Made by a program: the position numbers and the translations under genes
The notes under the pieces: model-generated
The model's database searches: none
What the model was told of the DNA's origin: nothing
Seen by the model: only the letters and a program-made list of their open reading frames with translations
Part shown: one piece after another, positions 1-64,000 of the stretch
Numbering within the stretch: the stretch's first letter is position 1
Layout of the letters: the number at the start of each line of letters is the position of its first letter
DNA from: Promethearchaeota archaeon
Lineage (GTDB): Archaea; Asgardarchaeota; Lokiarchaeia; Sigyniarchaeales; SOKP01
NCBI GenBank assembly: GCA_019057795.1
Contig: JAHLWS010000043.1
Span: forward strand, 13,746-77,745
Direction of reading: 5' to 3'
DNA length: 64,000 bases

Positions 1-722
1 TATTTTTATTGAAATTTCTATAGATTCCATAATTAAAATTTGTAAAAATACTTTTTATAAAAAAATAATCTCTTTAGTAAATATGAAAACTAACATTAAT
101 CTTAAGTGGAATGATCTTATATCACCAACAATGATTCATAAAGAATACTTAACACCCACTATTGATGGTGGTGTGATTACTCGAGCAGAGAATCCAAGTA
201 TTACTGCTGAAAAATTTCAAAAAGTTACCTACTCCAAAAAATTGTAATAGTTTCTAAAGGAATCCCTCCTTCTTAGCTAAATTGGAGATAATTGGTCCAA
301 AACATCTACAAAAAAGCACCATTAAAAGGATTGTTAAGGGAACCGTCCATATGAATGGCCTTAAAAGACTATAAGTTAGTGTCCTTACCCCTAATCGAAA
401 TATATGATAAAAGATTACATTTAAATCAAGTACCAAAGTACCAACATAGATAGCAATTCCATCAATCCTCTTTGGATACTATATTAGGACTCTCTTGTAT
501 TTTTTATTTCAACTTTCTATCGAACTATTTTAGCTTAAACGAATACATTATTTCATTTTCTAAATACAACCATTAACAGAGAAAAGTGATTATAAAGTTG
601 GATTCGTGTGTCCACGATGTGGATTTAAAAAAGTGAAGTTAAACTAATTTTTTATTAAAACCGGGCATTCTATTTAAACTCTTATTTAGATCAATAATAA
701 TTAAGAAAAGGGTGCATTCTAA

Positions 723-1037
723 AAGTATGAAGATATTATAATAAGAGTAAATTCAATTGAAAAACCATTTCTTATAAGAACATCCTATATTGAAAGGAGT
801 TGGTTAACCGATGAAGAGATTTTTGAAAATAACAAAAAAATAATAGAGAAGAAATTTGTTGAATTAAAAAAGAAAACCATAGGATAGTGTCAATTTTGCG
901 GTTCAGAAATGAATTATAAATCAGAAGATAAAACTTGCGGTTTTTATAAAGCTACTTTTGAAGAGGAAGAAAATAAAAGAATCAGGAAGTTTTATGATGA
1001 ATTTAAAGATGTAATTAATTATAATAATGAATTTTAG
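723..1037 (+). pseudogene. Degraded ORF fragment with CxxC (CQFC) motif, interrupted by in-frame TAG at 885-887
   Basis: Manual translation: KYEDIIIRVNSIEKPF...KKTIG*CQFCGSEM...NNEF*; no ATG/GTG/TTG start in frame before the TAG. Confidence 0.3.
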
Positions 1038-1087
1038 GAAATTTTAGATAAGGAAAATAAAATCGATAAAATTTCTTTTTTTTTCGA

Positions 1088-1909
1088 CTATATATCTCTA
1101 AGATTCTTTTCTATGAATAAATCTTTCTCAATTTCGAAAATATCGCATAATCCTTTACTAAATTCATACAAAATTCCAATAATTCTTTTCTCGTCTATTC
1201 CTACACCAAGTTTAACCCTACATTGAGCAATTGCCGTTCTATCATTAATCTCAAGAGGACCATCACGCATTTCAATCTTATCAAGGAGATTGTCATACAT
1301 AAAGAAATTATATGCTCGAGGGGTGAAACCACTCGTCTCTCTGAATTTAGTAAGTATATTGAAGATTTCACCTCGTAAATCTTCTTGAATAGGACCTATA
1401 GGTATATCTTTTGATAAATGAACCCGAAACTTATTCTCCCTTTCAAAATATGTCCACGATTCTCCTATATTAAGGTCTCTATGAACTATTAGTTTATCTC
1501 TTATATTTATGATTTTAAAAAATAATCTACATTCATTTATTAAGATATATTCACGGTATTTTTGAAACAATTCATTTGCTGATGTAAAAGTTTGATTTCT
1601 TAACTGCCTCACATGACTATCAAAAGATCGGTTTGTCAATCCTTTTCCTCGATCATCTTTGATATCTCTAAAATAAACATCTACTAAATATCTGATTAGA
1701 TAATCTAAATAGTACTTAGCAAATATATATAATGATTTTATATCTAATGCGATTTTAAAGGTAATAACTAAATCAGAATCGATTAGATATTTCTTCTTTT
1801 TTTTTCTTATGCGTTTTATTATTATTAATAGAGTATGAATTAATTGATCGAAAGTACTCCAACTCTTAAGATGCTCTGTTGGGTGAAGTGGCAATTTAAT
1901 TGAATCCAT
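1088..1909 (-). CDS. Hypothetical protein, possible HEPN-type RNase
   Basis: 273 aa ORF; RDKLIVH fits the HEPN R-x4-6-H motif after helical segments. Confidence 0.55.
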   Translation of the reverse strand: MDSIKLPLHPTEHLKSWSTFDQLIHTLLIIIKRIRKKKKKYLIDSDLVITFKIALDIKSLYIFAKYYLDYLIRYLVDVYFRDIKDDRGKGLTNRSFDSHVRQLRNQTFTSANELFQKYREYILINECRLFFKIINIRDKLIVHRDLNIGESWTYFERENKFRVHLSKDIPIGPIQEDLRGEIFNILTKFRETSGFTPRAYNFFMYDNLLDKIEMRDGPLEINDRTAIAQCRVKLGVGIDEKRIIGILYEFSKGLCDIFEIEKDLFIEKNLRDI

Positions 1910-1922
1910 TCTTGAGTACCAT

Positions 1923-3296
1923 TCAAATTCTATTTTTCTTTGATAATAAATCTATTGGATCTGAATAAAACATACCATCATTAGTACGATAGTAACCTCG
2001 TATTTTTAGCGGGTAATTCCAACCATGTTCAATCATCATTTCTTTAAATGCTTCTCTTGAAATATAAGCATGACAATCCTCACCATCTTGAAGTTTCCAC
2101 GGTAATGGAGTGCAAATCGGTCTATGTTCGGGATGAAAAGGTGAAATAACCACTTTATATTTTTCCTTCACTAGTTCAAAACCATAAGAATTTATTATAA
2201 TTGGTCTAACTGACTTATTCACAGCTTTAACTCCAATATAAATCTTGTTATTATATTCAGGAAATAATGTTGTTCCATTGATACTAACATCTAAATTTTT
2301 TACTTGATATTGGTTTTCGACTAATTCTTTTTTGATGGATTGATTAATCTCAATTTCTTTTTTTAATTTATCGCCCAATCCTAGCTTTTTCTTTATTATA
2401 ACTAATCTATTCTCATCGATTTCTAAATTTCTCCCTTTGATATTCTTGTAAAGCAATAGAAAAGATTTTATTAAATAATTTATAACCTCCTTCCAATTTT
2501 CAGCAAAATTTCTATTCACATGACTATGGATTTCATGTACGTTCCAATTTCCAAACTTTTGGATTTCTTTTAATTTCTCAATAGTTTTTGAATTTATAGT
2601 GTTTTTACTAAAGGAGATAAACTCATTATCTTTTAATTCGTTAAGTAATGAAATTAATTGAGAAAAATCTCGAATTCGATTTTTATTAGGATTGAAAAAT
2701 AGCGTCTTATGTTTCCTTGCCAAACTATCTCTAAAAATGTACCATAAAAGGTTCTCAAAAATTGTTCTTAATAAAATTGGAAGTGTGCGAAATAAAATAT
2801 CGTCATCGGCAGTTTTATTAATTACTTCCTTAAATTCATCAAATTCTAATAGATCATAATCCTTGAACTGAATCTCGATAAATTCAACTTTCTTTATTCT
2901 TGCTTTTCTTACAGAATATTTGGATCGAAATTTATCAACAATTTCAGCTAGAGGTTCCAATTCTCTTATAATTCCCTTAATCTTATATCCATGTTCGTAA
3001 TGGTAATAACCTTGAGTATTCCACCCTCTGTTGAACTCATTAAAGTTTTTTTCTTTAATATCCTCTGCTAACCTGATAATTTCGGGTAAAAAGAGGGGAT
3101 CCTTCAAATTAGCATGAATTAGTCCAAAACTATCTAATATTTCTTTTTCAGGTTTTAATAGCTTTTCTTGAACTTCTTCATCAAATAGATTTGGAAGCAT
3201 CTCAAAAAATTTTATAATTTCATTGTATAATTCTTCAAATGGATGTTTTATTAATTCTGCAATGATTTTTTTAAGTTCTTCTAAAATAATTCTCAC
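1923..3296 (-). CDS. Multidomain hypothetical protein with central HEPN/DUF4145-like domain
   Basis: 457 aa; ILLRTIFENLL...KLKEIQKFGNWNVH resembles DUF4145/HEPN helices; beta-rich C-terminus; stop 13 nt before the next gene. Confidence 0.55.
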   Translation of the reverse strand: MRIILEELKKIIAELIKHPFEELYNEIIKFFEMLPNLFDEEVQEKLLKPEKEILDSFGLIHANLKDPLFLPEIIRLAEDIKEKNFNEFNRGWNTQGYYHYEHGYKIKGIIRELEPLAEIVDKFRSKYSVRKARIKKVEFIEIQFKDYDLLEFDEFKEVINKTADDDILFRTLPILLRTIFENLLWYIFRDSLARKHKTLFFNPNKNRIRDFSQLISLLNELKDNEFISFSKNTINSKTIEKLKEIQKFGNWNVHEIHSHVNRNFAENWKEVINYLIKSFLLLYKNIKGRNLEIDENRLVIIKKKLGLGDKLKKEIEINQSIKKELVENQYQVKNLDVSINGTTLFPEYNNKIYIGVKAVNKSVRPIIINSYGFELVKEKYKVVISPFHPEHRPICTPLPWKLQDGEDCHAYISREAFKEMMIEHGWNYPLKIRGYYRTNDGMFYSDPIDLLSKKNRI

Positions 3297-3588
3297 CAGT
3301 TAAATTTTATATGATTAATTCCATTGATTTTCTTAAAAATCTATAAAAGAGTTGATAATATAAATTTTTGGGTTGAATTTATTAAACCTTGGCTTATCTT
3401 ACTAAAACCTTAAATTTAAACAAAAGATCTTTCATTGTGATAAATAAATTAAGTATAAGCATAGAATTAATAATAATATAATCAGTTTAGAGCATTTTGA
3501 ACATAAATTTATGATTCCTCTTAATCCAGTTCCAGTTTGGAAAAAATTTTTCAACTTTATAAATATCGAGAATTAATAGGGGTGTTTT

Positions 3589-4272
3589 TTGATATCGCAA
3601 AATAAGATTTTAGATGTACAAATTGATCTTTTATTAAAAGAATTGGAAATTATCCAATTTAAAATAACCGAATATGATAAGTTATCCTTCAAGATAAAAG
3701 GATGGAGTATTACTTTATGGACAGGGATAATCTTATGGGGGATTTATGCGTTACTTCCTGGCATACTCATCTCTATTATTCAAGGAATAGCGCTATCTAT
3801 TTTTTGGTTTTTAGACACACTTTTTAAAATATATCAAAGATATCATGTCGTTCGACTTGAATGGATTCAGGATTTTGTCAACCAAAAAAATAATTTTGCA
3901 GACAGTGGTCTTTTTGATGAAATCAAGAAAGAAAAGATATCAAATCTCCTTTTTTTTGATGTTAATAGTAGAATGGGATCACAATACAATAATGTGTTTA
4001 AAGATCTTTTAAGAAGAAAAACGAATATATTACGTTGTTTGTTTGTTCGAAATATTTTCCCTATTTATATTGGATTAATATTAGTTGGAATATATATCGG
4101 AATTTATTTAGAAAATTATAATTCTATTGTTCTTATCTCATATGGAATAATTGCTTCAACTTCTTTTATGATTCTTCTCTTTGCCTTATTGGCCGTTCAT
4201 AAATACATAATCATCCCATCAGATAAAAAAACGTATGAGTCGCCCAAGAAAGAAGATGTAGTAGATCAATAA
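3589..4272 (+). CDS. Membrane protein, about 4 TM
   Basis: 227 aa; SFKIKGWSITL...FWFLDTLF...QR motif; hydrophobic segments; GGGGTG upstream of TTG. Confidence 0.7.
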   Translation: MISQNKILDVQIDLLLKELEIIQFKITEYDKLSFKIKGWSITLWTGIILWGIYALLPGILISIIQGIALSIFWFLDTLFKIYQRYHVVRLEWIQDFVNQKNNFADSGLFDEIKKEKISNLLFFDVNSRMGSQYNNVFKDLLRRKTNILRCLFVRNIFPIYIGLILVGIYIGIYLENYNSIVLISYGIIASTSFMILLFALLAVHKYIIIPSDKKTYESPKKEDVVDQ

Positions 4273-4367
4273 TTTTAAATCAAAAGAATACGGAAATTTA
4301 GTAAGATGACAAAAATCGAATATACTAAAGGTAATTACATATGTCACCATTATATATCTAAATTTTT

Positions 4368-4577
4368 TTATCTAAAAATCCTGAAGTATTTAATCCCAGT
4401 GTTAAGCCCGCACACAGCCAAAAGTACGAAAGACGCGATAATAACGCCAATCATCTTATTTCGATACCGATTACCACCCCAGATTAGGAAAATCATCCCA
4501 ATTACGAACCCCAATAAGCCTAAAATCGAACCAAGTGCGATTAAATACTCAATTCCTCCTAAAACCTCTCTAACGAT
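4368..4577 (-). CDS. Small 2-TM membrane protein (missed by ORF track; start uncertain, possibly ATC)
   Basis: Open frame IVREVLGGIEYLIALGSILGLLGFVIGMIFLIWGGNRYRNKMIGVIIASFVLLAVCGLNTGIKYFRIFR*; more protein-like than the + strand ORF 4306-4602. Confidence 0.5.
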   Translation of the reverse strand: MVREVLGGIEYLIALGSILGLLGFVIGMIFLIWGGNRYRNKMIGVIIASFVLLAVCGLNTGIKYFRIFR

Positions 4578-4627
4578 TTATTATCATTATCCTATATTTT
4601 AAATTCATTAGTAATGGTGATTAGATA

Positions 4628-6100
4628 TTATTTTCTTTTAGAGGGAGGTATATCCGAAACTTGCATTACGAATATTGCTGTAATTACACCATCTTGCTCG
4701 TTTGTCTTAAAATCATAACAATTTTTTACCATATCTGGATTTTTTTTTCTTATTACTTCTCTACTGTCGACTACAATCATTACTGCTAATTTAACATCAT
4801 TAGCATAGCTTTTTACTTGCTGATAATGATCTTTATAGATTCTATCAATAAAATCATTAGTCTTCTCGGGATATGTTTTTGCGTTTGTATCTCTTTTCCA
4901 TTTATCACATATTGGAATTTTCTTATAGTAATGATCACAATCTCCACCTCCTTTTTTTACTTCTCTCCCTGAATAAAATGAGGGTTCATTTTTTTTCGCT
5001 ACAAGTGCCGTATTTATTTGTTGTTGCACCCATTTTTGCATATCATCTTCTCCCTTCCAAGTCGCAACTATATTCTTAAGATAACGTTGTTCATAGTTAT
5101 AGCTCAAAATGTGATCATGAACAAAATTTAGAACTATTTTCCAATCTTCAAAATCTATTCCCTTGTATTTTAGTGTTGGATATCTTATTACTAACTTCTC
5201 TATGCTATTATTTAGAATTGTCTTATTATCTAGAAAAAAGCTATCAAGATAATCAATATATTCCATTCCGCTTTCTTTTTTCAATAATTCTTTTTCGATA
5301 AACTCCATTTTATCAATAGAAGATAGAGAATATCCTTTAAATCCAAAAGACTTAAGTAAAGGTTCAAAAAAATTTATTTGGTAAGGTAACCCATAGATTC
5401 CTCCATAATGAGTCGTAGGCTTTGCAAAAACCTTTAAATTCTCTCTACTCTCCTTATAATATTTCAAAGACTGTTTTGCGCTATCTAGCAAATCGTTTCT
5501 ACCTCCTTTTATTAACAGTAATTGGATAATTAAATGTAGGTCTCCCATTACTTCACACCAGATAAAGAGTTCCTCGTGGTCATTTTCTTTAACATAGTAT
5601 GTAATTGTGTAATACAATCCCCTTTTTGCATATTCCAAATCATTGATTATAATGTTAATTTTTTCATTACTTGTATTTCCAAATTTCTCCAACTTAAAAC
5701 CTTCTTCTTTAATTTCCTCATAATCGTATCTTATAAAATATCTGTACTTCAATCCAACATCCATAAAGAATCCATCGTTGGCTTCTATTGCATAATTCTG
5801 TTTTATGATTTGAAGACATTTTTCACGATAATAAATAAAGTTCCACAAATAATCTTTTTCTAACTGTTTATAATATTCTTCTTTTGATGTATTTGTGAAA
5901 ATAGCAGATTCTTCAGCGTATCCCCAAAATAATAACTTATATTTTTCGGACAATTGCCAATAAACATTAGCTTTATCTTCCGTATTACTTGTATTAGCTA
6001 GCTTTTCTTTGAGGATACCAATCTCATTTCTATCTTCTTCATATAGTTCATTTTTAATTTTTTCTCTTGTTAATTTCCATTCCTCCACATTTATCACCAA
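4628..6100 (-). CDS. Helical-repeat protein with C-terminal putative PD-(D/E)XK-like nuclease domain
   Basis: 490 aa; helical TPR-like N-terminus; C-terminal REV-x5-D...ICDKW...YQQVKSY resembles restriction-endonuclease motifs. Confidence 0.5.
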   Translation of the reverse strand: MVINVEEWKLTREKIKNELYEEDRNEIGILKEKLANTSNTEDKANVYWQLSEKYKLLFWGYAEESAIFTNTSKEEYYKQLEKDYLWNFIYYREKCLQIIKQNYAIEANDGFFMDVGLKYRYFIRYDYEEIKEEGFKLEKFGNTSNEKINIIINDLEYAKRGLYYTITYYVKENDHEELFIWCEVMGDLHLIIQLLLIKGGRNDLLDSAKQSLKYYKESRENLKVFAKPTTHYGGIYGLPYQINFFEPLLKSFGFKGYSLSSIDKMEFIEKELLKKESGMEYIDYLDSFFLDNKTILNNSIEKLVIRYPTLKYKGIDFEDWKIVLNFVHDHILSYNYEQRYLKNIVATWKGEDDMQKWVQQQINTALVAKKNEPSFYSGREVKKGGGDCDHYYKKIPICDKWKRDTNAKTYPEKTNDFIDRIYKDHYQQVKSYANDVKLAVMIVVDSREVIRKKNPDMVKNCYDFKTNEQDGVITAIFVMQVSDIPPSKRK

Positions 6101-6241
6101 ACTTAATTGAATTATGTAAGTTAGACTCTTATAAAACTATCATCATTAATAAGGTAAAAATTTCTCTGATAGTCAGATTTTTATGTTTATACTCCTCCTT
6201 TATATTAAAGGAATTCATGTAAAATGTAATGTGTTATTGAA

Positions 6242-6958
6242 ATGCAACCAAATTCAGAAAAAACTAAAATTTTTTTTAAGAGATTGTTTCAATCAATTAC
6301 TCAAGTTGATTGGGAAAAGTTGCAGACTGAGGTAGAAAACCCCAAAGAAGATTTGAAGAATCATAATTCTGGAGTATTATTATGGGCAAAAGAAGAATTG
6401 TTTAACGCCAACGAGGATTTAGGCTACTATCTTTTCGTTAAAAGCTTGAACGAGCTTTTAGTAGTGTCGGTGAACTCTCCAAAACCTTACAATTCTCCCA
6501 AAACGAAGGACAAAAATCCCATCGTTACCTCTCCTCAGGTTGAACTTTGGAAGTATTACTCCCCCATAGGACCTCCACAGTAAACTGAAGATTCAAGAAA
6601 AAACCAAGACTCCTACCTTGCCGTCCATCCTTTTGGTCAATTAATTTCTTCTAAAGAAGGTCGTTTGGCGTTAAATTTTCTTATGGGGTTTTATGATGGA
6701 GATGGAAATTATCGTGGAGGGATGTCTGCGAGAATCTTAAATTCAAAGAAAACATTTCTGGAGGAAATTGTTGATTTATTTGATATCCCAAATAAAGTAA
6801 ATATAAATTCTAAATATTCCATTGATAAAAAAACTTATAAAATTATCTGGAAAACAGGATACCAATTGCACCTAGGTACAGATTTATTTAATCAAATGCT
6901 ACTTTCATATGAAAACAGTCTACAAAGAAAAAGACCAGAGAATTATAAAAAATTTTGA
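6242..6958 (+). pseudogene. LAGLIDADG-family endonuclease-like gene with one in-frame TAA (6581-6583)
   Basis: ORFs 6242-6583 and 6665-6958 share a frame and 6584-6664 is open; ALNFLMGFYDGDG motif. Confidence 0.7.
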
Positions 6959-7079
6959 AATTTCTTTATTATTTTCTTGAAAAGGATTAAAATTTATTTA
7001 TAATTTAGAAATGAAAGTTTTTTTACTCAGTGTTTTTATAATAAAATTACTAACCAGTATAATTATAAGGTAGATTAAT

Positions 7080-7376
7080 ATGTCAAAAATGCAAGTTCCA
7101 ATAGTAATATCAAAAACTGATTGTCATAGATGTGCAGAATTGAAAGAATGGCTTCACAAGCATGATGTTAAATACATTGAACGAGATATAAACGACGAAG
7201 AATTCGTTCACAATCTACTACACGACGATAATTTTCTAAAAACTTTCTGTGACGCTGATGGGTGCATCGTAAATACGCCTGTTGTAATAATGAATGGAAA
7301 ATATTGGTTCAAAGAACTCTGGGGCATTTCTGGTCTCAGAGAAAAAGAAGCTAAGAAATTGTTTGGAGTTAAATAA
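7080..7376 (+). CDS. Glutaredoxin-like protein
   Basis: CHRC active site, TPVV cis-Pro motif, 98 aa. Confidence 0.8.
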   Translation: MSKMQVPIVISKTDCHRCAELKEWLHKHDVKYIERDINDEEFVHNLLHDDNFLKTFCDADGCIVNTPVVIMNGKYWFKELWGISGLREKEAKKLFGVK

Positions 7377-7402
7377 TTTTTTTTTAATTTTTTTATTTAG
7401 TT

Positions 7403-8002
7403 TTATTTTTTAAGTTCAGCTAATCTTTTTATAACTTTTCTAATTGTTCTTAATCCTTCTTCATCGTTTTGAACGCCTTCCTTACCTTTATCGTTACTCC
7501 ATAACGAAGCGCCTAAATTCGCTCCGAAGGCGCCACCTGATACGGAAACCATGTGATTTTGTTGGTAGAAATCTAGAATACTTCTTATCGCAATTTCTTG
7601 CCCCCCGCTTCGATCACCGCCTACCGCAAGAGCTACACCATATTTTCCTTTAAAAACATTCGGATTTTTGGCGACTAATCCACGACAACGATCTAATATT
7701 GTTTTTAATTGCCCTGAAAGATTTCCTTGAAATACGGGAGTGCCAAAAATTAAATATTTTGCTTCTTCTAATTTAGGATAAAGGTCTTGAATGTCATCTT
7801 TATGGATGCATCCTTTTTTTTCTCTAACGCAATAATTGCAATGTATACAAAATTTGATTTCTTTTCCCATTACGGTCCAAAACTCAGTGTCAAAACTAAA
7901 TTTTTCTGCAGCGTACTTTAGTCCGTACTGAACGGCAAAATCTGTTCCTTGTTTTCTTGGGCTTCCACAGATTCCCAACAGTAGGTTCTTATTATCCACC
8001 AT
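7403..8002 (-). CDS. Iron-sulfur flavoprotein (Isf/flavodoxin family, NADPH-dependent FMN reductase fold)
   Basis: GSPRKQGT FMN loop, CIHCNYC-x5-C cluster motif, GTPVF, GGDRSGGQE. Confidence 0.9.
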   Translation of the reverse strand: MVDNKNLLLGICGSPRKQGTDFAVQYGLKYAAEKFSFDTEFWTVMGKEIKFCIHCNYCVREKKGCIHKDDIQDLYPKLEEAKYLIFGTPVFQGNLSGQLKTILDRCRGLVAKNPNVFKGKYGVALAVGGDRSGGQEIAIRSILDFYQQNHMVSVSGGAFGANLGASLWSNDKGKEGVQNDEEGLRTIRKVIKRLAELKK

Positions 8003-8090
8003 AATTAATATTACAAATTTCTTCCTTTATTTATTATTAATCATTTTTATTCTAACAAATGTTTTAAATTCTACTTAACTACTAATAACG

Positions 8091-8747
8091 ATGAATTCAC
8101 ACAAAAAATCGTGCTTAGCTAGAATCAAAATTAAATTTCCAGATCAGATATGGATTTCGCACATTTTCAAGAAATTCCGCGAAATTCGAATGGAAATCGA
8201 ATATTTTCTTCCTTACGATTTTGAAAATTCGATTGGAAATTCTATTATTGAAATTTTTCATTATAATATAGATTTATTAATAGATGAGGTTAAAAACCAT
8301 AAATCTGTTTTTGATTTTAGCATTTTGGAGAAGGAAGATAATCGAGTTAAGTTTAACGTAAAAACAAAGGATCCATTTTTATTAGATGCTATAATTAAAT
8401 GTGGAGTGTTGGTTAATTTCCCCGTGCGAGTAAGAGACGGATACGCCTTCTGGAGGTTAATATCGACTAGAGAAAGGATAGATGAGCTGTTAACTCTTTT
8501 TGAACAGAAATCAGTAAATTTTACTCTCCTAAAAATTGGTAATTCTCCATATATTCTTGACGACAATAAGAATAAGTTAACTTTTAGTGAATCCAATGTG
8601 TTGGACAAGGCAATATCATCAGGATTTTTTGAAATTCCTAGGAAAATATCTTTAGAACAGTTAGCTAACGAACTAGGAAAATCAAAGTCAGCTTTATCTG
8701 TTATGTTAAGAAAGATAATTAAAAAGAAAGTAATATTTGAAACCTAA
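8091..8747 (+). CDS. Bacterio-opsin activator (HTH_10)-type transcriptional regulator
   Basis: C-terminal LT..E..VL..A...GFFEIPRKISLEQLANELGKSKS. Confidence 0.85.
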   Translation: MNSHKKSCLARIKIKFPDQIWISHIFKKFREIRMEIEYFLPYDFENSIGNSIIEIFHYNIDLLIDEVKNHKSVFDFSILEKEDNRVKFNVKTKDPFLLDAIIKCGVLVNFPVRVRDGYAFWRLISTRERIDELLTLFEQKSVNFTLLKIGNSPYILDDNKNKLTFSESNVLDKAISSGFFEIPRKISLEQLANELGKSKSALSVMLRKIIKKKVIFET

Positions 8748-8797
8748 ACGAGAAACTCAATATTAGCAAAAAAAAGTTAAGAAAATAAAAAATATAT

Positions 8798-9687
8798 TTA
8801 TAACCATTCTTCCTTAAAAATTTCTCCTTCAACACTTACTATTATATACTTTATCGGCACTTTTCTATTTGCTCTTTTTGCAGCCTCTTGAACTAGCCCT
8901 AATAAACCACCACAACAAGGGATTTGCATCCTCATGACTGTTAGGGTGTTTATTTTTGCTTCATCAAACCAAGCTCTAATCTTTTCGATGTATATTTCTC
9001 TTCCTTGGTCGAGTTTAGGACAAGCGATCGCTATAGAACGTCCCTTTAAATATTTGTTATGGAATTCACCAAGAGCATAAGCAACGCAGTCAGCCGTAAG
9101 TAACACATCTGCTCCTTGAAAGTATGGGGCTGCAGGATTAATTAAATGCATTTGAACGGGCCACTGTCTTAATGCGGAGGGGACTTTTCCGGTGATAACG
9201 GTCTGTTCCTCAAGCTCGTTAAATACCATTGTTTCTGCAGAAGCACAACTGCATACATGAGAGGTTTCTTCAACCACATGATTTTCAAGTGTTATTCCGG
9301 AATCTTCTTGAGTAGAAGCACAGCCGCATTGGTGGGAATGTTCGGCAACAATTTCCTTCACTTGATTTAATTTTTCCTCCTCTTTTTCTGACAAAGATTC
9401 TAAATGTATCTCAACTGCTTCTTCGTCGAATTCTAACGCTTCTCTTTCAATAATCTCAAGAGCCCCTTCAGGGCATTCTCCTATGCAAGCACCCAAACCA
9501 TCGCAAAAAACCTCGTTTACAACTTTAGCTTTTCCGTCTATAATTGCGAGTGCGCCTTGTATGCTATATAAAACAAATTTTATATTACTGCACAGCCGAC
9601 TACGCAATTACCACATCCAGTACAAAGTTCCTCGTCTATCTCTATAATTTTTCTATTTACAATTTTATGTTGTTTTGTTTCAGTCAT
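8798..9687 (-). CDS. 4Fe-4S dicluster (ferredoxin-domain) protein, two exons: 9687-9588 and 9558-8798 (286 aa after removing 29 nt)
   Basis: ATG at 9687 reads MTETKQHKIVNRKIIEIDEELCTGCGNCVVGCA; removing 9559-9587 gives E-GALAIIDGKAKVVNEVFCDGLGACIGECPEGAL; C-terminal LRQWPVQ, ADC, ACPKLD, PCC motifs. Confidence 0.85.
9559..9587 (-). other. Putative 29-nt archaeal BHB/BHL-type mRNA intron
   Basis: Central helix GUGC/GCAU, 3' bulge AC|A, 5' site AG|U, internal 8-bp stem AUAUAAAA/UUUUAUAU with UUUG loop; excision restores the frame. Confidence 0.75.
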
Positions 9688-9725
9688 ACTTAGAACAATG
9701 GAGATGGTTATATATTTTTAATTTC

Positions 9726-9735
9726 GAACATGTTC
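9726..9735. promoter_or_regulatory. Perfect 10-bp palindrome GAACATGTTC upstream of the ferredoxin-domain gene
   Basis: Palindrome about 40 bp upstream of ATG 9687; operator role is inference. Confidence 0.3.
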
Positions 9736-9750
9736 TTAAGAATTATATAC

Positions 9751-10424
9751 TCAATGAAATTTAGGACATTTTCTTTTCATGCTATTTTTAAAACTGCTTA
9801 ACATTGCGTTAAATAGTTCAGTTCCTAATACTAAATAATATGATTCTCTGATACTAAAACCAGTAGGCTTTCCTTTAGATTTGGCTCTAAAAATGCAATC
9901 AAAAGTCTCTGCAATTAAGTATAAAAATTGTTCGCTACCCGAATAAAGTCTGCCGTATCTTCCAGCTTTAAGACCACCATCACCATCATAAAAACCAAGA
10001 AGCCAAGCTAATGCTTTTTTACCTGATGGAACACACCACCAATGCATTTTACTTCTCTTAGCCTCCATTTCAGCATTATCAATCAATTTAAAAATAAAAT
10101 GTGGTATTGTTTTTTTTTATCTTTAGAACTGGTATAACCTTGGGACATAATATCATTATACATTGTCCTAGAACCAAAACGAACTTCTGCTCTTTTAGAT
10201 TCTATTATCTTACCTTTATACTCTCTGAAAATTGTTCTAATATTTACTTTTTTTTTATCTTATCCAACAACTTCAGCAAATCTAAAAACTCGCTCTTTAT
10301 CTCGCTCTTTAAGACCGAAAAAAATTGTATACTTAGCTCTATCCATATATAAAGATCCATCAGCATTTAAAAAACCGTACCAATAATAAACCTCGACATC
10401 ACCTATTAAATCAGGATTTTTAGA
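9751..10424 (-). pseudogene. Double-motif LAGLIDADG endonuclease pseudogene
   Basis: Motif 1 YYWYGFLNADGS (about 10350-10390), premature TAA 10260-10262, frameshift at the A-run 10110-10118, motif 2 ALAWLLGFYDGDG. Confidence 0.8.
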
Positions 10425-11032
10425 TTAAAAAAAATGTTATATAAAATAGGATTACATGATAATTTATCAATAAAAAATAAGACCTCTCAAATCGTCAATT
10501 ACGCGCGCTCTACTTTCGTTAAGCGAGAAGAAGAATTCTTCACAATTTTACGGGTATTTTTAGCAAAAACCATAAACAAAATAAAAAAACACAATATCAT
10601 TAAAAGATCACGACTTCTAATTGAACATTTTGAAAAAATAAAGATGCCCTATAATTGCTCAACCCTTCAAAGTTTGTGATTACTTAAAATTTAGTGATAT
10701 TTAATTCAGTCAACAATAAAAATTTGATGACTCAACTTGAAAAATTGTAAATAAACTCCTTTATATTTAGCAAAATACTTTCTCACTCAACTCAGATGAA
10801 TGCGGAGGCTTTGCTTTAACCGTTTTAATTCTTCATCTTCAGGGAACTTGGCGATATTTTGATCCAATATTAGGCATTTTCTCTAATCTCTCTTATATAC
10901 ATTGATTTTAATGAATATTAACTAATTCTTGTCTTACGCTATATTAACCTCAACAGAAATATATCGTTTTCCCCATTTTTTCCGATAATTGGTCTCTCTC
11001 TTCCCAACTCTCCTAATGATCGCTTGTAAGTT

Positions 11033-11623
11033 TCATTTGTTCAACTTGTTCAATTTATCTAATAATCTTTTTGGAATTTTAAAAGTATATTTATCCAATA
11101 ACCCTAAAAAAACCTTATAGATCTCTTGGTATTGCCTAAACCTTTCGGAAATTAAGTCAATAATTTTTTCAATTACTGCTACCTTTAGATCTTCCATATT
11201 CTCAAATCTCTTATAAGATTTCTCAGCTTTTATTTTATTGAAAAAATCAACCAATTTATCCTCCATTTCAAGACGATCCTTAATGAAAACTAAAATTGGA
11301 ATATCATAAGCTTTAGCTTCCTCATACTCATCAAGAACAAGGTCACTATACTTCACACCTAAAATAATCAAAACGATATCACTTTCCCTTACTTTCTTCA
11401 CGCTTAATAATCTTGTAGGATCATCAGAACCTGTATCCCCTATAATAGGTTTTAAGTGAATCATTGGGATATATTCTTCCTCAATTCTAAGACATTCTTC
11501 TTTTATTGTTTCATCTGTCCAAGAAGAGCTTATAAAAATTTTTAAAGGATTAAAACTGGAAGAAATTTTAATCATCCCCTTTAAATAATAAAAATAATAA
11601 GCCCAATCCAACTCCAATCCCAC
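11033..11623 (-). CDS. DUF4062-domain protein (TIR/nucleoside deoxyribosyltransferase-like fold)
   Basis: KIFISS...ESDIVLIILGVKYS..V.DEYEEA....IPILVFIK; true start may be the internal M near 11575. Confidence 0.75.
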   Translation of the reverse strand: MGLELDWAYYFYYLKGMIKISSSFNPLKIFISSSWTDETIKEECLRIEEEYIPMIHLKPIIGDTGSDDPTRLLSVKKVRESDIVLIILGVKYSDLVLDEYEEAKAYDIPILVFIKDRLEMEDKLVDFFNKIKAEKSYKRFENMEDLKVAVIEKIIDLISERFRQYQEIYKVFLGLLDKYTFKIPKRLLDKLNKLNK

Positions 11624-12101
11624 CTAGAACAAGCCCTACCTTCCCTAAATCTTTTAATAATTCTTGATCCTTAACTATTTTAGTGAATTCTGAAGCAAAT
11701 TTATTCATTTTTTCTTGTAAATCAAGCACATTAGAATATTTTGAATGCGTTATCATAACAGAATAAGTACCCTTATCCTTTAACTTATGATGGAGATCCT
11801 CACTAAAAAAAATCATGACAGGTTTCTTTTTTGTTTTAAAGATAGATTGATTGTCTAAAAGAACCTCATTAATCAAATCCAAGTAATTTTCATTTATCAA
11901 AACAATTATAATAACATGGGAGTTAATGATTGTAGATATCAAATAATCCCTATTGATTGAAGTATAGGGGTTTTTACCAATAGCTATAGCTCTAAAACCC
12001 TGATTGAAAAAAGCATTTTCAATCATTTCAACCATTTTTACATCAGATTTTCCGATACTACATAATATTAAAGCATTGTAAGTTACACTCATAATTATCA
12101 A
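11568..12101 (-). CDS. TIR/DUF4062-like alpha-beta protein with C-terminal TM anchor
   Basis: 177 aa; IINSHVIIIVL...KKPVMIF pattern; C-terminal GLVLGGIGVGLGLLFLLF. Confidence 0.5.
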   Translation of the reverse strand: MIIMSVTYNALILCSIGKSDVKMVEMIENAFFNQGFRAIAIGKNPYTSINRDYLISTIINSHVIIIVLINENYLDLINEVLLDNQSIFKTKKKPVMIFFSEDLHHKLKDKGTYSVMITHSKYSNVLDLQEKMNKFASEFTKIVKDQELLKDLGKVGLVLGGIGVGLGLLFLLFKGDD

Positions 12102-12605
12102 GATATTTTTTTATTTTAGATTTGAATCTTTTTTGAAAATACATTTTTATAATTAAAAATATGTGTATAATTTGAATTAATCCAATGATTTTTTATTCTA
12201 CTTTAATCAATAATAAATACAGCAAAAATATATGTTTTTACTTATTTCACAAAAATCTTCTCTAATCATTAAACTACCATATTTTGGACAATAAGAGGAG
12301 GTGGATTAGTTAATTTCGTTCTTACATTAAAAAATCTTAGCATTATGTTAATTTCTATTTCATAATCTTATTGGGGACACATTTCAATCGTAGATATAAC
12401 AATTAAAATACCTATTATATTATGACATTAATGAATTATTAAAATTGTATCTCTAATAAAAGGTGATTAACACTCGATAATTTTCCAACATTATCTTTAG
12501 AAGTTCGGTTAGGAATTATTTTAAATTCATTGTTTTCTGAATAAATACTATTATATAATTTCCTTTATTGTTATATTTTAGCTTAAATTAAATTAAGTAA
12601 AATTT

Positions 12606-13237
12606 ATGACAGAAAATTTGGATTTTTGGTTATCGGTTTCAATAGCTATGGTATCATTGTTAATAGCTATGATAACAATTTCTATTACTGTTTATGAACG
12701 CATTAAGGATGATCGCCAATTATATAAACAAGTAAATGATTATTATGAAGCTATTGAATACTTAGTTTTTTCTTATTATGCAGATTTTTGGTTAAAAAAA
12801 GAAGAGGAAAAATCCACTAATAACGAAATTAAATTGAAATTAAAAACAGAAAGGGTAAAAATCAGGATTAAGCGTGCTTATTTCATACAATTTGTGAAGT
12901 ATCATTCAGATTCATTCTTTAAATATTTAGGAATGGTATATTCAGGTGATAATAAAAATAGTATTATCAATATGAATTCTGAATTTATCTTGGATACTGG
13001 TGGGCAATTAATATATAAAGATTTGGAAGGAGATCCAAATAATCTTAAAGAAATAATGTAGTGGTTGAAGTATCACGAATAAAAGAAGAAGAATATGGAA
13101 AAATAAACGCTTTTCTTGAGACATTAAGAATGTTTTGGAAAATAAGATACTATAAATGGCTTTTTAGACCAAAATTAAAAGAAAACATAGATTTCCCCAA
13201 TAGATTTAAGGAGATGGAGAAATTCGTTAATATATAA
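12606..13237 (+). pseudogene. N-terminal-TM hypothetical protein, frameshifted near 13050
   Basis: ORF 12606-13061 continues in another frame (NNVVVEVSRIKEEEYGKINAFLETLRMFWK...VNI*) to 13237. Confidence 0.5.
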
Positions 13238-13318
13238 AAGATTTTAATGGATATAAAATTAGTTTGCGAATCAATTCAAATCAGAAATATATCTTTTTCA
13301 CCATTTTCCCTAATAATT

Positions 13319-13412
13319 GGGGGTCTCCTTCCGTGGTGCCCTCCTTAGTGCGGCGGAGCAAAGTCTTTATATGGAATCCCGTAAAGGGCAGTGGAGCCAG
13401 ACCACTTGTGGC
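13319..13412. ncRNA. GC-rich structured non-coding RNA candidate (family not recognised)
   Basis: About 59% GC by hand count in AT-rich intergenic DNA; nested pairs GGTCT/AGACC, CTCC/GGAG, TGCCCT/AGGGCA, plus TTCCGT/ATGGAA. Confidence 0.55.
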
Positions 13413-13626
13413 AGTTGTGCAAATGCATATACAATAGGTATTTTCATTTTACTCATAATATTTATAAAATACGCACCCTCAATAAAAAAAGTTCACCTTC
13501 TAATCTATAAATTAAACAAGGAGAAATATGATAACAAATCGGATTTCCACGAAGATTTTTTATAAATTATATTGCATTATCCAAATGTAAAATAAAATCA
13601 AATAAAATGTATTTGGATGTGATTAT

Positions 13627-14073
13627 ATGTTAAGATTGAAAAAATCAAATGTAATAAAAAGAGTGAAGAGCGCGCATTTTATCGGTAGACAATTATCTCG
13701 ATTAAAATTAGGTCAATCTTATTACGCGATTATTGTATCCAGCGTGAGTGCGATTTCATTGATCTCTTTAGCTTTTGAGATAACAATTTGGATGCTAATA
13801 TTAGCGTTTCCAATTCTATTGCTTAGCACATTCATAATTGGTTATTTTATGGATATATATAACATTAACACTATGGATAGTCTAAAAGCTAATGAAATAG
13901 GTCAGCGATATCTTACTACGAGCGATATGAAGGGTCAAGAATTTCAACTTTTACAAACGGAGATCGTTCTTGAAGCTTTAAAGGCTATCCAAGAAGAGCG
14001 CGAATTGGATCCCAAAGATTTATTAAAAAAATATGACCTTTATTTTAGAAAGTGGAAATCTCCCTACAAATGA
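13627..14073 (+). CDS. Hypothetical 2-TM membrane protein
   Basis: 148 aa with two hydrophobic helices; GTGAT SD-like element upstream. Confidence 0.7.
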   Translation: MLRLKKSNVIKRVKSAHFIGRQLSRLKLGQSYYAIIVSSVSAISLISLAFEITIWMLILAFPILLLSTFIIGYFMDIYNINTMDSLKANEIGQRYLTTSDMKGQEFQLLQTEIVLEALKAIQEERELDPKDLLKKYDLYFRKWKSPYK

Positions 14074-14114
14074 GAAAAACTAAGTGTTAGATTGGTAATT
14101 TTACGAGTGAATAT

Positions 14115-15155
14115 CTAAATTATTTTTTTCAGCAACCAGCGAATTGCTTCGATAATTTTTTCATTCTCGCTAAGAACATTTATAGAGAAATACTGCATAA
14201 GAAGTCCGCACTCCGCCAATTCATCCATATCAAAATTCTTATAAATCAAATCGGGAGTTATTTCTTCTTTATCTTGAAATTTGTTGCCAATAATGAGTAT
14301 AGGCATAAATTCTCCCTTATCCAAGCATCTGTTTAAGACTAATCGAAACATTTCAATAGTTTCTTTGATCGAGTCTTTATTGGACGCGTTAAAGATTAAA
14401 ATAAAGCCTTGAGCATTATCCAAACAATCTTCATATAGCTTTACTCTTTTTCCATTTGTATCATCTTCAATACATTCGTACGTTAAGATTTCGATGTTAT
14501 CAATTAAAAAGTCATAAATTTTATTGGCTAAATCTCTTTTCATTGATTTGTTCTTATATTGAAGGAATTGCATAACCTCTAAATTCTTTACGAAAGTGGT
14601 CTTTCCTGCGTTTTCTGGACCAAAAACATAAACTTTCTTTAAGTCTTTAGCTAATAAATGAGAAGTTATACTTATTTGTGGAGTCATCTTTTCAAAATAT
14701 CTGTTAAAAATGTTTAAGAAATCTTTTTTAAATTTTTTCGAAGCTAAGCCTAGTATATTTTTTTGATTTGTTCGATTTTTGTGACTATGAAGAAATTCTG
14801 TAAGACCATTAAAATCTTTAAGCTCAGAAGCATATTTTTCGAGATCTGGAGTTTTAGATAACAAATAATTGTAAACATCAGTAATTTCATCCTTAAAGTA
14901 GGCGGCTCTAATCATATAAGTTATCATTATGAGTTCTTTTCCCCCTCGCGCGAATTCTGAGTTAATATAGAAAATGTGGTTAATGGTTTGGTATTTTCTA
15001 AACGTGAAGACAAAGTTTCCTTCTTCGTCAGTAAATTCCAGAATTCTTCCTAAATCCGGGTGTTCTTTAGTATTTAATGTGGAATTACAATATAGCGTAT
15101 TTGGTCCGAGAATAGTATCGAAATACGATACGCAGAGGATAGAATCTTTAGACAT
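14115..15155 (-). CDS. Small-GTPase-domain protein with N-terminal longin/uDENN-like domain
   Basis: N-terminal VSYFDTILGP; P-loop GPENAGKT; AQGFILIFNA; ILIIGNK (G4); no DxxG. Confidence 0.75.
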   Translation of the reverse strand: MSKDSILCVSYFDTILGPNTLYCNSTLNTKEHPDLGRILEFTDEEGNFVFTFRKYQTINHIFYINSEFARGGKELIMITYMIRAAYFKDEITDVYNYLLSKTPDLEKYASELKDFNGLTEFLHSHKNRTNQKNILGLASKKFKKDFLNIFNRYFEKMTPQISITSHLLAKDLKKVYVFGPENAGKTTFVKNLEVMQFLQYKNKSMKRDLANKIYDFLIDNIEILTYECIEDDTNGKRVKLYEDCLDNAQGFILIFNASNKDSIKETIEMFRLVLNRCLDKGEFMPILIIGNKFQDKEEITPDLIYKNFDMDELAECGLLMQYFSINVLSENEKIIEAIRWLLKKII

Positions 15156-15298
15156 GGCAATAAAAAAGTAAATAATTCTTATTTCAAATATAGTAAAGAC
15201 ACGATTAGTTTTATATCAAATGATTTTAATCTAAAAATTCAAATAAAATAGCTATTTTTCTGTAAATTTAATAATTTATAAAAATCAAATTTTAATGT

Positions 15299-15784
15299 GT
15301 GTACTATCTTTCTTACTTAATGAATTCTAATACTTCTAAGGATAGAGATAATGAGTACGATCTCGCTATGAAAAATTTATTTCATGGAGAGATAATGGAA
15401 CGCGCTTCTGCTGCTAGAGTGATAGGGCGCTTCAAAGATGGAAGAGCCACAAATTTATTAACGAGAGCTTTAAGGTTAGAAAAAGACCCTATTGTCATAA
15501 ACAGGATAATAGAAGCAATGGGTGAAATTAAAAATGCTAAAGCTACTTTACGAATTGTAGAGCTGCTAAAAAAAGAACTCGAAAAACCAGAAGACGAGCA
15601 GGATAAAACGCGTTTATTTTTAATTATTGAAAGTTTAATGAAGATTGGAGATAGAAGGGCTTTAGAACATTTAGGTATTCTTTTATCTTCGTGTGATAGC
15701 GACATTAGAAAGCTCACAGAAAGTGCTTACGAGTGTATAGACCCAAATTGGAAAGTAAACTTAGCAAAAAGTAATAAAATCTAA
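15299..15784 (+). CDS. HEAT-repeat protein
   Basis: Repeats such as ERASAARVIG, IIEAMGEI, IIESLMKIGD. Confidence 0.8.
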   Translation: MYYLSYLMNSNTSKDRDNEYDLAMKNLFHGEIMERASAARVIGRFKDGRATNLLTRALRLEKDPIVINRIIEAMGEIKNAKATLRIVELLKKELEKPEDEQDKTRLFLIIESLMKIGDRRALEHLGILLSSCDSDIRKLTESAYECIDPNWKVNLAKSNKI

Positions 15785-15831
15785 TTAAAATAATTCATAA
15801 TAATTAATCAAAAAGATAAAAGGCGAAAAAA

Positions 15832-16149
15832 ATGTTCCCAGAATTTATAGAAAAACTTACTCAAGAGGTTGATGGGGCAGACAATGCTCACGATGTAATG
15901 ATCTTTACGCTCTCTACTTGCATGTGGTGCAAGAAATGCAAAAAATATTTAAAAGACAAGAATGTGAAGTATAGATATGTCGATCTTGATCAAATCGATT
16001 CAGGCGAAAAAATAAAGTTATTAAAATACGTAAGAGAGAATTACAAACCAGACAGAATCTCCTATCCTTTTCTCGTTTGCGATGACAAATTTGTTATCGG
16101 ATATGATCCAAATAAATACGAAGAATTATTGAAACCCGGAGGAAATTAA
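15832..16149 (+). CDS. Glutaredoxin
   Basis: LSTCMWC active site, SYP, IGY motifs. Confidence 0.9.
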   Translation: MFPEFIEKLTQEVDGADNAHDVMIFTLSTCMWCKKCKKYLKDKNVKYRYVDLDQIDSGEKIKLLKYVRENYKPDRISYPFLVCDDKFVIGYDPNKYEELLKPGGN

Positions 16150-16150
16150 G

Positions 16151-16516
16151 ATGGACATGGAAACTAAAGAAGGAATGAAAGAGTATGTAAAGATTGTCAT
16201 TCAAAAAAATGATTGGATTTTAAATAAAGATCAAGTGACATTTGATAATTTAATTGATGGTTTAGTAGAAAATAAGAAAAAACACGGCTATCAATCTTGT
16301 CCCTGTCGTCTTGCTTCAGGTAATAGAGATTTGGATAGAGATCTAATTTGCCCATGTGATTACGCTCCTGATGATGTGAAGGAATTTGGTGCTTGTTATT
16401 GCAACTTGTATCTACGTTCAGATTTTTACGAAACAATAAATACAGAGTTTGTGGTCGTTCCGGAAAGGAGACCTCTTGAAAAAGAGAACGCAGTTTTGGA
16501 ATACTTTAATAAATAA
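16151..16516 (+). CDS. Ferredoxin-thioredoxin reductase catalytic subunit
   Basis: CPC...CPC...CYC triad; 1 nt after glutaredoxin. Confidence 0.92.
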   Translation: MDMETKEGMKEYVKIVIQKNDWILNKDQVTFDNLIDGLVENKKKHGYQSCPCRLASGNRDLDRDLICPCDYAPDDVKEFGACYCNLYLRSDFYETINTEFVVVPERRPLEKENAVLEYFNK

Positions 16517-16633
16517 ATTATACTAGTTTAAACTTTTTTTCTTTCTTTTTGTGTTAATCCTAGCGAAGTATATTTAACAAATCAATTTTTTATAAATAAA
16601 ATCCTTAAATAATTCGGGTTCTCTTTATATTAT

Positions 16634-16789
16634 ATGCCAGATAAAGAAATGACAGATGAAGAATTAGAAGACGAATTAGATAAAGCCTTTAAAGAAGGAG
16701 AACCTAAAAAAGACAACTGCGGAACGGTGATGCCGAGAAATAAAGAAGTAGGAATCCAAAGAACTGACGTCAAAATTAAAAAAGAGTAG
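16634..16789 (+). CDS. Small acidic hypothetical protein (51 aa)
   Basis: MPDKEMTDEELEDELDKAFKEGEPKKDNCGTVMPRNKEVGIQRTDVKIKKE*. Confidence 0.5.
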   Translation: MPDKEMTDEELEDELDKAFKEGEPKKDNCGTVMPRNKEVGIQRTDVKIKKE

Positions 16790-16859
16790 TTCAACAGCAA
16801 ACAAAGCTTATAAAATCTAAACCACATTTTAAATAAAGATTCTCAATTTCAATTTTTAG

Positions 16860-17852
16860 GTGAATACATTAAAAGAAAGAATTAAAGGGAGAAAGAATTT
16901 TCCTACCGAGGAAGTTGACCCCGATAATTATTTGAGCGATGATGAGGTTAGAAATTTAACCAAAAGCAAAGAAACCTTAAAATTTGTACAAGAAGATTAC
17001 TACAAACTTTATAACTGCGTTCATTGTGGTGAATGCGACACAGAAGAAGAGCGCCTGCTTTTAAAACAAAGATTTCTCGAAGATGGTAATAGCGTCGAAG
17101 GTCTTGATGATATGATAGAATGCTTTCGCAATTATCGCACGCCATATCCTTCGAATAAAATGCGTATTAGGGCGCCAGAAGGAATCCCTAAAGAGTCTGA
17201 CACTCTTTTTTATATGGGATGTCTTTCGACAATACGGATTCCAAGATATACAGAGCATTCACTCAAATATTTGCTAAAACAAAAAGTCGATTTTACAATC
17301 TTAGATAAGGAAATATGTTGTGGGTGGCCTTGGTTCGCATCTGGATGTTTTCAAGAGTTTGAAATTTGTAAAGAAGAAAATATAGAAATTTTTGAAAAAT
17401 TCAAAACAGTTATTTGTTTATGTCCTGCTTGTTACTTTCTTTTTAATAAATATTACAAGCCTTCAATGAAATTAGAAGTGGAATTTAAATATATCTCAGA
17501 GTACTTAAAACCTTCTGAAACCAAAAAGTCAGGAAAAGTAGGGGTGCAACATCTTTGTCAACTAATGAATCGCGGCACGAAGGGCATTGATAAATTTGTA
17601 AATAATATGTTAGAAAAAAGCGGGTACGAAGTCGTAGACATACCTCACTGGTGTTGCGGTGGTGGTCTTGGTTATATGCATCGTAGTGATGTCATTGACA
17701 AAATAGCACGTAAAAGATTGGGCGATTTTGAGGAAACAGGTGGCGATTATTGCACGACATATTGTCCGAGCTGCTGGTGGATCTTAGCAAGATATAGTAA
17801 ATTATGCAAAATAAAACCTAAAGCAAAAGATGTATTCGAACTACTACTATAA
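16860..17852 (+). CDS. CCG-domain (Fe-S)-binding oxidoreductase, HdrB/GlpC-like
   Basis: CVHCGEC, YMGC, ICCG, CPAC, WCCGGG, CPSC. Confidence 0.85.
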   Translation: MNTLKERIKGRKNFPTEEVDPDNYLSDDEVRNLTKSKETLKFVQEDYYKLYNCVHCGECDTEEERLLLKQRFLEDGNSVEGLDDMIECFRNYRTPYPSNKMRIRAPEGIPKESDTLFYMGCLSTIRIPRYTEHSLKYLLKQKVDFTILDKEICCGWPWFASGCFQEFEICKEENIEIFEKFKTVICLCPACYFLFNKYYKPSMKLEVEFKYISEYLKPSETKKSGKVGVQHLCQLMNRGTKGIDKFVNNMLEKSGYEVVDIPHWCCGGGLGYMHRSDVIDKIARKRLGDFEETGGDYCTTYCPSCWWILARYSKLCKIKPKAKDVFELLL

Positions 17853-17861
17853 AACACTAAA

Positions 17862-18856
17862 ATGAATGAAGATTATAGTTGCCCCTGCAGAGATGTCGAC
17901 CCAGATAATTTTATTACGAATGAAGAAGTAATAGAGTTATTAAAAACTAAGGATAATTACAAATTCAAGCAAGAAGATTATTTTAGGGTGTATAATTGCG
18001 TTCATTGTGGCGCTTGCGGCACGCATTATGAGCGGTTTCTTTTAAAGCAGAAATTTTTAGAGGATGGAAATAAGATTGAAGGCTTGAGCGAACAAATTGA
18101 GACTCTAGAAAAATTTGGAACTCCATTCAAGTATAATAAAAGCAGAATTAAACCTTTAAAGGGCATAAAAAAAACAGTAAGACATTATTATACTTTGGTT
18201 GCTTTACGACCGTGAAGACTCCAAAATATGGCGAAAACACAGCAAGATATCTTCTAAGTAAAAATGTAGATTTTTGTATCTTAGACCAAGAAATGTGCTG
18301 TGGTTATCCTATCTTGTGTACGGGGGAATTTAATACGTATAACTTAATGGTTGACAGAAATAAGAAGCTGTTTAAAGAAAAAGGTTTTGAAAAAATTATA
18401 ACCGTATGCCCAAGTTGTTATATGGTATTTAAAAAACATTATAGCGATTTAGGTATTAAAATAGAATACTTTACAGAATATTTAACACTTTCAGAAGAAA
18501 AAAAATCGGGAGATATAATATTTCAACACGCTTGTCCATTAAAATATATAGAATTTCCTGGTATCGAAGAAAAACTCAAAAAAATATATGAGGATAGCGG
18601 TTATAAAGTTGTAAATGTGCCCCATTATTGTTGTGGCGGTGGTGTTGGACATCAATTAAGAGTAGACATCGCTGAGATGATTGCGCGTAAAAGAATGGAA
18701 GATTTCAAAGAACTCGGGGATCAAATTTCAAAAATAAGAGAAAATTCAAGTTTTATTACAACCTATTGTCCCGATGCTTTTTGGATTTTAAAATTCTATG
18801 GGAAAAAACAAAAAATAAAATACCAACTTAAAGATCCTTGCGACCTATTAATGTAA
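17862..18856 (+). pseudogene. Second CCG-domain Fe-S protein (paralog of 16860-17852), split by a frameshift at A8 (18167-18174)
   Basis: Adding one A joins 17862-18215 and 18212-18856 into GIKKNSKTLLYFGCFTTVKTPKYG, colinear with paralog GIPKESDTLFYMGCLSTIRIPRYT. Confidence 0.8.
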
Positions 18857-19004
18857 AAATTATACTTCCTTAATTAAAATAACAAATTTGAACTTTTATA
18901 AAGGATATTTTTAAAAGTTATTATCGTAAAATCGATAATTATTAAGAATCTTTATAATTTAAATGAAAAAGAATTTTAAGAGTAATTTCAAATATTCACA
19001 ATAG

Positions 19005-19313
19005 ATTGAAAATATAAATCCAATAGAGCGTAATATAGTTAGGATAGACCAAGTTTTTGCCGTTGGAGGGACTTTTGAAGATCCTTCAGAATTCACTCGT
19101 AAGGTAAATAGAAATCTAATGATTTTGCATCAGAGTGATAAAAACTGTAAAGTAAAAGATATTAAATTTAGTGCTTTTTCTGATCCCCGATATTCTGGAG
19201 CGGGTCCTATTTTGCTTGCATTCATTATAGCGGAAGTTGATGTAGACATTACTCCAGAACCTGAAGAAAAAAGCAAAAAACGAAAGAAAAAAAAAAAGAA
19301 AAAGAGCAATTAA
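19005..19313 (+). CDS. Hypothetical protein with Lys-rich tail (start uncertain; frame open from 19005)
   Basis: Frame of ORF 19119-19313 stays open upstream (...VRIDQVFAVGGTFEDPSEFTRKVNRNL-M). Confidence 0.5.
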   Translation: MENINPIERNIVRIDQVFAVGGTFEDPSEFTRKVNRNLMILHQSDKNCKVKDIKFSAFSDPRYSGAGPILLAFIIAEVDVDITPEPEEKSKKRKKKKKKKSN

Positions 19314-19343
19314 ACATCTCTATCCATTAAGATTTATCCTTAC

Positions 19344-20012
19344 TTAAAAGTCTGCTAATGGGATATTTCCATTGTAAAATATCGTTTTCCCATCAAAACT
19401 GAGTTGTACTACAAAGATTTTTATGTTTTTCTTTCTCGCTTCAGATAATTTATTGAAAAATTTTGGATCAGTTTCAAAATTCGGTTTGAATTTAGAAGCT
19501 TTACGAAACACTAAAAAAAGAAGCATCCCATTATTGTCGATAATTTCTTGTAAATGTCTAGTTCCACGTTCGGTAGGAGCGTCTGGAAACAAGGCTAGAT
19601 CTTCTTTTACGAGGGTAACTCCCTTTACTTCTAACGGTACTCCATCTAAAACGAAATCTATCCTGCTTTTACCAATCTGAACTTCTTTCCTTATTTCTTT
19701 AACTTTTGAAATTTCTGGTAAGTGTGGAAAAACTCTAAGTGCGATTTTAGAATGAAGTGCAGTATCAATTAAGATCCATTCATTTTGATGCTTTACAGCT
19801 TTTACATAGTAATCTAATTTACCACGAGAATCAGTGAACAAAACTTCTTTCCCCTTAATTAGCAACTCTTTTAGACGCCCAGGATCGTGGATATGACCTA
19901 ATTTTATTTCATTTTTGTATTTGATTTCACTTACAAAGCGATTAGGTCGAGTTAAAAAGATTCCTTTACTGAGATTGGGGATTTCAAAAAGTGGTATTTT
20001 TATGTTATTCAT
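19344..20012 (-). CDS. sfsA: Sugar fermentation stimulation protein A (PD-(D/E)XK nuclease fold)
   Basis: RPNRF, HDPGRLKEL, SRIDF, EVKGVTL, FPDAPTERGTRHL. Confidence 0.93.
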   Translation of the reverse strand: MNNIKIPLFEIPNLSKGIFLTRPNRFVSEIKYKNEIKLGHIHDPGRLKELLIKGKEVLFTDSRGKLDYYVKAVKHQNEWILIDTALHSKIALRVFPHLPEISKVKEIRKEVQIGKSRIDFVLDGVPLEVKGVTLVKEDLALFPDAPTERGTRHLQEIIDNNGMLLFLVFRKASKFKPNFETDPKFFNKLSEARKKNIKIFVVQLSFDGKTIFYNGNIPLADF

Positions 20013-20127
20013 ACTAAAACCACACGTTATTGCGTTAATCTAATTAGGTTTATTTTAATTTAACTTAAAATAATTCCATTATATAATATAAACTATAGAG
20101 ATAAAAGGAGTTTTATTTTAAATTATC

Positions 20128-20370
20128 ATGATGAACGACGCACAAGATCATAGTAAAATTGTTAGTTATAAGTTCCATCATATTGATATTAACAAATGTA
20201 AGATTTGTAAAGAATTTTCTTGTGAGGAGGCATGTTTTAGAGGAATTTATGAAGTTGTGAACAAAACCTCTGAGCCTCAATGTATCGTTATTGAAGATCG
20301 AGAAGATAACTGCATTAAATGTCATATTTGCACAACTGCATGTAAATTAAGGGCGATAACGATTGATTAA
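20128..20370 (+). CDS. Small 4Fe-4S ferredoxin
   Basis: CKIC-x4-C-x3-C and CIKCHICTTAC. Confidence 0.85.
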   Translation: MMNDAQDHSKIVSYKFHHIDINKCKICKEFSCEEACFRGIYEVVNKTSEPQCIVIEDREDNCIKCHICTTACKLRAITID

Positions 20371-20534
20371 CTGATCATAAATTTAGTTACCATTATTTTT
20401 TGGAATTTTGTTTTTTTAAATTGGCATTTCAAGTTATAGCTTCTGAATTTTTCGCACAATTTATAAAATATAAGTATTAATTTGAAAAATTATTATAAAA
20501 ATATAAGAATAAAAAATGTTTTTAGTGAAAAAAC

Positions 20535-21086
20535 ATGATATCAGAAAAATTAAAGCTTGATGACATCGATCGTCAAATCATAACATTAGTACAGGACGAT
20601 CCAAACCTTACACACACTCAAATTGCTGAAAAAATAAATCGGTCTCAACCTACTGTTGGGATGAGAATAAAAAAGCTCGAGAGAGAAGGAATTCTGCAAT
20701 TCCAGCCAGGAATTAATTTTAAGAAGGTAGATTTGTTCCTAGCTACCGTAGAAATTAATACAAAGCGCCCAAATGTAATACTTGAAATGGCGAAATTTTG
20801 TCCTTTCATGCTGAACGCCTTTAGATTAAGCGGGGATCACAACATTATGATTTTACTTGCGAGTTCTAAATTGGATAAATTAGATAACATCGTAAATTAC
20901 CATTTTAGACGTAATCCCGATGTCAATTCAGTCTCGATGGAATTAGTTACTGAGATTGCTAAAGATTTTATATTACCGATCGATTTCGACAGCGAAGAGC
21001 ATTCTCCAACGCTGGAAGAAGGGTGCGGTGACAAATGCAAATATAAGATAGCACAATTAAACGGATTAGCAGATAAAATAGAGTAA
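20535..21086 (+). CDS. Lrp/AsnC transcriptional regulator
   Basis: LDDIDRQII...IAEKINRSQPTVGMRIKKLE HTH; RAM domain LSGDHN. Confidence 0.92.
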   Translation: MISEKLKLDDIDRQIITLVQDDPNLTHTQIAEKINRSQPTVGMRIKKLEREGILQFQPGINFKKVDLFLATVEINTKRPNVILEMAKFCPFMLNAFRLSGDHNIMILLASSKLDKLDNIVNYHFRRNPDVNSVSMELVTEIAKDFILPIDFDSEEHSPTLEEGCGDKCKYKIAQLNGLADKIE

Positions 21087-21107
21087 AAATTCGTTTTGAA
21101 TTACTAA

Positions 21108-21677
21108 TTAGTCTTCTTCTTCTACTTTTGTAAATTTATATTTAGGAAGATTTACATTTAAATTACAATCAGGACCACAAATATTTGAATAGTAATCAAA
21201 CTTTTCTATTTGAAAATCAATTGGAACTACAAAATCATGTACAGAATCTATTAAAATATTGGTTTTTACATTAATAACATTTGGATCTTTTCTAAAACAT
21301 AGATCAACTAACTTTTCGATGGTTTGGAGATCGGAGGCAGCAACAAAGCATAATAAATTAAATTCACCCGAGATTTTGAAGGCATGATTGACAAAAGGGC
21401 AGTTTTCAATTTTAGTTACAATAGATTCCACATCTTTAGTTGAGACAAAAACAAGAGCAACCTTAATATCTACTTTCTTAATGTTGAAGCCTACAATTCT
21501 TGTGAGCAACCCTTTGCGCTCTAACTTAATAATTCGAGCCCCTACTGCAGGTTGGGATTTTTCTATTTCTTGAGCAATTTTAGAATGGGTTATATCTGGT
21601 TGCTTCTCAATTAGTTCAATGATTTTATAATCGTCGTCGTCAATACCTAAAATTTCTTTAAAAGTTTTTTTTATCAT
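21108..21677 (-). CDS. Lrp/AsnC transcriptional regulator (convergent paralog)
   Basis: IAQEIEKSQPAVGARIIKLE; ISGEFN. Confidence 0.92.
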   Translation of the reverse strand: MIKKTFKEILGIDDDDYKIIELIEKQPDITHSKIAQEIEKSQPAVGARIIKLERKGLLTRIVGFNIKKVDIKVALVFVSTKDVESIVTKIENCPFVNHAFKISGEFNLLCFVAASDLQTIEKLVDLCFRKDPNVINVKTNILIDSVHDFVVPIDFQIEKFDYYSNICGPDCNLNVNLPKYKFTKVEEED

Positions 21678-21761
21678 AGTCTTATTCCTAGAGAAGCTAT
21701 TGAAATTTAAATTTTGTTTCTATGAAATTAAAATTTATTTACATTTTAGCTTAAATTTTTT

Positions 21762-22724
21762 TTATAATAAACTTGTGAAAAGATTTATAATAAAAATAAC
21801 CACAGTGAAGCCAACAAATCCAATTAAAAAGTATAAAGGCTTTCCTTTTTCTTTTTCAGGAATAACTTCTCGTACAATAGTATATAGTATCACTCCCGAA
21901 ATAAACGAATATAAGATATAGAACATCTCTGTATATTCAAAAAGTATTAAATCTAAACCTATTCCGATTATAATGCCTATTAAATTAGCAAAAGCTAGGA
22001 TGTATTTTCTTTTAATATTATCTTCAAAATTAAAAGTTTCATAAATTTCCAAATCAGTAAATATGAGATGACTTTCCGATCTGTTTGTAATAATTGCTCT
22101 AAACCAAGCAAATAAGAAAAATAATATACCCGTAATTAAATTAATAGCTAATAGACCAACTACAATAATCCCTACGAGAAAATGATAAGTGAAGTTGGTA
22201 AAAAATCGAAGTTTGGCTAATTCTTCGTTAATATGCTTCTGAATCTTTGATTTATAACGATTGATCTCGGTTTTAAATTCTTGTTCCTGTTCATTTAGGG
22301 CAGATATAGTTTGAGCGATGTCTTTCAGAGCTATAGTATCTAGATCTTCCTGTTCTAATTCTCTTGTTAATATTTTTTCGATATTTCTTTCCACTTCTTC
22401 TAAGGTCTTTTCCTTTGCGATTAATTTTCGCATCCTTTTTTGCGATTTAGATTCCACTTTTTGTAAAATTAATTTTTCAGAAACATGAACGAATACAAAA
22501 CCAATTACGACAAAGAGATATTCAAAAAGTTTGAGATCTAAAGGAAATTGAGGAATATTTTCTGCGATTTCTGGAAGAAGGACTAAGAAGAAGTAAGCAA
22601 TAGAGATTCCGGCAATTAAGGATATATCAAGTTTAGGATGTTTTCGTTGGTAAAAATCTGCAATGAAAAAAAGAACGCCAAAAATTATCGAAATAACTGC
22701 TAAAATTGCAAAACTAATTGTCAT
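21762..22724 (-). CDS. ZIP-fold-like membrane protein with inserted coiled coil
   Basis: AGISIAYFFLVLLPE and SGVILYTIVREVIP are ZIP-like TM motifs; long charged helical insert. Confidence 0.65.
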   Translation of the reverse strand: MTISFAILAVISIIFGVLFFIADFYQRKHPKLDISLIAGISIAYFFLVLLPEIAENIPQFPLDLKLFEYLFVVIGFVFVHVSEKLILQKVESKSQKRMRKLIAKEKTLEEVERNIEKILTRELEQEDLDTIALKDIAQTISALNEQEQEFKTEINRYKSKIQKHINEELAKLRFFTNFTYHFLVGIIVVGLLAINLITGILFFLFAWFRAIITNRSESHLIFTDLEIYETFNFEDNIKRKYILAFANLIGIIIGIGLDLILFEYTEMFYILYSFISGVILYTIVREVIPEKEKGKPLYFLIGFVGFTVVIFIINLFTSLL

Positions 22725-22889
22725 TACATATTTTAATATAGTTACAATTTTTAAAGTTTTTAGAATTAAATTATAAAATTATTTATTTCTTGCGAATTTT
22801 GTTTATTAAATTAATTAAAGAAATTTATATTTCCATGGTGATTATCAATTCAATTCTTTATTATTACTTCGAAAGAAGACAAAGCTTCC

Positions 22890-23759
22890 ATGAATATGCG
22901 AGAAAAATTGTTAAATTCTAAAATATTCTATTTTAAAGAAACCACTACTATATGGAACGAGAATCCGGTATTTATTTTAGAAGATGTTGCTTTTGAAAAC
23001 GAAAAGGATGAATTCCTTAATAATAACCAAATCTATTTAGGTTTGACAGATAAACCATTGATTTTCTTAGAAAATTTGAATTTTATTGATACTAAACTTA
23101 AACCAGATATATTAATTTTTGCAAGCAGACATACCTCAAAAACCGCGCGTCCAGCATTTTTAATCCATAGTACAGGTAATTGGGGTAGTAATTCGGATTT
23201 TGGGGGCAAACCTCGCGATTTATCCAAAACAAGTGCTTTATTTCATAAGGCTGGTTTTGTTTCTTTAAAGGACCAGATCACCCTTATAGATAATCCAAGT
23301 TTTTCTTTGGATATTGAGGTAACTCACCACGGTCCTACCACTTTAGACATACCATTAATTTTTATAGAACTGGGAAGTAGCAAAAAGGAATGGATAATTG
23401 ATGAAGTTGGTGAGCTGGTAGCGAACGCTATAGTTAATTCTATATTTAAATATCTTATTCTTAAAGAAGATAAAAAACAACAAGTAGGTCTTGGGTTTGG
23501 TGGGACTCACTACGCTCCAAATTTTAATAGGTTAATTACTAACAACGATGTAGCAATGTCATTTATTTGTCCAAAATATTACGTTCAAGACTTAGACGAA
23601 AAATTAGTCGAATTGATGATTAATAACACATTAGAAAAAGTTGATTATTTCATAATAGACTGGAAGGGCACGAATTCAGACGATAAAAAACACTTAATTC
23701 CTTTATTGGAGAAGTTCGAAATTCCAATTAAAAAATCTAAAAATTTCTCAACATTTTAA
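22890..23759 (+). CDS. dtdA: Archaeal D-aminoacyl-tRNA deacylase
   Basis: ASRH, HSTGN, EVTHHGP, FIELGS, GFGGTHYAP, IDWKG. Confidence 0.92.
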   Translation: MNMREKLLNSKIFYFKETTTIWNENPVFILEDVAFENEKDEFLNNNQIYLGLTDKPLIFLENLNFIDTKLKPDILIFASRHTSKTARPAFLIHSTGNWGSNSDFGGKPRDLSKTSALFHKAGFVSLKDQITLIDNPSFSLDIEVTHHGPTTLDIPLIFIELGSSKKEWIIDEVGELVANAIVNSIFKYLILKEDKKQQVGLGFGGTHYAPNFNRLITNNDVAMSFICPKYYVQDLDEKLVELMINNTLEKVDYFIIDWKGTNSDDKKHLIPLLEKFEIPIKKSKNFSTF

Positions 23760-23788
23760 AAAAATTGGAATAAAATCAGAGCTTATTA

Positions 23789-24652
23789 CTATTCTTCCTT
23801 TAATTTTTCGTAATATCTTACTAAATTATTAAAAATATAGTGACATGCTAAATAACCTTGTGTAGCCGCTTTTAATAAAACTTTATTCAAGTAATCTGAA
23901 TACTTAAAATCGCCATCCACTGTAACATTTAATTCTCTTACGTTATAATAGCTACGATAAAATAACGTTGGCCAATCTACTAAAGGTCGTATAGTTCGAT
24001 TAAAAGTTATTTTACCTTCTTCAGATAAGTCCAATTCTTGTTGTATGTGATAATAAAGATATCTACCTTTCTTAGTTTTATTAATAAACCCATCTGATAT
24101 TATTTCTTCCATAATCTTTTTCAATTTAGGAAGTTTTAGTTGTATATTAATTTTTTTGAGACTCTCGAGAATTTCTGTGTCTCTTTGACCTTTCAATTTT
24201 ATTAATAAATAAGATCTAGCTAAGATGTTATATTTTAATGGTACAGTTTTATGATCTAACTGGTTATATTGAATTAAATTACCTAAAATTTCTTTTGCAA
24301 CTAAATATTTGAGAGTAATTTGATCCTGCTCAGTAAAACTACTTGTGAAGATATCAGAGTCGTTAAAATAAGAACGATATAACGCGTTTAGCAACGATTT
24401 TATCGAGTTAACCCCGTCTTCAAAGGATAGTTTTACAGTATTTAAAGTCTTAATCCTATAATCAATATCAGTCAAAAATCTTTCTTTTTTCCGTGGAATC
24501 TGGCGAATTAAATGAGGTTTTTCTTTAATGGATTCAAGATTTTCGTCCCATTCTTTTTTAAATCGATAAGATTGGGTTTTCGCGATAGTTGAGAGTTTAT
24601 ATACAACATCGTACAACTTATTTAAGAATACTTCTTCGTTTACATTAGTCAT
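23789..24652 (-). CDS. Hypothetical protein with wHTH-like segment
   Basis: 287 aa; KLKKIMEEIISDGFINKTKKGRYLYY resembles a wHTH wing. Confidence 0.6.
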   Translation of the reverse strand: MTNVNEEVFLNKLYDVVYKLSTIAKTQSYRFKKEWDENLESIKEKPHLIRQIPRKKERFLTDIDYRIKTLNTVKLSFEDGVNSIKSLLNALYRSYFNDSDIFTSSFTEQDQITLKYLVAKEILGNLIQYNQLDHKTVPLKYNILARSYLLIKLKGQRDTEILESLKKINIQLKLPKLKKIMEEIISDGFINKTKKGRYLYYHIQQELDLSEEGKITFNRTIRPLVDWPTLFYRSYYNVRELNVTVDGDFKYSDYLNKVLLKAATQGYLACHYIFNNLVRYYEKLKEE

Positions 24653-24900
24653 CCAAGAATCCCTTAACTTTAGAGCTTCAAATTTTTTTAAAATTAATAA
24701 TTATTAAACTCTAAAAATTATTAAAGTTTCATTTAAAAAAAGTAATATGTTAATAATTGGGTGTTAAAGAATATTTTCTCTAGTTAGTAGGAATTGATTG
24801 TTATTTGAAAAAAATCTAATTTTTTTTAATTAAATTTATCTTATTTATTATATATTGAAGATAATTCAGAAAAATTAAAAGAGTAAAGGCGATTTATAGG

Positions 24901-25281
24901 TTGAAAATTGAACATTTGGCTGTTTCTTCAAATTCCGAAGAAGATAGCGATAATTTTTTTATCAAATTATTGGGATTGAAAAAGTTGAGATCCTTCGTAG
25001 TCTCAAGCGACCTAATGGAACAATTTTTCAAAGTTAAAAAAGAACACACGGTAATCAGGTACGGCAACGAGGAAGTAAGTATTGAAGTATTTATTACTGA
25101 CGATAAAAGTAAAGTTTTAGATAAGTTCACCCATGTGTGTTTAGTAATAGAGGATAGAACTAAACTAATAGATGCGGCAAGGCAAATGAATTACGAAGTA
25201 ATTAAAGTGCCGAGAAAAAACAGCGATGTTTTTTACTTATTTTTAAAAGATAAATTTGGCAATTTATATGAAATTAAATAG
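24901..25281 (+). CDS. VOC/glyoxalase family protein
   Basis: IEHLAV, HVCL, DKFGNLYEI. Confidence 0.85.
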   Translation: MKIEHLAVSSNSEEDSDNFFIKLLGLKKLRSFVVSSDLMEQFFKVKKEHTVIRYGNEEVSIEVFITDDKSKVLDKFTHVCLVIEDRTKLIDAARQMNYEVIKVPRKNSDVFYLFLKDKFGNLYEIK

Positions 25282-25303
25282 TAACAACTTTTTTTAGAGT
25301 GGA

Positions 25304-26116
25304 TTGCTATTTAAAACAAGGAGTGTTTCAATGCCAAAATTGTATAAATTAAAATTAATTTTAGGAGGGGCTCAAAATTCAGGCAAGAGTTCGTTCATAA
25401 ATTGGCATCAAAAAGAAGATACTCCGATTGGTGTTTCATTTGAGTCTGTAAATTGTTACGCCAACGATGGCGATTTATATAAATTTCTTGTCTGGAATTT
25501 AAAAGATCGAGAAAGATTCAGATTTCTTTTCCCAGTTTTTTGTCGAGGTGCGTGTGCGGGATTAATATGTTTTGATTTATCTGATAAAAAATCTTTTTTA
25601 GATTTAAATAGGTGGATCACCCTTTTTCGAGAGAGTGCGGGAGATATTCCCATAATTTTAATTGGAACCAAAGCAGACTTAGAAAAAAGAGAAGTTTCAA
25701 ATGAAGAAATTAATGATCTGATTGCGAGAGAAAGTCTTGAGTGCGCTTTTTTTACATCTATTTCTAATAATTACGAAAATAAAGAAGAAATTTTCAGAGA
25801 AATAGTTCAAAAAATAGATTTAAATTCTCCTCTTAATAATTTTTATATTCCCGAAGAGTTCGATGATAAGAGTTTTAAATTGATAGAAAAATTGTTTGAA
25901 CGATGTCCTATTTGTAAGAAGTTAAATCATAGTAGCACAGGTTTGAAAAACGTCTATTATAACAAACATAACCCCGATACAATGAGATTAAGAGAGAACT
26001 TACTAAGGCTAATTGATAATTTAGAATATATTAATATTGAACATTCTAATAAAATTTCGATTGGAATTCCTTGTTGTGCCTGTTTTAAAAATTTTTTTGA
26101 AGAACAAGAGGCATAA
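25304..26116 (+). CDS. Rab-like small GTPase with C-terminal CxxC...CxxC domain
   Basis: GAQNSGKS, ERFR, IGTKADL; C-terminal CPIC and CCAC. Confidence 0.8.
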   Translation: MLFKTRSVSMPKLYKLKLILGGAQNSGKSSFINWHQKEDTPIGVSFESVNCYANDGDLYKFLVWNLKDRERFRFLFPVFCRGACAGLICFDLSDKKSFLDLNRWITLFRESAGDIPIILIGTKADLEKREVSNEEINDLIARESLECAFFTSISNNYENKEEIFREIVQKIDLNSPLNNFYIPEEFDDKSFKLIEKLFERCPICKKLNHSSTGLKNVYYNKHNPDTMRLRENLLRLIDNLEYINIEHSNKISIGIPCCACFKNFFEEQEA

Positions 26117-26120
26117 TTCT

Positions 26121-26540
26121 CTACTTTTTTAAAATTCCAGATGATTTTATTATGTCTAAGTGATCAAACGCTATTTTTAAGGACGCCAATTTTGATATCG
26201 GAACAATTTCTAAAGCTTGAGCATCGTCTTTTGCCAAGGGTATTTCAGTTTTGGATAAAGGTTCACATAAAAAAGCTATTGAAACCGTGTGGCCTCTCGG
26301 ATCGCGCTTAGGATCTGAAAAAACACCTATAAGTTTAATTAATTTTACATTAATGTTTGTTTCTTCATAAGCTTCTCTAATGCACGCATTTTCTATAGTC
26401 TCGCCTATGTCAACAAACCCTCCTGGCAAAGCTAATTCACCTTTAAAAGGTGGATTTTTTCTACGAATTAGAACAATAGAATTTTGCTGAAATAATATAA
26501 CAGCGTCAACTGTTAGTAATGGAGTTAAGGGTTTTGGCAT
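26121..26540 (-). CDS. Nudix hydrolase (ADP-ribose pyrophosphatase-like)
   Basis: GGFVDIGETIENACIREAYEETN Nudix box; RDPRGH. Confidence 0.92.
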   Translation of the reverse strand: MPKPLTPLLTVDAVILFQQNSIVLIRRKNPPFKGELALPGGFVDIGETIENACIREAYEETNINVKLIKLIGVFSDPKRDPRGHTVSIAFLCEPLSKTEIPLAKDDAQALEIVPISKLASLKIAFDHLDIIKSSGILKK

Positions 26541-26542
26541 AA

Positions 26543-27349
26543 TTAATCATCCCACACGGAAGAGCCTAATAAATGTTCGATACGCGTTCGACGCGGTCTG
26601 ACAAATTTTGTCCGACTTGCTTTTCGCTCTAGAAGTAGAGCTCTTTCGAGATTTGTAGAATTTACCATATGAACTTCTATATCGCCTTTATCCAATATAA
26701 TATGGTTAAAGCTAGGACTATCATCAGCTCGGATTTTTTTAGAAGTGGAAGTACCACAATAAAGAAAAGTCGTTGGACCAATTACATAAGCGTGCGGAAC
26801 GTGTCTATGTCCCATTAATACTAAATCAAGCTCAAATAGTTGAGTAAATTCGAGTAATTCCCCTGCATCTCTCACAGTTGTGAATTTTTGCCCAGATAAA
26901 GGAACAGGAATTAAATGATGATGAAGCGCTAATACTCTATTCTCTAAATTTTTATCGAATTGTCTGCCACACCAATCTAACTGCTCATCTCCACATAATC
27001 CATGAGCGACATCGTCTCTGGCAGTGCAGATTCCAACGATTAAAGTGTCTTTATCGTCAATGATTAATCTTGATCTTCTAGGACCAATAAGTTTTTCAAA
27101 AAAGATTATTCCGCTATTCTTTACATCGTGGTTTCCGGGTACTGCTAGGAATCTTGTGCATTCTCGGATTCTTTTTAGATAAGGTAATACTCCTTTAAAT
27201 TGAGAAATTCTTCCTTTATGAATAAAATCCCCAGTACAAATAACAGCATCAGGCGATGCATCTTCAATGTATTTAATTACATTTTCCATATATTCGGGCA
27301 CAAACTCAGAACCATAGTGCAAATCGCTTATGTGTATGAGATTCACCAT
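26543..27349 (-). CDS. Metallophosphoesterase (calcineurin-like)
   Basis: DLH, GD, GNHD, HH, GHRH. Confidence 0.92.
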   Translation of the reverse strand: MVNLIHISDLHYGSEFVPEYMENVIKYIEDASPDAVICTGDFIHKGRISQFKGVLPYLKRIRECTRFLAVPGNHDVKNSGIIFFEKLIGPRRSRLIIDDKDTLIVGICTARDDVAHGLCGDEQLDWCGRQFDKNLENRVLALHHHLIPVPLSGQKFTTVRDAGELLEFTQLFELDLVLMGHRHVPHAYVIGPTTFLYCGTSTSKKIRADDSPSFNHIILDKGDIEVHMVNSTNLERALLLERKASRTKFVRPRRTRIEHLLGSSVWDD

Positions 27350-27478
27350 GTTAACATAACAACTCTTACTTTAGATTATTTTTATATAATCTTAATGCAC
27401 ATTAAATTTTAAATTATATTAAAGAAATTTTTGTACAAAATTTAGAATAAAATAAAAGTTCATACTAATGTACTTTTT

Positions 27479-27640
27479 TTACACATATACTTCTCTATTA
27501 AAAATATTATTGACTTTTCGAATTTGAGATATTTCGTTAAGAATTTGTTTATCTCTACAGTCGACACAAATATTTTTAATCTTAAGCCATCTTATTTGCC
27601 CACATTCGGGGCATTTAAACTTTTTAAAAACTATTTTCAT
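27479..27640 (-). CDS. Small zinc-ribbon protein (53 aa)
   Basis: MKIVFKKFKCPECGQIRWLKIKNICVDCRDK...; AGGTGA SD upstream. Confidence 0.65.
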   Translation of the reverse strand: MKIVFKKFKCPECGQIRWLKIKNICVDCRDKQILNEISQIRKVNNIFNREVYV

Positions 27641-27654
27641 ATTAAATTTCACCT

Positions 27655-27837
27655 TTAAATTCTATTATATTTTAAGATTTTAACTACATCTAGATTAATC
27701 AGGTCAAGAATGTAATCAATAGATTTCTCAAGCGGTGTTTGTGATAAACCGCTTTTACGTCTTAAATTATCGTCTTTTTCTTCTTTAAAATCTATTAAAA
27801 TCTCTTCTAACATTTTATTATTCATTATTTTCTTCAA
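27655..27837 (-). CDS. Small hypothetical protein
   Basis: 60 aa ORF in tandem with neighbours; no motif. Confidence 0.35.
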   Translation of the reverse strand: MKKIMNNKMLEEILIDFKEEKDDNLRRKSGLSQTPLEKSIDYILDLINLDVVKILKYNRI

Positions 27838-28006
27838 CTTAAATAAAATAAGGATATAATCAATTATAAGAGATTTCGACGTAGTATATAGATTCTATAT
27901 AGATAAAAGATATAAGTTTAAATTAGAAAAAAGCGGATTTTGTAAAATTTTATGTTTGCCTATATATTCAATCGTTAAAAAAATACAGTTTTATTCTGTA
28001 TCCAAT

Positions 28007-30961
28007 TTAGTTTATATCTAATTTCTCTTTTATGCGTTTAATCAGATCTTCTACGCTTAAATCTTTTTTTTCGATAAATCCTTGACCATAATCTTTTTTG
28101 CCACCACCCTTACCACCATAGTTAGAAACGATTTCCTGAACAAATTTTCCCATCTCGAAATCAATCTCTTCTAAAAGATTTTTCCCTATCATTCCCATTA
28201 GATTAATTCCTTTTTCGGTCTTATTGATGAAAAGAGTAACTAATTTCTCGGATTTCTGTAGAATTTTCACGCTTAAATTTTTAAGATCGGTTTGGGAAAG
28301 ATTTTCAAAGGATTTAAGAATCATTTTAGAATTTTCAAATGAGAACGCTGAATTTATAAGTTCTTCCACGTAACTTTCTTTTAATAAGTTTTCTACAGCT
28401 TGCAATTTGGTCTTAGCTTCATTCCATTCGTTAAATAACTTATTTACTTTTAACGGAATATCTTCTTTTTTTGTGTTAAGGATTTGAGCTAATTCCGTCA
28501 AGATGTCTCCTTCAAAGGTGTTGTTTGAATCTAAAGACATATCAATTTTTTTAACCTTTCCCGTTTGTAAGGCTTTATTCATGTTTTTCCATTTGTTTAA
28601 TAATTCATCTACTCTCCCAACGATCTTAGCTCGTGAAATTTTAAATAGCGATTCTAACTGGTTTAAAATTAGAGTTTCTTCTTGCTCAAGTTCTATTGTC
28701 GCATTTCCTGCTGTAAAGGTCAATCTCACTATGCCATCTTGAATCTTTTGGGATTTAGTTATTTTAATTCTTCCAGTTTCTGACGTATTATTTAAATGTG
28801 TTCCACCACAAGCTTCCACATCTACTCCTGGAATCTCTACGAGTCTAATATCCTTACCGGGCACTGCACCCCCTTGGTATATCGTCATTCCATATTTTTG
28901 TTCCGCATCTGAGCGAGGCATAAAAGAAAGTTTAAGATCGATTGCTTGGTTTACTATTTCATTTGCTTCTTTCTCTATTTCCTTTAACTTGTCATAGGGA
29001 AGTTTAGCAAAGTGAGTTATATCTAAATGAGATCTTTTAAGCGTTTTTTTCGCCCCTGCTTGATTAATATGTTCCCCTAATATATGACGGGCCGCAGCAT
29101 TAACGATATGAGTTGCCGTATGGTGTTGCGAGAGTTGAGTCCTCCATTCTTTATCTATTTCGATCTTAACGGTATCTCCTTCTTTAAAACTAGGTTTTTC
29201 AGATAAAACATGAACGATATAGCTACCTTGCTTAAACACATTATCAAATTTTTGACCATTAATGGTTCCAACATCATGTAACTGGCCTCCTGAAGTAGGA
29301 TAAGCAACAGATTGATCAAGAATTACCATGTTATCAATAATTTTTAGGACTTTTGCGTTGTTTGAAGTATTAGTATAATCGTAATAGTAAAGAGACTCGG
29401 TCTCTGGAACACCGTTTAAATCTAACTCAATTCCTTTCTCTGTTGCGTGAATTTGTTCCACTTTTTCGTGCCTTTCTACTACTAAACTATAAAAATTATC
29501 GGGGATTTTTATGGTTCTACCGAACTTTTTCGCGGTTTCTTTAACCATTTCAGGGTTAATGCCTCTGGAATCGTATATCTCAATTAAAGTCGCTGTTGAA
29601 ATATCTCCTTCAGAAAGTAATTTTTCTAAAATTTTGCTAGCTTTTCTTTTTGTTTTATAATATTTGTCTTTTTCTACGTTTAAAATTTCTCTAATTTCAT
29701 CCAAACGCTCAGAAACTTCCGGAAATAACTCCTTTAATTCTTCCGCGTGCCATCTACAAACATCAGCAATATTTATATCCCAATTATATTTTTCGATAAA
29801 AATTATAGCCCGTCTAAAAATTACTCTAAGATTATACCCGCCTCCTACGTTAGAAGGGAGTTTTCCGTCGTTTATAGCAAATAATAAACTTCTCGCATGG
29901 TCGGCAATTGAATAGATTGCAGTCATGGGCATGATCTTCTCTCTCAATTCCTTTACTGAGATGTCTAAATCCTTAGCTATTCTCTCCCATGCTGCATCCA
30001 TATCGTCTACTTCGTCGATATTTAAGTATGCGGAGTATTTTGAAAATTTATCGTATAAATCAAAATCCAAATTTATTTTAGTTAGCTCCCTTAACTTTGA
30101 TAAAACATATGGAAATATAGCTTCATACATGTTTGGAGTACCTTGTGAAAACCACGCCACGCGCTCTTGACCAAGCCCCATATCTAAAACTTTTAGACTT
30201 AATTCTCGAGGTCCATCTGGAGATTGTTCGAACATTGTATAGACTTGATTGAATAATTCTACGCCCCTACTAAAAAACTCAAGGCTACAACCAAAAGAAC
30301 CTCCACCAGCCCAAGAATCTTCGTGAATCGTTATTTCTTCTTTTGAGAGTCCCACACCTATGGTTATAAAGTCGTGTATATCCATAAAAAGCTGTCCTTG
30401 ATTCCATTCTTGAGGTGTGCCGAAAAAATGCTGTCCTATCATCACGAAACCCGTGTTGTGCGAACCAGTGATTCCTACATTCTCAATATCGTTAAATCGC
30501 AAGCAGAATTGAGGTATAATTAGTTTTTTCGCTGGAGGCTCAACTTCACCTGAGATTACGTAAGGTTGGAACGCTGAGATTGATGCTATTGTAAATTCAG
30601 AAGTAGGGTTCCATCTCGCAACGCAAGGGTATCGCTTAATTGGTTTGTATCCTCTTGGCTCTAAAATTTCTACAATTTTATTCCATACGCCAATATAGGA
30701 TAATTTATGCGTTAGTGGCTTTCCAGCAACTTGAAACCCACCAGAACAAGCAGGGTCGCCGCATACTTTTCGATCCTTAATGGTTGTCCAGAAATAAGCG
30801 CTACAACATTCGCAATGTTTTCTAATGTAACCTAAGTTCCTAAGTTCTTGCGTTGGAAAAAATTCATCGGGCTTCTTAGATGCAATCGTTTTAAATATCT
30901 TCTTTAGTTCTTTATCAGTACGAGCACTTTTTAGCTGTTTCTTCTCTTTATCGGATAACAA
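28007..30961 (-). CDS. alaS: Alanine--tRNA ligase (archaeal type)
   Basis: N-terminal CxxC, FTIASIS.FQP, DHAR, editing HTATH and CGGTH, C-terminal GGKGGG DHHA1. Confidence 0.97.
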   Translation of the reverse strand: MLSDKEKKQLKSARTDKELKKIFKTIASKKPDEFFPTQELRNLGYIRKHCECCSAYFWTTIKDRKVCGDPACSGGFQVAGKPLTHKLSYIGVWNKIVEILEPRGYKPIKRYPCVARWNPTSEFTIASISAFQPYVISGEVEPPAKKLIIPQFCLRFNDIENVGITGSHNTGFVMIGQHFFGTPQEWNQGQLFMDIHDFITIGVGLSKEEITIHEDSWAGGGSFGCSLEFFSRGVELFNQVYTMFEQSPDGPRELSLKVLDMGLGQERVAWFSQGTPNMYEAIFPYVLSKLRELTKINLDFDLYDKFSKYSAYLNIDEVDDMDAAWERIAKDLDISVKELREKIMPMTAIYSIADHARSLLFAINDGKLPSNVGGGYNLRVIFRRAIIFIEKYNWDINIADVCRWHAEELKELFPEVSERLDEIREILNVEKDKYYKTKRKASKILEKLLSEGDISTATLIEIYDSRGINPEMVKETAKKFGRTIKIPDNFYSLVVERHEKVEQIHATEKGIELDLNGVPETESLYYYDYTNTSNNAKVLKIIDNMVILDQSVAYPTSGGQLHDVGTINGQKFDNVFKQGSYIVHVLSEKPSFKEGDTVKIEIDKEWRTQLSQHHTATHIVNAAARHILGEHINQAGAKKTLKRSHLDITHFAKLPYDKLKEIEKEANEIVNQAIDLKLSFMPRSDAEQKYGMTIYQGGAVPGKDIRLVEIPGVDVEACGGTHLNNTSETGRIKITKSQKIQDGIVRLTFTAGNATIELEQEETLILNQLESLFKISRAKIVGRVDELLNKWKNMNKALQTGKVKKIDMSLDSNNTFEGDILTELAQILNTKKEDIPLKVNKLFNEWNEAKTKLQAVENLLKESYVEELINSAFSFENSKMILKSFENLSQTDLKNLSVKILQKSEKLVTLFINKTEKGINLMGMIGKNLLEEIDFEMGKFVQEIVSNYGGKGGGKKDYGQGFIEKKDLSVEDLIKRIKEKLDIN

Positions 30962-31222
30962 TTTTAATCAAAGGTTAGTTGTTGATGAAGATCTGATATC
31001 ATTAAATAATACAATTAATGTTTTCCTAAAATCTTTTGCTCTAATTAAATAACATCAAATTTGAAGAGTGTGATTTTAACATTTATGAAGCTAAAGTAAA
31101 ACGATTTTGGAAATATTACTTTAGTTTATACAAAATTGTTAACCCTTTTATATTATTAAATTATAATTAAACATACAAAACTTTTCCAATGTTTTGATAA
31201 ATTAAAGAGGTGTAAATTCAAT

Positions 31223-31522
31223 ATGGTACATGTAATGGTTAAAGTTAAATATCCTTATCATAAAACTGAGGAATTTTTAAAATTTTATCTTTCAGGTAAA
31301 GCACCGAAATATCCCGATTACGTGAAGCGGGTACACCAATGGCTAGGACCAGGTTATAACGTTAAAATCTATAATATTTATGAACTTCCTGAAGATAAAC
31401 TATATGAAGGTATGAAAGGAATTGCTAAACGATTTTCTGCGTATGCTGCGTTTGAAGACTACAAATTCAAAATTGAACCGTTGGTAGAAGGATCAGAGGC
31501 AATAGAGTTGTATAAAAAATAA
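31223..31522 (+). CDS. Hypothetical protein (99 aa)
   Basis: GAGGTG SD upstream, T-rich tract downstream. Confidence 0.7.
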   Translation: MVHVMVKVKYPYHKTEEFLKFYLSGKAPKYPDYVKRVHQWLGPGYNVKIYNIYELPEDKLYEGMKGIAKRFSAYAAFEDYKFKIEPLVEGSEAIELYKK

Positions 31523-31575
31523 TTTTTTTTATTATTTTATTAAATTTTAAAAATTAAAAACTTTTTTTTAATTAT
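31523..31575. terminator. T-rich intergenic tract between convergent genes
   Basis: Several oligo-T runs after stop 31522. Confidence 0.35.
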
Positions 31576-32016
31576 TCATTTTAGTTCTAAATACTGAAGA
31601 CGTGAGTACCCCTTTTTTATGAAGTCATAATCAAGGAGCTCGATTTTTTCTGGAATTATTTTTAAGAGTAAATTTCTTTTTCCTCTGACCATTTTTTGAG
31701 CTTTTTCAAAATCATCATCCCCTTCTCTCAAAAAAATCAATCTCTCTTTCCCGGAAGCGGTAATTTGCATCCCTTGGATTTTGCCGGTATCCATAGGCGT
31801 ATAGATTCCAATGCTCACAATTGGGTTTTCCTCGATATTTTTTACCTTCCTTCCCGGAGCAGGTCCCACATAAATATTAAAATCGTCAGATTTCTTATCC
31901 ATATAAAAGTCCATTGGAGTCGCGCGAGGTACATTATCCGAACAAGTGCATAAAACAATTATTTTTCTTTTTTCTAAAAAAGCCCGTATTTCCTTTTTTA
32001 GCTCTTCTTCAGGCAT
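31576..32016 (-). CDS. Pyridoxamine 5'-phosphate oxidase family (flavin/F420 split-barrel) protein
   Basis: VLCTCSDNVPRATPM...RKVKNIEENPIVSI. Confidence 0.85.
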   Translation of the reverse strand: MPEEELKKEIRAFLEKRKIIVLCTCSDNVPRATPMDFYMDKKSDDFNIYVGPAPGRKVKNIEENPIVSIGIYTPMDTGKIQGMQITASGKERLIFLREGDDDFEKAQKMVRGKRNLLLKIIPEKIELLDYDFIKKGYSRLQYLELK

Positions 32017-32134
32017 TATTTTTCCAATAATAGATTCACCTTTTTCAATTGTTATTTATTAGAAGTAAATCATAAAGAAAAGCTTAATGAGGAATAAAAT
32101 TAGAATTTTATAACCTAATTTATAGAAAATAAAT

Positions 32135-33283
32135 TTAGAATTGGCTGAAGTTAGAGTGTGGAAATTCTGTACCATCGATTGCCGCTTGAACGTAAGGAGA
32201 GATTGGTCCTCGTCCTAAAGCCATAATCCTAATTTTTGAGCCTAACATTGGATTTATGGAAGTCCCAAATTTGAGAGAAGCGTCTTCAGGAATTTCGCTT
32301 GAGACTGTCGAGATAATCTTATCTATTTGGGATAAAGATAGCTGGTGATCTCCCGAAACTGAAACTATACAATTATCGACTTTTTTAATATCTGGTTCTA
32401 AAAGGGGGTTGTGAAGCGCTAATCTTGCTTTTTTTATTAAATCGGCTTCGTCTCCTAAGGATTCTGTGATACCTATTAAACCAGAAGGGTATTGTCCTTT
32501 TTTTTGAATTACTTTTCTCACATCAGCGTAATCAATGTTGATCAAACCACAATTGTTTATTAAATTAATAATTTCGTTAATGCTTCTAATTAAAACCTCA
32601 TCCATAATCTTAAAGCCGGTTAAAATGGGGAGCTTTTGATTGAAGCGTAGAAGATTATCATTTGGGACAGGGATTAATGTATCAGAATATTTTAGAAGTT
32701 CTTCTAAACCTTTTTTTGCTCTTAGGCTTCGTTCTGCTCCTTCAGATGTAAAAGGCACCGAGCAAAACGATACAACCGTAGCGTTGTTCTTTTTTGCTTC
32801 CCTCGCAACTATAGGTGCTGCACCTGTACCCGTACCGCCTCCCAATCCAAACGTTAAAAAAATTACATCTGCGTTTAAAGCTTGCGAAAGTCGATGGACA
32901 TCTTCTTCTGCAGCAATAGTTCCAATACTAGGGTCGTTGCCTGAACCCAATCCGTTACAAGTTTCCTTTCCGATTAGTAGTTTCTGATTAGAATTTGAAT
33001 AATATAAATCGTGAGCATCTGTGTTAATATTTAAAGTTTCAATAAATTCAGAACCCATATCTTGCATTCTTGAAACTGTATTATTTCCTGCGCCACCAAT
33101 TCCAACTACTATAGATTTTATCTTTAAAACTTTAAGTAAATCCAAAAGATATTTATCGCTATCTAATCTGTTAGAATTTACATTTTGACGGGCAATTTCG
33201 TTAAATCTAGACCTTACTGATGTTCTTGATCTCGCTAAATCGCTTAAATCTAATTCATCATTATTCATAATTATCAACCACAA
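32135..33283 (-). CDS. ftsZ: Cell division protein FtsZ
   Basis: GIGGAGNN, INTD, GLGGGTGTG, T7 loop GLINIDYADV. Confidence 0.95.
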   Translation of the reverse strand: MWLIIMNNDELDLSDLARSRTSVRSRFNEIARQNVNSNRLDSDKYLLDLLKVLKIKSIVVGIGGAGNNTVSRMQDMGSEFIETLNINTDAHDLYYSNSNQKLLIGKETCNGLGSGNDPSIGTIAAEEDVHRLSQALNADVIFLTFGLGGGTGTGAAPIVAREAKKNNATVVSFCSVPFTSEGAERSLRAKKGLEELLKYSDTLIPVPNDNLLRFNQKLPILTGFKIMDEVLIRSINEIINLINNCGLINIDYADVRKVIQKKGQYPSGLIGITESLGDEADLIKKARLALHNPLLEPDIKKVDNCIVSVSGDHQLSLSQIDKIISTVSSEIPEDASLKFGTSINPMLGSKIRIMALGRGPISPYVQAAIDGTEFPHSNFSQF

Positions 33284-33752
33284 TTAGGAGCAATTTATAA
33301 TATTGAGTATTATATCCAAATAATATAAGAAAGTAATATGCAAGTAATATTTAAAATCGATTCGAATCTATTCTGTTTTGATATCACATCTATATTATTA
33401 CTCTTCAAATATTACTGATATAACATTTGAGTAGTACAAAGAGAATATAATAAAATTAAAGAAATGCTTGATGTTTATATTAATATTCCTCCCTTTTTTT
33501 TTCTCACAATTTTAATAATTTACGACAAATTTACAGGTTTATATATTACACCAATTTCCATAACAGATTCTTAATTGTAAAATAAGAAAGAAGAAGAATT
33601 GTTTAAAAAATGATTAAAATTAAAAATTTGTATAATGCATCCTACAATTCAATCGAATTTCTACTTGTTCGTGTGAATAAAAGAACACATTTAAAAGTAA
33701 ATAAATTTATAAGACTGAATTTTCATTCAATATATGTTCGGGGTTAAATAGT

Positions 33753-33992
33753 ATGGAAATTGAATTAAATAATAAAACAACTGATGGGACTTTCAATGAT
33801 TCTGATAATGAGAATCTAATCAAGGTGAGAGCTATAATTAGTTGTCCATCTGGAGATTATATAAAAAAGTTCAGAAATCAATTTCCTAGAAAAGATTTGG
33901 AGCTTATGGTGGTGGCTTTTAAGATATTCGATTTCATGACATGTACTAAATGTGGTGAGTTACTATCGCTGCGTTTAGAGTTTGAAATTTAG
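33753..33992 (+). CDS. Hypothetical zinc-binding protein
   Basis: CPSG...CTKCG; 79 aa. Confidence 0.6.
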   Translation: MEIELNNKTTDGTFNDSDNENLIKVRAIISCPSGDYIKKFRNQFPRKDLELMVVAFKIFDFMTCTKCGELLSLRLEFEI

Positions 33993-34064
33993 CTAATATA
34001 ATAAAACTTCTTGTATAACTCGTTCTAAAAATTAGCAGAAACTTAATTTTAGGTTTTAAAAAAA

Positions 34065-35405
34065 TTAGATATTAAGTTGAATTTGTCCGTAAGTCCCGCC
34101 ACCCCCTGGTGTGTATTCAATTTTGTTCGCTCTTATTGCTTCAATGACAGACGCAACCCCCTCATCAATTTTTATGATTTTTTCCAAAGGGATTTCTATT
34201 AACACCTCAAATTCGGTTCCAAGTTCATTTATTATTTTATTGTAAGTATTTAAAACTGTCTTGCTATTCGTGCTTTTAATATGTTTAACAGATCTTATTA
34301 TGTCAAATAAGGGTACGGCATTAATGTATGGCGGTCTATGGTTAGGGTATATTGGTTCTGGTGACGTAGAAATAACTTCAATCCTTTCACTTACACCTAA
34401 TTTAATTTTGATGTTTTTATTGAACTTTTCCTTACAAGCGGGGCAAGTAACTTTTCCTTTAGCTATGCTGTTGATATATTCCTTTCTTGCTTTTATTGGG
34501 TCGTTTGCGAGAACTTTTACAAAATCTTCCGTTATTGAATATTGATTAAATAAAGAACTACCTTGCTTTTTTGTTTTTTTGAATATAATTCTTCTTCTAC
34601 ATTTATGGCAAAACATATTAAAGTATTTCCCTAATTTGGGATGAAGTCCTACATTTAATTCAATTTTACGTTGATTTTTTCTTTCAATTGCTAAAACTAA
34701 TTCTTCAAAAGAGGGATTATCCATTTTGAATTTATTAAATTCTCTTCCTAAAGCGCGAGGTCCTTCAGAATGGGCATCACTATTGCTAAGAAAAGTTACA
34801 TTTTTAAGGCAATCTAATCTATCAGCTAAATCTGTGTTGGCAGATAACCCTAATTCTACAAATTTGACTTTTTTTTCGGCATCTTGATAACAATCTTTAA
34901 GAGTCTTAAATTTGTTTTGACGAAAAATTGCTTTGAAGGGGGTAAAAGCGTGTGCGGGTCCGATAATTGCCCCCAAATCAGTGATTTTATCAACTAATTC
35001 AGCAGGAGTTAAGTTCACTCGCGGACGTCCCCCCCACTCATCTAAGAGATTTTTCGAATAGGGTTTGATTTTTTTTTGAACTTCCCTTACAGTTGAAAAG
35101 TCAGGGAAAAATACTACTTCGTGAACACTTTCAATATCTTCAATTTCAGTTTGTAAAATAAAGAATGTATCTTTATATGAGAATGATCCGTCATTATTCT
35201 TCTTTAAATTCTTTTCTAAATACTTCAACCAATCAGGTTGCAGCACATCTCCAGTTCCAAGGATATCGAGTCCTTTTTTTTTGCAAGTCTCAACCATGGT
35301 ATCTAAATTTAGGTTTTTAGATACTGCTATTGAATGTGGAGAGTGGATATGTAAATCTGCATTAAAATCATTAAAATCCATTAGATCCATATAAATTTTA
35401 ATCAA
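34065..35405 (-). CDS. endoQ: Endonuclease Q (PHP domain, TIGR00375-like)
   Basis: DLHIHS.HS, GTGD, PAHAFTP, ELGLSA, SNSDAHS, LGKY, CxxC pairs, PGGGG.YG. Confidence 0.88.
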   Translation of the reverse strand: MIKIYMDLMDFNDFNADLHIHSPHSIAVSKNLNLDTMVETCKKKGLDILGTGDVLQPDWLKYLEKNLKKNNDGSFSYKDTFFILQTEIEDIESVHEVVFFPDFSTVREVQKKIKPYSKNLLDEWGGRPRVNLTPAELVDKITDLGAIIGPAHAFTPFKAIFRQNKFKTLKDCYQDAEKKVKFVELGLSANTDLADRLDCLKNVTFLSNSDAHSEGPRALGREFNKFKMDNPSFEELVLAIERKNQRKIELNVGLHPKLGKYFNMFCHKCRRRIIFKKTKKQGSSLFNQYSITEDFVKVLANDPIKARKEYINSIAKGKVTCPACKEKFNKNIKIKLGVSERIEVISTSPEPIYPNHRPPYINAVPLFDIIRSVKHIKSTNSKTVLNTYNKIINELGTEFEVLIEIPLEKIIKIDEGVASVIEAIRANKIEYTPGGGGTYGQIQLNI

Positions 35406-35436
35406 ATAAAAAGTTTAATTCAAAAAGAATAAGCAA

Positions 35437-36585
35437 TTATTTATTTTCTAATTGCCATTTAAAACGCCTTTCATTCCATTCTTTAGCTTTATCGGGTTGC
35501 CCTAACTTCTGATAACAAAGAACCATAGATTCCCCAAAATCTAAATCAGAGGGATCGAGCGAGATACTTTTTTTAAAATGTATTAAAGCCTTTTTATAAT
35601 CATTCTTTACATCGCAATAAATTTGACCTAATTTCTTATGAGCATTAGCATTATCTGGATCGGATCTAAGAGTGTTTTGAAAATATATTATGGCATTATT
35701 AAAATCTTTTAAAGCGCTATAACTAATTGCTAAATTTTCATATAATATCGCATCTTCTGACTGTAGGTTCAAAGCTTGTTCATAACATTCTACCGATTCC
35801 TTGAAGTTATCATTAAAAGTGTGTGATAATCCTAAGTTATTCCAAGCTTCTACGAAATGAGGGTCGAGTTCTGTTGCCTTTTTGTAGCATTCGATTGCTA
35901 AATCGTAATCATTTTGTTCATAAACAACATCTCCTAAATCAAACCATAATTCGGCGTTAAACGGATCGAGATCAAGCGCTTTTTTATAGTACCTAATCGC
36001 CTCCTCATAATTTTGAATGCTATAATAAATAATAGCAAGATTATTGTACAATAATGGTTCGTCGGGGTTAATGTTTAGAGCCTTTTCATAGCACTGTATC
36101 GCCTTATCGTATTGCTCGTTTTCTTTATAAATTAAAGCGATATTATTCCAAACATCAGTGTATCCCGGATCATATTCTAAGGCTATTTTATAAAATTTTA
36201 ACGCTTCGTCGTATTCTTCTAAGTCTTCGTGCGCAAATCCTAAGTTATAGTAAGCTATTGCATCATCGGGTTCTATTTCAATTGCTTTTTGGTAGCACTT
36301 TATTGCTTCTTTATACTGGCGCACCATACTAAATGAGAGCCCAAGATTATTCCAAACTTCAGAAAAATAAGGATTAATTTCAATAGCTTTTTGGTATGAC
36401 TCTATTGCATAATCGTACTTGTTTTCGTCGTAATAAGCATCTGCTAAATTAATCCACGCATCAGCGTCGTTAGGATCTAATTCTGCTGACTTCTTATATC
36501 GCTCAATCATTTTATAAATCAGATATTTCTTAGAAAAAAAAAACGTTTCATTCCTATTATTTTTTTGGAAAATTAAAAAGTTCAT
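35437..36585 (-). CDS. TPR-repeat protein
   Basis: About 10 34-aa repeats of the form W.NLG..Y....Y..AI.CY.KA...P. Confidence 0.92.
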   Translation of the reverse strand: MNFLIFQKNNRNETFFFSKKYLIYKMIERYKKSAELDPNDADAWINLADAYYDENKYDYAIESYQKAIEINPYFSEVWNNLGLSFSMVRQYKEAIKCYQKAIEIEPDDAIAYYNLGFAHEDLEEYDEALKFYKIALEYDPGYTDVWNNIALIYKENEQYDKAIQCYEKALNINPDEPLLYNNLAIIYYSIQNYEEAIRYYKKALDLDPFNAELWFDLGDVVYEQNDYDLAIECYKKATELDPHFVEAWNNLGLSHTFNDNFKESVECYEQALNLQSEDAILYENLAISYSALKDFNNAIIYFQNTLRSDPDNANAHKKLGQIYCDVKNDYKKALIHFKKSISLDPSDLDFGESMVLCYQKLGQPDKAKEWNERRFKWQLENK

Positions 36586-36591
36586 TAATTA

Positions 36592-37632
36592 CTATTTATT
36601 AATTATCATTTTATCTTGAATTTGATTGGTTAATAAAATTCTTAGGTAACTTTTATCGTTTCTGAACTTTACTTCTTCTAATTTACCCGTAACTAACACA
36701 TTTTCACCTTTGATTGCTTGCTCGCAAAATCTTCCTCTAAACGAATTAATTTCATTAAGATTCTTTAAATTTATATTCTTTGGAATAATTTTGCTCTCTA
36801 AAACTTTTAAATGCTCTATTTTATAAGAACAAGGAGTAAAAATCGAATTGGTTGAATCAGTAATTTTTGCTTTAATTTTTATTCTCCCTAAATTCTTGAA
36901 TTTATAATCGTAATAAGTTCCATTCCAATCTTTAGGACTTTTAATATACCTTATAAAAAAATCAATTCCATGAAATTTTCCTTGGTGTAACTTCTTTTTT
37001 TCACTTTTCAGAAAATCCTTGAAGCTAATATCAGACCCTCCGACTCTCCATTTATAGTGAGTTTTATATTCCTCTAAATTATACATTCTACAATTGTTTG
37101 AAGCCTGAAAAATATTTTTTAATTTATCTTGAAATTTTAAACTAACTTGAGTACCATATATAACTATGTCAATATCTGAGCTTTTTTTATTTAATCCAAT
37201 CATAGGGGACCCAGATATCCCAATAGAATTTTCCGGAATATCACCCTTATGTAATAAAAGTTCACATAGATTTTTAGACTGAATTTCTGTTTCTGTTAAT
37301 TCATTTTTATCTTTAAGCTTTTTAAAATAGGCTCTAGGAGTGTAAATTTGTTTTATATCTTCTAATTTGACTCCTTGAAGTTCTAAACCAATATTTTTAG
37401 AAAAGAATAGATATTGAGGATATTGCTCTCTTAATTTTGAGTACCTCTCATCGAGCGAATATATTTTTTTAAATTTAATGTCATCCTTTATTCTATCTCC
37501 ATTTTGATCAGGATAAAATCTTAAAAAACAAATCTTACGATCAGGGGGGTGATGAATACCTTTTATATCAAAAAATAGATGGTCTTGTTTTGTTTCAAGG
37601 TAGTCTCCTTCAATTCCTTTTGGAATTTTCAT
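36592..37632 (-). CDS. Archaeal nucleotidyltransferase (COG1665-like)
   Basis: GISGS...SDIDIVIYG; HPPDR..LRFYP; FTPCSY; VTGKLE. Confidence 0.82.
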   Translation of the reverse strand: MKIPKGIEGDYLETKQDHLFFDIKGIHHPPDRKICFLRFYPDQNGDRIKDDIKFKKIYSLDERYSKLREQYPQYLFFSKNIGLELQGVKLEDIKQIYTPRAYFKKLKDKNELTETEIQSKNLCELLLHKGDIPENSIGISGSPMIGLNKKSSDIDIVIYGTQVSLKFQDKLKNIFQASNNCRMYNLEEYKTHYKWRVGGSDISFKDFLKSEKKKLHQGKFHGIDFFIRYIKSPKDWNGTYYDYKFKNLGRIKIKAKITDSTNSIFTPCSYKIEHLKVLESKIIPKNINLKNLNEINSFRGRFCEQAIKGENVLVTGKLEEVKFRNDKSYLRILLTNQIQDKMIINK

Positions 37633-37645
37633 AGGTATCCCAAAC

Positions 37646-38749
37646 TTAATATTTTGAAGGGGTTTTTGATTTGATTTTATATTTTGGAATCTCTTTTATT
37701 TTTCTTAACTCTTTTTCAAAATCTCGCTTTTCTCTAAGAAATCTCTCTTTATCACTTTTTAATTTTTCTCTTTCTCTTCTAATTGCCTGTTTTTCATTCT
37801 GTATCATCGATTTTTCTTTTTCCAATTGTTTAGACTCATTTTTTAATTTTTTAAGCTTATTCTCTAAATTACGAATTTTATGTTCTAAAGAATAATAAGT
37901 ATCTTCTGCTTTCGGAACTTTTCTATCTAATTCCTTTAATCTTGCTTCTTGCCCTTTTTTCTTTCTTCCTAATTCTCTTACATCACGATCTACTTTCTCT
38001 TTATACTTGTTCAATCCTTCTTTTTTTTTATCAACTTCACGAGATTGAAGATTTAACTCTTTTTTTTTATATCGAACTTTTTCTTTTTCATCTTTTAATT
38101 TTCTTTTCTCATCCTCGATTCGATTTTTTTCATCTATTTTTTCTCTTCTCAAACTATTGATTTCTTTGGTTAGATTATCTCTTTCTCTCGTTAAATTCTT
38201 AATTTCATTTCTCAAATCCATTAATGCGTTTTCCAACTTTTCATTAGTTCTTTCTAACGCAATTTCTCTCCGTTCCATACCTGGTATTTTAGTTTTAATT
38301 TCTTTAATTCTATCTTTTGCTCTTTCTTTTTCTTTTTCTAAATATTTATTCTCACTCTTTATCTCATCTTTTAATCCTTGTAGTTTCTCTTGATATCGTT
38401 CTAAGTTAGCATTTTTTTGATCTAATTCCCTTTCTCTTAAAGCTATATTATCTCTACTTTGCTTTATTTCATTTCTCATAGCGTCTAATTCATTTTTTAA
38501 TTTTTCACGTTTATTTTGTAGGTTTCTCACTTGAAGTTCTTTTTCTTTTCTTTTCTTTTCTAAATCTTCAATATTTTCGTGGTATCCTTCAACTTTTTTA
38601 ATAACCTGTTCCCATTCGTTTTTCTCTTTGTTCAATTTAGCTGTTTCTTCCTTAATTTTTTTGAGTAATTTCGCATCTGGAATAACATCTAATTGCTCTT
38701 CAGGTGTTTTTTCTCGAATTTGGTATTTAGGAATGGGTTTATCATTCAT
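37646..38749 (-). CDS. Long coiled-coil protein
   Basis: 367 aa, K/E-rich heptads, no ATPase motifs. Confidence 0.75.
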   Translation of the reverse strand: MNDKPIPKYQIREKTPEEQLDVIPDAKLLKKIKEETAKLNKEKNEWEQVIKKVEGYHENIEDLEKKRKEKELQVRNLQNKREKLKNELDAMRNEIKQSRDNIALRERELDQKNANLERYQEKLQGLKDEIKSENKYLEKEKERAKDRIKEIKTKIPGMERREIALERTNEKLENALMDLRNEIKNLTRERDNLTKEINSLRREKIDEKNRIEDEKRKLKDEKEKVRYKKKELNLQSREVDKKKEGLNKYKEKVDRDVRELGRKKKGQEARLKELDRKVPKAEDTYYSLEHKIRNLENKLKKLKNESKQLEKEKSMIQNEKQAIRREREKLKSDKERFLREKRDFEKELRKIKEIPKYKIKSKTPSKY

Positions 38750-38921
38750 GGTATTTGTAAAAACTCATATAATTTTTAAGTATAATATAGTATTTTTCAC
38801 TCTAAAGTGTTTGCAATTTACTTTAATTACTTTAAAGCCAATTTTTGTTGTCGATTTATATATTATCATTTCCATTATTTCTTAAAAAGAAATTTAAAAT
38901 TTATAATTCTAAACTAATGGT

Positions 38922-39332
38922 GTGTATCTAATGGGTTTTGAGGAAGATAATAACGAGGAATTTGATGAAGAATTTGACGAAGATCTAGATGAAAACCTTG
39001 AGGAAGAATTAGATGAGCCTTCTACAAAGTCCCCCACGGAAGATTTTACAGTTAAAACTCCAGATGATAAAATCTCACATGAAGGAAAAAAGATTTCAGT
39101 GTATTTTCTATCAACCATAGGACCTGGTGAGAAAAAACAAAAATTACTTGTCTATACTGGAAATTTAGTAAGAGATATAAAAGAGACTGTAGCAAATTTG
39201 TTTGCTTTAGATCCTGCTGACTTTCATCTCTCATCCGGGGGAGTTACCATGGATGAGGGTAATCAATTAAGTGATTATAATTTGTCTGATGGAGACGATA
39301 TATTACTAATTCCAGCTAGCGTTGCTGGTTGA
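38922..39332 (+). CDS. Ubiquitin-like modifier 1 (acidic N-tail, C-terminus ...ASVAG)
   Basis: Beta-grasp pattern VYFLSTIGPGEKKQKL...IKETVA...LSSGG.TMD...LSDYNLSDGDDILLIP. Confidence 0.88.
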   Translation: MYLMGFEEDNNEEFDEEFDEDLDENLEEELDEPSTKSPTEDFTVKTPDDKISHEGKKISVYFLSTIGPGEKKQKLLVYTGNLVRDIKETVANLFALDPADFHLSSGGVTMDEGNQLSDYNLSDGDDILLIPASVAG

Positions 39333-39347
39333 ATAAGTTGGAAGGAT
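39186..39347 (+). repeat. Direct repeat copy 1 (3' half of ubiquitin 1 and flank); copy 2 at 46606-46767
   Basis: 128/147 coding nt identical by hand alignment; offset 7420 bp. Confidence 0.9.
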
Positions 39348-39559
39348 CCAAAAGTTAATATTATTTTCTCCTTCTCTTTTCTCTTGAAGGAATCAAATCG
39401 GTGAGAGTTATTATGGTTTTTAGCATAGCAATTGTATGTTTTTTATTTGAATTAAAAAGTAAAAATCTTTGTTTTAATTTAGAAATCGGTCAGCATCAAA
39501 ACATTTAAATACTTGACGAATCTTGTTCTTCTTAGCTCGTTTACTAGAAGAATACTTTC

Positions 39560-40396
39560 ATGATTGAATTTAAAGTTAACGATTACGTCTCGCTTCGATT
39601 GGAAGATGAGAAGACCGTTATTTATGTAGCTGGCAAAAGGTTTAGGCAGTGTATAAATTTATTGCTATATATCCCCGTTGATGAAATACGCGAATTTGAC
39701 CAAATAGAGTCTATTGACGAAGCCGCGGAAAGACTCGATAAATCGACGGAAGACGAGGTTTCACCAATAATAATTCCGGCTAAAGTTGAATTCTGGGGGC
39801 ACTGCAGCAATTTACAGGTTTGGTTCGAAAAAAACTACGATACAAGAATTCTTCGTTCCAACATAGCTTTTCCGTTATTAAGAAAATTAAGCGAATCGGG
39901 CGATATGGTTGCTCTAAGAGTATTCAAAGAAGAAATCGCAAAGAGATTTTCTCAAGGGCACGATACCGTTTGCAATTTTCTAATTGAAGAAGGATACATG
40001 GACTTACTTAACAGAGAAGAGGTTCTTAGCTTAAATATCGAACAAATAGAAGTTATACACGAATTAGAAGACTTGTTAGGAACAAGAATTAAGTTTAAGA
40101 CGGGAAAACATTTATTCGAACAAGGGTTCGTGCTTGATAAAGGAATTATCAAAGGGTTAGTGTTAGACAGCTGCGATCTTGAAGAACTTCCCAAACCAGT
40201 AAGAAAACTAAAATCGTTAGAAGTACTTAAACTGCACGGTAATCGTTTAGAAACGCTTCCAGAATGGATCGGCGAACTTCGGAAATTAAAGTCTTTATAT
40301 GTGCAAAACAATCGGTTGATTAGACTTCCAAACTCGCTCGGGAAGTTGAGTTCTCTTGAAAGTATAAAACTTTTTTTTTTTTTTTTATTGGCATGA
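39560..40396 (+). CDS. Loki-type LRR protein, apparently truncated at a T16 run
   Basis: EFWGHCSNLQVW...AFPLLRKL...FKEEIAKRF domain followed by LxxLxLxxNxLxxLP repeats that break off into FFFFLLA. Confidence 0.75.
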   Translation: MIEFKVNDYVSLRLEDEKTVIYVAGKRFRQCINLLLYIPVDEIREFDQIESIDEAAERLDKSTEDEVSPIIIPAKVEFWGHCSNLQVWFEKNYDTRILRSNIAFPLLRKLSESGDMVALRVFKEEIAKRFSQGHDTVCNFLIEEGYMDLLNREEVLSLNIEQIEVIHELEDLLGTRIKFKTGKHLFEQGFVLDKGIIKGLVLDSCDLEELPKPVRKLKSLEVLKLHGNRLETLPEWIGELRKLKSLYVQNNRLIRLPNSLGKLSSLESIKLFFFFLLA

Positions 40397-40513
40397 ATAA
40401 TAAACCTGAAATTAATTTTACAACGCCTTCTCAAGGTAATATATCAATTTATAAACAACTACATTATTTTTGAGATGAGGTTTATGATAATCCTACAGAT
40501 TTATAGAGAAAAT

Positions 40514-41242
40514 TTAAGGAAATTGAAGGGTATTTAAAAACGATTTTGGAACTGTTCTGGCAATAGTTACTAGTTTAAATTTTATGAAATTAGATTTTGA
40601 AAGTAGTTCGATAATTCGACCTAAAGTATAACCTTGATGGAAGACATCATCAAATATTAACAAAGAACTGCCTTTTTCTATTTGCTCTAATAAGTCTACT
40701 GATTCCTCAAGTAAAAAGTACTTGTTATTCACATAATCTTTTCTATCTTTGTAAAAAGTTGTACTTGTTTTTTTTTCGAATAACTGATTATAAGGGATCC
40801 AAGTTAGGTTTATATTCTGAGATATTTCAGAAAATAAATTTATCATTTGTAAATTAGTTGTGGGAACCATTGTTGCATAAATTATATCCTCAATTTGCCA
40901 GTCCGAATTTGAAATTTTTTCGTTAAGAATTAGCTTTAGAATTTCATGGGAGTGTTTAAAGGGTTGCAAGCTGATTTTCCTTAATATATCTCCAAACCAA
41001 TTTAAAGGATTTCCCTCATAATCTGTCTCATAAAAATGACCAGTTATGAAAGAAATTTTGCTTTCAAGTGACTCTATACCTGAATGACATTCTTTTGGTT
41101 TATCTGAAACATTAGGGTAAAAACAAACTGGACATATTGATTTGTATTTATTTTTTAGAGCAAACTCTTCATTTGTGTCAGTATTTTTAATTATGATATC
41201 CCATGGGTCAAATCCTTTTAAATAACGAAAAGGCATATTCAT
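40514..41242 (-). CDS. Phosphoribosyltransferase-fold (ComF-like) protein
   Basis: LLIFDDVFHQGYTL PRPP-loop variant; terminal VTIART; N-terminal CPVC. Confidence 0.75.
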   Translation of the reverse strand: MNMPFRYLKGFDPWDIIIKNTDTNEEFALKNKYKSICPVCFYPNVSDKPKECHSGIESLESKISFITGHFYETDYEGNPLNWFGDILRKISLQPFKHSHEILKLILNEKISNSDWQIEDIIYATMVPTTNLQMINLFSEISQNINLTWIPYNQLFEKKTSTTFYKDRKDYVNNKYFLLEESVDLLEQIEKGSSLLIFDDVFHQGYTLGRIIELLSKSNFIKFKLVTIARTVPKSFLNTLQFP

Positions 41243-41961
41243 TATAAGATAGCTTGTGATAATAATTGTAGAAATTTAAGAATTATATTAGGTTTATGTT
41301 TTCCATATATTAAAATCGAACCGTTTTTATCAATTCTAATTGTAATCCATTTATTTTCTTGATATAACCCCTTAATTTTAATAGTTATCGCTTTTACTTG
41401 TTCTGATTGTTTAATAAGTTCAGTAATAATACCAAGTTCGTTAACATCATTTGCATGTATATTTAATTCGTTTATTTTATCCGCTTCTATATAAGTCCTT
41501 TTAAGAATGAGTCTATGGATTTTTAAGGTAAGACCACTATTTTTTATTGATAGTAATTTTTTCCAAACTTGCCATAACTGTTTTTCGTTAAAGATAATTG
41601 ATTTAGAATCAGCTATATCACGTAAATAGACCTGTAATAAATGTTCAATCTTTTTCTCGGCTTTTCCAACTAGCAATAATTGATTATATTTTAAAATCAA
41701 TTTTTCATGATTAATCCACAGAGTCTGTTTATCTTGGAACTTTTTATACTCTTCTACTTTCATTTTAATCACAGATTTTTGCTGTATTGGTTCGAAAGAA
41801 AGATTCCTATAAGATTTTTTAGCACTTTCTACAAATAACTTTAGGGTTTGAGGATCATCTTTATTCACTTTTACCTTACTCAAGACATCTTCATCTTCAA
41901 GATTATTTAGAGCATATTTTTCATTAATTTCTAATAATTGAAATGATGGTATTTTAATCAC
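41242..41961 (-). CDS. Hypothetical protein
   Basis: 239 aa; 1-nt stop/start overlap with the PRTase gene. Confidence 0.7.
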   Translation of the reverse strand: MIKIPSFQLLEINEKYALNNLEDEDVLSKVKVNKDDPQTLKLFVESAKKSYRNLSFEPIQQKSVIKMKVEEYKKFQDKQTLWINHEKLILKYNQLLLVGKAEKKIEHLLQVYLRDIADSKSIIFNEKQLWQVWKKLLSIKNSGLTLKIHRLILKRTYIEADKINELNIHANDVNELGIITELIKQSEQVKAITIKIKGLYQENKWITIRIDKNGSILIYGKHKPNIILKFLQLLSQAIL

Positions 41962-41973
41962 ACTCTTAAATTT

Positions 41974-43656
41974 TTATATTATTATATTATTTATATCAGT
42001 TAAAAATGCATTATCTAACCTAATACGAGCAACCGGATTTGTTGTATATGGGGGATAACCTTGACCTCCATGATTGTATTGAAAATTGAAAATTGTATTG
42101 CGAACATTTTGAATTGAACGGTCTGGATGGTTCATTGCATCTTGGTTTCCTATAATAATTAATTTTTTCTTTGCTCTGGATAAGCCCACATACATCAGAT
42201 TGAATTGTGTAAAAAAATCAGATTTAGTTCGTGGTCGAGCAAAGGTTAATGAATATATAACTGCTTCTGCTTCTTGTCCTTGATATTGGTGTACTGTCCC
42301 AGTTCTGACATTATGATTCATAAAAATCTCAACTTGAGGTCTATAAGGGGCCGTTAATATTATATCCTCATTTGATAATACTTGATAAGCATGTCTCAAT
42401 GCATAATAAACCCCGAGCGCAATCTCAGCTTCACGCTCATTTATCCTTGATCTCCCGACTGTTCGATCTAATGCTTGAGGAATATCAGAAGTATCTAAAA
42501 TCACAAGAGGATGGTCAGGCTTCAATATTTCATCTAAAACATTCAATGTTTGTTGATTAAGATTCGGAATATTATTTAAATCATAATTAGTTCTTGGTAG
42601 TACGTAATCATTTGAGGTTGTTGGAGCATCAGGAATGACGGTTCGAGGTATGGGGAGAATTCTTTCAGTTATCTGTGCTATTGCGGGATGCATTCGATAT
42701 TGTCGATGTAATTCAATTCTTCTATCTATTGGAATAGGAATATTTTGATAAGTATTCATTCCCTGTAAATATGATAGCGCGCTGACACCTAATGGAGCTA
42801 ATGTAGATACAGGAGGTAATTGCTTATCATCACCGATCATACAGATGGATTGAATTGTATGCGTGGGTATAACTTGGTAAAATTGAGGAACAGTCAATTG
42901 ACTAGCTTCATCGTATATAACACCTCGTACTCTGACATTCGATCTGGGATCATTTGTTAATATTGAAAGTGAGTCAGTAGTACCAACAAAAATTAGGACC
43001 TCTCCCAATATTGCATTCCAATCTCTTTGTTGTATAAAGGTGTTACTTGGCATTCTATTATTAATAATAAAGTCATCAGGATTTAAATTTAGTCTTTGGT
43101 GTAAAACCTGAAAAGAATAAGAATCTTGAGCATACTGGGATTGTACTAATTTTATCCTCTCAAAATAATCTGGTGTATTTGCAAGTGATGCTATTTCATG
43201 GAATTTTTCATAAATTCTGTACGCTCCAGCATTCGAAAAAGTAGCAATGAAGACTCGTTCTGGTTGACCCCTATCTCTCCTAGCTCTTAAGAGATTTCCT
43301 GGTGTAAATACTCGAAGTGCACTTCCGGAACATATAACATGTGTCTTTCCCGTACCAGGTGGGCCTATTACTAATGTTGAAGCAACCACCTTTCGACTAA
43401 TATGAAAATTATTTCCAGGATCAGTAAATGTATGGATTTGTTCTGGAGGAACGTTACTTATACGGGCGGGTAATTGAGTTGATCTTTTATTTTGTGGAAC
43501 ATTTTCAATGGGATCTCTTATAGCTCGTACTGCTCTTCTCTGTTCAGAATTGAACGGAATAGTAGGTCTTATAAACTGGACTAGCCCTGTTTGAGCATTA
43601 AGACTCTGCTCTAAAAAGTTATACAAAACCTCTTCCCAATTATTTATTTGAGCCAT
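41974..43656 (-). CDS. SF1 helicase, DNA2/NAM7(Upf1)-like
   Basis: GPPGTGKT, ATFSNAG, YDEASQ, GDDKQLPP, QYRMHP, TVHQYQGQE, YVGLSRAK. Confidence 0.92.
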   Translation of the reverse strand: MAQINNWEEVLYNFLEQSLNAQTGLVQFIRPTIPFNSEQRRAVRAIRDPIENVPQNKRSTQLPARISNVPPEQIHTFTDPGNNFHISRKVVASTLVIGPPGTGKTHVICSGSALRVFTPGNLLRARRDRGQPERVFIATFSNAGAYRIYEKFHEIASLANTPDYFERIKLVQSQYAQDSYSFQVLHQRLNLNPDDFIINNRMPSNTFIQQRDWNAILGEVLIFVGTTDSLSILTNDPRSNVRVRGVIYDEASQLTVPQFYQVIPTHTIQSICMIGDDKQLPPVSTLAPLGVSALSYLQGMNTYQNIPIPIDRRIELHRQYRMHPAIAQITERILPIPRTVIPDAPTTSNDYVLPRTNYDLNNIPNLNQQTLNVLDEILKPDHPLVILDTSDIPQALDRTVGRSRINEREAEIALGVYYALRHAYQVLSNEDIILTAPYRPQVEIFMNHNVRTGTVHQYQGQEAEAVIYSLTFARPRTKSDFFTQFNLMYVGLSRAKKKLIIIGNQDAMNHPDRSIQNVRNTIFNFQYNHGGQGYPPYTTNPVARIRLDNAFLTDINNIII

Positions 43657-43676
43657 AATTTTTCTGACCTAATATA

Positions 43677-45425
43677 TTATACATATCTTGCAAATCTACC
43701 AAATGTGGCAACTCCAACTCTTTTATATCGCTCATCTAATCTACGTTCTAGGATATCGTCTGGGCTTAATGGATTTCCAGACCGCTCAGAAAATTGGATC
43801 GCTCTAATTAATTGCTTCTTTTGTCTCTTTATGTTAAAAATATCTTCGGTAATTGATAGTTTTCCGATGATACAATTAATATTATTCCCTCCGCCTACAC
43901 TTGCCAAGTTATAAGGATTGTTTTGAATCCATGGGTTCATAGGAACTATAGGATTTATAATATAATCATTATTAACTAACCTTCTCTCGAATGATATCTT
44001 ACAGTCACTTTCATAACATAAAGGGGACATCAAACAGACATCATATTTTCTATCTGAAACTTCAGGTAAAGTCCAGTGATTTGGCATTGAAGGGTGAAAT
44101 ATCCATTGCTGTGTATTATCTTGATATATCTCTCCAATCCAAAAACTTGAGAATTGATTTAGATCAAATAGTTGTAATGGAAAAAGTCTTGTAATTTTAA
44201 ACAGTGTTTCGTGTTTAAATACAGCTTCATCTCTTAGATACCTTAAGAATTTGTAAACATTTGATTCCACTCGGTCTCTGGGAAATTGTTGATTGCTAAT
44301 TCGTCTATCTTTCATCCCACACCCTTGTGTCCCACCTATTGGACAAAAGTAATCTCCTGGTATGTTTTGACCAATTTGGAAAGGACAAGGATTGAAACCT
44401 TGAAATGAATTCACTATCCCTGGATAATTTGAATATAAAAAATTTAAAATGATTGCAGCTTGTCCAGTTTCATTTTTAAAATTCTGTGTGGGATTCATTC
44501 TAATTGAATGATCAATAGTGTCTACGATAATATCAAACTCTCTAAAATTAAAATTATTAAGATCATAATATGAACTGAAAATAACATTATCCATTGCATC
44601 ATAGAGTTCGAGAGGAAGTTTTTGATTCTCCACTAATTGTGCTAAACTTTCTCTCAATATCCACATTTTATGAAATTCTTTAATGATAAAAAATAATCTA
44701 ATTCCCTCTGGTGTGTTTATATTATCTCTTAGATCTATGGGAGGATCGAAAAAATTATCTGCAATTGGAACTGGTACACGAATCTCACGATTTTTCAAGT
44801 GAATTATGGGAATAATTCCCTTGATAGCTATAAGTCCCCTCCAGTAAAAACTATTTGCGGGTCGTTGCGAGCCAATTCCGATATTTGCTCGTCTTAATTG
44901 GGTGAGTGTAACCCTTGTATTGTCTGACCTGTAGATATTAAAATCTTCATTTAATACATTCAAATTGAATAAGACATCACGTGACGAATGATATCTATCT
45001 AAAATATTCTCATTATTTAAGCGTTCTAAATACTGGCTAATATAATTCATAGTTCTTATATCAGAGTCTTCAGGATCTGAGTTTCCTCTAATGGAATCGA
45101 GAAGTTGTCCTGGGTCTCTGATATTCCTCATTATCGAGTCGGGATAGGTGCTTCGTGCTAATGCCCGCATCAAAACTACCGCAAACTCCCGAAATCTAGA
45201 CTCAAAATTGAAATATTGCGGAAATTCTTCGTTTGGGTCATTTGGGTTTACCAATAATCCACCCCACCTCGGAAAACTACCTCTTATCAATTCAAGAAAT
45301 CGCCATCGATAACAAGGATTGCAAAATTCATCAACATCCGCAAAAGGGAAATATTTAAGATTAAAAGGTGTCCAAACTCCATCTAATATCGTTCTCTTTG
45401 ATGCTCTCTTGAAACTTCTACTCAA
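43677..45425 (-). CDS. Hypothetical protein, possible Dna2/Cas4-like Fe-S nuclease
   Basis: 582 aa; N-terminal DVDEFCNPC and a later three-Cys group (PCPF...FCP...GCG); directly upstream of the helicase. Confidence 0.6.
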   Translation of the reverse strand: MSRSFKRASKRTILDGVWTPFNLKYFPFADVDEFCNPCYRWRFLELIRGSFPRWGGLLVNPNDPNEEFPQYFNFESRFREFAVVLMRALARSTYPDSIMRNIRDPGQLLDSIRGNSDPEDSDIRTMNYISQYLERLNNENILDRYHSSRDVLFNLNVLNEDFNIYRSDNTRVTLTQLRRANIGIGSQRPANSFYWRGLIAIKGIIPIIHLKNREIRVPVPIADNFFDPPIDLRDNINTPEGIRLFFIIKEFHKMWILRESLAQLVENQKLPLELYDAMDNVIFSSYYDLNNFNFREFDIIVDTIDHSIRMNPTQNFKNETGQAAIILNFLYSNYPGIVNSFQGFNPCPFQIGQNIPGDYFCPIGGTQGCGMKDRRISNQQFPRDRVESNVYKFLRYLRDEAVFKHETLFKITRLFPLQLFDLNQFSSFWIGEIYQDNTQQWIFHPSMPNHWTLPEVSDRKYDVCLMSPLCYESDCKISFERRLVNNDYIINPIVPMNPWIQNNPYNLASVGGGNNINCIIGKLSITEDIFNIKRQKKQLIRAIQFSERSGNPLSPDDILERRLDERYKRVGVATFGRFARYV

Positions 45426-46270
45426 TCTAAATCACCCCATGGTATTATTTTAATATTCAAATCTACCATCCTTACATATACTAATTCGTTTATAATGTCT
45501 GCAATTTCATCTAATTCCTCATCCATAGTTTTATCACACTTATTGTCTGACTTTAGTTTCAGATATTGTGCTAAAATAACTCTTTTAAATATTGGTAAAT
45601 CGTCATACTTGTAAATTATTTTTTCTTTTCTTATTTCAAGTAAAGATATAATCCACTTGAATAATAAATGTAGAGAAAGGACAATATCAATCTCTTCATC
45701 ACTCAATTTGGAAAAAAAAGACTTAAAATCTTCTTCATACATATCCAATTGATATCTAGCATAATTAATTAGTGTTGCATCATCGGTATCGTCATTCTCT
45801 TCATCAAATAGATTATCATAAAGCAATTTTTCTAAACTTGAAGGAATGCAGATATCATTTGATGCAATAAAAGATATAAACCCATGGTATTTCCGATCTT
45901 TTCTCCATTTTTCCATTAATGTCTTATCTGTGGATATGAGTTCATATAAATGTTTACAAATGGTATTAGGGCTAAAGGGAATGATTCTAAATACTTTTTT
46001 TGATGTTTTGCTGATATTTTCAGTCTCATTTGGTTTATCTTTTTTTTCAGATAGAATTTTTATACAGACGGGAAAATCCTCATCGGGGTATGTTTCTTTC
46101 AAGTTCATTAAAATAGCCCATAATTTAGATGCTAAGAGCTCTTGTTTTATTTTTGAATAATTAATATTGAGATTGAAATGAGGACAATTGCTATTAAATG
46201 ACCCTATAAGTTTTTCAAGTTCTTTTTTAGGTGTATTTAAAAGAACTTTCCTTAATTCCATTTTGTCCAT
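45422..46270 (-). CDS. Hypothetical protein
   Basis: 282 aa; 4-nt overlap with the next gene. Confidence 0.7.
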   Translation of the reverse strand: MDKMELRKVLLNTPKKELEKLIGSFNSNCPHFNLNINYSKIKQELLASKLWAILMNLKETYPDEDFPVCIKILSEKKDKPNETENISKTSKKVFRIIPFSPNTICKHLYELISTDKTLMEKWRKDRKYHGFISFIASNDICIPSSLEKLLYDNLFDEENDDTDDATLINYARYQLDMYEEDFKSFFSKLSDEEIDIVLSLHLLFKWIISLLEIRKEKIIYKYDDLPIFKRVILAQYLKLKSDNKCDKTMDEELDEIADIINELVYVRMVDLNIKIIPWGDLD

Positions 46271-46605
46271 ATTTCCCTAGAAGAGATAGAATACTTTTAT
46301 ATAAAAACATTATTAATACATATTTAATATTTTAAAAAAATCAGAGATGAGACTGATTTTCTAATTTTATTTATAAACGTAAGAAGAAATAAGAAACTTA
46401 TTCTACTTTATTTTTATTTTTTATTTTATTGTATTATAGCATCGTTTTTGCTCGTTTTTAGATTATAAAAGATTTTTTATAAAAGTATCTACTAGTAAAT
46501 TAAAATTTTTTCCAAAGCATTTTATGTACTATTGCTTTTGATTTTCACACATCTCTTGCATTTTCTTCTCTCTAAAAAACTCTAAGGATTAAAAATGGAG
46601 ATTTT

Positions 46606-46752
46606 ACTGTAGCAAATTTGTTTGCTTTAGATCCTGCAGATTTTCATTTATCTTCGGGGGGAGTCACTATGGATGAAACTTCGATGTTAAGTGATTATAA
46701 TTTGTCTGATGGAGATGATATCTTACTAATTCCAGCTAGCGTTGCTGGTTGA
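46606..46752 (+). pseudogene. Ubiquitin 3'-half fragment (repeat copy 2)
   Basis: TVANLFALDPADFHLSSGGVTMDETSMLSDYNLSDGDDILLIPASVAG*; lacks the first two beta-strands; in-frame TAA at 46573-46575. Confidence 0.85.
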
Positions 46753-46876
46753 ATAGGTTGGAAAGATATAGACAATTTAATAATATTATTATCTTTTTTC
46801 ACTTCTATTTTTTTTTTTTCTTGATGGAATTAGCGCACTAGTAATTACGCGTCTTAATTTAAAATAGAAATGTATT

Positions 46877-47257
46877 CTAATTGAGTTTTTTAAGAGCTTC
46901 AATCTCCTTCATATAGGATTTCTCAAGAATCTCGTAACATTCAAGACAGTACCACACTTTGTCTCTCAGGCTGAAAATATGATCTCCTTCGATATCTCGG
47001 CAAGTTGCGCAAACGACTATTGAAGCAGAAAAGTTCTTTCGAAGATTGCTTGCTTGATCGATAACTGGCCTAACTGCAAGCAAATAATTGTCATAACTTA
47101 AAACAAGAGCTGCCCTTTTGGCTTGTAGCCTTGCTCGCTCCTCGTGAAATTCATTTAATCTTTTTTGGTAATCTTTTAAAAGAACGCGCCGAAATTCTAA
47201 GCGTATCTTCCGCAACTTTGGATTTTTTAATTTTATTAGTCTTTCTCTTTCTCTCAA
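46877..47257 (-). CDS. Hypothetical protein with CxxC...CxxC
   Basis: CATC...WYCLEC. Confidence 0.6.
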   Translation of the reverse strand: MRERERLIKLKNPKLRKIRLEFRRVLLKDYQKRLNEFHEERARLQAKRAALVLSYDNYLLAVRPVIDQASNLRKNFSASIVVCATCRDIEGDHIFSLRDKVWYCLECYEILEKSYMKEIEALKKLN

Positions 47258-47350
47258 ACCGGGCGCCTGCTTTTTATTGCTTATTTAACAAAACATGTTA
47301 CACAAAAAACAATAATAATATTTAAACTAATAGTCTCTGGAATTTATAGC

Positions 47351-47833
47351 TTAAATGTATCTGATTATCTTTACGAAACTTCTGGGCAACACTCCAGGTA
47401 ACATCGAATCAAAGACCTTGAAGTCTTCCGTGCTTCCTAATACGCCTATCACTTTTGATAGCTGAATCTTTTTTACCAAGTTAAGCTGTTTGGTAAAAAC
47501 CGAGTTGAAATCTGTATTTAAAAACCCTGAATATCCATTGTCTTGAATTTCTACCCCCCGATCGTTCCATACTTTAAGAGAGGCCTCTAAATCGTTATCA
47601 TTTAATTCTAATATTTTCTCATAGACTCCTCGCCATTCGGCACCAAAATTATGTTTCAGAGCGGTGATTAAATCTTGCTCGGTTATTTGTCTAATCTTAC
47701 CACTCGCGTCTCGCAATCTATCTAGCTCCACTATAGTTCCTAAAAGTGCTTCTATGTAAGCTTCGGCTACACGAGGGCCCAATTCCTTAAAAAGAGGTTC
47801 AAAATCTTTCTTATGATAGCTTTTCGAGGTCAT
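47351..47833 (-). CDS. Hypothetical protein (start probably ATG 47833)
   Basis: Protein-like composition from MTSKSYHKK; the upstream part of the track ORF is antisense to another ORF. Confidence 0.5.
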   Translation of the reverse strand: MTSKSYHKKDFEPLFKELGPRVAEAYIEALLGTIVELDRLRDASGKIRQITEQDLITALKHNFGAEWRGVYEKILELNDNDLEASLKVWNDRGVEIQDNGYSGFLNTDFNSVFTKQLNLVKKIQLSKVIGVLGSTEDFKVFDSMLPGVLPRSFVKIIRYI

Positions 47834-47848
47834 AGCAAAATCGCCAAA

Positions 47849-47998
47849 GTGGAGATTTACAACGGTAAAAAAGAAAAAATAAGAGAAAACGAATCTTGTT
47901 TCTATTGTGGAAGCACAAATACAGAAACTTTCAAACATTGCAACGGTTTGATGTTTGAGATTCATTGCAACAGTTGTGGAGAAAATTCCATTTATTAA
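47849..47998 (+). CDS. Small zinc-ribbon protein
   Basis: CFYCGS...HCNSCG. Confidence 0.4.
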   Translation: MEIYNGKKEKIRENESCFYCGSTNTETFKHCNGLMFEIHCNSCGENSIY

Positions 47999-48192
47999 AC
48001 ACGGAGATAATTTACTATCGTAATGCTTCAAGAATTCTGGTATTAGTTTTGCTTTATATACTTGTTTGCGTTCTTAATTCCTACCAAAATCAAAAAATTT
48101 ACATGATGGAAAATGATAGAATTCAATTTAATTCATTATTGAATTGCTTAACTAAGTATTATTAATACCTACAAGTACTGCGAGCTAATAAT

Positions 48193-48978
48193 TTACTTTC
48201 TCGATGGAATCAGGGCTATTTCGTCGTCATCGTCAATAGGAAAGCCCCTTATCGGCTTAGATTCGTCTAATAAAATCCCCCCAGATGACAATAGAAAATC
48301 TTCTAGATTATAATCAAATAATATTCCAACTTTTTCTTTAATGACACTTACTAATTCAGACGTATCAATAATGAGAATCTTAGTTTTCTCACCTGATTCG
48401 ACTAATGACCTTACATAAACACGTATTTTCTCATCCATTCCAATGGTATGCAATGGTGGGTTGTATATCACCTGTTCCTCAGTTAGGCTCTTGGTTTCTA
48501 ACATATCTTCAATTAACTGTTTTCTCTCGTAAGCGTTAAAATACAACATTTCCCTAATAAAAAATATTTTATCCATTTTTGATAATCCTAAGAGATTAAT
48601 TTTAGCTATTTGCTCTTTACTAAAAATAGTAAAAATATAATCATCCATCGATTCTATTTCTTCAAACGATTCCAACGCATTCGCATATTTATCTACTAAA
48701 GGCATTGCATCAAAGTAATCCTCAAGTAGAGCACTACTTTTTTTCTTAAGTGGTTTTTGTTTAGGAAAAGATTTAATGCCTTTCATCTTCACAATAGGGA
48801 TACTTTTAGATTGAAAAACCGTGTAGATAGTGCCTGTGGATAGCACAGCAACACTCCCAATTGTTAAAAAGAGATATACTGGAACATTTTCTACTTGTAA
48901 AAATATAAGAATCAAATAGATAAATGCAATCCCTACATAAAGAGTAATGAGACTTAATATTCTATAATTCTTTCTCAT
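48193..48978 (-). CDS. Membrane-anchored protein with C-terminal non-conjugatable ubiquitin-like domain
   Basis: Two N-terminal TM helices; C-terminal VYVRSLVESGEKTKIL...IKEKVG...FLLSSGGILLDE...DDDEIALIPSRK aligns with the local ubiquitins but has no terminal Gly. Confidence 0.8.
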   Translation of the reverse strand: MRKNYRILSLITLYVGIAFIYLILIFLQVENVPVYLFLTIGSVAVLSTGTIYTVFQSKSIPIVKMKGIKSFPKQKPLKKKSSALLEDYFDAMPLVDKYANALESFEEIESMDDYIFTIFSKEQIAKINLLGLSKMDKIFFIREMLYFNAYERKQLIEDMLETKSLTEEQVIYNPPLHTIGMDEKIRVYVRSLVESGEKTKILIIDTSELVSVIKEKVGILFDYNLEDFLLSSGGILLDESKPIRGFPIDDDDEIALIPSRK

Positions 48979-49063
48979 GATTTTTACGATAAATTTTTAT
49001 TCAAATTAATTAAAATATAATCAAAATATAAATCCCATTGGTATAAGTTTGAAATTTTAATGT

Positions 49064-49735
49064 TCACCCACCTAAAATTGATGCTCTTATCTTATAGTAC
49101 TTCTCTGTATTGATTTTAAAAGAAACCTTTTTATTTTCTTTTTCGATTGTTACTAAATCCAGATTTTTTAATATTTCAAGATACTTTTTTATAGTATTAT
49201 AATTCTTTTTTAATCCAGTTGCGATTTCAGTACTCTTTAATGTTTTATTTTCTGAAATCATAAAATCAATTATTTTTTGAACGATATCTTGTTTTAAATA
49301 AAAAAATAACAAATCATATTCTGGATTTGAATCATATTCAAAGATTATTTTTTGATTAGCAATTTTTTTTGATCTAGTAAATCTAAATTTTTCTAAACAG
49401 GATAAATGCCATAGTGCTTGATTGCTTCCAATGTTAATGGCTCTCATTATTTCATTAATATTTGATGGATTCTTCTTTATAAAATTATAAATTTCATTTC
49501 TTATGGGATGTTCAATAATATTGTTTTTCATTAATTTTGTTCCAGGAATTAAAATTCTTTTTTTAATGAGATTTTTAATTATAAGCTCAATACTATTTTT
49601 ATTTAGATAAGGGTTAGATTTTACTCTATTATTGATAAATACAACAATATCTTCTATTGAAAAGAAAGGTTTCTTTTTTAAATATTCCCTTATTATATCA
49701 CAAACAATAGATTGAAGGTTATCCGGAGAGCTCAT
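49064..49735 (-). CDS. Tandem winged-helix (ArsR/MarR-like) transcriptional regulator
   Basis: RNEIYNFIKKNP..INEI...WHLSCLE and STEIATGL..NYNTIKKYLEIL. Confidence 0.8.
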   Translation of the reverse strand: MSSPDNLQSIVCDIIREYLKKKPFFSIEDIVVFINNRVKSNPYLNKNSIELIIKNLIKKRILIPGTKLMKNNIIEHPIRNEIYNFIKKNPSNINEIMRAINIGSNQALWHLSCLEKFRFTRSKKIANQKIIFEYDSNPEYDLLFFYLKQDIVQKIIDFMISENKTLKSTEIATGLKKNYNTIKKYLEILKNLDLVTIEKENKKVSFKINTEKYYKIRASILGG

Positions 49736-50006
49736 AAGCTAAAATTTTTATTATGTTAAATGGTCTGAATTTATTAATCAAATCTTCTTTCTAAACAGTA
49801 TTCTCACCAATATATATTAATAAATCGTCATTCAATTTATAAATATATGTTCTTAGGAACTCTACTTAATATATTATTTCGTTTACTTTTTAAAATTAAT
49901 AAAACTTCAAAATCATTCCAATGGGTTTTTTAATATCATTTTAATATCATTTTATTAAATTCTTAAAAAAAAAATAAAATAAAAAAAAAAAGATAAAGTG
50001 ATTTGA

Positions 50007-50339
50007 ATGAGTTTTGACAACGATTTTGATGAGGAATTAGAACCAGTTAAATCTAAAACCCCATCAAGTAAAACACCCTCAACAGGCAGAAAGTTGACTT
50101 TATATTTCATGTCAACTATTGGTCCTGGTGAAAAGAAGGAAAAATTAACTGTGAATGACGCTAATAATGTAAGTGACATTAAACGAACATTAGGAAATTT
50201 ATATGGACTTGATCCTGAAGAATTTCACCTCTCATCCGGAGGAGTTACCATGGATGAGGGTAATCAATTAAAGGATTATAATGTTAGTGATGGCGACGAC
50301 ATTCTCTTGATCCCAGCGAGTACTGCTGGATACTTTTAA
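50007..50339 (+). CDS. Ubiquitin-like modifier precursor (…ASTAG-YF)
   Basis: Paralog of 38922-39332; first gene of the Ub-E1-E2-JAMM-RING operon. Confidence 0.9.
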   Translation: MSFDNDFDEELEPVKSKTPSSKTPSTGRKLTLYFMSTIGPGEKKEKLTVNDANNVSDIKRTLGNLYGLDPEEFHLSSGGVTMDEGNQLKDYNVSDGDDILLIPASTAGYF

Positions 50340-50420
50340 ATACTTCTTTTCATAAAGTTTAATATAAGGGCAATAAGCCCTTCAATTTTTTTATTTTTTC
50401 AATTAATAATAATAATAATA

Positions 50421-51653
50421 GTGATAATATTGGATAAGGAATCAGATTTTTTTGCAAAGGGAATGACAGCAGAAGAGAGAGATTTATATGATCGCCAATT
50501 TCGTTTGGAAGGATGGTCTCAGAATTTGGTAAAAAACTCAAGAGTGTTAATTGTAGGCATTGGTGGGTTAGGTTGCGAAATTGCTAAAAACCTAGCCATG
50601 TTAGGTGTAGGCCATTTAGATCTTGTTGATTTAGACATTATTGAGCATTCCAATTTGAATCGCCAAATTCTTTTTGTTGATGCAAAGTTAGGAGAGCCAA
50701 AAGCTATTGTTGCGGCTAATAAGCTAATCAAGATTAACCCTAATATTACTGTAAAAGGATATCATACCTCCTTAGAAAGGTTAGATCCTGCTTTATATCG
50801 TGCGGCAGATGTTGTTATTGGGGGTCTTGATTCAATGAATGCCCGATTAAACCTAAATGCGCAATGTATACGATTTAGAAAACCACTAGTGGATGCAGGT
50901 GTATCTGGTTATCATGCACATATGTATTCAATCTTTCCGTATCGGAATGCTTGTTATGAATGTAATCCACTGCCAATAGGGGAAAGTGATGAAATGGCAG
51001 CCTGTACAGTAGTAGGGATCCCCCGAAAACGGATTCATTGTGTTTTTAAAGGAGACATGGCTTTTAAAGAAAAATTTGATAGAGATCCGAACCCAAAAAA
51101 TATAAAGGAAATTGAATTTATCCAAAAAGTTGCAAATGAATTAGTGAATAAGCATAATTTCCTACCTGAATATACTTCTGATGATATCGTTAAAATAATT
51201 GATCGTCATGATCCTGGGATCATTACTATTAATGCTGTTATTTCTGCTTTAGAATCACATGAAGCTGTGAAAATCTTGCATTGGAAAAGAGGTCATAAAG
51301 GTTTAGGAATGCCCATTTCAAGTTATGTTATATTTAATGGAATGACAATGAAACTGTATCATATTGAAAAGAAGAGAAATCCGGAATGTTCTCAATGTGG
51401 TAAAAATGTAAGACGTGTTGCTATAAAAATGAAAGCTCAATCACCCTGTATGAACATAATTAGAACGTTGCAAAAGAATGGATTTGAATTGGAACCTGAA
51501 TTTGAACCAGTTGTTACCTTACAGGATTTCAATGACATCGTGGTTTTAGATTTAGAGCAAAATGTAATCGAAAATGGATTAAGAAACTACGAATTTCTGA
51601 CCGTTGTGGGGTTTAAGGGTGGAGAAATTTATGTTACTTTAAAATTAAAATAA
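50421..51653 (+). CDS. Ubiquitin-activating enzyme E1
   Basis: YDRQ, GIGGLG, SNLNRQ, CYEC, catalytic ACTVVGIPR...HC, CSQC. Confidence 0.93.
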   Translation: MIILDKESDFFAKGMTAEERDLYDRQFRLEGWSQNLVKNSRVLIVGIGGLGCEIAKNLAMLGVGHLDLVDLDIIEHSNLNRQILFVDAKLGEPKAIVAANKLIKINPNITVKGYHTSLERLDPALYRAADVVIGGLDSMNARLNLNAQCIRFRKPLVDAGVSGYHAHMYSIFPYRNACYECNPLPIGESDEMAACTVVGIPRKRIHCVFKGDMAFKEKFDRDPNPKNIKEIEFIQKVANELVNKHNFLPEYTSDDIVKIIDRHDPGIITINAVISALESHEAVKILHWKRGHKGLGMPISSYVIFNGMTMKLYHIEKKRNPECSQCGKNVRRVAIKMKAQSPCMNIIRTLQKNGFELEPEFEPVVTLQDFNDIVVLDLEQNVIENGLRNYEFLTVVGFKGGEIYVTLKLK

Positions 51654-51690
51654 AAATTAAGTCAAAAATGATTTTTGAGAAAAATCTATT

Positions 51691-51726
51691 AAAAAAAAAG
51701 TATAAAAAAAAAGTATAAAAAAAAAG
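51691..51726 (+). repeat. Short tandem repeat of A9GTAT units between E1 and E2
   Basis: aaaaaaaaagtat aaaaaaaaagtat aaaaaaaaag. Confidence 0.6.
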
Positions 51727-51747
51727 AAAATAAAAAGGGTTGAGAAA

Positions 51748-52275
51748 ATGAGTATAAGAACTAGTCGAGTTTCCCGAGATTTTGCGGGGCTAAAAAAGTT
51801 GTTAAAGCAAGGTACCATTATCCAATTAAAACCATTTAATCCGAAAAAGAAGAGTATTGATCATTTAGCAATCACAATTAAAGGTCCTAAAGGTACAGTT
51901 TATGCAGGTGGATTGTTTAAGTTGGAAATGAAATTCCCTGCTCAGTATCCTAAGCGCCCTCCTTTCGTAAGATTGCATACTCCAATTTGGCATCCAAATT
52001 TTTGGCCAAAACCAAGTGAATACAAAGGACAGAGAAATATTTGTTTAGCTTTAGTAGATCCTTCTTTAACTGGTAAAAAAGGGGGATGGAGTCCTTCAAA
52101 AACAGCAGTTACTGTTGTTCAAGCAATAATTGCCATGTTAAACACCCGTGGTAAATATGTTAATCCCACTGATGTTTTTAATAAGAAAGCTGCAATAGAA
52201 ATGATGAAAAATCAGAAATTTTTTGAGAAAAAGGTCAAAAATTTAGTAAAGAAATACGCAAAAGATAAATGGTGA
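51748..52275 (+). CDS. Ubiquitin-conjugating enzyme E2
   Basis: GPKGTVYAGGLF, FPAQYPKRPP, IWHPN, catalytic ICL, WSPS. Confidence 0.95.
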   Translation: MSIRTSRVSRDFAGLKKLLKQGTIIQLKPFNPKKKSIDHLAITIKGPKGTVYAGGLFKLEMKFPAQYPKRPPFVRLHTPIWHPNFWPKPSEYKGQRNICLALVDPSLTGKKGGWSPSKTAVTVVQAIIAMLNTRGKYVNPTDVFNKKAAIEMMKNQKFFEKKVKNLVKKYAKDKW

Positions 52276-52282
52276 ATTTATA

Positions 52283-53080
52283 ATGAATATTGATGATAAT
52301 GCACTCAGAGAGGCAATAAAACAGAAAATTAAGGAAAAAATTAAAAAGGAATTACTTGAAGAAGTATATACCGAATTACAACTAGAAGAATTGCAGGAAG
52401 AATTAACCACTGAACTTATTAAAGCAAGGCCTTTAGAACATTCAAAAGAAATTAAAGCCAAACTTGAGCCAATTCCTATGGAACCAATAAAAACTGTAGC
52501 TAGCAATGACAGAATTGAAGCTAAAATAGCTATCACTACAAAAGCCATTCTTAAGATAGCTAGCCATTCTTTAAAATATGCACATTCTAAAATACGAAGA
52601 GAGAATTGGGTTGAAGTAATAGGGTTGCTTGCAGGATTATACGATAATAGAAAAGGAATTCTCCATGTTGAAGATGCGTATCCGATGGGGCATGGTACAG
52701 CAGTATATGCTGAAATTAAAGATTATAAAAATTATGTTAGAGCCTACAAAGATATTAAAAAAGATAATCTGTTTATTTGTGGATGGTATCATTCTCATCC
52801 TTCTTATGGATGTTTTATGTCACGAGAAGACTTAGGAACTCAAGTAAGATATCAAAAATTATGGGATAAAGCTATTGCGCTTGTTATTGATCCATATCAG
52901 ATTAACGGGAAATCTTTAGGTTTTGAAATTTATCGTGCTAATTTTAAAACAAAAAAATGGTTTTCAATTCCGTTTGATATTAAGGGGCATTTAGATGTGA
53001 GAATGTTACCAGAAATTTTAGAATTTATAAATCCTATTATTGAAGGAAAACCAGTTTATTTAGAATATGATGAAGAATAA
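52283..53080 (+). CDS. JAB1/MPN (JAMM) isopeptidase
   Basis: EVIGLL, GWYHSHPSYGCFMSRED, LVIDP. Confidence 0.93.
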   Translation: MNIDDNALREAIKQKIKEKIKKELLEEVYTELQLEELQEELTTELIKARPLEHSKEIKAKLEPIPMEPIKTVASNDRIEAKIAITTKAILKIASHSLKYAHSKIRRENWVEVIGLLAGLYDNRKGILHVEDAYPMGHGTAVYAEIKDYKNYVRAYKDIKKDNLFICGWYHSHPSYGCFMSREDLGTQVRYQKLWDKAIALVIDPYQINGKSLGFEIYRANFKTKKWFSIPFDIKGHLDVRMLPEILEFINPIIEGKPVYLEYDEE

Positions 53081-53109
53081 TGAATAGTTTTTAAGGTGAA
53101 AATTAAACT

Positions 53110-54234
53110 ATGGTAAAAAAAAAAGTGTTAAGGATAATAGCTATTATTTTTCTAATAATTGGCTTAATTCATAGTTTAATCTCATATTCTTTAACTATTT
53201 TTTTTACGTGGTTATTGGTCGGATTTTGGATAATATTGATAATAAAGATTTTTGAAAATATCAAGCGCCACCGTGAGTTTAATTCACCACATAATACTGC
53301 ATTTTTTGTGATTCTCCCATTATTTATCGGGATTTTTTACTCCATATGGGGTTCTTTTACTGGACTATTGGGAGAGAGTCTTATCGGTGGCGTATATTTT
53401 AGTTTTTGGAGTCTAATTTTTGCTTTTCCATTTGTAATGTATGGTTTATATTCTTTATATCTTTGTTTTAAGAAATATAATGTAATCTATTTTGGAAGAA
53501 AATCAGTAAAAGCAAGGATATTGGGATATATTCTATCATTCTCAGTTCTTATTCTTATAATTGCCTATTGGATAACTTTATATAATTTAATTGAATTTTC
53601 TCCATTAGACTTAAATCTCCTATTACTTTTCATAGCTATAGTTTTAATATTAATTGTTTTTGGATTTACTAGTACTGGTCCATCAATACCAACGTTAACT
53701 CGGAATTACATTGCTGAACGTACTAGAAGGATCAATAATTTGACCACACCTTCAACCCAGAGACAAAGAGTACGCACAACACGTACAACTAATACATCTC
53801 CATCAATTAGAACAACTACACGTACAACAAGATCTAGAACCCAATCGTCAAGAATAACTCCTACATCACACAGACAAACGGCAAGGACTAGAACAACAAA
53901 TACTACACGTACTACTCGTGTTAAACCAACTTCAAAAGTTCGTGATCTAAATAAATATAAACCAAGAGCATCATATCTTACAGTAGATGACTTCAAATGT
54001 ATCTTTTGTTTTAATTTACCAAAGCTTCCTGGAGATAGAGGTAGAGGAATAGTTATATGTCCAAATTGCAGATATCCCGCTCATGCTGATGAATTTAAAG
54101 ATTGGATGCGAACTTCAAACCTCTGCTCACGTTGTAGTGCTGTTATACCATCAGGTTTTAGGCATAATCCTAGAATTGTATCTGTAAAAAATTATTTAAT
54201 TATCTATAGACATTTTTTAAAGAAGAAAAGATAG
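53110..54234 (+). CDS. Multi-TM RING-type E3 ligase candidate
   Basis: About 6 TM helices, Thr/Arg/Ser-rich linker, CIFC...CPNC-x4-H...W...CSRC. Confidence 0.8.
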   Translation: MVKKKVLRIIAIIFLIIGLIHSLISYSLTIFFTWLLVGFWIILIIKIFENIKRHREFNSPHNTAFFVILPLFIGIFYSIWGSFTGLLGESLIGGVYFSFWSLIFAFPFVMYGLYSLYLCFKKYNVIYFGRKSVKARILGYILSFSVLILIIAYWITLYNLIEFSPLDLNLLLLFIAIVLILIVFGFTSTGPSIPTLTRNYIAERTRRINNLTTPSTQRQRVRTTRTTNTSPSIRTTTRTTRSRTQSSRITPTSHRQTARTRTTNTTRTTRVKPTSKVRDLNKYKPRASYLTVDDFKCIFCFNLPKLPGDRGRGIVICPNCRYPAHADEFKDWMRTSNLCSRCSAVIPSGFRHNPRIVSVKNYLIIYRHFLKKKR

Positions 54235-54270
54235 GCAAAGATAAAGACAAAATCAATAAATTAATTCTCT

Positions 54271-55233
54271 CTATTTTATTCGATGTCTTATAGAGTTCTT
54301 TATTTCTCCAATAGTGGTCTTTAGACAGGCAAAAACATTATGTGGGTGAATCGATTCGAAACTTTCAATTTTAAAAGTAATTTTGAAATCATTTTCTAAA
54401 TTGGGAAAGTCTCTTAAAATAAAGTTTTTTGCCATTTCTCTTACTACATCTTCAGAAAATAGTGGTTTTAAATGAGCTATTCTGACAAGTTCGGCTTCTT
54501 CAGGTCTTTTCAGAACAGACTGTATTTTTCCACTCATCGATTCTTCAATAATATCAATGATATCTAACACATCTATCCTATTGTTATTTAAATCTTTTAT
54601 TTGAACTATTATAGTCCCAATTGAACGTTGATTATGAGAGCTAAATGGTAGGATATTAAGAAGAGTTTTAACCACATCATCAGAAAGGTTAATATCTTGC
54701 CTATTTTTAATAATTTCCTCAGCGTATTCTTGACTCATTTCCTTTGCACAGGGGCAAACCGTCATACCAACAGCACTTGCTCCTATGTAATAACTAAAAT
54801 CGACTTTGTCTTGTTCTTTCTTCTTTGCCTTTACAAACGAGCTAATCTCATATGCTTTCTGGATGGTTCTCTGTTGTTCGTCTTTAACTTGTACAATTAT
54901 TTTTCCTTCTAATTTTACATGAATCTTTTCGGTATACGGATGCCGTTCTAACAATTTTCTAGCAATCCTGTCTCCGACTAATTCAACCGATGGAGTGGGT
55001 TTAAAAATTACTTCATTTATAATTTCTTCAATAGTTTCTGAGGTTCGGGACATATGAATGCCACGCTGTTTAGCTGGTAAAGATATTAAGGCGGATATTT
55101 TTGGATAAAAAGAAAACCGTTTATTTTCGTGAATAATCTCAACTTTTTTTTCTACTCCAACGATCCCAACTTGATCGATGGGAATATCAACAATCGAACC
55201 AGAGCCTTGTAAATCTTTTTTAAACTGATGAAT
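54271..55233 (-). CDS. mptA: GTP cyclohydrolase MptA/FolE2 family (probable ATT start at 55233)
   Basis: DLQ...IDQVGI...RGIHMSR, GMTVCPCA, SHNQR, LKRPEE, FSED, ESIHPHN; frame open 60 codons upstream of the track ATG. Confidence 0.9.
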   Translation of the reverse strand: MHQFKKDLQGSGSIVDIPIDQVGIVGVEKKVEIIHENKRFSFYPKISALISLPAKQRGIHMSRTSETIEEIINEVIFKPTPSVELVGDRIARKLLERHPYTEKIHVKLEGKIIVQVKDEQQRTIQKAYEISSFVKAKKKEQDKVDFSYYIGASAVGMTVCPCAKEMSQEYAEEIIKNRQDINLSDDVVKTLLNILPFSSHNQRSIGTIIVQIKDLNNNRIDVLDIIDIIEESMSGKIQSVLKRPEEAELVRIAHLKPLFSEDVVREMAKNFILRDFPNLENDFKITFKIESFESIHPHNVFACLKTTIGEIKNSIRHRIK

Positions 55234-55352
55234 TAATTAACACCAATTTTTTTGCTCGTTATTTATATGAAGTACCAATTTTTATAATTTTTATAATATA
55301 TTTTCTATTATATTATTTCTTGAAATAGGAATAAATAAAATTTGAAATTAAT

Positions 55353-56525
55353 ATGCCTAAAACTGCGATATATAGTAAATATGGTCTAATTGGAGACGAT
55401 TTAGAGCTAAAAAAAAATATTTCAATAGAAGTGGATAAAGACGGAAAGATTAATTCAATTTCTTACGAAAATATTACGGATAATGTTGATATCTCGAGGA
55501 AAGGACGAAGTACTTTATTAGTCCCAGGATTAATTAATTCCCATATTCATATTGGCGATAGTTTTGCGAAAGAGGAGGGATTTAACAAAGATTTAATCGA
55601 TGTTGTTGCCCCTCCAAATGGATTAAAGCATGAATTGTTAAAAACAATCTCTAGCGAAATTAAAATAGAAGGAATAAAAAAAGCAGTTTTAGAAATGCTA
55701 GCAAATGGCATAACATTCTTTGTGGACTTTCGAGAAAATGGGTTAAAAGGTGTTGATCTTTTAAAAGAAACTTTAAAAAATTCTCCTATTAATAAACTCA
55801 TTTTAGGAAGAGATATTAATTCAGTTGATGTGGAAACTGTATTTAAAAATGCAGATGGCTTAGGATTTGCTAGTTATAAGCATCTTTCTCCTAAAAGCAA
55901 AGAAAAATTAAGTAGTTTAAAAAAAGTATATTTAAAAAAAATTATAGCGTGCCACGACGCTGAACTCTCGAGAAACGAGCCACTTTTTAATGAAATAATA
56001 CACGATGATTTAATCGATGTAATTATACATGGTACTCATTATACAAGAGAAGATTTAGAGAGAATAAAGGGTAGAAATATTTCTATAGTTTTATGTCCTC
56101 GATGTAATGGTTATTTTGGAGTTGGATTTCCACCAATAAACGAAATTAATAGTTTAAATATTCCTGTAAGTTTAGGGACTGATAATGTAATGGCAAATAC
56201 AATTGATTTGTTCGAAGAAATGCGTTATCTATATAGAATTTCTCGTGTTTTATCAACTGATAAAAGTAATAATAATCTTTCTTCAAAAGATTTGTTGAAA
56301 ATGGTAAGCATTAATGCTGCTAAAAATTTTGGGCTAGAAAAAGAATTTGGGTCAATTTCAGAGGGGAAATACGCTGATTTTTTTTTACTAAATTTATCTG
56401 ACCCGAACTATTATTCATATAAGATTGATCATAAAAACATTTATCCGATTATTGTCCAAAGATCAAAGTCTGAAAATATCAGAAAAACATATATTAAAGG
56501 CGAGGTAGTATTTGAAAGGAAATAA
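55353..56525 (+). CDS. Metal-dependent amidohydrolase (deaminase family)
   Basis: PGLINSHIHIGDS, HDAE, IHGTH, LGTDN, GKYAD. Confidence 0.9.
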   Translation: MPKTAIYSKYGLIGDDLELKKNISIEVDKDGKINSISYENITDNVDISRKGRSTLLVPGLINSHIHIGDSFAKEEGFNKDLIDVVAPPNGLKHELLKTISSEIKIEGIKKAVLEMLANGITFFVDFRENGLKGVDLLKETLKNSPINKLILGRDINSVDVETVFKNADGLGFASYKHLSPKSKEKLSSLKKVYLKKIIACHDAELSRNEPLFNEIIHDDLIDVIIHGTHYTREDLERIKGRNISIVLCPRCNGYFGVGFPPINEINSLNIPVSLGTDNVMANTIDLFEEMRYLYRISRVLSTDKSNNNLSSKDLLKMVSINAAKNFGLEKEFGSISEGKYADFFLLNLSDPNYYSYKIDHKNIYPIIVQRSKSENIRKTYIKGEVVFERK

Positions 56526-57180
56526 GCATCCTTACATAATTTTAAGCGCAGCTATGACAATTGACGGTAAAATAGCTTCTAAGATGGGAGACCCAGACAT
56601 TTCTGACGAAGAAGACTGGAAAGCTGTACATAAACTAAGAACAGAGGTTGATGCAATTATGGTTGGTAAAGGGACGATTTTAAAAGATAATCCAAAGCTT
56701 CATATTAAATATTACGATCATAACGGATATTATCGAATTGTGTTAGATAGTACTCTTTCAATACCAATTGATTCAAATGTGATAAAATATAAACCAGAAG
56801 TTTACCCCACGATCATATGTATAACTGAAAATGTTCCTTTGGAGAAAATAAAAGATTTCGAATTAAAAAACGTTAAGATTATAAAATCAGGTAAAGGGAG
56901 CAGAGTTGATGTAGTTCAATTAATGTCAATTTTATATCAAAATGGTATAAAAAAAATTCTACTAGAGGGAGGTGGCAATTTGAATTGGAGTTTTATTAAA
57001 GATAATTTAGTAGACGAAATAAGGTTAACAATTGCTCCTTGGATCGTTGGCGGTAAAGATGCTATTAGCCTAGTAGAGGGAGAGGGCTTTTCAAAAATGC
57101 TTGATAGCCCTAAATATTTCTTATCTGATGTAGATCATAGAAGTAATTACGTAATTCTAAAATATAAAAAAGGAAAATGA
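56512..57180 (+). CDS. arfC: 2,5-diamino-6-ribosylamino-4(3H)-pyrimidinone 5'-phosphate reductase (RibD C-terminal type)
   Basis: AAMTIDGKI, HKLR, DAIMVGKGT..DNP, LEGGG. Confidence 0.85.
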   Translation: MKGNKHPYIILSAAMTIDGKIASKMGDPDISDEEDWKAVHKLRTEVDAIMVGKGTILKDNPKLHIKYYDHNGYYRIVLDSTLSIPIDSNVIKYKPEVYPTIICITENVPLEKIKDFELKNVKIIKSGKGSRVDVVQLMSILYQNGIKKILLEGGGNLNWSFIKDNLVDEIRLTIAPWIVGGKDAISLVEGEGFSKMLDSPKYFLSDVDHRSNYVILKYKKGK

Positions 57181-58298
57181 CGGAAGATACAAAAAAAGTA
57201 AAAGAATTAAAATCTTTATCAATCAGAAAGTTAAAAGAAAAAGTTAATGAAATAAAAAATGAGTTAGATAAAGAAGAGCAAAAAATTATAACATATTCTA
57301 AGAATTTCACCCTTTCCCTTTCAAATTATTGTCAAAATCAATGCGGATATTGTTTTTATAATTATAGGATCGCTAAAGAAACGGGGGAAAAAAATGTTGT
57401 GTTAATTGAAGATGAAAAAATCGATTTGATAATTCAAAATGCGGCGCAATATGGATGCAAGGAAGCTTTATTAATGTCAGGTGAATTTCCAGATAGTTTT
57501 CAAATAGTTCAGAAAGAATTAGAAAAAAGAAACTATAGCAATTTCAACAAATTTGTTAAAAATTTAAGCAAAAATCTATTAAACATGAATTTTTTACCTC
57601 ATACCAACATTGGCTTGCTTACATTTGAGCAATTAAAAAGTTTAAAGGATTATAACGCTAGTATGGGTTTAATGTTAGAGAGTACTTGCAAAAATCTTTT
57701 TAAAAGCGGTGGAGTTCACGAAAACTCGCCTGGTAAAATACCCGAAAATCGAATCGAACACTTTAAAAATGCGGGAAAGTTAAAAATTCCCTTCACTACT
57801 GGTTTATTATTAGGAATTGGAGAGAGTTTTGAAGATAGGATAAAAGATCTGTTTTTAATTAAGGAAATCAATCTTCAATATGGTCATATACAAGAAGTTA
57901 TCATACAAAACTTTATAGAGAAAAAGGGTATACGATATAATCCAGGAACCCCCATAACTATTGAAGAAACCCTCAAAACTGCTGGAATCGCAAAATTAAT
58001 ATTTGAAAATGAGATTGCTATTCAAGTACCACCCAATTTAATCCAGAATTACGAAAAAGAAGCCATCGAAATGGGTATTGATGATTTTGGTGGAATCTCC
58101 CCTTTTACTTTAGATTATATCAACCCGGAACATCCTTGGCCTAAAATTGATTATTTAAAAAAGATTTGCAAACGAGATGGATATAAACTTAAAGAAAGAC
58201 TCCCAATATATAAAAAATATATTAATAAAATAGGATTCTGTTCAGAAAATATTAAAAAAACCATAGATAATATTAATCTAAATGCCTCAGATATATAA
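57177..58298 (+). CDS. cofG: FO synthase subunit 1 (radical SAM)
   Basis: ITYSKN, CQNQCGYC, LPHTN, SMGLMLE, GHIQEVIIQNF, QVPPNL, DYINPE.PWP. Confidence 0.93.
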   Translation: MTEDTKKVKELKSLSIRKLKEKVNEIKNELDKEEQKIITYSKNFTLSLSNYCQNQCGYCFYNYRIAKETGEKNVVLIEDEKIDLIIQNAAQYGCKEALLMSGEFPDSFQIVQKELEKRNYSNFNKFVKNLSKNLLNMNFLPHTNIGLLTFEQLKSLKDYNASMGLMLESTCKNLFKSGGVHENSPGKIPENRIEHFKNAGKLKIPFTTGLLLGIGESFEDRIKDLFLIKEINLQYGHIQEVIIQNFIEKKGIRYNPGTPITIEETLKTAGIAKLIFENEIAIQVPPNLIQNYEKEAIEMGIDDFGGISPFTLDYINPEHPWPKIDYLKKICKRDGYKLKERLPIYKKYINKIGFCSENIKKTIDNINLNASDI

Positions 58299-59406
58299 TC
58301 ACATCGAACCAGAAATAAAAAGAATTCTTAAAAAAGCAGAGGATTCAGAGGAAATAACCTCAGAAGAAGCCTTAAAACTTCTAAAAATTACAGGAAAAGA
58401 ATTTGTTGCTTTACAACAAATAGCTGATCAGATTTGTTTTGAGAAGAAAAATAATCTTGTAACATTTATTATAAATCAAAATATAAATTTTACAAATATC
58501 TGTTATCAGGATTGTAAATTTTGTTCTTTTAGCGTTTCAAACGATAGTGAAGAAAGTTTTTTACTCACTCTTGAAGATCTTAGAGAAAAAGTTTTGGACG
58601 CTAAAAATGCTGGTTGTACGGAGGTCTGTATTCAGGGTGGAATAAACCCGAAACTAGATTTTGACTATTACCTAAATATTCTGAAGGTAGTAAAAGAAGT
58701 TGATAAGAACATGCATACGCACGCTTTTTCGCCACAAGAAGTTTTTTACATATCGAAATTATATGGAAATCCAATTGAAGATACGCTAAATGAATTGAAG
58801 AAAGCAGGATTAGATTCAATGCCCGGCACTGCGGCTGAAATCTTGGTTGATGAAGTTAGAAAAATTATTTGTCCTAATAAAATATCAACGCCTCAATGGA
58901 TTGATGTGATAAGTTCTGCTCATAAGTTAGGCATCCCTACAACTTCAACTATGATGTATGGACATATCGAAGATTTACTAGACAGGATCAAGCACCTTGA
59001 AGTGTTAAGGGAGATTCAAAAAGAGACTTTAGGTTTTACTGAATTTGTCCCTTTACCCTTTGTTAAGGAAAATCCAATGCTATCGACCCTAACAGATTTC
59101 CCTTTAAAACCAAGTTTTGGAATGGCAGATTTAAAACTCTTCTGCGTAGCAAGAATATTTTTTAATAATTACATTGATAATATTCAATGTTCATGGGTTA
59201 AATTGGGACCAAAATTTGCTCAAGTATCTCTTAACTATGGAGTAAACGATTTTTCTGGGACACTAATGGAAGAAAATATATCAAAAAGTGCAGGTGCGGA
59301 ATTTGGAGAGTACTTATCTCCAGAGGAAATAATTGAAATTATTAAAGCTGCAGGAAAACGCCCAGCACAGAGAGATACATTATATAAAATATTAAAATTT
59401 CACTAA
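58282..59406 (+). CDS. cofH: FO synthase subunit 2 (radical SAM)
   Basis: NINFTNICYQDCKFC, EVCIQGG, SMPGTAAEIL, TMMYGH, NIQCSWVKLG. Confidence 0.93.
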   Translation: MPQIYNHIEPEIKRILKKAEDSEEITSEEALKLLKITGKEFVALQQIADQICFEKKNNLVTFIINQNINFTNICYQDCKFCSFSVSNDSEESFLLTLEDLREKVLDAKNAGCTEVCIQGGINPKLDFDYYLNILKVVKEVDKNMHTHAFSPQEVFYISKLYGNPIEDTLNELKKAGLDSMPGTAAEILVDEVRKIICPNKISTPQWIDVISSAHKLGIPTTSTMMYGHIEDLLDRIKHLEVLREIQKETLGFTEFVPLPFVKENPMLSTLTDFPLKPSFGMADLKLFCVARIFFNNYIDNIQCSWVKLGPKFAQVSLNYGVNDFSGTLMEENISKSAGAEFGEYLSPEEIIEIIKAAGKRPAQRDTLYKILKFH

Positions 59407-61265
59407 ATTCTGTGATCTTGTAAAAGACTTAAGACATACCGTTGTGTAATTAAATCTGAACTTACTTTTCCTAAAACCTTTCCGTCCTTAACAACTGGCA
59501 TAGCAGAAATTTGATATTGTTCTAATTCACGTACAATATCTAGCATAGTATAATCCGGAGAGGCTATTATGACATCTTTAGTCGTAATTTTTTCAACGGT
59601 AACATCACACACCCCATCAGCAGTAGCTTGGGTTATATCCCAATCGGTTGCAACTCCTATAAGTTTACCTTCAGAAAGAACAGCAACTATACCACTATTT
59701 TTTTCTATCATTAACTTGGCAGCATCTTGCATGCTACTTTTCATATCTATGGTTGGAATCGGAACCATTATATCCTTAGCAGTTCGTTGGCTTTCTTTTG
59801 CAGAAAGTCGTTGGATGCTTACACGCTGCGCAGCTGTACAAGGTAGCATGTCTGGGTTAGATGCTAATAAATCAACCAGTTCAATCATGTTACGGTGAAT
59901 AACATTTTCTCTATATTCCTCTCCCGCTATTAGGCGTTGTTTCGATAGTTTAGCAAAGTCATCTTCGCGATCCTTTAGCCATTTTTCTACTGCTTCACGA
60001 TTTCCTAACATTTCGTCCGGTATTTGAAGGTTTTCAGGTGTCTTGATAATATGTTCTTGAGCGGCAAATATGACACCCCCCGAATTAACTAAATAATCGT
60101 TAGCTATCATCACGCCTTTTTCTCCATACACTATTTGTTCCATGCGGGTTCTAGCTGCCCTTCTATTGGGATCTGGAGAGTATGTATTTGCACCTTCAAT
60201 AATTACAGACCATTTTCCCATTCGATCGACTAACATCGATGCTTCATCAGATGAGCGTACGCCTAAATAATTAAATATTGGAGCAGCAGGTACCATACAG
60301 AAAGCGTTCTCAAGAAGTAAGTTATTAGCGTTTGTAGAAAATTTGGTTGGATGTTTATATCCCTCTGGTGCAACCTTATCTTTAAAATATGTATTAGTAA
60401 CTAAGCCAAAGTTTTTCCATAAACCGAAAAGTTCTTCAACTGGAAGTCCATTTTCATTATATAAATAACCTTCCAAATCACTTATGCCTATTACTTTGGC
60501 CTCAGAGATTCGTTCTTTTAGTATATGTGAAGCATGTGCTCCAACGGCTCCAAAGCCTTGAATGATTACCGTAAGATTTCTCTCTTCGGGTATTTCTAGA
60601 TTAGCAAATTGAGGTAGAACTCTCAATCGTGGCAGAATTTTCAACAAAGTTTGCAACGCTATCACAACCCCACCCGCTGCAGCCCCTAATTCATCTATTC
60701 GATTACCACCCATATCAGCTGGTTTAGATATAGCGCTATCCAATCCGTTTTCTATTGCAACTAATTTCATATCAGCATCTTTAGTTCCAACATCTGGACC
60801 TGGAACATAAATATCTTTATATTGTCGTATCAAACGGGCAAAACCGCTAACTATTTTGTCGTGCTCTTCAGGAGAGATAGTTCGCTCAGCCACAATACCT
60901 GATTTTCCACCCCCATAAGGAAGGTTAGCGGCTGCGTTTTTTAGAGTCATACCTCGAGCTAAATTATGTATGTCAGCGGGAGTTATGTCTGGTAACATTC
61001 TAATACCACCCATAGATGGTCTTCCCATAGAAAGGTTATCGACAACTAAATACCCCCCAATTTCTAATTCTGAGCTCTCATCCCACATACAGGCTACAAG
61101 TTGGGGTCCAAGTCTATCGCTTACAATTCCCAACCTTGATAAAAGATGCTCGTCAACATTGGTAAATTCTAGATAACATTTCCCGTTATCTTTTTTAAGT
61201 CTATTTTTTAGAGTAGCTTCCGGAAGGTTCTCGCGAAGATAAACATCCATCTTTTTTGGAATCAT
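59403..61265 (-). CDS. Glu/Leu/Phe/Val dehydrogenase family protein fused to a C-terminal CBS pair
   Basis: GGIR, MTLK, GGGKSG, PGPDVGT, QGFGAVG, EGAN, NSGGVI; two CBS motifs at the end. Confidence 0.88.
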   Translation of the reverse strand: MIPKKMDVYLRENLPEATLKNRLKKDNGKCYLEFTNVDEHLLSRLGIVSDRLGPQLVACMWDESSELEIGGYLVVDNLSMGRPSMGGIRMLPDITPADIHNLARGMTLKNAAANLPYGGGKSGIVAERTISPEEHDKIVSGFARLIRQYKDIYVPGPDVGTKDADMKLVAIENGLDSAISKPADMGGNRIDELGAAAGGVVIALQTLLKILPRLRVLPQFANLEIPEERNLTVIIQGFGAVGAHASHILKERISEAKVIGISDLEGYLYNENGLPVEELFGLWKNFGLVTNTYFKDKVAPEGYKHPTKFSTNANNLLLENAFCMVPAAPIFNYLGVRSSDEASMLVDRMGKWSVIIEGANTYSPDPNRRAARTRMEQIVYGEKGVMIANDYLVNSGGVIFAAQEHIIKTPENLQIPDEMLGNREAVEKWLKDREDDFAKLSKQRLIAGEEYRENVIHRNMIELVDLLASNPDMLPCTAAQRVSIQRLSAKESQRTAKDIMVPIPTIDMKSSMQDAAKLMIEKNSGIVAVLSEGKLIGVATDWDITQATADGVCDVTVEKITTKDVIIASPDYTMLDIVRELEQYQISAMPVVKDGKVLGKVSSDLITQRYVLSLLQDHRI

Positions 61266-61431
61266 GATTTCTTTCCTAATACTTTCTTATCTTAATTTAA
61301 GTAATTCTTCAATTGATAATAATTTAAGATAGGTTTTAAGGTATAATTAATTTAGGATACTTTTACTTATATGGATTTTTAAGTATAATTAATTACTTTG
61401 TTCAAAATTAGATGTACGAGGTAAATTAAAA

Positions 61432-61722
61432 ATGGTAACGATAATAGCCACAATTAATGTAAAAGAAGGCAAACTCGATGAGGCAATTGAAGTTTTGAAG
61501 GAAATCGTCCCTCAGATAAAAGCTTCGGAACCAGGAACTTTAGAATATATTCCTCACACAGTCGCAGGTCGTAAATTTAAAAATACGATTATTTTTTACG
61601 AGAAATATGAAAGCGGAGAAGCGATGAAAACACACATGGCTAACTTAGCTAAAGCAACTGTGAAATTAGCTCCGTTATTAGAACCCGGAATGGATTTAAA
61701 AACTTGTTTTGAAATAGTTTAA
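61432..61722 (+). CDS. Antibiotic-biosynthesis-monooxygenase (ABM) family protein
   Basis: EPGTLEY...FYEKYES.EA...H; GAGGT SD. Confidence 0.85.
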   Translation: MVTIIATINVKEGKLDEAIEVLKEIVPQIKASEPGTLEYIPHTVAGRKFKNTIIFYEKYESGEAMKTHMANLAKATVKLAPLLEPGMDLKTCFEIV

Positions 61723-61755
61723 AAAATTTATTTTTATTTTTTTTAATTCTACTTA

Positions 61756-63330
61756 TTAATTGTCTTGTATAAAAGGTTTGCCAAAAGTCAAGCAAAATTC
61801 AGCTCTACTTAACTCTCGTCCGATATAATTAATATGAGCCAAACTGTTAGTTAAGTTTAATTTAAGAATTTTTTTACCAAGTGCCTCCGCATTACTTCCT
61901 ATTAAAGTTTTAAGAAGAGTATTATCGTTAGAAAAAAATAAAGCGTAGATTTCTTTAGCGTAATGGTTTACATAGAATTTAAAATATCCTTTTTTATCGG
62001 GAGTATAGCCAAGATCGTACTTCTTCACAAAAATTGCTTTTGTTTTATCAATATCTGGAATTTTTTGACTAGTTTTTCCTTTTGCTTTAAAAATTTTAAT
62101 GCCATGATTTATAGGAGGTGTTTTTTTGAATTTTGAGATATAATTTAGTTTCACGCTCTCTTTAAGCTCGGCTACCCCACCCATTAATTTAGTGCTATGC
62201 TCAACTGTAAATAATATTCCCATATCCAACTCAATTGCAATGCTTGCTAACAAACCATTTATTCCCACCGAATCGATATCCATAAGCTCTACTACGTTAG
62301 AAATGCCAAAGAATAGAGGTAATTCCAATTTCTTATTTTCTTCTTTTAAAACTTGCTTTTTATATAAGAAATATGCTTCCAAAGAATTGCAAATCCCTGG
62401 AACGATGGGAGTCTCTAGTAGTGGGTCGGCAATTAACTTTTTAAATCCTTCCTGTCTCAATTCTTGCGTTAATTTAAACAAATTTTTAACTCTTATTTCT
62501 GGTTCTTTAGGGAAATAGGCGGACTTGATGTTTGTTGGTAATATTACAATAGGTATATCTCTAGGAATACTTAAGAAATCCTTATAATTTCCAAGATCTA
62601 AACTTAGGACCATATCAACGCCTTCATCAACAGCAGCCAATACTTCACTTTTTTCCATTGAATCGACACTTATTAAAACATTAAACTTATTTCGTATAAG
62701 ATTAACAATTTCTTTTACCCTGTCTGGATATGGCTTGTTTGCTACACATCCAATATCAATAATATCAGCACCAGATTCGATATAATGTTTTACTTTTTTA
62801 ATTATCTCTTGATTACTTTTTTCTGGACAATTAACAATTTCGGCAATAATCGGAGGAGGAATATTTCGCCCAATTAGAATATCTGAGATTTGTTTGTTGA
62901 TATAAAAAGTATGGAATCCAAGATCATTCTTAGCTATTTCGATCTGTTCCTTAACAATTTCTTCATATGTATTTTCGCAAGAAATCTCCAATAACTTATT
63001 TGCTGCAACTTTATTCGATAATTTGATAGTTTCCAAATGTTTTATAATCATAGGAAGATCGGAAGCGAATTCAGGACCTTTTTTTATATCTATTGAATGT
63101 TGCTCCTCTATTTTTGTAGTATCCCACTGAACGAATCCTGGAAGTAGGATTAAAGCGTATTCACTTAGAGAAACACCTTTTATAATATCTTCAACTAAAT
63201 CTTCCGACAAAAAAGCAGAAACAGTTATAGGGGCTTTATATACATCAATTTTGTATTTTTTAATAGGCTCTATAACTTTCTTTATGATTGGATAACTATT
63301 TAGACCAGTAATAATTAAAATTTTCTTAAT
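61756..63330 (-). CDS. Dihydropteroate synthase-like protein (probable ATT start at 63330)
   Basis: AEIVN, GADIIDIG, SVDS, ADPLL, NVVELMDIDSVGIN, EHSTK, C-terminal DKKGYF...HINYIGREL; frame open to (M)KKILIITG. Confidence 0.85.
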   Translation of the reverse strand: MKKILIITGLNSYPIIKKVIEPIKKYKIDVYKAPITVSAFLSEDLVEDIIKGVSLSEYALILLPGFVQWDTTKIEEQHSIDIKKGPEFASDLPMIIKHLETIKLSNKVAANKLLEISCENTYEEIVKEQIEIAKNDLGFHTFYINKQISDILIGRNIPPPIIAEIVNCPEKSNQEIIKKVKHYIESGADIIDIGCVANKPYPDRVKEIVNLIRNKFNVLISVDSMEKSEVLAAVDEGVDMVLSLDLGNYKDFLSIPRDIPIVILPTNIKSAYFPKEPEIRVKNLFKLTQELRQEGFKKLIADPLLETPIVPGICNSLEAYFLYKKQVLKEENKKLELPLFFGISNVVELMDIDSVGINGLLASIAIELDMGILFTVEHSTKLMGGVAELKESVKLNYISKFKKTPPINHGIKIFKAKGKTSQKIPDIDKTKAIFVKKYDLGYTPDKKGYFKFYVNHYAKEIYALFFSNDNTLLKTLIGSNAEALGKKILKLNLTNSLAHINYIGRELSRAEFCLTFGKPFIQDN

Positions 63331-64000
63331 TTAAATCACTCAATAGTTTTTCTTTATCAAATGGAATAAAAATATCGTCTAAAATTGAGCCCTTAGCTTC
63401 TTTAATCTTTAAATTATTTACTATAGGTTCAAATTCGCCCCCCAACAAACCATTTGCTATGAATGCAGCACCTTGAGCGGCACGCTTGGATAAACTACTA
63501 TAAGATTTCATCAATTTAACGGGAGCACCGATGTTTATACTAATTATAATTTTATCTTTTATGTATTGTAATTCTGATCCTCTTCCTGCCAACAATATTT
63601 CGTATATTTTATCTTTGCTTGAAAAAGATGAAGAAATTCCGTAAATCGCTTTAGTTACATCTGAGACATATGCGTTAAGAGCCATCTTTGTCTGTTCGTC
63701 TTTTTGAGCTAGTAAAATTATTTCTTTTAAACTTAAATCTTCGTATCCAGCAATAAAAGACACTCCTCCCTTGTATATGTTTTCTTTTTTAATGTGTTTA
63801 ATTAAATAAGCTAATTCTCCATCAAGACTTCCACAGGCTCTAAAACCCATAATGTTAGAACCCCCAATTCCATCAATAATCTGTCCATTTTCAATAGCTA
63901 GAACGGCTGTAAATCCGTAACCAATTTCTACCATAATAAAGTTAGATTTTTCTGGACCAATATTCAACCTTTCCATTTGATCTCGTATGCCCGTAACAGC
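63326..64000 (-). CDS. DUF1464-like (butyrate kinase-like fold) protein, 5' end outside window
   Basis: EIGYGFTA, GQIIDGIGG, LDGELAY, AAQGAAFIANGLLGG. Confidence 0.8.
   Translation of the reverse strand, partial: AVTGIRDQMERLNIGPEKSNFIMVEIGYGFTAVLAIENGQIIDGIGGSNIMGFRACGSLDGELAYLIKHIKKENIYKGGVSFIAGYEDLSLKEIILLAQKDEQTKMALNAYVSDVTKAIYGISSSFSSKDKIYEILLAGRGSELQYIKDKIIISINIGAPVKLMKSYSSLSKRAAQGAAFIANGLLGGEFEPIVNNLKIKEAKGSILDDIFIPFDKEKLLSDLN

What the first reader, a model, noticed from the sequence alone, without database searches (positions are those of the whole stretch)
9545..9600. Candidate bulge-helix-bulge mini-intron in a protein-coding mRNA of an Asgard-like archaeon
Seen: the ferredoxin-domain gene (ATG 9687, minus strand) reads ...CTGCGNCVVGCA, then hits a 29-nt AU-rich insert (UAAUAUAAAAUUUGUUUUAUAUAGCAUAC, 9587-9559) that causes a stop two codons later, then resumes as GALAIIDG in another frame. 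The pre-mRNA folds as a 2-bp exon helix (CU/AG), a 4-bp central helix GUGC/GCAU, a 3-nt bulge ACA on the 3' strand, an AGUA/A internal loop on the 5' strand, and an 8-bp intron stem with a UUUG loop. Established: archaeal tRNA-splicing endonuclease EndA cuts after the second nucleotide of each bulge in BHB/BHL motifs and RtcB ligates; mRNA introns of this kind are rare, with crenarchaeal cbf5 the classic case. Applying that rule gives AG|U and AC|A, joining G+AA = Glu. This restores the frame and the CAEGAL motif, mirroring CPEGAL in the second cluster. There is no target-site duplication and the junctions cannot slide without changing the spliced sequence. Inference: EndA/RtcB splicing gates expression of this Fe-S protein, conceptually like the frameshifting XBP1/HAC1 introns. 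Gene callers would mis-start such genes, so more may be hidden.
Basis: partly seen in the sequence, partly recalled or inferred. Interest (0 to 1): 0.95.

Follow-up and report, generated by a model that had tools for sequence, protein, structure and literature searches.

The report
Spliced tRNA-type intron in Asgard mRNA
A 29-base insert that breaks an iron-sulfur protein gene of a Loki-type Asgard archaeon is a tRNA-style (bulge-helix-bulge) intron, and environmental RNA shows it removed exactly at the predicted cut sites; the papers I could search document this kind of mRNA splicing for only one archaeal protein gene (cbf5).

Summary
Confirmed. The minus-strand gene for a 2x[4Fe-4S] ferredoxin-domain + AF_0155-domain protein (ATG 9687) is interrupted by a 29-nt insert (9587-9559). 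Removing it gives C-A-E-G-A-L, matching 57 intron-less Asgard orthologues.

- **Conservation:** the insert sits at the same codon phase in 18 distinct alleles (29 or 30 nt, one with an unrelated sequence). All exons are open and dN/dS is 0.1-0.17.
- **Structure:** the pre-mRNA folds as a relaxed bulge-helix-bulge. It has a 15-bp interrupted exon-exon helix, a 4-bp central helix, bulges AG|U and AC|A, and an intron hairpin with compensatory changes.
- **Exon constraint:** synonymous sites in the exon flanks are frozen only in intron-bearing alleles.
- **RNA evidence:** a metatranscriptome contig of the same allele lacks exactly these 29 nt, while a deep run of the same study keeps them.
- **Machinery:** the genome has two EndA paralogues and RtcB, and the gene is single copy.

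Searchable papers document such splicing only for crenarchaeal cbf5. This scan has already noted many such introns in Asgard genomes, including this genome and this same intron elsewhere. Regulated 'gating' is untested. New here are the RNA evidence and the finding that intron presence or absence is tied to a 40-60-nt exon patch, which suggests exchange by short-patch recombination.

The parts
9588..9687 (-). Exon 1: ATG to the G that is the first base of the split Glu codon. It encodes the first CxxCxxCxxxC-A cluster motif.
   Evidence: Fer4_6 E=4e-07; open in all 18 intron-bearing alleles.
9559..9587 (-). 29-nt intron UAAUAUAAAAUUUGUUUUAUAUAGCAUAC.
   Evidence: Absent from 57 orthologues. 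Present at the same site in 18 alleles. Left out of RNA contig X2.
8798..9558 (-). Exon 2: AA of the Glu codon, the second cluster motif, the AF_0155 (PF27217) domain and the stop codon.
9580..9582 (-). TAA that ends the unspliced exon-1 frame after 35 codons. An in-frame stop lies within 2-3 codons of the 5' splice site in every allele seen.
9594..9610 (-). 5' strand of the interrupted exon-exon helix (helix h).
   Evidence: 15/15 pairs form in intron-bearing alleles against a mean of 8.6/15 in intron-less alleles.
9590..9593 (-). 5' strand (GUGC) of the 4-bp central helix.
   Evidence: 72 of 72 cells paired.
9587..9589 (-). 5' bulge A-G|U; the cut lies between 9588 and 9587.
   Evidence: The cut rule comes from PMC2738675.
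9566..9585 (-). Intron hairpin (helix h'): AUAUAAAA / UUUUAUAU with loop UUUG. An A.A mismatch (9586 opposite 9565) lies between it and the central helix.
   Evidence: compensatory changes at 4 of 8 pairs.
9561..9564 (-). 3' strand (GCAU) of the central helix.
9558..9560 (-). 3' bulge A-C|A; the cut lies between 9559 and 9558.
9541..9557 (-). 3' strand of the exon-exon helix.

Best explanation
The 29 nt at 9587-9559 are an archaeal bulge-helix-bulge (tRNA-type) intron inside a protein-coding mRNA. In the pre-mRNA, the last 23 nt of exon 1, the intron, and the first 18 nt of exon 2 fold into a relaxed hBHBh' motif. The parts are a long interrupted exon-exon helix, a 3-nt bulge on the 3' strand (AC|A), a 4-bp central helix (GUGC/GCAU), a 3-nt bulge on the 5' strand (AG|U) closed by an A.A mismatch, and a 7-8-bp AU hairpin. 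The host's heteromeric splicing endonuclease (two EndA paralogues) cuts after the second nucleotide of each bulge. RtcB then joins the exons into ...UGU GCA G|AA GGC..., and presumably circularises the intron. Only the spliced mRNA encodes the full two-cluster ferredoxin-domain + AF_0155 protein; the unspliced mRNA stops after 35 codons. Shown here: the insert, its conserved position, the structure with covariation, purifying selection on the spliced frame, exon flanks constrained only when the intron is present, an RNA contig with the exact junction, and the presence of the enzymes. Inferred: that EndA and RtcB are the enzymes, that the intron is released as a circle, and that splicing is constitutive.
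For: (1) Intact orthologues read CV[IV]xCAEGAL, exactly the predicted junction. (2) The insert is at the identical codon phase in 18 distinct alleles, 29 or 30 nt long. One type has an unrelated sequence (L134), and all alleles have open exons. (3) dN/dS is 0.11-0.17 with dS of 1.3-2.7 between intron-bearing alleles, and the gene is single copy in this genome. (4) For the proposed structure, 93.6% of cells are paired, against 25-52% when partners are slid. The central helix is paired in 72/72 cells. Five pairs change on both sides (10 cells, against 2.6+-1.3 in shuffles, 0/500). (5) Third-codon-position diversity is about 0 at codons -10..+3 and +6/+7 in intron-bearing alleles, but 0.3-0.7 at the same codons in intron-less alleles and elsewhere in the gene. 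The exon helix forms 15/15 pairs with the intron against a mean of 8.6/15 without it. (6) Metatranscriptome contig X2 (575 nt) covers 9026-9619 with exactly 29 nt left out at 9559. It carries the same 23 variants as contigs of run X6 from the same study, and those X6 contigs run through the insert. The spliced junction with these flanks is found in none of 185,579 species genomes. (7) The genome has two EndA homologues, one with the Y/H/K catalytic residues and one lacking the His, plus RtcB. Asgard archaea are reported to have the broad-specificity (alpha-beta)2 EndA with the L1 loop (PMC5829648). The rule of cutting between the 2nd and 3rd bulge nucleotide is from PMC2738675.
Against: The RNA evidence is a single assembled contig with only 32 nt on the exon-1 side, not raw reads. 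The library type of X6, the run that keeps the insert, is not on record. The 5' bulge is not strictly canonical, because a mismatch follows it, and the MFE fold pairs this region slightly differently (-25.0 against -20.7 kcal/mol for the BHB form over 95 nt). No enzyme assay exists. Most variation in the exon helix is one-sided (G.U wobble), so strict covariation there rests on few events. The alleles are related and are not independent samples.
Confidence: 0.88

Rival explanations
1. The RNA contig that lacks the 29 nt does not come from splicing. It comes from an insert-less DNA allele (DNA carry-over or a co-existing strain), so removal at the RNA level is not shown. The comparative case for an intron would still stand.
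For: Intron-less alleles of this gene are common in the same habitats. X4 and X6 record 13 look like such an allele. Only contigs could be laid, and the library type of X6 is unknown.
Against: The X2 contig has intron-type exon flanks, identical to the window from 9507 to 9619. It shares all 23 of its variants with the insert-bearing X6 contigs. None of 57 intron-less alleles has such flanks, and the junction 23-mer is absent from 185,579 genomes. X6, at 2.3 Gb, holds no contig with the gap.
Confidence: 0.06
2. The mRNA is decoded without splicing, either by a programmed -1 ribosomal frameshift upstream of the TAA or by translational bypass of the hairpin.
For: The exon-2 frame is open for 16 codons upstream of 9559, so a -1 shift between 9607 and 9583 would give a fused protein with a 10-residue insertion. 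A stable hairpin follows the stop.
Against: There is no X XXY YYZ slippery site in 9607-9583. Alleles with a 30-nt insert (L134, L143) are in frame and carry an in-frame stop, so a frameshift cannot rescue them. No matching take-off and landing codons give a Glu codon. The result would put about 10 extra residues inside the cluster-binding motif. The RNA contig lacks the 29 nt.
Confidence: 0.02
3. The insert is debris of an insertion and the gene is a pseudogene, or a split gene giving two separate polypeptides.
For: Gene callers annotate a truncated 240-269-aa product in many genomes.
Against: Both exons are open in all 18 alleles. dN/dS is 0.1-0.17 across dS above 1. The gene is single copy. 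The insert length is fixed at 29/30 nt with a conserved structure. The gene is transcribed at depth in metatranscriptomes.
Confidence: 0.02
4. The insert is removed from the RNA, but by an enzyme other than EndA/RtcB.
For: No enzymology is available. The 5' side is a relaxed bulge.
Against: The geometry and cut positions are those of EndA substrates (PMC2738675). The host has both EndA subunit-like genes and RtcB. No IRE1-type RNase domain was found (though the control genomes did not ring either). The region matches no Rfam family.
Confidence: 0.03

Closest known systems
BHB intron in the cbf5 (pseudouridine synthase) pre-mRNA of Crenarchaeota (Watanabe 2002; Yoshinari 2006; Yokobori 2009, PMC2738675)
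   Same: It is a short intron inside a coding sequence with an unconventional BHB. Cut sites lie between the 2nd and 3rd bulge nucleotides. It is processed by a hetero-oligomeric EndA. Its distribution among relatives is patchy, with gain and loss.
   Different: The phylum differs (Promethearchaeota/Asgard), and so does the gene (ferredoxin-domain + AF_0155 protein). Here the exon-exon helix is long (15 bp) and freezes synonymous sites. Intron status is linked to a 40-60-nt exon patch. The evidence here is comparative plus one metatranscriptome contig, not cDNA and enzyme assays.
Archaeal tRNA and rRNA BHB introns cut by EndA and joined by RtcB
   Same: It has the same motif geometry (helix, 3-nt bulge, 4-bp helix, 3-nt bulge, helix) in the tRNA-like arrangement, where the central helix pairs exon 1 with the intron 3' end. 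It falls in the same size class as the mini-introns that crowd Asgard tRNA genes (bioRxiv 10.64898/2026.10.13.758758).
   Different: The host RNA is an mRNA, so the cut sites must also respect a reading frame (phase 1 inside a Glu codon). The exon arms are constrained by both coding and pairing.
BHB element in the 5' UTR of a Haloferax volcanii mRNA (Schwarz et al. 2020, PMC7714728)
   Same: It is an EndA substrate in an mRNA.
   Different: I saw that paper only as a search hit. As I understand it, that element lies in the untranslated leader, not in the coding sequence.
IRE1-dependent HAC1/XBP1 mRNA splicing in eukaryotes
   Same: It is spliceosome-independent. RtcB-family ligation occurs in metazoa. 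The intron changes the reading frame, so only spliced mRNA gives the full protein.
   Different: The recognition motif differs (twin 7-nt loops cut by the IRE1 RNase). No IRE1 RNase domain was found here, and no evidence of regulated splicing was found.

Membership tests
Archaeal BHB (hBHBh') intron, EndA/RtcB substrate | A 4-bp central helix flanked by two 3-nt bulges on opposite strands. | tested here: met
   GUGC/GCAU with AC|A (3' strand) and AG|U (5' strand). The central helix is paired in 72/72 cells of 18 alleles. The form is relaxed: the 5' bulge is followed by an A.A, G.A or C.U mismatch. In the L134 type the 5' site lies in a larger internal loop.
Archaeal BHB (hBHBh') intron, EndA/RtcB substrate | Outer helices h (exon-exon) and h' (within the intron). 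| tested here: met
   The 15-bp interrupted exon helix is 94% paired. The 7-8-bp intron hairpin is 90% paired, with both-side changes at 4 pairs.
Archaeal BHB (hBHBh') intron, EndA/RtcB substrate | Cutting after the 2nd nucleotide of each bulge yields the functional RNA. | tested here: met
   The predicted junction gives CAEGAL, which is what 57 intron-less orthologues read. It holds for the 29-nt and 30-nt alleles and for the AA and AG 3' exon starts.
Archaeal BHB (hBHBh') intron, EndA/RtcB substrate | The intervening sequence is absent from the mature RNA but present in the DNA. | tested here: met
   RNA contig X2 lacks exactly 9559-9587. Same-allele contigs of X6 keep it. This is contig-level evidence, and the library type of X6 is unknown.
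Archaeal BHB (hBHBh') intron, EndA/RtcB substrate | The host encodes the splicing endonuclease and the RtcB ligase. | tested here: met
   Two PF01974 genes (97.7 and 70.5 bits; 200 and 201 aa) and one PF01139 gene (561 bits).
Archaeal BHB (hBHBh') intron, EndA/RtcB substrate | Cleavage depends on EndA, giving 2',3'-cyclic phosphate and 5'-OH ends and a circular intron. | not testable with these tools
   This needs an enzyme assay or circRNA-seq.
cbf5 pre-mRNA intron of Crenarchaeota | Located in cbf5, at the codon of the catalytic Asp, in Desulfurococcales/Sulfolobales. | tested here: not met
   The host gene is a Fer4 + PF27217 protein in Promethearchaeota. It works the same way but is not the same intron.
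IRE1-type unconventional mRNA intron (HAC1/XBP1) | Twin stem-loops with 7-nt loops, cut by an IRE1 KEN-domain RNase. | tested here: not met
   The structure is a BHB. There is no PF06479 match in the genome, but the control genomes did not ring either, so absence is not proven.
Programmed -1 ribosomal frameshift site | A slippery heptamer X XXY YYZ 5-9 nt upstream of a stimulatory structure, and a shift that restores the frame in all alleles. | tested here: not met
   There is no heptamer in 9607-9583. The 30-nt alleles are in frame with a stop.
Group I / group II self-splicing introns | A catalytic RNA core of hundreds of nucleotides. | tested here: not met
   The insert is 29 nt, and there is no Rfam match in 9300-9900 at E<=1.

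The most novel reading that the evidence does not exclude
The intron and its helix-forming exon flanks (about 90-130 nt) behave as one cassette that is swapped between alleles of the gene by short-patch homologous recombination. This would be a protein-free, homing-like way for a BHB mini-intron to spread or be erased. It would operate in a lineage where tRNA-type splicing of mRNAs is routine, in the archaeal group closest to eukaryotes.
Probability: 0.35. Interest if true: 0.85.

Novelty: new member of a known kind. Interest (0 to 1): 0.78.

Why it matters
In the papers I could search, endonuclease-type splicing inside an archaeal coding sequence is confirmed for one gene only (cbf5, Crenarchaeota). 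Here the same mechanism acts on an ordinary redox-protein mRNA in Promethearchaeota, the archaeal phylum nearest to eukaryotes, and there is RNA-level evidence for it. Three things follow.

- **Annotation:** gene callers mis-start this gene in at least ten database entries, producing truncated 240-269-aa products.
- **Codon constraint:** a splicing structure can freeze synonymous sites in exons.
- **Intron dynamics:** this gives a tractable case, with one site, many alleles, and the intron present or absent among near-identical strains. It can be used to study how protein-free mini-introns are gained, lost or exchanged. The recent census of Asgard tRNA introns leaves that question open.

Tried and rejected
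- **Genome-wide scan of my own.** I searched the 4.95-Mb genome for BHB geometry plus an exon-joining ORF filter. It is not discriminating in this 31% GC genome (573 candidates against 542 expected by chance), so I make no census claim from it.
- **Shuffle control on the first 11 alleles.** It was uninformative because all changes were one-sided. It became informative only after diverged alleles were added.
- **RNA runs X3 and X4.** X3 has only short, partly fitting pieces. X4 (depth 922) stops matching at 9558 and continues with 66 other letters. It is most simply a diverged intron-less-type allele, so it says nothing about splicing.
- **Careful ML tree.** It did not finish within the time limit, so the quick tree was used.
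- **Link to the LAGLIDADG-like ORFs.** The two ORFs that flank the cassette are paralogues (38% identity; Pfam LAGLIDADG_3 is below cut-off). No such ORF accompanies the intron in other loci, so I do not tie them to the intron.
- **cDNA-mediated intron loss.** An intron-less allele with intron-type flanks was sought and not found.
- **Family searches.** Rfam has no match. The local Pfam copy lacks PF27217, so the C-terminal domain is named only from precomputed hits. NCBIfam gives only generic ferredoxin-domain hits below cut-off.

Full report
**The observation.** On the minus strand, an ORF starting at ATG 9687 reads MTETKQHKIVNRKIIEIDEELCTGCGNCVVGCAVI and stops at TAA 9582-9580. A second frame reads QGALAIIDGKAKVVNEVFCDGLGACIGECPEGAL... 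from 9559 to the stop at 8798. The first piece is the first half of a 4Fe-4S dicluster domain (Fer4_6, E=4e-07). The second piece holds the second cluster motif and a C-terminal domain recorded as PF27217 (AF_0155). Deleting 9587-9559 (29 nt) joins G and AA into GAA and gives ...GCAEGAL.... The 29-mer occurs once in the window. The 71-nt region folds better than all 200 shuffles (z = -3.4).

**Comparison with relatives.** A protein search with exon 2 found thousands of relatives. The closest are from Promethearchaeota (Loki-type Asgard) MAGs. Full-length ones read CV[IV]xCAEGALAIIDG, exactly the predicted junction. About ten database proteins of 240-269 aa instead begin with (M/L)RSRLCS[ND]IK..LYSI[QK]GAL, which is the same out-of-frame reading through an insert. 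I fetched the DNA in four ways:

- 80 species-representative loci
- contigs encoding the truncated proteins
- a phylum-wide search with the 95-nt motif
- a metagenome pattern scan anchored on the exons only

This yielded 18 distinct intron-bearing alleles and 57 distinct intron-less Asgard alleles. In every intron-bearing allele the insert lies between the G and the A[A/G] of the same Glu codon. It is 29 nt in most alleles and 30 nt in two types (L143, L134). The L134 type (also L183, L189) has an essentially unrelated intron sequence. All exons are open. In the phylum sample, the full motif is in 7 of 400 genomes, all in one family: only this genome among 41 of its genus, 5 of 54 in a second genus, and 1 of 10 in a third.

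**The gene is alive.** Between intron-bearing alleles, dN/dS of the spliced reading frame is 0.11-0.17, while dS is 1.3-2.7 or saturated. This genome has only this one copy.

**Structure.** With the window allele as reference, the pre-mRNA forms the following elements:

- An exon-exon helix of 15 pairs, interrupted by a G.G mismatch and two single-base bulges (9610-9594 with 9557-9541).
- A central helix GUGC/GCAU (9593-9590 with 9564-9561).
- A 3-nt bulge A-C|A on the 3' strand (9560-9558).
- A 3-nt bulge A-G|U on the 5' strand (9589-9587), followed by an A.A mismatch.
- An 8-bp AU hairpin with a UUUG loop (9585-9566).

This is the tRNA-like arrangement of a bulge-helix-bulge motif, in relaxed form. 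Across the 18 alleles, 93.6% of cells are paired, against 25-52% when the 3' partners are slid by 1-3 columns. The central helix is paired in 72 of 72 cells. Five pairs change on both sides (10 cells; shuffles give 2.6 +- 1.3, and 0 of 500 reach 10). These include U-A to C-G, A-U to G-C and A-U to U-A in the intron hairpin, and U-A to C-G in the exon helix. In the exon helix, most changes are A-to-G opposite U or C-to-U opposite G, so pairing is kept through wobble. The BHB form costs -20.7 kcal/mol against an MFE of -25.0 over 95 nt, so it is near-optimal but not the MFE. Every allele has an in-frame stop within three codons of the 5' splice site. This may be a by-product of the AU-rich stem.

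**Exon constraint.** Among intron-bearing alleles, third-codon-position diversity is about 0 from codon -10 to +3 and at +6/+7 around the insertion. It is 0.5-0.7 elsewhere in the gene, and 0.3-0.7 at the same codons among intron-less alleles. The 15 exon positions pair 15/15 in ten of eleven intron-bearing alleles (13/15 in one). In intron-less alleles they pair only 8.6/15 on average, with a maximum of 12. So the exon arms are held by the intron's structure. This is what one expects if splicing depends on that fold.

**RNA evidence.** Of the public runs that hold part of the stretch, I laid three metatranscriptomes and one deep run of unrecorded type.

- A 575-nt contig of metatranscriptome X2 (depth 16.4) covers 9026-9619 with exactly 29 nt left out at 9559.
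- All 23 of its differences from the window lie between 9039 and 9506. They are the same variants carried by two contigs of run X6 (same study, 2.3 Gb).
- One of those X6 contigs spans 9437-9735 and retains the insert. No X6 contig shows the gap.

A 23-mer of this junction, with one position left free, occurs in none of 185,579 species genomes. None of the 57 intron-less alleles has such flanks. Three caveats apply: this is one assembled contig, it has 32 nt on the short side, and the library type of X6 is unknown.

**Enzymes.** The genome encodes two EndA-family proteins of 200 and 201 aa. One has the Tyr/His/Lys catalytic residues and the other lacks the His, which suggests an alpha/beta pair (this is my reading). 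It also encodes one RtcB. Published work places the broad-specificity (alpha-beta)2 EndA with the L1 loop in Asgard archaea (PMC5829648). It also places the cut between the 2nd and 3rd bulge nucleotides (PMC2738675).

**Rivals.**
- A -1 frameshift would insert about 10 residues into the cluster motif, has no slippery site, and cannot rescue the in-frame 30-nt alleles.
- Translational bypass has no matching take-off and landing codons and cannot rebuild the Glu codon.
- A pseudogene is excluded by the selection data.
- The one rival worth keeping is that the RNA contig reflects an insert-less DNA allele. The flank and variant pattern argue against it.

**Evolutionary pattern (inference).** On a tree of the C-terminal part, intron-bearing alleles are scattered. 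Parsimony needs 10 changes, and well-supported branches force at least 3 (quick tree). Close intron+/intron- pairs are nearly identical along the gene except for a tight patch around the junction:

- L084 against L008: differences run from about -22 to +17.
- L082 against L001: differences run from about -33 to +25.
- L052 against L031: the sequences are 100% identical from about +33 to the end of the contig, but about 75% identical upstream.

That patch coincides with the helix-forming flanks. The simplest reading is short-patch recombination that carries the intron together with its exon arms, or removes both. The direction is not resolved. cDNA-type loss would leave intron-type flanks without the intron, and that was not seen.

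**Context.** The gene sits in a conserved redox neighbourhood made up of:

- an HTH_10 regulator
- an FMN_red (iron-sulfur flavoprotein-like) gene
- a glutaredoxin-like gene
- in relatives, a Pyr_redox_2/rubredoxin_C oxidoreductase

The genome's single uL11 gene is also broken by two short stop-containing inserts. ARAGORN recognises only 18 tRNA genes in this genome, which is rated 100% complete. That fits the heavily interrupted Asgard tRNA genes described in bioRxiv 10.64898/2026.10.13.758758, a paper that does not mention mRNAs.

**What is known.** Full-text searches found no paper that describes BHB introns in Asgard protein-coding genes. In 2009, PMC2738675 stated that pre-mRNA splicing was confirmed for no archaeal gene other than cbf5. 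Earlier notes of this scan report many such mini-introns in Asgard genomes. They include at least 11 genes of this genome, and this same ferredoxin intron in another genome, which is the L025-type allele I analysed here. I treated those notes as leads only. I checked uL11 myself.

**Verdict.** This is a genuine tRNA-type intron spliced from an mRNA. It is a new member of the cbf5 kind, in a new phylum and gene. The comparative support is unusually complete and there is first RNA-level support. Regulated splicing remains untested.

Noticed in passing
window 6665-6958 (+) and 9751-10086 (-): Two small paralogous ORFs (38% identity) with a LLGFYDGDG-type motif point inward around the Grx-Isf-HTH-ferredoxin cassette. 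Pfam LAGLIDADG_3 matches them only below cut-off (E=0.002 and 0.17). Two further copies lie inside 428- and 566-aa frames elsewhere in the genome. No such ORF lies next to the intron-bearing gene in other loci.
   Followed up: partly
L096 (G000 C73:107223-110324), minus strand around locus 1500-1750: The only uL11 gene found is split by two short inserts carrying stops: ...GGSASGGPPI / T*... / GPAVGPTGIN / ...*... / ANIKDVVDAVNEKT.... The Pfam L11_N match covers only profile positions 26-58. This agrees with earlier notes that an essential gene of this genome needs mRNA splicing.
   Followed up: partly
whole genome G000: ARAGORN finds only 18 tRNA genes, 10 with an anticodon-loop intron, in a genome rated 100% complete. 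Most tRNA genes are probably too interrupted to be recognised.
   Followed up: no
L093 1453-2055 (-) and L094 1435-2040 (-): There are two EndA-family genes of 200 and 201 aa. The first has the Y..H..K catalytic residues and the second lacks the His. This looks like an alpha/beta heteromeric endonuclease.
   Followed up: partly
L052 vs L031 (two MAGs of one study): The ferredoxin genes are 100% identical in DNA from about 33 nt downstream of the intron site to the contig end, but about 75% identical upstream. One has the intron and the other does not. This is either a recombinant or a chimeric assembly of co-existing strains.
   Followed up: partly
L044 (DATKTW010000151.1): A contig filed under 'Candidatus Nanopelagicaceae bacterium' (Actinomycetota) carries a copy of this gene that nests deep inside the Promethearchaeota clade. 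This is probably a binning error.
   Followed up: no
L063-L080: Bacteroidota and Omnitrophota genomes hold orthologues at 48-50% identity that read C[HPQ]EGA[LM] at the junction and have no insert. The family is not restricted to archaea.
   Followed up: no
window 9351-9693, run X4: A related (intron-less-type) allele of this gene reaches a contig depth of 922 in a 46-Mb metatranscriptome, so the gene family appears strongly expressed in that habitat.
   Followed up: no

Follow-up and report, generated by a model that had tools for sequence, protein, structure and literature searches.

Introduction

Integration through a single crossover and integration by homology-facilitated illegitimate recombination (HFIR) are both described for DNA that shares partial homology with its target. 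The single crossover of a circle with such homology duplicates 109–950 bp of the target, whereas true HFIR—described by de Vries & Wackernagel (2002), Prudhomme et al. (2002) and Meier & Wackernagel (2003), as cited in PMC5361080—deletes (PMC3240628). Anchoring of the HFIR type has also been proposed for the orphaned 3′ ends found in T6SS/Rhs arrays (PMC5361080). The Aloposons and the tRNA-targeting Heimdall elements (PMC8813620) were considered as a further comparison and rejected, being characterized by giant genes, tRNA sites and integrases.

The locus presented here lies in a window of 64,000 nt on contig JAHLWS010000043.1 (C43 below) of the Promethearchaeota archaeon assembly GCA_019057795.1, and all coordinates are those of the window. 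An earlier inspection of the letters alone (the sequence-only reading) had seen in it a 7.4 kb island, bounded by a duplicated 3′ half of a ubiquitin gene, and had considered an integrative element that replaces the end of its target gene. The locus is a recombination hotspot, clear as an example but fairly ordinary, in which no integrating enzyme is seen.

Ubiquitin-like genes of the locus

The target gene, Ubl1 (38922–39332, forward strand), is an intact ubiquitin-like gene of 136 amino acids, ending in IPASVAG and the stop codon, and its orthologues are present in 35 of the 41 congeners. Its match to PF00240 is weak (18.9 bits, under the cut-off of 25.4), whereas that of Ubl3 (50007–50339, forward strand)—a third, full-length paralogue in the window, with 60% amino acid identity to Ubl1—passes the cut-off with 26.1 bits. 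Both proteins terminate in a single glycine (AG) and not in GG. Ubl3 opens an operon on the forward strand (50007–54234) that continues with E1 (ThiF, 6e-56), E2 (UQ_con, 2.5e-26), JAMM (JAB, 2e-14) and a RING-like membrane protein; membership in the ubiquitin family is thus indicated by the profile match together with the neighbouring E1, E2 and deubiquitinase genes. Convergent with Ubl1 is a gene on the reverse strand (48193–48978) for a protein of 261 amino acids with two TM segments and a C-terminal Ubl-like domain, the C-terminus being 35–40% identical in amino acids to Ubl1 and Ubl3. In the relatives, the stop of this 261-aa gene is located 50–70 nt from the stop of Ubl1.

Repeat copies and their alleles

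The repeat read from the letters, positions 39186–39332 recurring at 46606–46752 with 128 of 147 nt identical and the first 32 nt perfect, was confirmed by alignment and by BLAST, a search of the organism's own genome with the region returning copy B at an E-value of 1.2e-52. It begins abruptly, the 30 nt upstream of the two copies having no similarity (8/30). The similarity had been thought to end about 15 nt past the stop codon; with gaps allowed, it runs through the whole spacer into the 3′ end of the 261-aa gene, giving a repeat of 208–232 nt, with copy A reaching from 39186 to approximately 39393–39425 and copy B covering 46606–46837. The repeated segment therefore consists of the 3′ half of Ubl1, the intergenic spacer and, in reverse complement, the 3′ tip of the convergent Ubl-domain gene. 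Copy B had been described as lacking the 5′ half of the gene, which is borne out; it also has no in-frame ATG, and a stop codon is found 12 codons upstream.

The allelic origin of each part could be read by comparison with the closest relative, the congener G032. The coding part of copy A (39186–39335, forward strand), which forms the 3′ half of Ubl1, is the resident allele, being identical to G032 at 42 of 42 positions in 39186–39227 and at 61 of 62 in 39271–39332. The stretch between the two, 43 nt long (39228–39270, forward strand), is a gene-conversion patch copied from Ubl3 (about 50229–50271): it is identical at 42 of 43 positions to Ubl3 of G000, G032 and G041, and at only 28 of 43 to the native Ubl1 alleles. 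In the protein, the patch changes the loop ETSM/EISM to EGNQ. The coding part of copy B (46606–46752, forward strand) is an orphan 3′ half of Ubl1 without a start codon, likewise of the resident allele, matching G032 in the three corresponding segments at 40/42, 42/43 and 61/62 positions. Outside the patch, both coding parts are thus 97–100% identical to the G032 allele, as a single-crossover or homology-anchored insertion would have it. The patch holds 15 of the 19 differences between the copies (16 if position 39296 is counted), the remainder being resident allele, so that A and B as alleles of different lineages kept alike by purifying selection, an idea prompted by differences that are all either synonymous or clustered, could be ruled out. 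To judge from these alleles, gene conversion is demonstrably active at the locus.

Past the stop codon the two copies differ in kind. The right part of copy A (39336–39425) is a foreign, decayed allele that comprises a relic of the intergenic spacer and at least 16 last codons of a 261-type gene; in a three-way alignment with G032 and copy B it shows about 75–80% identity, with indels, and no closer match was found among the 41 congeners or in the organism's own genome. The right part of copy B (46753–46837) is the native spacer, followed on the reverse strand by the final 7 codons of the 261-aa gene, which are native as well. As a whole, copy B is 97% identical to G032:C60:1561-1793, 94% to G040, 92% to G041 and 88% to G005. 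By allele type, then, the foreign DNA of copy A starts only just after the stop codon, behind a resident coding part, and copy B is the displaced original that retains its native downstream flank. The displacement of the original 3′ end by the insertion, which the sequence-only reading had proposed, is upheld by this flank; its further idea that an element had brought its own 3′ end of the target gene is contradicted by the resident coding part of copy A. It should be noted that the two 261 relics are not broken at the same base, as a site-specific core would have it, the relic of copy A having at least 16 decayed codons and that of copy B 7.

Boundaries of the insert and empty sites

The DNA missing from the relatives extends over 39394–48196 by BLAST and 39336–48268 by allele, i.e. 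about 8.8 kb, exceeding the 7.4 kb between the repeats. Beyond copy B it includes a replaced 3′ end of the 261-aa gene (48193–48268, reverse strand; about 25 codons), a foreign allele of the G012/G014 type: against G032 the gene shows many mismatches over 48193–48268 and 95% identity from 48269 onwards, and its tip is identical to that of G014 at 26 of 26 positions (alignment read by eye).

An empty site is present in about 30 of the 41 congeners, including G032 (95% identical), as established by direct alignment or by a spacing of about 2.2 kb between Ubl1 and Ubl3. It is also seen in one independent metagenome contig (X8), which skips 7420 and 1431 nt and has 51 other letters instead of 46838–48268. 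Two congeners, G002 and G008, carry other cargo in the same gap (E1 dehydrogenase alpha/beta; class I LysRS), without repeats, and the insert itself was found only in the present genome. Because relatives have empty sites and two others have different cargo, the locus is a hotspot and the insert is 39336–48268; the hotspot had been inferred from the letters alone, with an empty site or different cargo in related genomes named as what to look for. The hotspot is the 50–70-nt gap between two convergent conserved ubiquitin-like genes, adjoining the Ub-E1-E2-JAMM operon; the variable DNA beside the archaeal ubiquitin operon is thereby shown to be a hotspot. Base composition is no marker of the island here (GC 0.32, flanks 0.30–0.31).

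The contig could also be an artefact in which the shared repeat has led to the fusion of sequences from two strains, or from a chromosome and a circular element of 7.4 kb. The source is a metagenome assembly with 7.5% contamination, the Logan k=31 contigs of the two holder runs end at each repeat without spanning it, and a swap of paths at the repeat would yield an almost native Ubl1 gene and a circle of 7.42 kb. Since those contigs do not bridge the repeats, the linkage through them rests on the deposited assembly. Against this stands the finding that two samples contain the whole stretch without a differing letter, at a depth (about 8–13) that is even inside and outside the island, that bases telling the copies apart are met already 33 nt from the edge of the repeat, much less than a read length, and that the Y cassette (see below) and the replaced 261 end, both outside the repeat, are missing in relatives as well. 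An artefact is hence held to be very improbable, and some insertion exists in any case because the latter two lie outside the repeat and are absent from relatives. Parts of X3, X6 and X8 without cover are not to be read as evidence of absence.

Cargo of the insert

The truncated leucine-rich-repeat (LRR) gene and the five-gene helicase operon between the copies were recovered as previously described, by open reading frames and Pfam. The LRR module (39477–40369, forward strand; ORF 39560–40396) is 3′-truncated and was recognized by its LRR Pfam matches. Copies with 81–85% nucleotide identity and an identical start base are found in G015:C37, where the module lies between Ubl3 and E1, and in G004:C75, which has two; in full length, the gene encodes 343 amino acids there. 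By this comparison, the module is a discrete unit whose left boundary is shared with other genomes. In G015, the LRR insertion is not followed by a displaced fragment of Ubl3.

The operon with its promoter region, designated here the X unit (40481–46372, reverse strand; Pfam and PADLOC matches), encodes a protein of 282 amino acids with unknown function (45422–46270), a Cys-rich protein of 582 amino acids with a weak Dna2/Cas4-like fold (43677–45425), an SF1 Upf1-like helicase (41974–43656), a further unknown protein of 239 amino acids (41242–41961) and a PRTase-like protein (40514–41242), all on the reverse strand. The top matches of the 582-aa protein in the fold search were Dna2, Cas4 and AdnAB, with E about 1e-3 (pLDDT of the model 62), and it has 24 homologues. 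In PADLOC, the C-terminal half of the helicase matched MkoA (2e-31) and the PRTase matched the C-terminus of PsyrT (4e-5), the other three proteins having no match; these are partial, domain-level matches, and a full Mokosh or PsyrTA gene set was not found in the operon. The X unit is a candidate defence system, likely directed against viruses.

The X unit occurs once in the organism's genome. Outside it, the unit is present with 98.8% identity in contig L026, where the homology stops at 40481, and with 98.2% identity over 40497–46372 in the X8 contig, between unlike flanks. The metagenome scan yielded four loci and the scan of genome contigs no relative; the more distant homologues of the operon (L024, L025, L027) are not flanked by direct repeats or Ubl fragments, and no terminal inverted repeats were found at the ends of the unit. 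These copies indicate that the X unit is recently mobile and moves on its own between contexts. The 7.4 kb island as one element is consequently abandoned: the sequence-only reading had named cargo carried by relatives without the repeat as the outcome that would speak against it, and the operon is indeed found elsewhere at 98–99% identity, with boundaries at 40481/40497 and 46372 and no Ubl repeat.

Next to the X unit lies a scrap of cdhC (46366–46510, forward strand), made up of the last 5 codons (KRKKK and the stop) and about 130 nt of downstream flank, of the G041/G005 allele type; the source gene was identified as CdhC/ACS beta (acetyl-CoA synthase beta). It is 97% identical to the organism's own C11:17245-17301, 95–98% identical to G032, G040 and G041, and 85% identical over 130 nt to G005. 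Additional short copies of the AT-rich cdhC flank (G032:C16, G041:C202) look like low-complexity spacer with ordinary genes between. Beyond copy B follows the Y cassette (46838–48192, reverse strand), a conserved two-gene module absent from the relatives at this site. It consists of y126 (46877–47257, reverse strand), with a coiled coil, a Zn-ribbon and paralogues elsewhere in the genome, and y226 (47351–48031, reverse strand). The pair recurs in another genus (G092 and G131, with 64%/54% amino acid identity), and a more distant pair is found in G007. Taken by the origin of its parts, the insert is a patchwork from multiple sources—the 261 relic, the truncated LRR gene, the operon, the cdhC scrap and the Y cassette with the replaced 261 end.

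Recombinases and a second island

No recombinase or transposase was matched among the island's open reading frames with Pfam, PADLOC and PHROGs, and a PF00589 scan of the whole genome found four tyrosine recombinases, on contigs C22, C56, C78 and C82, with none on C43, in agreement with the earlier remark that no integrase is visible. Two features of integrative elements are nevertheless present, namely att-like direct repeats derived from the target and an empty target site, whereas a repeat-bounded segment moving as one unit with constant ends was not found, the near-identical copies of the operon having other ends and unrelated flanks. In the k=31 contigs, no excision junction of the present strain was seen, the sole joint skipping the island being that of a relative (18–66 other letters); a backward joint in X3 (46312 to 40820) was discarded, since X3 has almost no operon depth and the sides of the joint are short.

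A second island of the same architecture is located on contig C11 of the same genome. There, the repeated segment is the end of an SCP2-like gene (the last approximately 130 nt plus 23 nt), and its second copy lies 3.6 kb downstream of a four-gene ABC transporter operon; the cargo lies exactly between the copies, the orphan one borders directly on the native flank, and G042 has an empty site at this position. The target gene is unrelated to that of the Ubl1 island, no motif is shared between the two, and no recombinase is visible in the translated frames of the cargo, as read without a family search. An SCP2 fragment before the ABC operon in G005:C109 is only apparent, the contig ending there.

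Site-specific integration would explain the locus by one or two elements with an att site in the 3′ half of Ubl1 (its core in the 32-nt stretch) and the 261 tip, the repeats being attL and attR, the recombinase acting in trans or having been lost, and the elements accreting in tandem. Such a process would leave direct repeats of the kind seen here, which set in abruptly within a gene, continue past its 3′ end and have the 32-nt perfect block at the gene-proximal edge; the relatives with empty sites, the displaced native end and three 261-tip alleles ordered as in tandem arrays also agree with it, and the four tyrosine recombinases of the genome could supply the enzyme. The 8.8 kb nonetheless contain no recombinase, the coding part of copy A is resident and not element-borne, the operon travels with other boundaries and without Ubl sequence, no repeats accompany the cargo that G002 and G008 have in this gap, a truncated gene and a scrap of cdhC flank are among the pieces of the patchwork insert, and the C11 target offers no common motif. 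Site-specific integration, including that by an integrase acting in trans, is therefore considered rather unlikely.

The resident nature of both coding copies, nearly identical outside the Ubl3 patch, brings forward another possibility, that a segment of Ubl1 3′ half, spacer and 261 tip was first duplicated in situ, by slippage or unequal sister-chromosome exchange, and that the gap was filled later by unrelated insertions and gene conversions, leaving the repeat without a mechanistic tie to the cargo. The evident gene conversion and the interior drawn from several sources would suit it. Yet no second Ubl1 copy or bare duplication exists in any relative among the 41 congeners, the spacer and 261 relic of copy A are about 20–25% diverged next to coding sequence that is about 99% identical, which is not expected of a recent local duplication, and C11 repeats the architecture with its cargo exactly between the copies. 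A duplication of this independent kind is judged distinctly unlikely. Tandem duplication plus deletion, the alternative offered by the sequence-only reading, survives in one respect, since 150 nt of resident sequence are truly duplicated, and fails in the other: the duplication is tied to the foreign insertion, and there is no former second full gene, as no relative has a second Ubl1.

Proposed course of acquisition

The reading preferred here, to which a probability of roughly 0.5 is assigned, takes the repeat to be a scar of the stepwise, homology-anchored acquisition of foreign DNA without a dedicated integrase. In the first step, a fragment bearing a diverged end of the 261 gene and the y226–y126 cassette would have entered by homologous recombination within the 261 gene, at about 48269, the other joint being illegitimate and situated 7 codons before the resident stop (46837/46838), with 51 nt replaced. 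Support is given by the last approximately 75 nt of the 261 gene, which are a different allele, the native tip sitting by copy B. In the second step, a molecule itself carrying a copy of the Ubl1 3′ half would have recombined with the resident one. It would already have been a patchwork of foreign spacer and 261 relic, truncated LRR gene, operon and cdhC flank fragment. Most simply, a circular molecule may have integrated by a single crossover of the Campbell type; an alternative is a one-sided homologous and one-sided illegitimate event between sister chromosomes. About 150 nt of the resident gene would thereby have been duplicated, with copy A staying fused to the gene and copy B with the native spacer being pushed 7.4 kb downstream. 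The third step is shown by the alleles themselves: over 43 nt, copy A has been converted to the sequence of its paralogue Ubl3, which lies at a distance of 11 kb. The ubiquitin-like gene would have served only as the conserved homology beside a permissive gap.

Against this course speaks the composition of the required donor, whose Ubl1 3′ half would be about 97–99% resident-like and whose spacer only about 75–80%; because of this disparity, the donor would already have been mosaic, or copies A and B were later homogenised. We infer the order of events and the circular intermediate, since no donor genome, circular form or intermediate (e.g. a genome with the Y cassette only) was found, the donor of the right part of copy A not being among the 41 congeners. 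To our knowledge, HFIR and Campbell integration are documented in bacteria, and we know of nothing for this archaeal lineage.

A wider proposal, which must be called quite doubtful, is that Asgard archaea of the Lokiarchaeia type have in the 3′ ends of conserved genes general sites for the capture of operon-sized cargo, used independently of recombinases, leaving orphan target ends of 130–230 nt (Ubl1/261, the SCP2-like gene of C11) and carrying along gene-end scraps from earlier stops (the cdhC tip). If true, orphan gene ends would be a readable trail of the past locations of the cargo, and, should the C11 case generalise, they could map integrase-free gene flow in these genomes. The locus itself is a well-resolved natural example of the uptake of accessory, probably defence, genes by an uncultured Asgard-type archaeon, with the empty site, the displaced native end, the replaced gene end, the conversion patch and near-identical cargo elsewhere visible together. 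It also cautions that a target-derived direct repeat is not always an att site.

Comparison with known systems

With integrase-borne islands at the 3′ ends of tRNA or protein genes, such as the tRNA-targeting elements of Heimdallarchaeia (PMC8813620), the locus shares the direct repeats of the target's 3′ end, the empty site, the defence-type cargo and the displaced end. It differs from them in having no integrase and no travelling repeat-bounded unit, in the resident coding part of copy A, and in an insert that exceeds the repeats.

The C-terminal displacement in Rhs and T6SS effector-immunity loci (Jackson et al. 2009; Kirchberger et al. 2017, PMC5361080) is similar in that an incoming module attaches through the conserved part of its target gene, the old 3′ end becomes a downstream orphan, and repeated events build arrays. 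The target here is, however, a ubiquitin-like modifier and not a polymorphic toxin, and the cargo is unrelated to the target gene; moreover, unlike in those systems, the protein end has not been exchanged, because the gene-linked 3′ end and the orphan are of one and the same allele.

HFIR is alike in combining one homologous anchor in a conserved gene with one non-homologous joint, and it fits the side of the Y cassette well, with the crossover near 48269, the joint at 46837/8 and 51 nt replaced. Since its classical form deletes recipient DNA and makes no duplication (PMC3240628), HFIR alone does not yield the 150-nt repeat.

As for the Campbell-type single crossover known from E. coli conjugation (PMC3240628), the circle is hypothetical in the present case, the host is archaeal, and the spacer that follows one of the copies is a diverged version, for which reason the Campbell donor would itself have been mosaic. 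The likeness lies in a direct target duplication of 100–950 bp flanking the insert, in both copies being resident sequence, or nearly so, and in a site-specific recombinase being unnecessary.

The duplicated end of the ubiquitin-like gene

The window is AT-rich (GC 0.31) and contains several ubiquitin-like sequences that constitute a family. Ubl1 (38922-39332) exhibits 60% identity to Ubl3 (50007-50339; 26.1 bits against PF00240), the latter belonging to an operon (50007-54234) that also encodes an E1 of the ThiF type, a UQ_con E2, a JAB deubiquitinase and a membrane protein whose end is RING-like. Sources in marine sediment and cold seeps, a distant homologue labelled Odinarchaeota, the LRR genes and this operon together suggest an Asgard archaeon resembling Lokiarchaeia. 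The product of a 261-aa gene on the minus strand (48193-48978) has two predicted membrane helices and, at its C-terminus, a Ubl-like domain. Both free proteins terminate in Ala-Gly, not Gly-Gly; Ubl1 ends exactly at AG*, and Ubl3 carries a two-residue tail (AGYF*) that would have to be trimmed, presumably by the JAB protease.

The 3′ half of Ubl1 (copy A, 39186-39332) recurs as an orphan downstream (copy B, 46606-46752), with 128 of 147 nt identical and the first 32 perfect, the similarity being absent upstream of the repeat start (8/30 in the adjoining nucleotides). When the region was searched by BLAST against the 4.95-Mb genome it comes from, copy B was retrieved at E 1.2e-52, together with a third, full-length paralogue (50103-50329). 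Copy B encodes the C-terminal 48 residues, with the 5′ half absent and no in-frame ATG. The duplicated 3′ half noticed in the sequence-only reading is thus confirmed, but its description was incomplete, since a gapped alignment extends the similarity beyond the claimed end—across the entire spacer between the genes and into the 3′ end of the convergent 261-aa gene on the reverse strand. It is highly improbable that the arrangement was produced by an assembly join through the repeat: although there were only k=31 contigs to check against, two samples contain the identical stretch at even coverage.

Taken together with the sequence downstream of it (46606-46837), copy B shows 97% identity to the closest relative, G032, and 94, 92 and 88% to G040, G041 and G005, respectively, whereas the corresponding span of copy A reaches just 82-85% with these four. 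The previously proposed displacement of the original end therefore holds, copy B running on into native downstream sequence. Copy A is composite: it matches Ubl1 of G032 in 42/42, 28/43 and 61/62 positions over 39186-39227, 39228-39270 and 39271-39332, and Ubl3 in 29/42, 42/43 and 42/62, the middle segment agreeing with Ubl3 of the host, G032 and G041. For copy B, the counts against G032 over these segments are 40/42, 42/43 and 61/62; the coding parts of both copies are therefore the resident allele. Accordingly, an element swapping the 3′ end of the gene at a ubiquitin attachment site, as suggested before, is unsupported. Of the 19 A/B differences, 15 (16 if 39296, also Ubl3-like, is included) derive from a short gene conversion from Ubl3, 11 kb away. 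The patch (Ubl3 50229-50271 to Ubl1 39228-39270) turns the loop ETSM/EISM into EGNQ in the expressed gene; across species, this loop falls into two allele classes, ETS[YM]/EISM and E[DNG]NQ. The foreign part of copy A begins immediately past its stop codon: the segment 39336-~39425, strongly diverged (75-80%), consists of an indel-ridden spacer and 16 or more decayed codons from a gene of the 261 type. Neither the 41 congeners nor the rest of the host genome contain a closer match to it.

The insertion site in relatives

A 14.5-kb query was compared with 30 relatives and then with the whole genus (41 genomes). The usual arrangement leaves 50-70 nt between the stop codons of Ubl1 and the convergent 261-aa gene. 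The site is empty by direct alignment in 15 genomes (G001, G005, G007, G010-G018, G032, G040 and G041) and, by the 2.2-kb spacing of Ubl1 and Ubl3 matches, in 15 further ones; G032 retains 95% identity in both flanks. The same spot is occupied by a two-gene E1 dehydrogenase (alpha, beta) in G002 (L015 4379-6398) and by a class I lysyl-tRNA synthetase in G008 (L016 3952-5610), both housekeeping-type cargoes being without repeats. The tail of the 261 protein varies along with them (…SRK, …SRKK, …SRKKDK). The present insert occurs in this genome only. The earlier suggestion of an integration or recombination hotspot is thus borne out by the empty site and the different cargo. In an independent marine-sediment metagenome run, X8, a 1.9-kb contig from a closely related organism jumps from 39221 to 46642 and from 46837 to 48269, i.e. 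it shows the empty site; with 18-66 other letters, it did not arise by excision in this strain.

In G015, a 3-kb insert lies immediately after the AG codons of Ubl3 (L017 405-3463, on G015:C37), altering the tail from YF* to QDKHRFF*; it contains a full-length copy of the LRR gene discussed below and a 181-aa ORF, with no repeat. The Ubl3/E1 junction is therefore also variable.

Cargo of the insert

The LRR module (39477-40369) has 81-85% identical copies in G015 (between Ubl3 and E1) and twice in G004, all of them sharing its left boundary exactly; compared with these, the gene in the window is cut short, in line with the truncation originally noticed. The five-gene operon (40481-46372), present once in this genome, recurs at 98.8% identity in a metagenome contig, where homology ends at 40481 and unrelated genes follow, and at 98.2% in an X8 contig (40497-46372) with unlike ends, the depth of the latter being 12.6 versus ~50 for the empty-site relative. 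Distant homologues retain the five-gene order, both Ubl fragments and flanking repeats being absent from them. The adjoining piece (46366-46510) is the tail of an acetyl-CoA synthase beta gene, five codons long, plus ~130 nt of the flank that follows the gene, of the G041/G005 allele type and not that of the genome's own copy on contig C11. By the operon's other boundaries, the shared LRR module and the acetyl-CoA synthase flank, the interior of the insert is a patchwork and not a single element with two ends.

As already remarked from the sequence, no integrase is visible: Pfam, PADLOC and PHROGs searches of all island ORFs yielded no integrase, transposase or resolvase. The four tyrosine recombinases of the genome are all encoded on other contigs. 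A site-specific element served by a recombinase acting in trans is unlikely.

The operon helicase is an SF1 Upf1-like enzyme (AAA_11/AAA_12; MkoA 2e-31) and the final gene encodes a PRTase-like protein (PsyrT C-terminus 4e-5). Cys and acidic residues are invariant among the 24 uncharacterised homologues of the 582-aa protein; its AlphaFold model is moderate (pLDDT 62) and best matches Dna2, Cas4-family, AdnAB and RecB-type nucleases, weakly (E about 1e-3). A defence role is plausible, though the operon belongs to no named system. Next to the near-identical operon copy in L026 come genes for a DUF3644-like protein of 353 aa, a TPR protein and a PHP/AAA ATPase (L026 3937-8748). A 351-aa gene, similar by eye, occurs in the host (G000:C78:78500-93000; L044) within a cluster of uncharacterised genes that looks like a defence island, delimited by a direct repeat of 153 nt (96%) whose copies lie 10.9 kb apart.

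The second insertion and a second island

The DNA special to this genome exceeds the repeat-bounded 7.4 kb that had been taken as the island. The native last seven codons of the 261-aa gene adjoin copy B (46817-46837), and its actual 3′ end (48193-48268, ~25 codons) is not the native allele, being heavily mismatched to G032 and identical at its tip to the G014 allele; identity to G032 returns to ~95% from 48269 onward. Between the two lies the y226-y126 cassette (46838-48192), absent at this site from congeners, the nearest copies of the pair being in another genus (64% and 54% amino acid identity). This second insertion replaced 51 nt and came with an allele of its own for the end of the 261-aa gene. 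The pair is conserved (46877-48031; L037, L038, L039, L041); y126-like genes encode a coiled coil plus CxxC...CxxC and form tandem arrays of up to four copies, one lying immediately downstream of a distant five-gene operon copy (L024 6725-7039).

Comparison of the genome with itself revealed a like architecture on contig C11 (G000:C11:44681-48606; L042 1682-5607). The last ~130 nt of an SCP2-like gene (44681-45010) and 23 nt of flank recur 3.6 kb downstream (48453-48606; 88% identical, one 1-nt frameshift), the orphan copy adjoining the native flank. The two copies enclose a four-gene operon for an ABC amino-acid transporter; the site is empty in G042 (C85), and no recombinase is visible in the translated frames of the cargo. 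This island supports a general integrase-free process in the lineage, from two cases and not a census. Other direct repeats in the genome, 100-350 nt long, 95-100% identical and separated by 5-26 kb within one contig, at G000:C4:5590-5690/29809-29909, G000:C76:1-351/26019-26369, G000:C79:21905-22233/39181-39509 and G000:C86:7346-7474/12006-12134, none overlapping an ARAGORN tRNA, are candidates for repeat-bounded inserts.

Proposed mechanism and known systems

Any explanation has to cover ~150 nt of resident sequence truly duplicated, a proximal copy foreign right after the stop codon, a distal copy that runs on into native DNA, the second insertion with its 51 replaced nt and new gene end, a modular cargo and no recombinase. 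A local duplication, filled in afterwards, is decidedly unlikely. Taken together, these features favour recombination in steps, anchored by homology, with DNA of related lineages, to which a probability of roughly one half is assigned. The conserved Ubl genes would serve as anchors, and the gap between the convergent genes would be a permissive place to land. If a circular DNA bearing a copy of the Ubl1 3′ half entered the chromosome by a single crossover, a duplication of this kind would result, and the exchange on the cassette side may have been homologous on one side and illegitimate on the other; the circular intermediate, the mosaic donor and the sequence in which the events took place are inferred.

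Hotspot insertion by homologous or illegitimate recombination, as proposed for this well-documented locus, is of a kind already known. Homology-facilitated illegitimate recombination combines one homologous with one illegitimate side (summarised in PMC5361080), and most supposed events of this type in E. coli proved to be single crossovers with 109-950 bp duplicated (PMC3240628). The orphan end displaced here resembles the C-terminal displacement of Rhs and T6SS arrays.

Follow-up and report, generated by a model that had tools for sequence, protein, structure and literature searches.

Genomic Organization and Distribution

What do five tightly packed genes on the minus strand of a Promethearchaeota archaeon contig do together, and do they make up a system of their own? 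A sequence-only reading of the window, the whole stretch of 64,000 nucleotides analyzed here, had placed a five-gene operon at positions 40514–46270, and its coordinates and junctions agree exactly with the open reading frame (ORF) list. Reading from g1 to g5, the first pair overlaps by 4 nt, gaps of 20 nt and 12 nt follow, and g4 and g5 overlap by 1 nt. Upstream lies an AT-rich intergenic region (46271–46605, minus strand) without ORFs of at least 60 aa, presumed to hold the promoter, in which a cassette-bearing contig of another sample matches the window up to 46372.

Ten other loci (G183, G179, G182, the partial G140, and the metagenome loci L004–L009) carry the five families in unchanged order, with protein identities of 21–98%. 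The five families always keep together, and the gene set is far beyond chance. The cassette is rare, strain-variable, and seen only in Asgard archaea: of 400 genomes from the phylum 5 carry it, and the 41 other genomes from its genus all lack it. Conserved gene order with patchy distribution, which had been proposed as something to look for, is therefore what we observed; these counts and a contig carrying an empty site show that the cassette is not universal core in the lineage. Relatives of the individual proteins are correspondingly few: 24 for g2 in 5.8 billion clusters, 14 for g5, 17 for g4, and only 21 for g1 among 1.84 billion representatives. Near-identical DNA is present in sediment and cold-seep runs from several studies.

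As the sequence-only reading had claimed, the island that holds the cassette has part of a ubiquitin-like gene duplicated at its borders. The left direct repeat (39186–39365, plus strand) consists of the 3′ portion of that gene (38922–39332) and 33 nt downstream, and the right repeat (46606–46787, plus strand) is an orphan ubiquitin 3′ part encoding the last 48 residues and the stop codon; the two are 85.3% identical over 184 columns (blastn). A public metagenome contig (X7) joins 39221 to 46642, skipping 7420 nt, and represents an empty site with its junction inside the ubiquitin repeats. A second copy of the cassette, L008, shares 98.8% identity across 3937 nt but sits in a different genomic context. 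The island also carries a leucine-rich repeat (LRR) protein gene (39560–40396, plus strand, 278 aa; Pfam LRR_14 and LRR_8), which is co-resident cargo outside the cassette: it is absent beside the L008 copy, where homology ends at 40481, and from the X7 cassette contig, where homology ends at 40497. The five genes are one mobile accessory cassette of Asgard archaea.

Elsewhere the cassette often adjoins known defense genes. In G183 the neighbors are a Type IIG restriction–modification (RM) gene (1e-265) and a gene for a kinase that is Dsr1-like in part (3.8e-37), in L007 a Type IIG RM gene (3.3e-54), and in G179 a retron-type reverse transcriptase (RT, 7e-83); in L009 an Eco57I-type methyltransferase (MTase) remnant is fused to the 5′ part of g5. 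Neutral neighbors (TFB, RadA, and TPR proteins) occur at some other loci, and no recognizable defense gene was found among the genes flanking the cassette in the window. Guilt by association in defense islands is weak evidence.

Predicted Proteins of the Cassette

The first gene, g1 (45422–46270, minus strand), encodes an acidic protein of 282 aa (pI 5.2) with no match in Pfam, PADLOC, NCBIfam, or PHROGs and no usable Atlas match. The corresponding gene of the G183 cassette, also the first, is matched full-length by the g1 family hidden Markov model (HMM; E 1.2e-10). The protein may serve as an adaptor or a regulator.

The second gene, g2 (43677–45425, minus strand; 582 aa), combines a RecB/Cas4/Dna2-type fold with an Upf1-type β-barrel in an AF2 model of pTM 0.73. 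The PD-(D/E)xK fold spans approximately residues 20–339 and is followed by a Cys cluster and conserved helices (347–405), the barrel (approximately 420–525), and a conserved basic C-terminal tail. Structure comparison (VIA) matched RecE and AddA (both Z 11.1), MGME1 (Z 11.0), and Cas4 (Z 9.0–9.3), and aligned 289 residues with Dna2 (5ean, Z 10.1; model 18–529 vs. chain 32–569) across both nuclease and barrel; Dna2 was also the best Foldseek match (E 0.019). The barrel matched those of ZNFX1 and SETX at Z 5.2–5.7. No sequence family was matched in Pfam (at E 0.1 or better) or NCBIfam, and the Dna2-type nuclease family PF08696 has no match on g2 or anywhere in the whole genome.

Invariant residues of g2 include C38, C347, C369, D373, N389, R398, and E400; C361 is also invariant until G179 and G182 enter the alignment, where its placement is unclear. 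These cysteines form a 1+3 arrangement (C38; C347, C361, C369) with x13/x7 spacing instead of CxxCx5C, resembling a putative Fe–S “staple.” No conserved D...ExK was found in the family alignments. At the catalytic positions suggested by Cas4 homologs the family has G-x-x-P and E/Q/H-x-R/K/V, a mapping made by topology, as the hhalign alignment was not significant; so mapped, the canonical catalytic motifs look degenerate. The earlier designation of g2 as a putative nuclease thus holds for the fold (VIA, Foldseek) and fails for recognizable catalytic motifs.

An intact SF1 helicase had been read from g3 (41974–43656, minus strand; 560 aa), and every SF1 motif was indeed found. Walker A, Walker B, and motifs Ia, III, IV, V, and VI of this SF1B Upf1/Dna2-like helicase are all invariant in seven homologs (GPPGTGKT, DEASQ, GDDxQLPP, QYRMHP, TVHQYQGQE, and VGLSRA). 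Pfam matches were AAA_12 (1.6e-22), AAA_11, and AAA_19, with AAA_11 and AAA_12 above cut-off, and PDB sequence matches were SETX (2.4e-13), Dna2 (7e-11; residues 246–508 vs. 760–1022), and Upf1.

The basic protein g4 (41242–41961, minus strand; 239 aa, pI 9.6) was modeled with high confidence (AF2 pLDDT 93.6, pTM 0.88) as tandem TBP-like/KA1-like α+β domains. Foldseek matched RdgC (2owl, E 2.5e-5) and CENP-L (E 2.9e-5), each at probability 1.00, and VIA matched Iml3 (Z 8.7, 174 residues aligned), RdgC (Z 8.5, 201 aligned), and lambda RexA (Z 5.0). The two-lobed TBP-like fold of RdgC, RexA, and CENP-L (Iml3) is common to g4 over its whole length, although RdgC is approximately 60 residues longer and g4 is without sequence-family membership, having no Pfam match, including to RdgC (PF04381). 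RdgC, which forms a ring-shaped dimer, and RexA both bind DNA, and RexA is part of a phage-exclusion system.

The last gene, g5 (40514–41242, minus strand; 242 aa), encodes a predicted zinc finger followed by a type I PRTase domain that keeps the catalytic DD. The N-terminal Cys/His motif comprises C37, C40, C52, and H53. The PRPP loop, LIFDDVFHQGYT, bears out the PRTase with a variant loop proposed earlier, being atypical in having HQG instead of TTG. Residues invariant in alignment A2 are C37, C40, H53, P127, T128, N130, Y170, V171, K174, Y175, D198, D199, G204, T206, R229, and T230, of which D198, D199, G204, and T206 belong to the loop. The family profile matches the HGPRT PRPP loop (E 1.3e-4); the Pfam Pribosyltran match (2.2e-3, 17.7 bits) is below the 26.3 cut-off, and PADLOC gave PsyrT (3.6e-5, PRTase part only, 565–686 of 689) and ShosT (0.014). 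Domain architecture supports the label “ComF-like” given to g5, whereas the HMM test does not: neither NCBIfam ComF nor the Pfam double zinc ribbon matched at E 0.1 or better, and only weak APRT/HGPRT matches were seen.

Folds found in the cassette also occur in eukaryotes: in Dna2, in Upf1-like helicases, and in the kinetochore protein CENP-L.

Comparison with Described Systems

The combination had not been recognized as a named system, and PADLOC v2, NCBIfam, Pfam, and PHROGs likewise returned only partial domain matches and no described system. None of the cassette genes reached HMM membership of Prometheus, Mokosh, PsyrTA, ShosTA, ComF, or Dna2. The module order of g2–g3 is that of Dna2 of eukaryotes and archaea, namely a RecB-type nuclease fold with 1+3 Cys, a β-barrel, and an SF1B helicase (PDB 5ean, 5eaw, 5eax). 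Dna2, however, joins nuclease and helicase in one polypeptide, whereas in the cassette they are two genes, 20 nt apart in the window and separate in all other loci. Moreover, the catalytic Asp and Glu-x-Lys of Dna2 both appear unconserved in g2, and Dna2 is a core replication/repair gene whereas the cassette is rare and mobile, with three extra partner genes.

Coupling of a PRTase to a helicase or DNA-processing protein has precedents in ComFA/ComFC and in a PRTase–SF2 helicase fusion working with DprA (PMC5512222), and the PRTase ShosT, from a phage-defense system, binds PRPP and is toxic (PMC11961720). Like the cassette, PsyrTA (RqlHI) and ShosTA couple a DD-motif PRTase to a helicase or DNA-processing partner, but the PsyrTA helicase is an SF2 RecQ-like fusion whereas that of the cassette is SF1B and a separate protein. 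PsyrTA and ShosTA also have two genes, against five in the cassette, which has the variant HQG PRPP loop and is without a pyrophosphatase domain; PADLOC found no match to PsyrA or the DprA-like ShosA on g1–g4. ComFC resembles g5 in having an N-terminal Cys-rich zinc motif and a PRTase and in being encoded with a helicase. The ComFA/ComFC helicase is a DEAD-box SF2 enzyme, however, in contrast to the SF1B helicase of the cassette, which has an archaeal host and is without DNA-uptake genes.

Prometheus consists of a Dna2-type nuclease domain joined to an SF1 helicase. Systems of the Prometheus, Mokosh, and Nhi type share with the cassette an Upf1/Dna2-like SF1 helicase and a nuclease-fold domain in a defense context, but are without the partner genes g1, g4, and g5. 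Mokosh, which consists of full-length MkoA with the PLD nuclease MkoB or of the fused MkoC, was rejected: MkoA matches g3 (PADLOC, 2.4e-31) over the helicase core only (profile positions 817–1089 of 1112), and the cassette has no PLD-domain protein (MkoB) by Pfam.

Proposed Function and Alternatives

On balance, we favor a new defense system: a sensor and motor of Dna2-like type, split over two genes, would control a PRTase effector. The sequence-only reading had proposed a new defense or surveillance system, and the cassette is indeed unmatched, co-occurring, noncore, and accompanied by defense genes elsewhere; defense itself, against viruses or plasmids, which we infer from context alone, is the most likely function. 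In the proposed mechanism, g2 and g3 would rebuild a Dna2-like machine that threads free single-stranded DNA or the ends of foreign DNA that is invading or replicating. As its classical nuclease motifs appear not to be conserved, g2 would probably act chiefly as a sensor or guide for DNA ends rather than as a killing nuclease. The protein g4 may bind DNA, or hold and regulate g5, and g5 would be the effector, which, like ShosT/PsyrT, would use PRPP either to disturb nucleotide metabolism or to modify a nucleotide or the end of a DNA molecule. Infected cells would then be arrested, or viral replication blocked. As g2 has no identifiable nuclease active site, the cassette seems to be without an obvious DNA-killing part.

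More tentatively, the cassette may exemplify a new class of prokaryotic immunity in which a catalytically silent, Fe–S-bearing Dna2-like g2–g3 detects foreign DNA ends and, via an RdgC/CENP-L-fold protein, switches on a PRPP-dependent effector that depletes PRPP or phosphoribosylates a nucleotide or DNA end.

All four recognizable domain types are also found in DNA repair, recombination, and DNA uptake. The cassette could thus be an accessory module for these processes, in which an end-processing motor (g2–g3), an RdgC-like modulator (g4), and a ComFC-like PRTase handling single-stranded DNA (g5) process incoming or broken DNA for the benefit of the cell. The folds do match those of Dna2, RdgC, and ComFC, which are repair, recombination, or transformation proteins; the pairing of a PRTase with a helicase is classical in competence (PMC5512222), and in G179 a RadA gene lies approximately 2 kb downstream of the cassette. 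We nevertheless regard this role as unlikely. Occurrence in 5 of 400 genomes and variation between near-identical strains are unlike a housekeeping pathway, defense genes are frequent neighbors, neither a membrane DNA channel nor DprA is encoded nearby, and no protein reaches the cut-offs of repair-family HMMs.

Several features instead suggest maintenance, replication, or anti-defense functions serving a mobile element and not its host. Integrative elements are typically flanked by a duplicated 3′ end of a gene, as is this island; the cassette is polymorphic for presence and absence and occupies different contexts at approximately 98% identity; an IS transposase and a group II intron adjoin it in L007; and a contig (X9) joins 46763 back to 40492, which could reflect a circle or a tandem copy. 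Against this, the five genes travel as a bare cassette, and no integrase, replication initiator, capsid, or conjugation gene was found in the island or the other flanks examined. Neither g2 nor g4 has a relative in 2.9 million viral contigs, and PHROGs gives generic helicase matches only, making a module of this kind quite improbable.

Prometheus is present in Asgard archaea, where a version split over two genes has been reported from a Lokiarchaeon (PMC13700489). Despite this occurrence and the shared domain logic of a Dna2-type nuclease fold with an SF1 helicase, the cassette is very unlikely to be a highly divergent split form of Prometheus (ProA), as g3 reaches only 13.6 bits (cut-off 1500), over 39 residues, with the NCBIfam ProA equivalog NF058533, to which g2 has no match, DUF4011 and DUF3320 are both absent by Pfam, and Prometheus comes without counterparts of g1, g4, or the PRTase.

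Implications

Nearly a third of archaeal genomes are without known defense beyond CRISPR and RM (PMC12988326). If the cassette is a defense system, it adds an Asgard system missed by current detection tools. In that case it would also provide a third, independent example of a ComF/ShosT-type PRTase wired to a helicase and would help to reveal what such PRTases do. With its nuclease site apparently dead and its Cys cluster kept, the split Dna2-like module offers a natural test case for noncatalytic sensing by Fe–S nuclease folds.

Conservation and distribution of the cassette

The cassette comprises five minus-strand genes, g1 (45422–46270), g2 (43677–45425), g3 (41974–43656), g4 (41242–41961), and g5 (40514–41242), with junctions of -4, +20, +12, and -1 nt in the ORF list, in agreement with the tight packing, overlaps, and gaps described in an earlier sequence-only reading. 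The same families occur in the same order in six metagenome loci (L004–L009) and four genomes of the phylum (G183, G179, G182, and G140, the last with a partial copy), the proteins of these copies being 21% to 98% identical to those of the window. The g1 family HMM matches the G183 copy over its full length (E 1.2e-10); BLAST found no link between the two g1 proteins. The five genes thus form a single conserved unit.

Strong matches to g4 and g5 are confined to the same five of 400 phylum genomes; within the genus of the window, the 41 further genomes all lack them. Both the conserved gene order and the patchy distribution that the sequence-only reading had named as signs to look for are observed. 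Searching the phylum with the g2 profile overlooked three genomes, whose g2 is only ~21% identical, and a profile search of the genome's contigs with g2 found nothing. Relatives number 24 for g2, 17 for g4, and 14 for g5 in 5.8 billion protein clusters, and 21 for g1 in 1.84 billion representatives. Near-identical cassette DNA is present in sediment, cold-seep, and subsurface runs of several studies, and no RNA run is among the sequencing runs listed as carrying cassette sequence. The window has a G+C content of ~30%, and its other genes include those for ubiquitin, for E1, E2, and JAB proteins, for FtsZ, and for further archaeal products; the named relatives of the cassette proteins belong to Odinarchaeota and Helarchaeota. 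On these grounds the host is an Asgard archaeon, probably of the Lokiarchaeia.

With PADLOC v2, NCBIfam, Pfam, and PHROGs, no cassette protein could be assigned to a described system, PHROGs returning nothing specific for the cassette, and our literature searches yielded no description of the five-gene combination. The claim that this combination is not a named system thus stands.

Mobility and borders

The 3' part of a ubiquitin-like gene (39186–39365) is duplicated at 46606–46787 with 85% identity, which bears out the proposed ubiquitin-bounded island. In X7, a different sediment sample, one DNA contig runs from position 39221 straight into 46642, omitting the intervening 7420 nt, and therefore represents an empty site. 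The cassette is mobile cargo. Window positions 44417–40481 are matched at 98.8% identity by a metagenome contig (L008) that beyond this point runs into unrelated genes, and a 6-kb X7 contig diverges at 40497, from which we infer that the cassette proper ends ~20–30 nt past the g5 stop codon and that the LRR gene of the island (39560–40396) is separate cargo. Cassette contigs have lower depth than flank contigs, depth not being taken here as a measure of abundance.

Three ubiquitin-like sequences are present in the window, namely a full gene (38922–39332) and an orphan 3' fragment (46606–46770), between which the island lies, and an operonic gene (50007–50339) preceding E1-E2-JAB. A contig from a further run (X9) joins 46763, in the orphan repeat, back to 40492 at the g5 end, going back 6272. 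It could come from another genome in which the ubiquitin 3' end directly adjoins the cassette, the LRR gene being absent; alternatively, it could represent a circle or a tandem arrangement. The X7 contig without the cassette island also lacks window positions 46838–48268, carrying 51 other letters instead, which identifies a second strain-variable insert beside the island. Two ORFs of no recognized family lie within it (46877–47257, 126 aa; 47351–48031, 226 aa), neither with a PADLOC or PHROGs match.

Neighboring genes at other loci

In G183, a Type IIG restriction-modification enzyme (1e-265) and a kinase immediately precede the cassette. In L007 the cassette and a Type IIG gene (3.3e-54) are arranged head to head, with an IS transposase and a group II intron alongside. 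G179 encodes a retron-type reverse transcriptase (7e-83) ~3 kb from the cassette. Other flanks, those of the window included, are neutral. The three methyltransferases found adjacent to cassettes indicate a defense-island neighborhood; a methyltransferase as fixed sixth component was rejected, the three being non-orthologous and differently positioned. The G183 kinase (L003:9629–13687), directly upstream of the cassette and adjoining the Type IIG enzyme, is 1352 aa long; a protein kinase domain forms its N terminus, and its C-terminal part resembles Dsr1 (PADLOC 3.8e-37).

A 624-aa ORF occupies the g5 position in L009 (5350–7224), its residues 1–110 corresponding to the zinc-finger part of g5 and the rest to an Eco57I-type methyltransferase that retains NPPF at residue 123 and lacks the SAM-binding motif I. 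Because this motif is missing, the ORF is probably a deletion product fusing g5 to the neighboring gene, and a functional effector swap was rejected.

Predicted functions of the cassette proteins

The g3 protein is an SF1B helicase and is intact: all its motifs are invariant among its homologues, and SETX, Dna2, and Upf1 are its best-matching relatives of known structure. The sequence-only reading had likewise seen an intact SF1 helicase here. The predicted complex of g3 with g2 residues 340–582 scored 0.01 and carries no weight either way.

No sequence-family match for g2 was found in Pfam or NCBIfam, nor any PDB sequence with its profile. Its structural model (pTM 0.73) has two recognizable parts, a RecB/Cas4/Dna2-type nuclease fold (VIA Z 11.1 to RecE and AddA, 11.0 to MGME1, 9.0–9.3 to Cas4) and a beta-barrel resembling domain 1B of ZNFX1 and SETX (Z 5.2–5.7); the match to Dna2 (VIA Z 10.1 over 289 residues) includes the barrel. 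Four cysteines show a conserved 1+3 pattern. The first, C38, is part of C-x-R-x-x-F, resembling the Cas4 YCxR motif; the other three, C347, C361, and C369, come after the final helix of the nuclease core, at the place of the Fe-S ligands in Cas4, AddB, and Dna2. With the order of elements guided by Cas4 homologues from the window's and related genomes, motif II would correspond to G-I-I-P, proline replacing aspartate, and motif III to E/Q/H-I-R/K/V; we infer these positions, since hhalign gave no significant alignment to the Cas4 homologues (in the best local match, E 0.23, C38 falls opposite the first Cas4 cysteine). The most conserved stretch is the cysteine cluster together with the D373...N389...R398-D-E400 helices, which are not resolved in the model. 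The earlier designation of g2 as a putative nuclease is upheld for the fold, but the family seems to lack the classical catalytic residues and conservation peaks elsewhere, making nuclease activity doubtful.

The g4 model (pLDDT 93.6) consists of two TBP-like lobes resembling RdgC (Foldseek E 2.5e-5; VIA Z 8.5, 201 aligned) and CENP-L/Iml3 (VIA Z 8.7) over the whole length, with a weaker structural likeness to lambda RexA. The protein is basic (pI 9.6), and in the ESM Atlas it matches unnamed clusters only, CENP-L and RdgC being among the nearest named proteins at low scores. A distant relative of 270 aa (L025:7185–8979 in G103; L035–L041), alike only in the C-terminal half (E 1e-10 to 8e-4), is encoded immediately upstream of PRPP synthetase in each of the eight matching genomes, which represent two genera of another Asgard family. 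This is a second pairing of the g4 fold with a PRTase-fold, PRPP-handling enzyme, and the adjacency hints that g4 may regulate g5 rather than just bind DNA.

In g5, a zinc-type motif (C37/C40/H53 invariant, completed by the nearly invariant C52) precedes a type I PRTase core with an invariant DD and PTxN, YVxxKY, and RT motifs. Its profile aligns to the PRPP loop of HGPRT (1.3e-4), and the PRTase part resembles that of PsyrT (PADLOC, 3.6e-5). In G179 (L022:12030–12818) and G182 (L023) the g5 frame is open through the zinc-finger part with no ATG, GTG, or TTG ahead, and the first usual start codon would drop the zinc finger; a frameshift from g4 into g5 is possible in these genomes. For g1, Pfam, PADLOC, NCBIfam, and PHROGs gave no lead and the ESM Atlas no usable match.

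Proposed role of the cassette

There is good support for regarding the cassette as a functional, mobile unit, a view we hold with high confidence. Its rarity, mobility, neighborhood, and domain precedents incline us, by a modest degree, toward a defense system. Among the precedents, a PRTase of this kind can act as a PRPP-binding toxin in phage defense, as in ShosT (PMC11961720). PRTases are also linked to helicases and DNA-processing proteins, as in ComFA/ComFC and a PRTase-SF2 helicase fusion working with DprA (PMC5512222); that the cassette is an accessory repair or uptake module seems unlikely to us. A module serving a mobile element is rather improbable; the cassette loci are flanked by neither an integrase nor any replication or virion gene, and a search of viral contigs found no relative of g2 or g4. 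The closest defense analogue of g2-g3 is Prometheus, a single protein combining a Dna2-type nuclease and SF1 helicase that Asgard archaea are reported to encode, in one case in split form (PMC13700489), but the ProA model reaches just 13.6 bits on the cassette where the cut-off is 1500. That the cassette is a split and divergent Prometheus is very improbable.

As a defense system, the cassette would combine g2 and g3 as the sensor and motor of a split Dna2-like machine, g2 being chiefly the DNA-guiding and sensing half; g4 would bind DNA in the manner of RdgC or act as a regulator, and g5 would be the PRTase effector.
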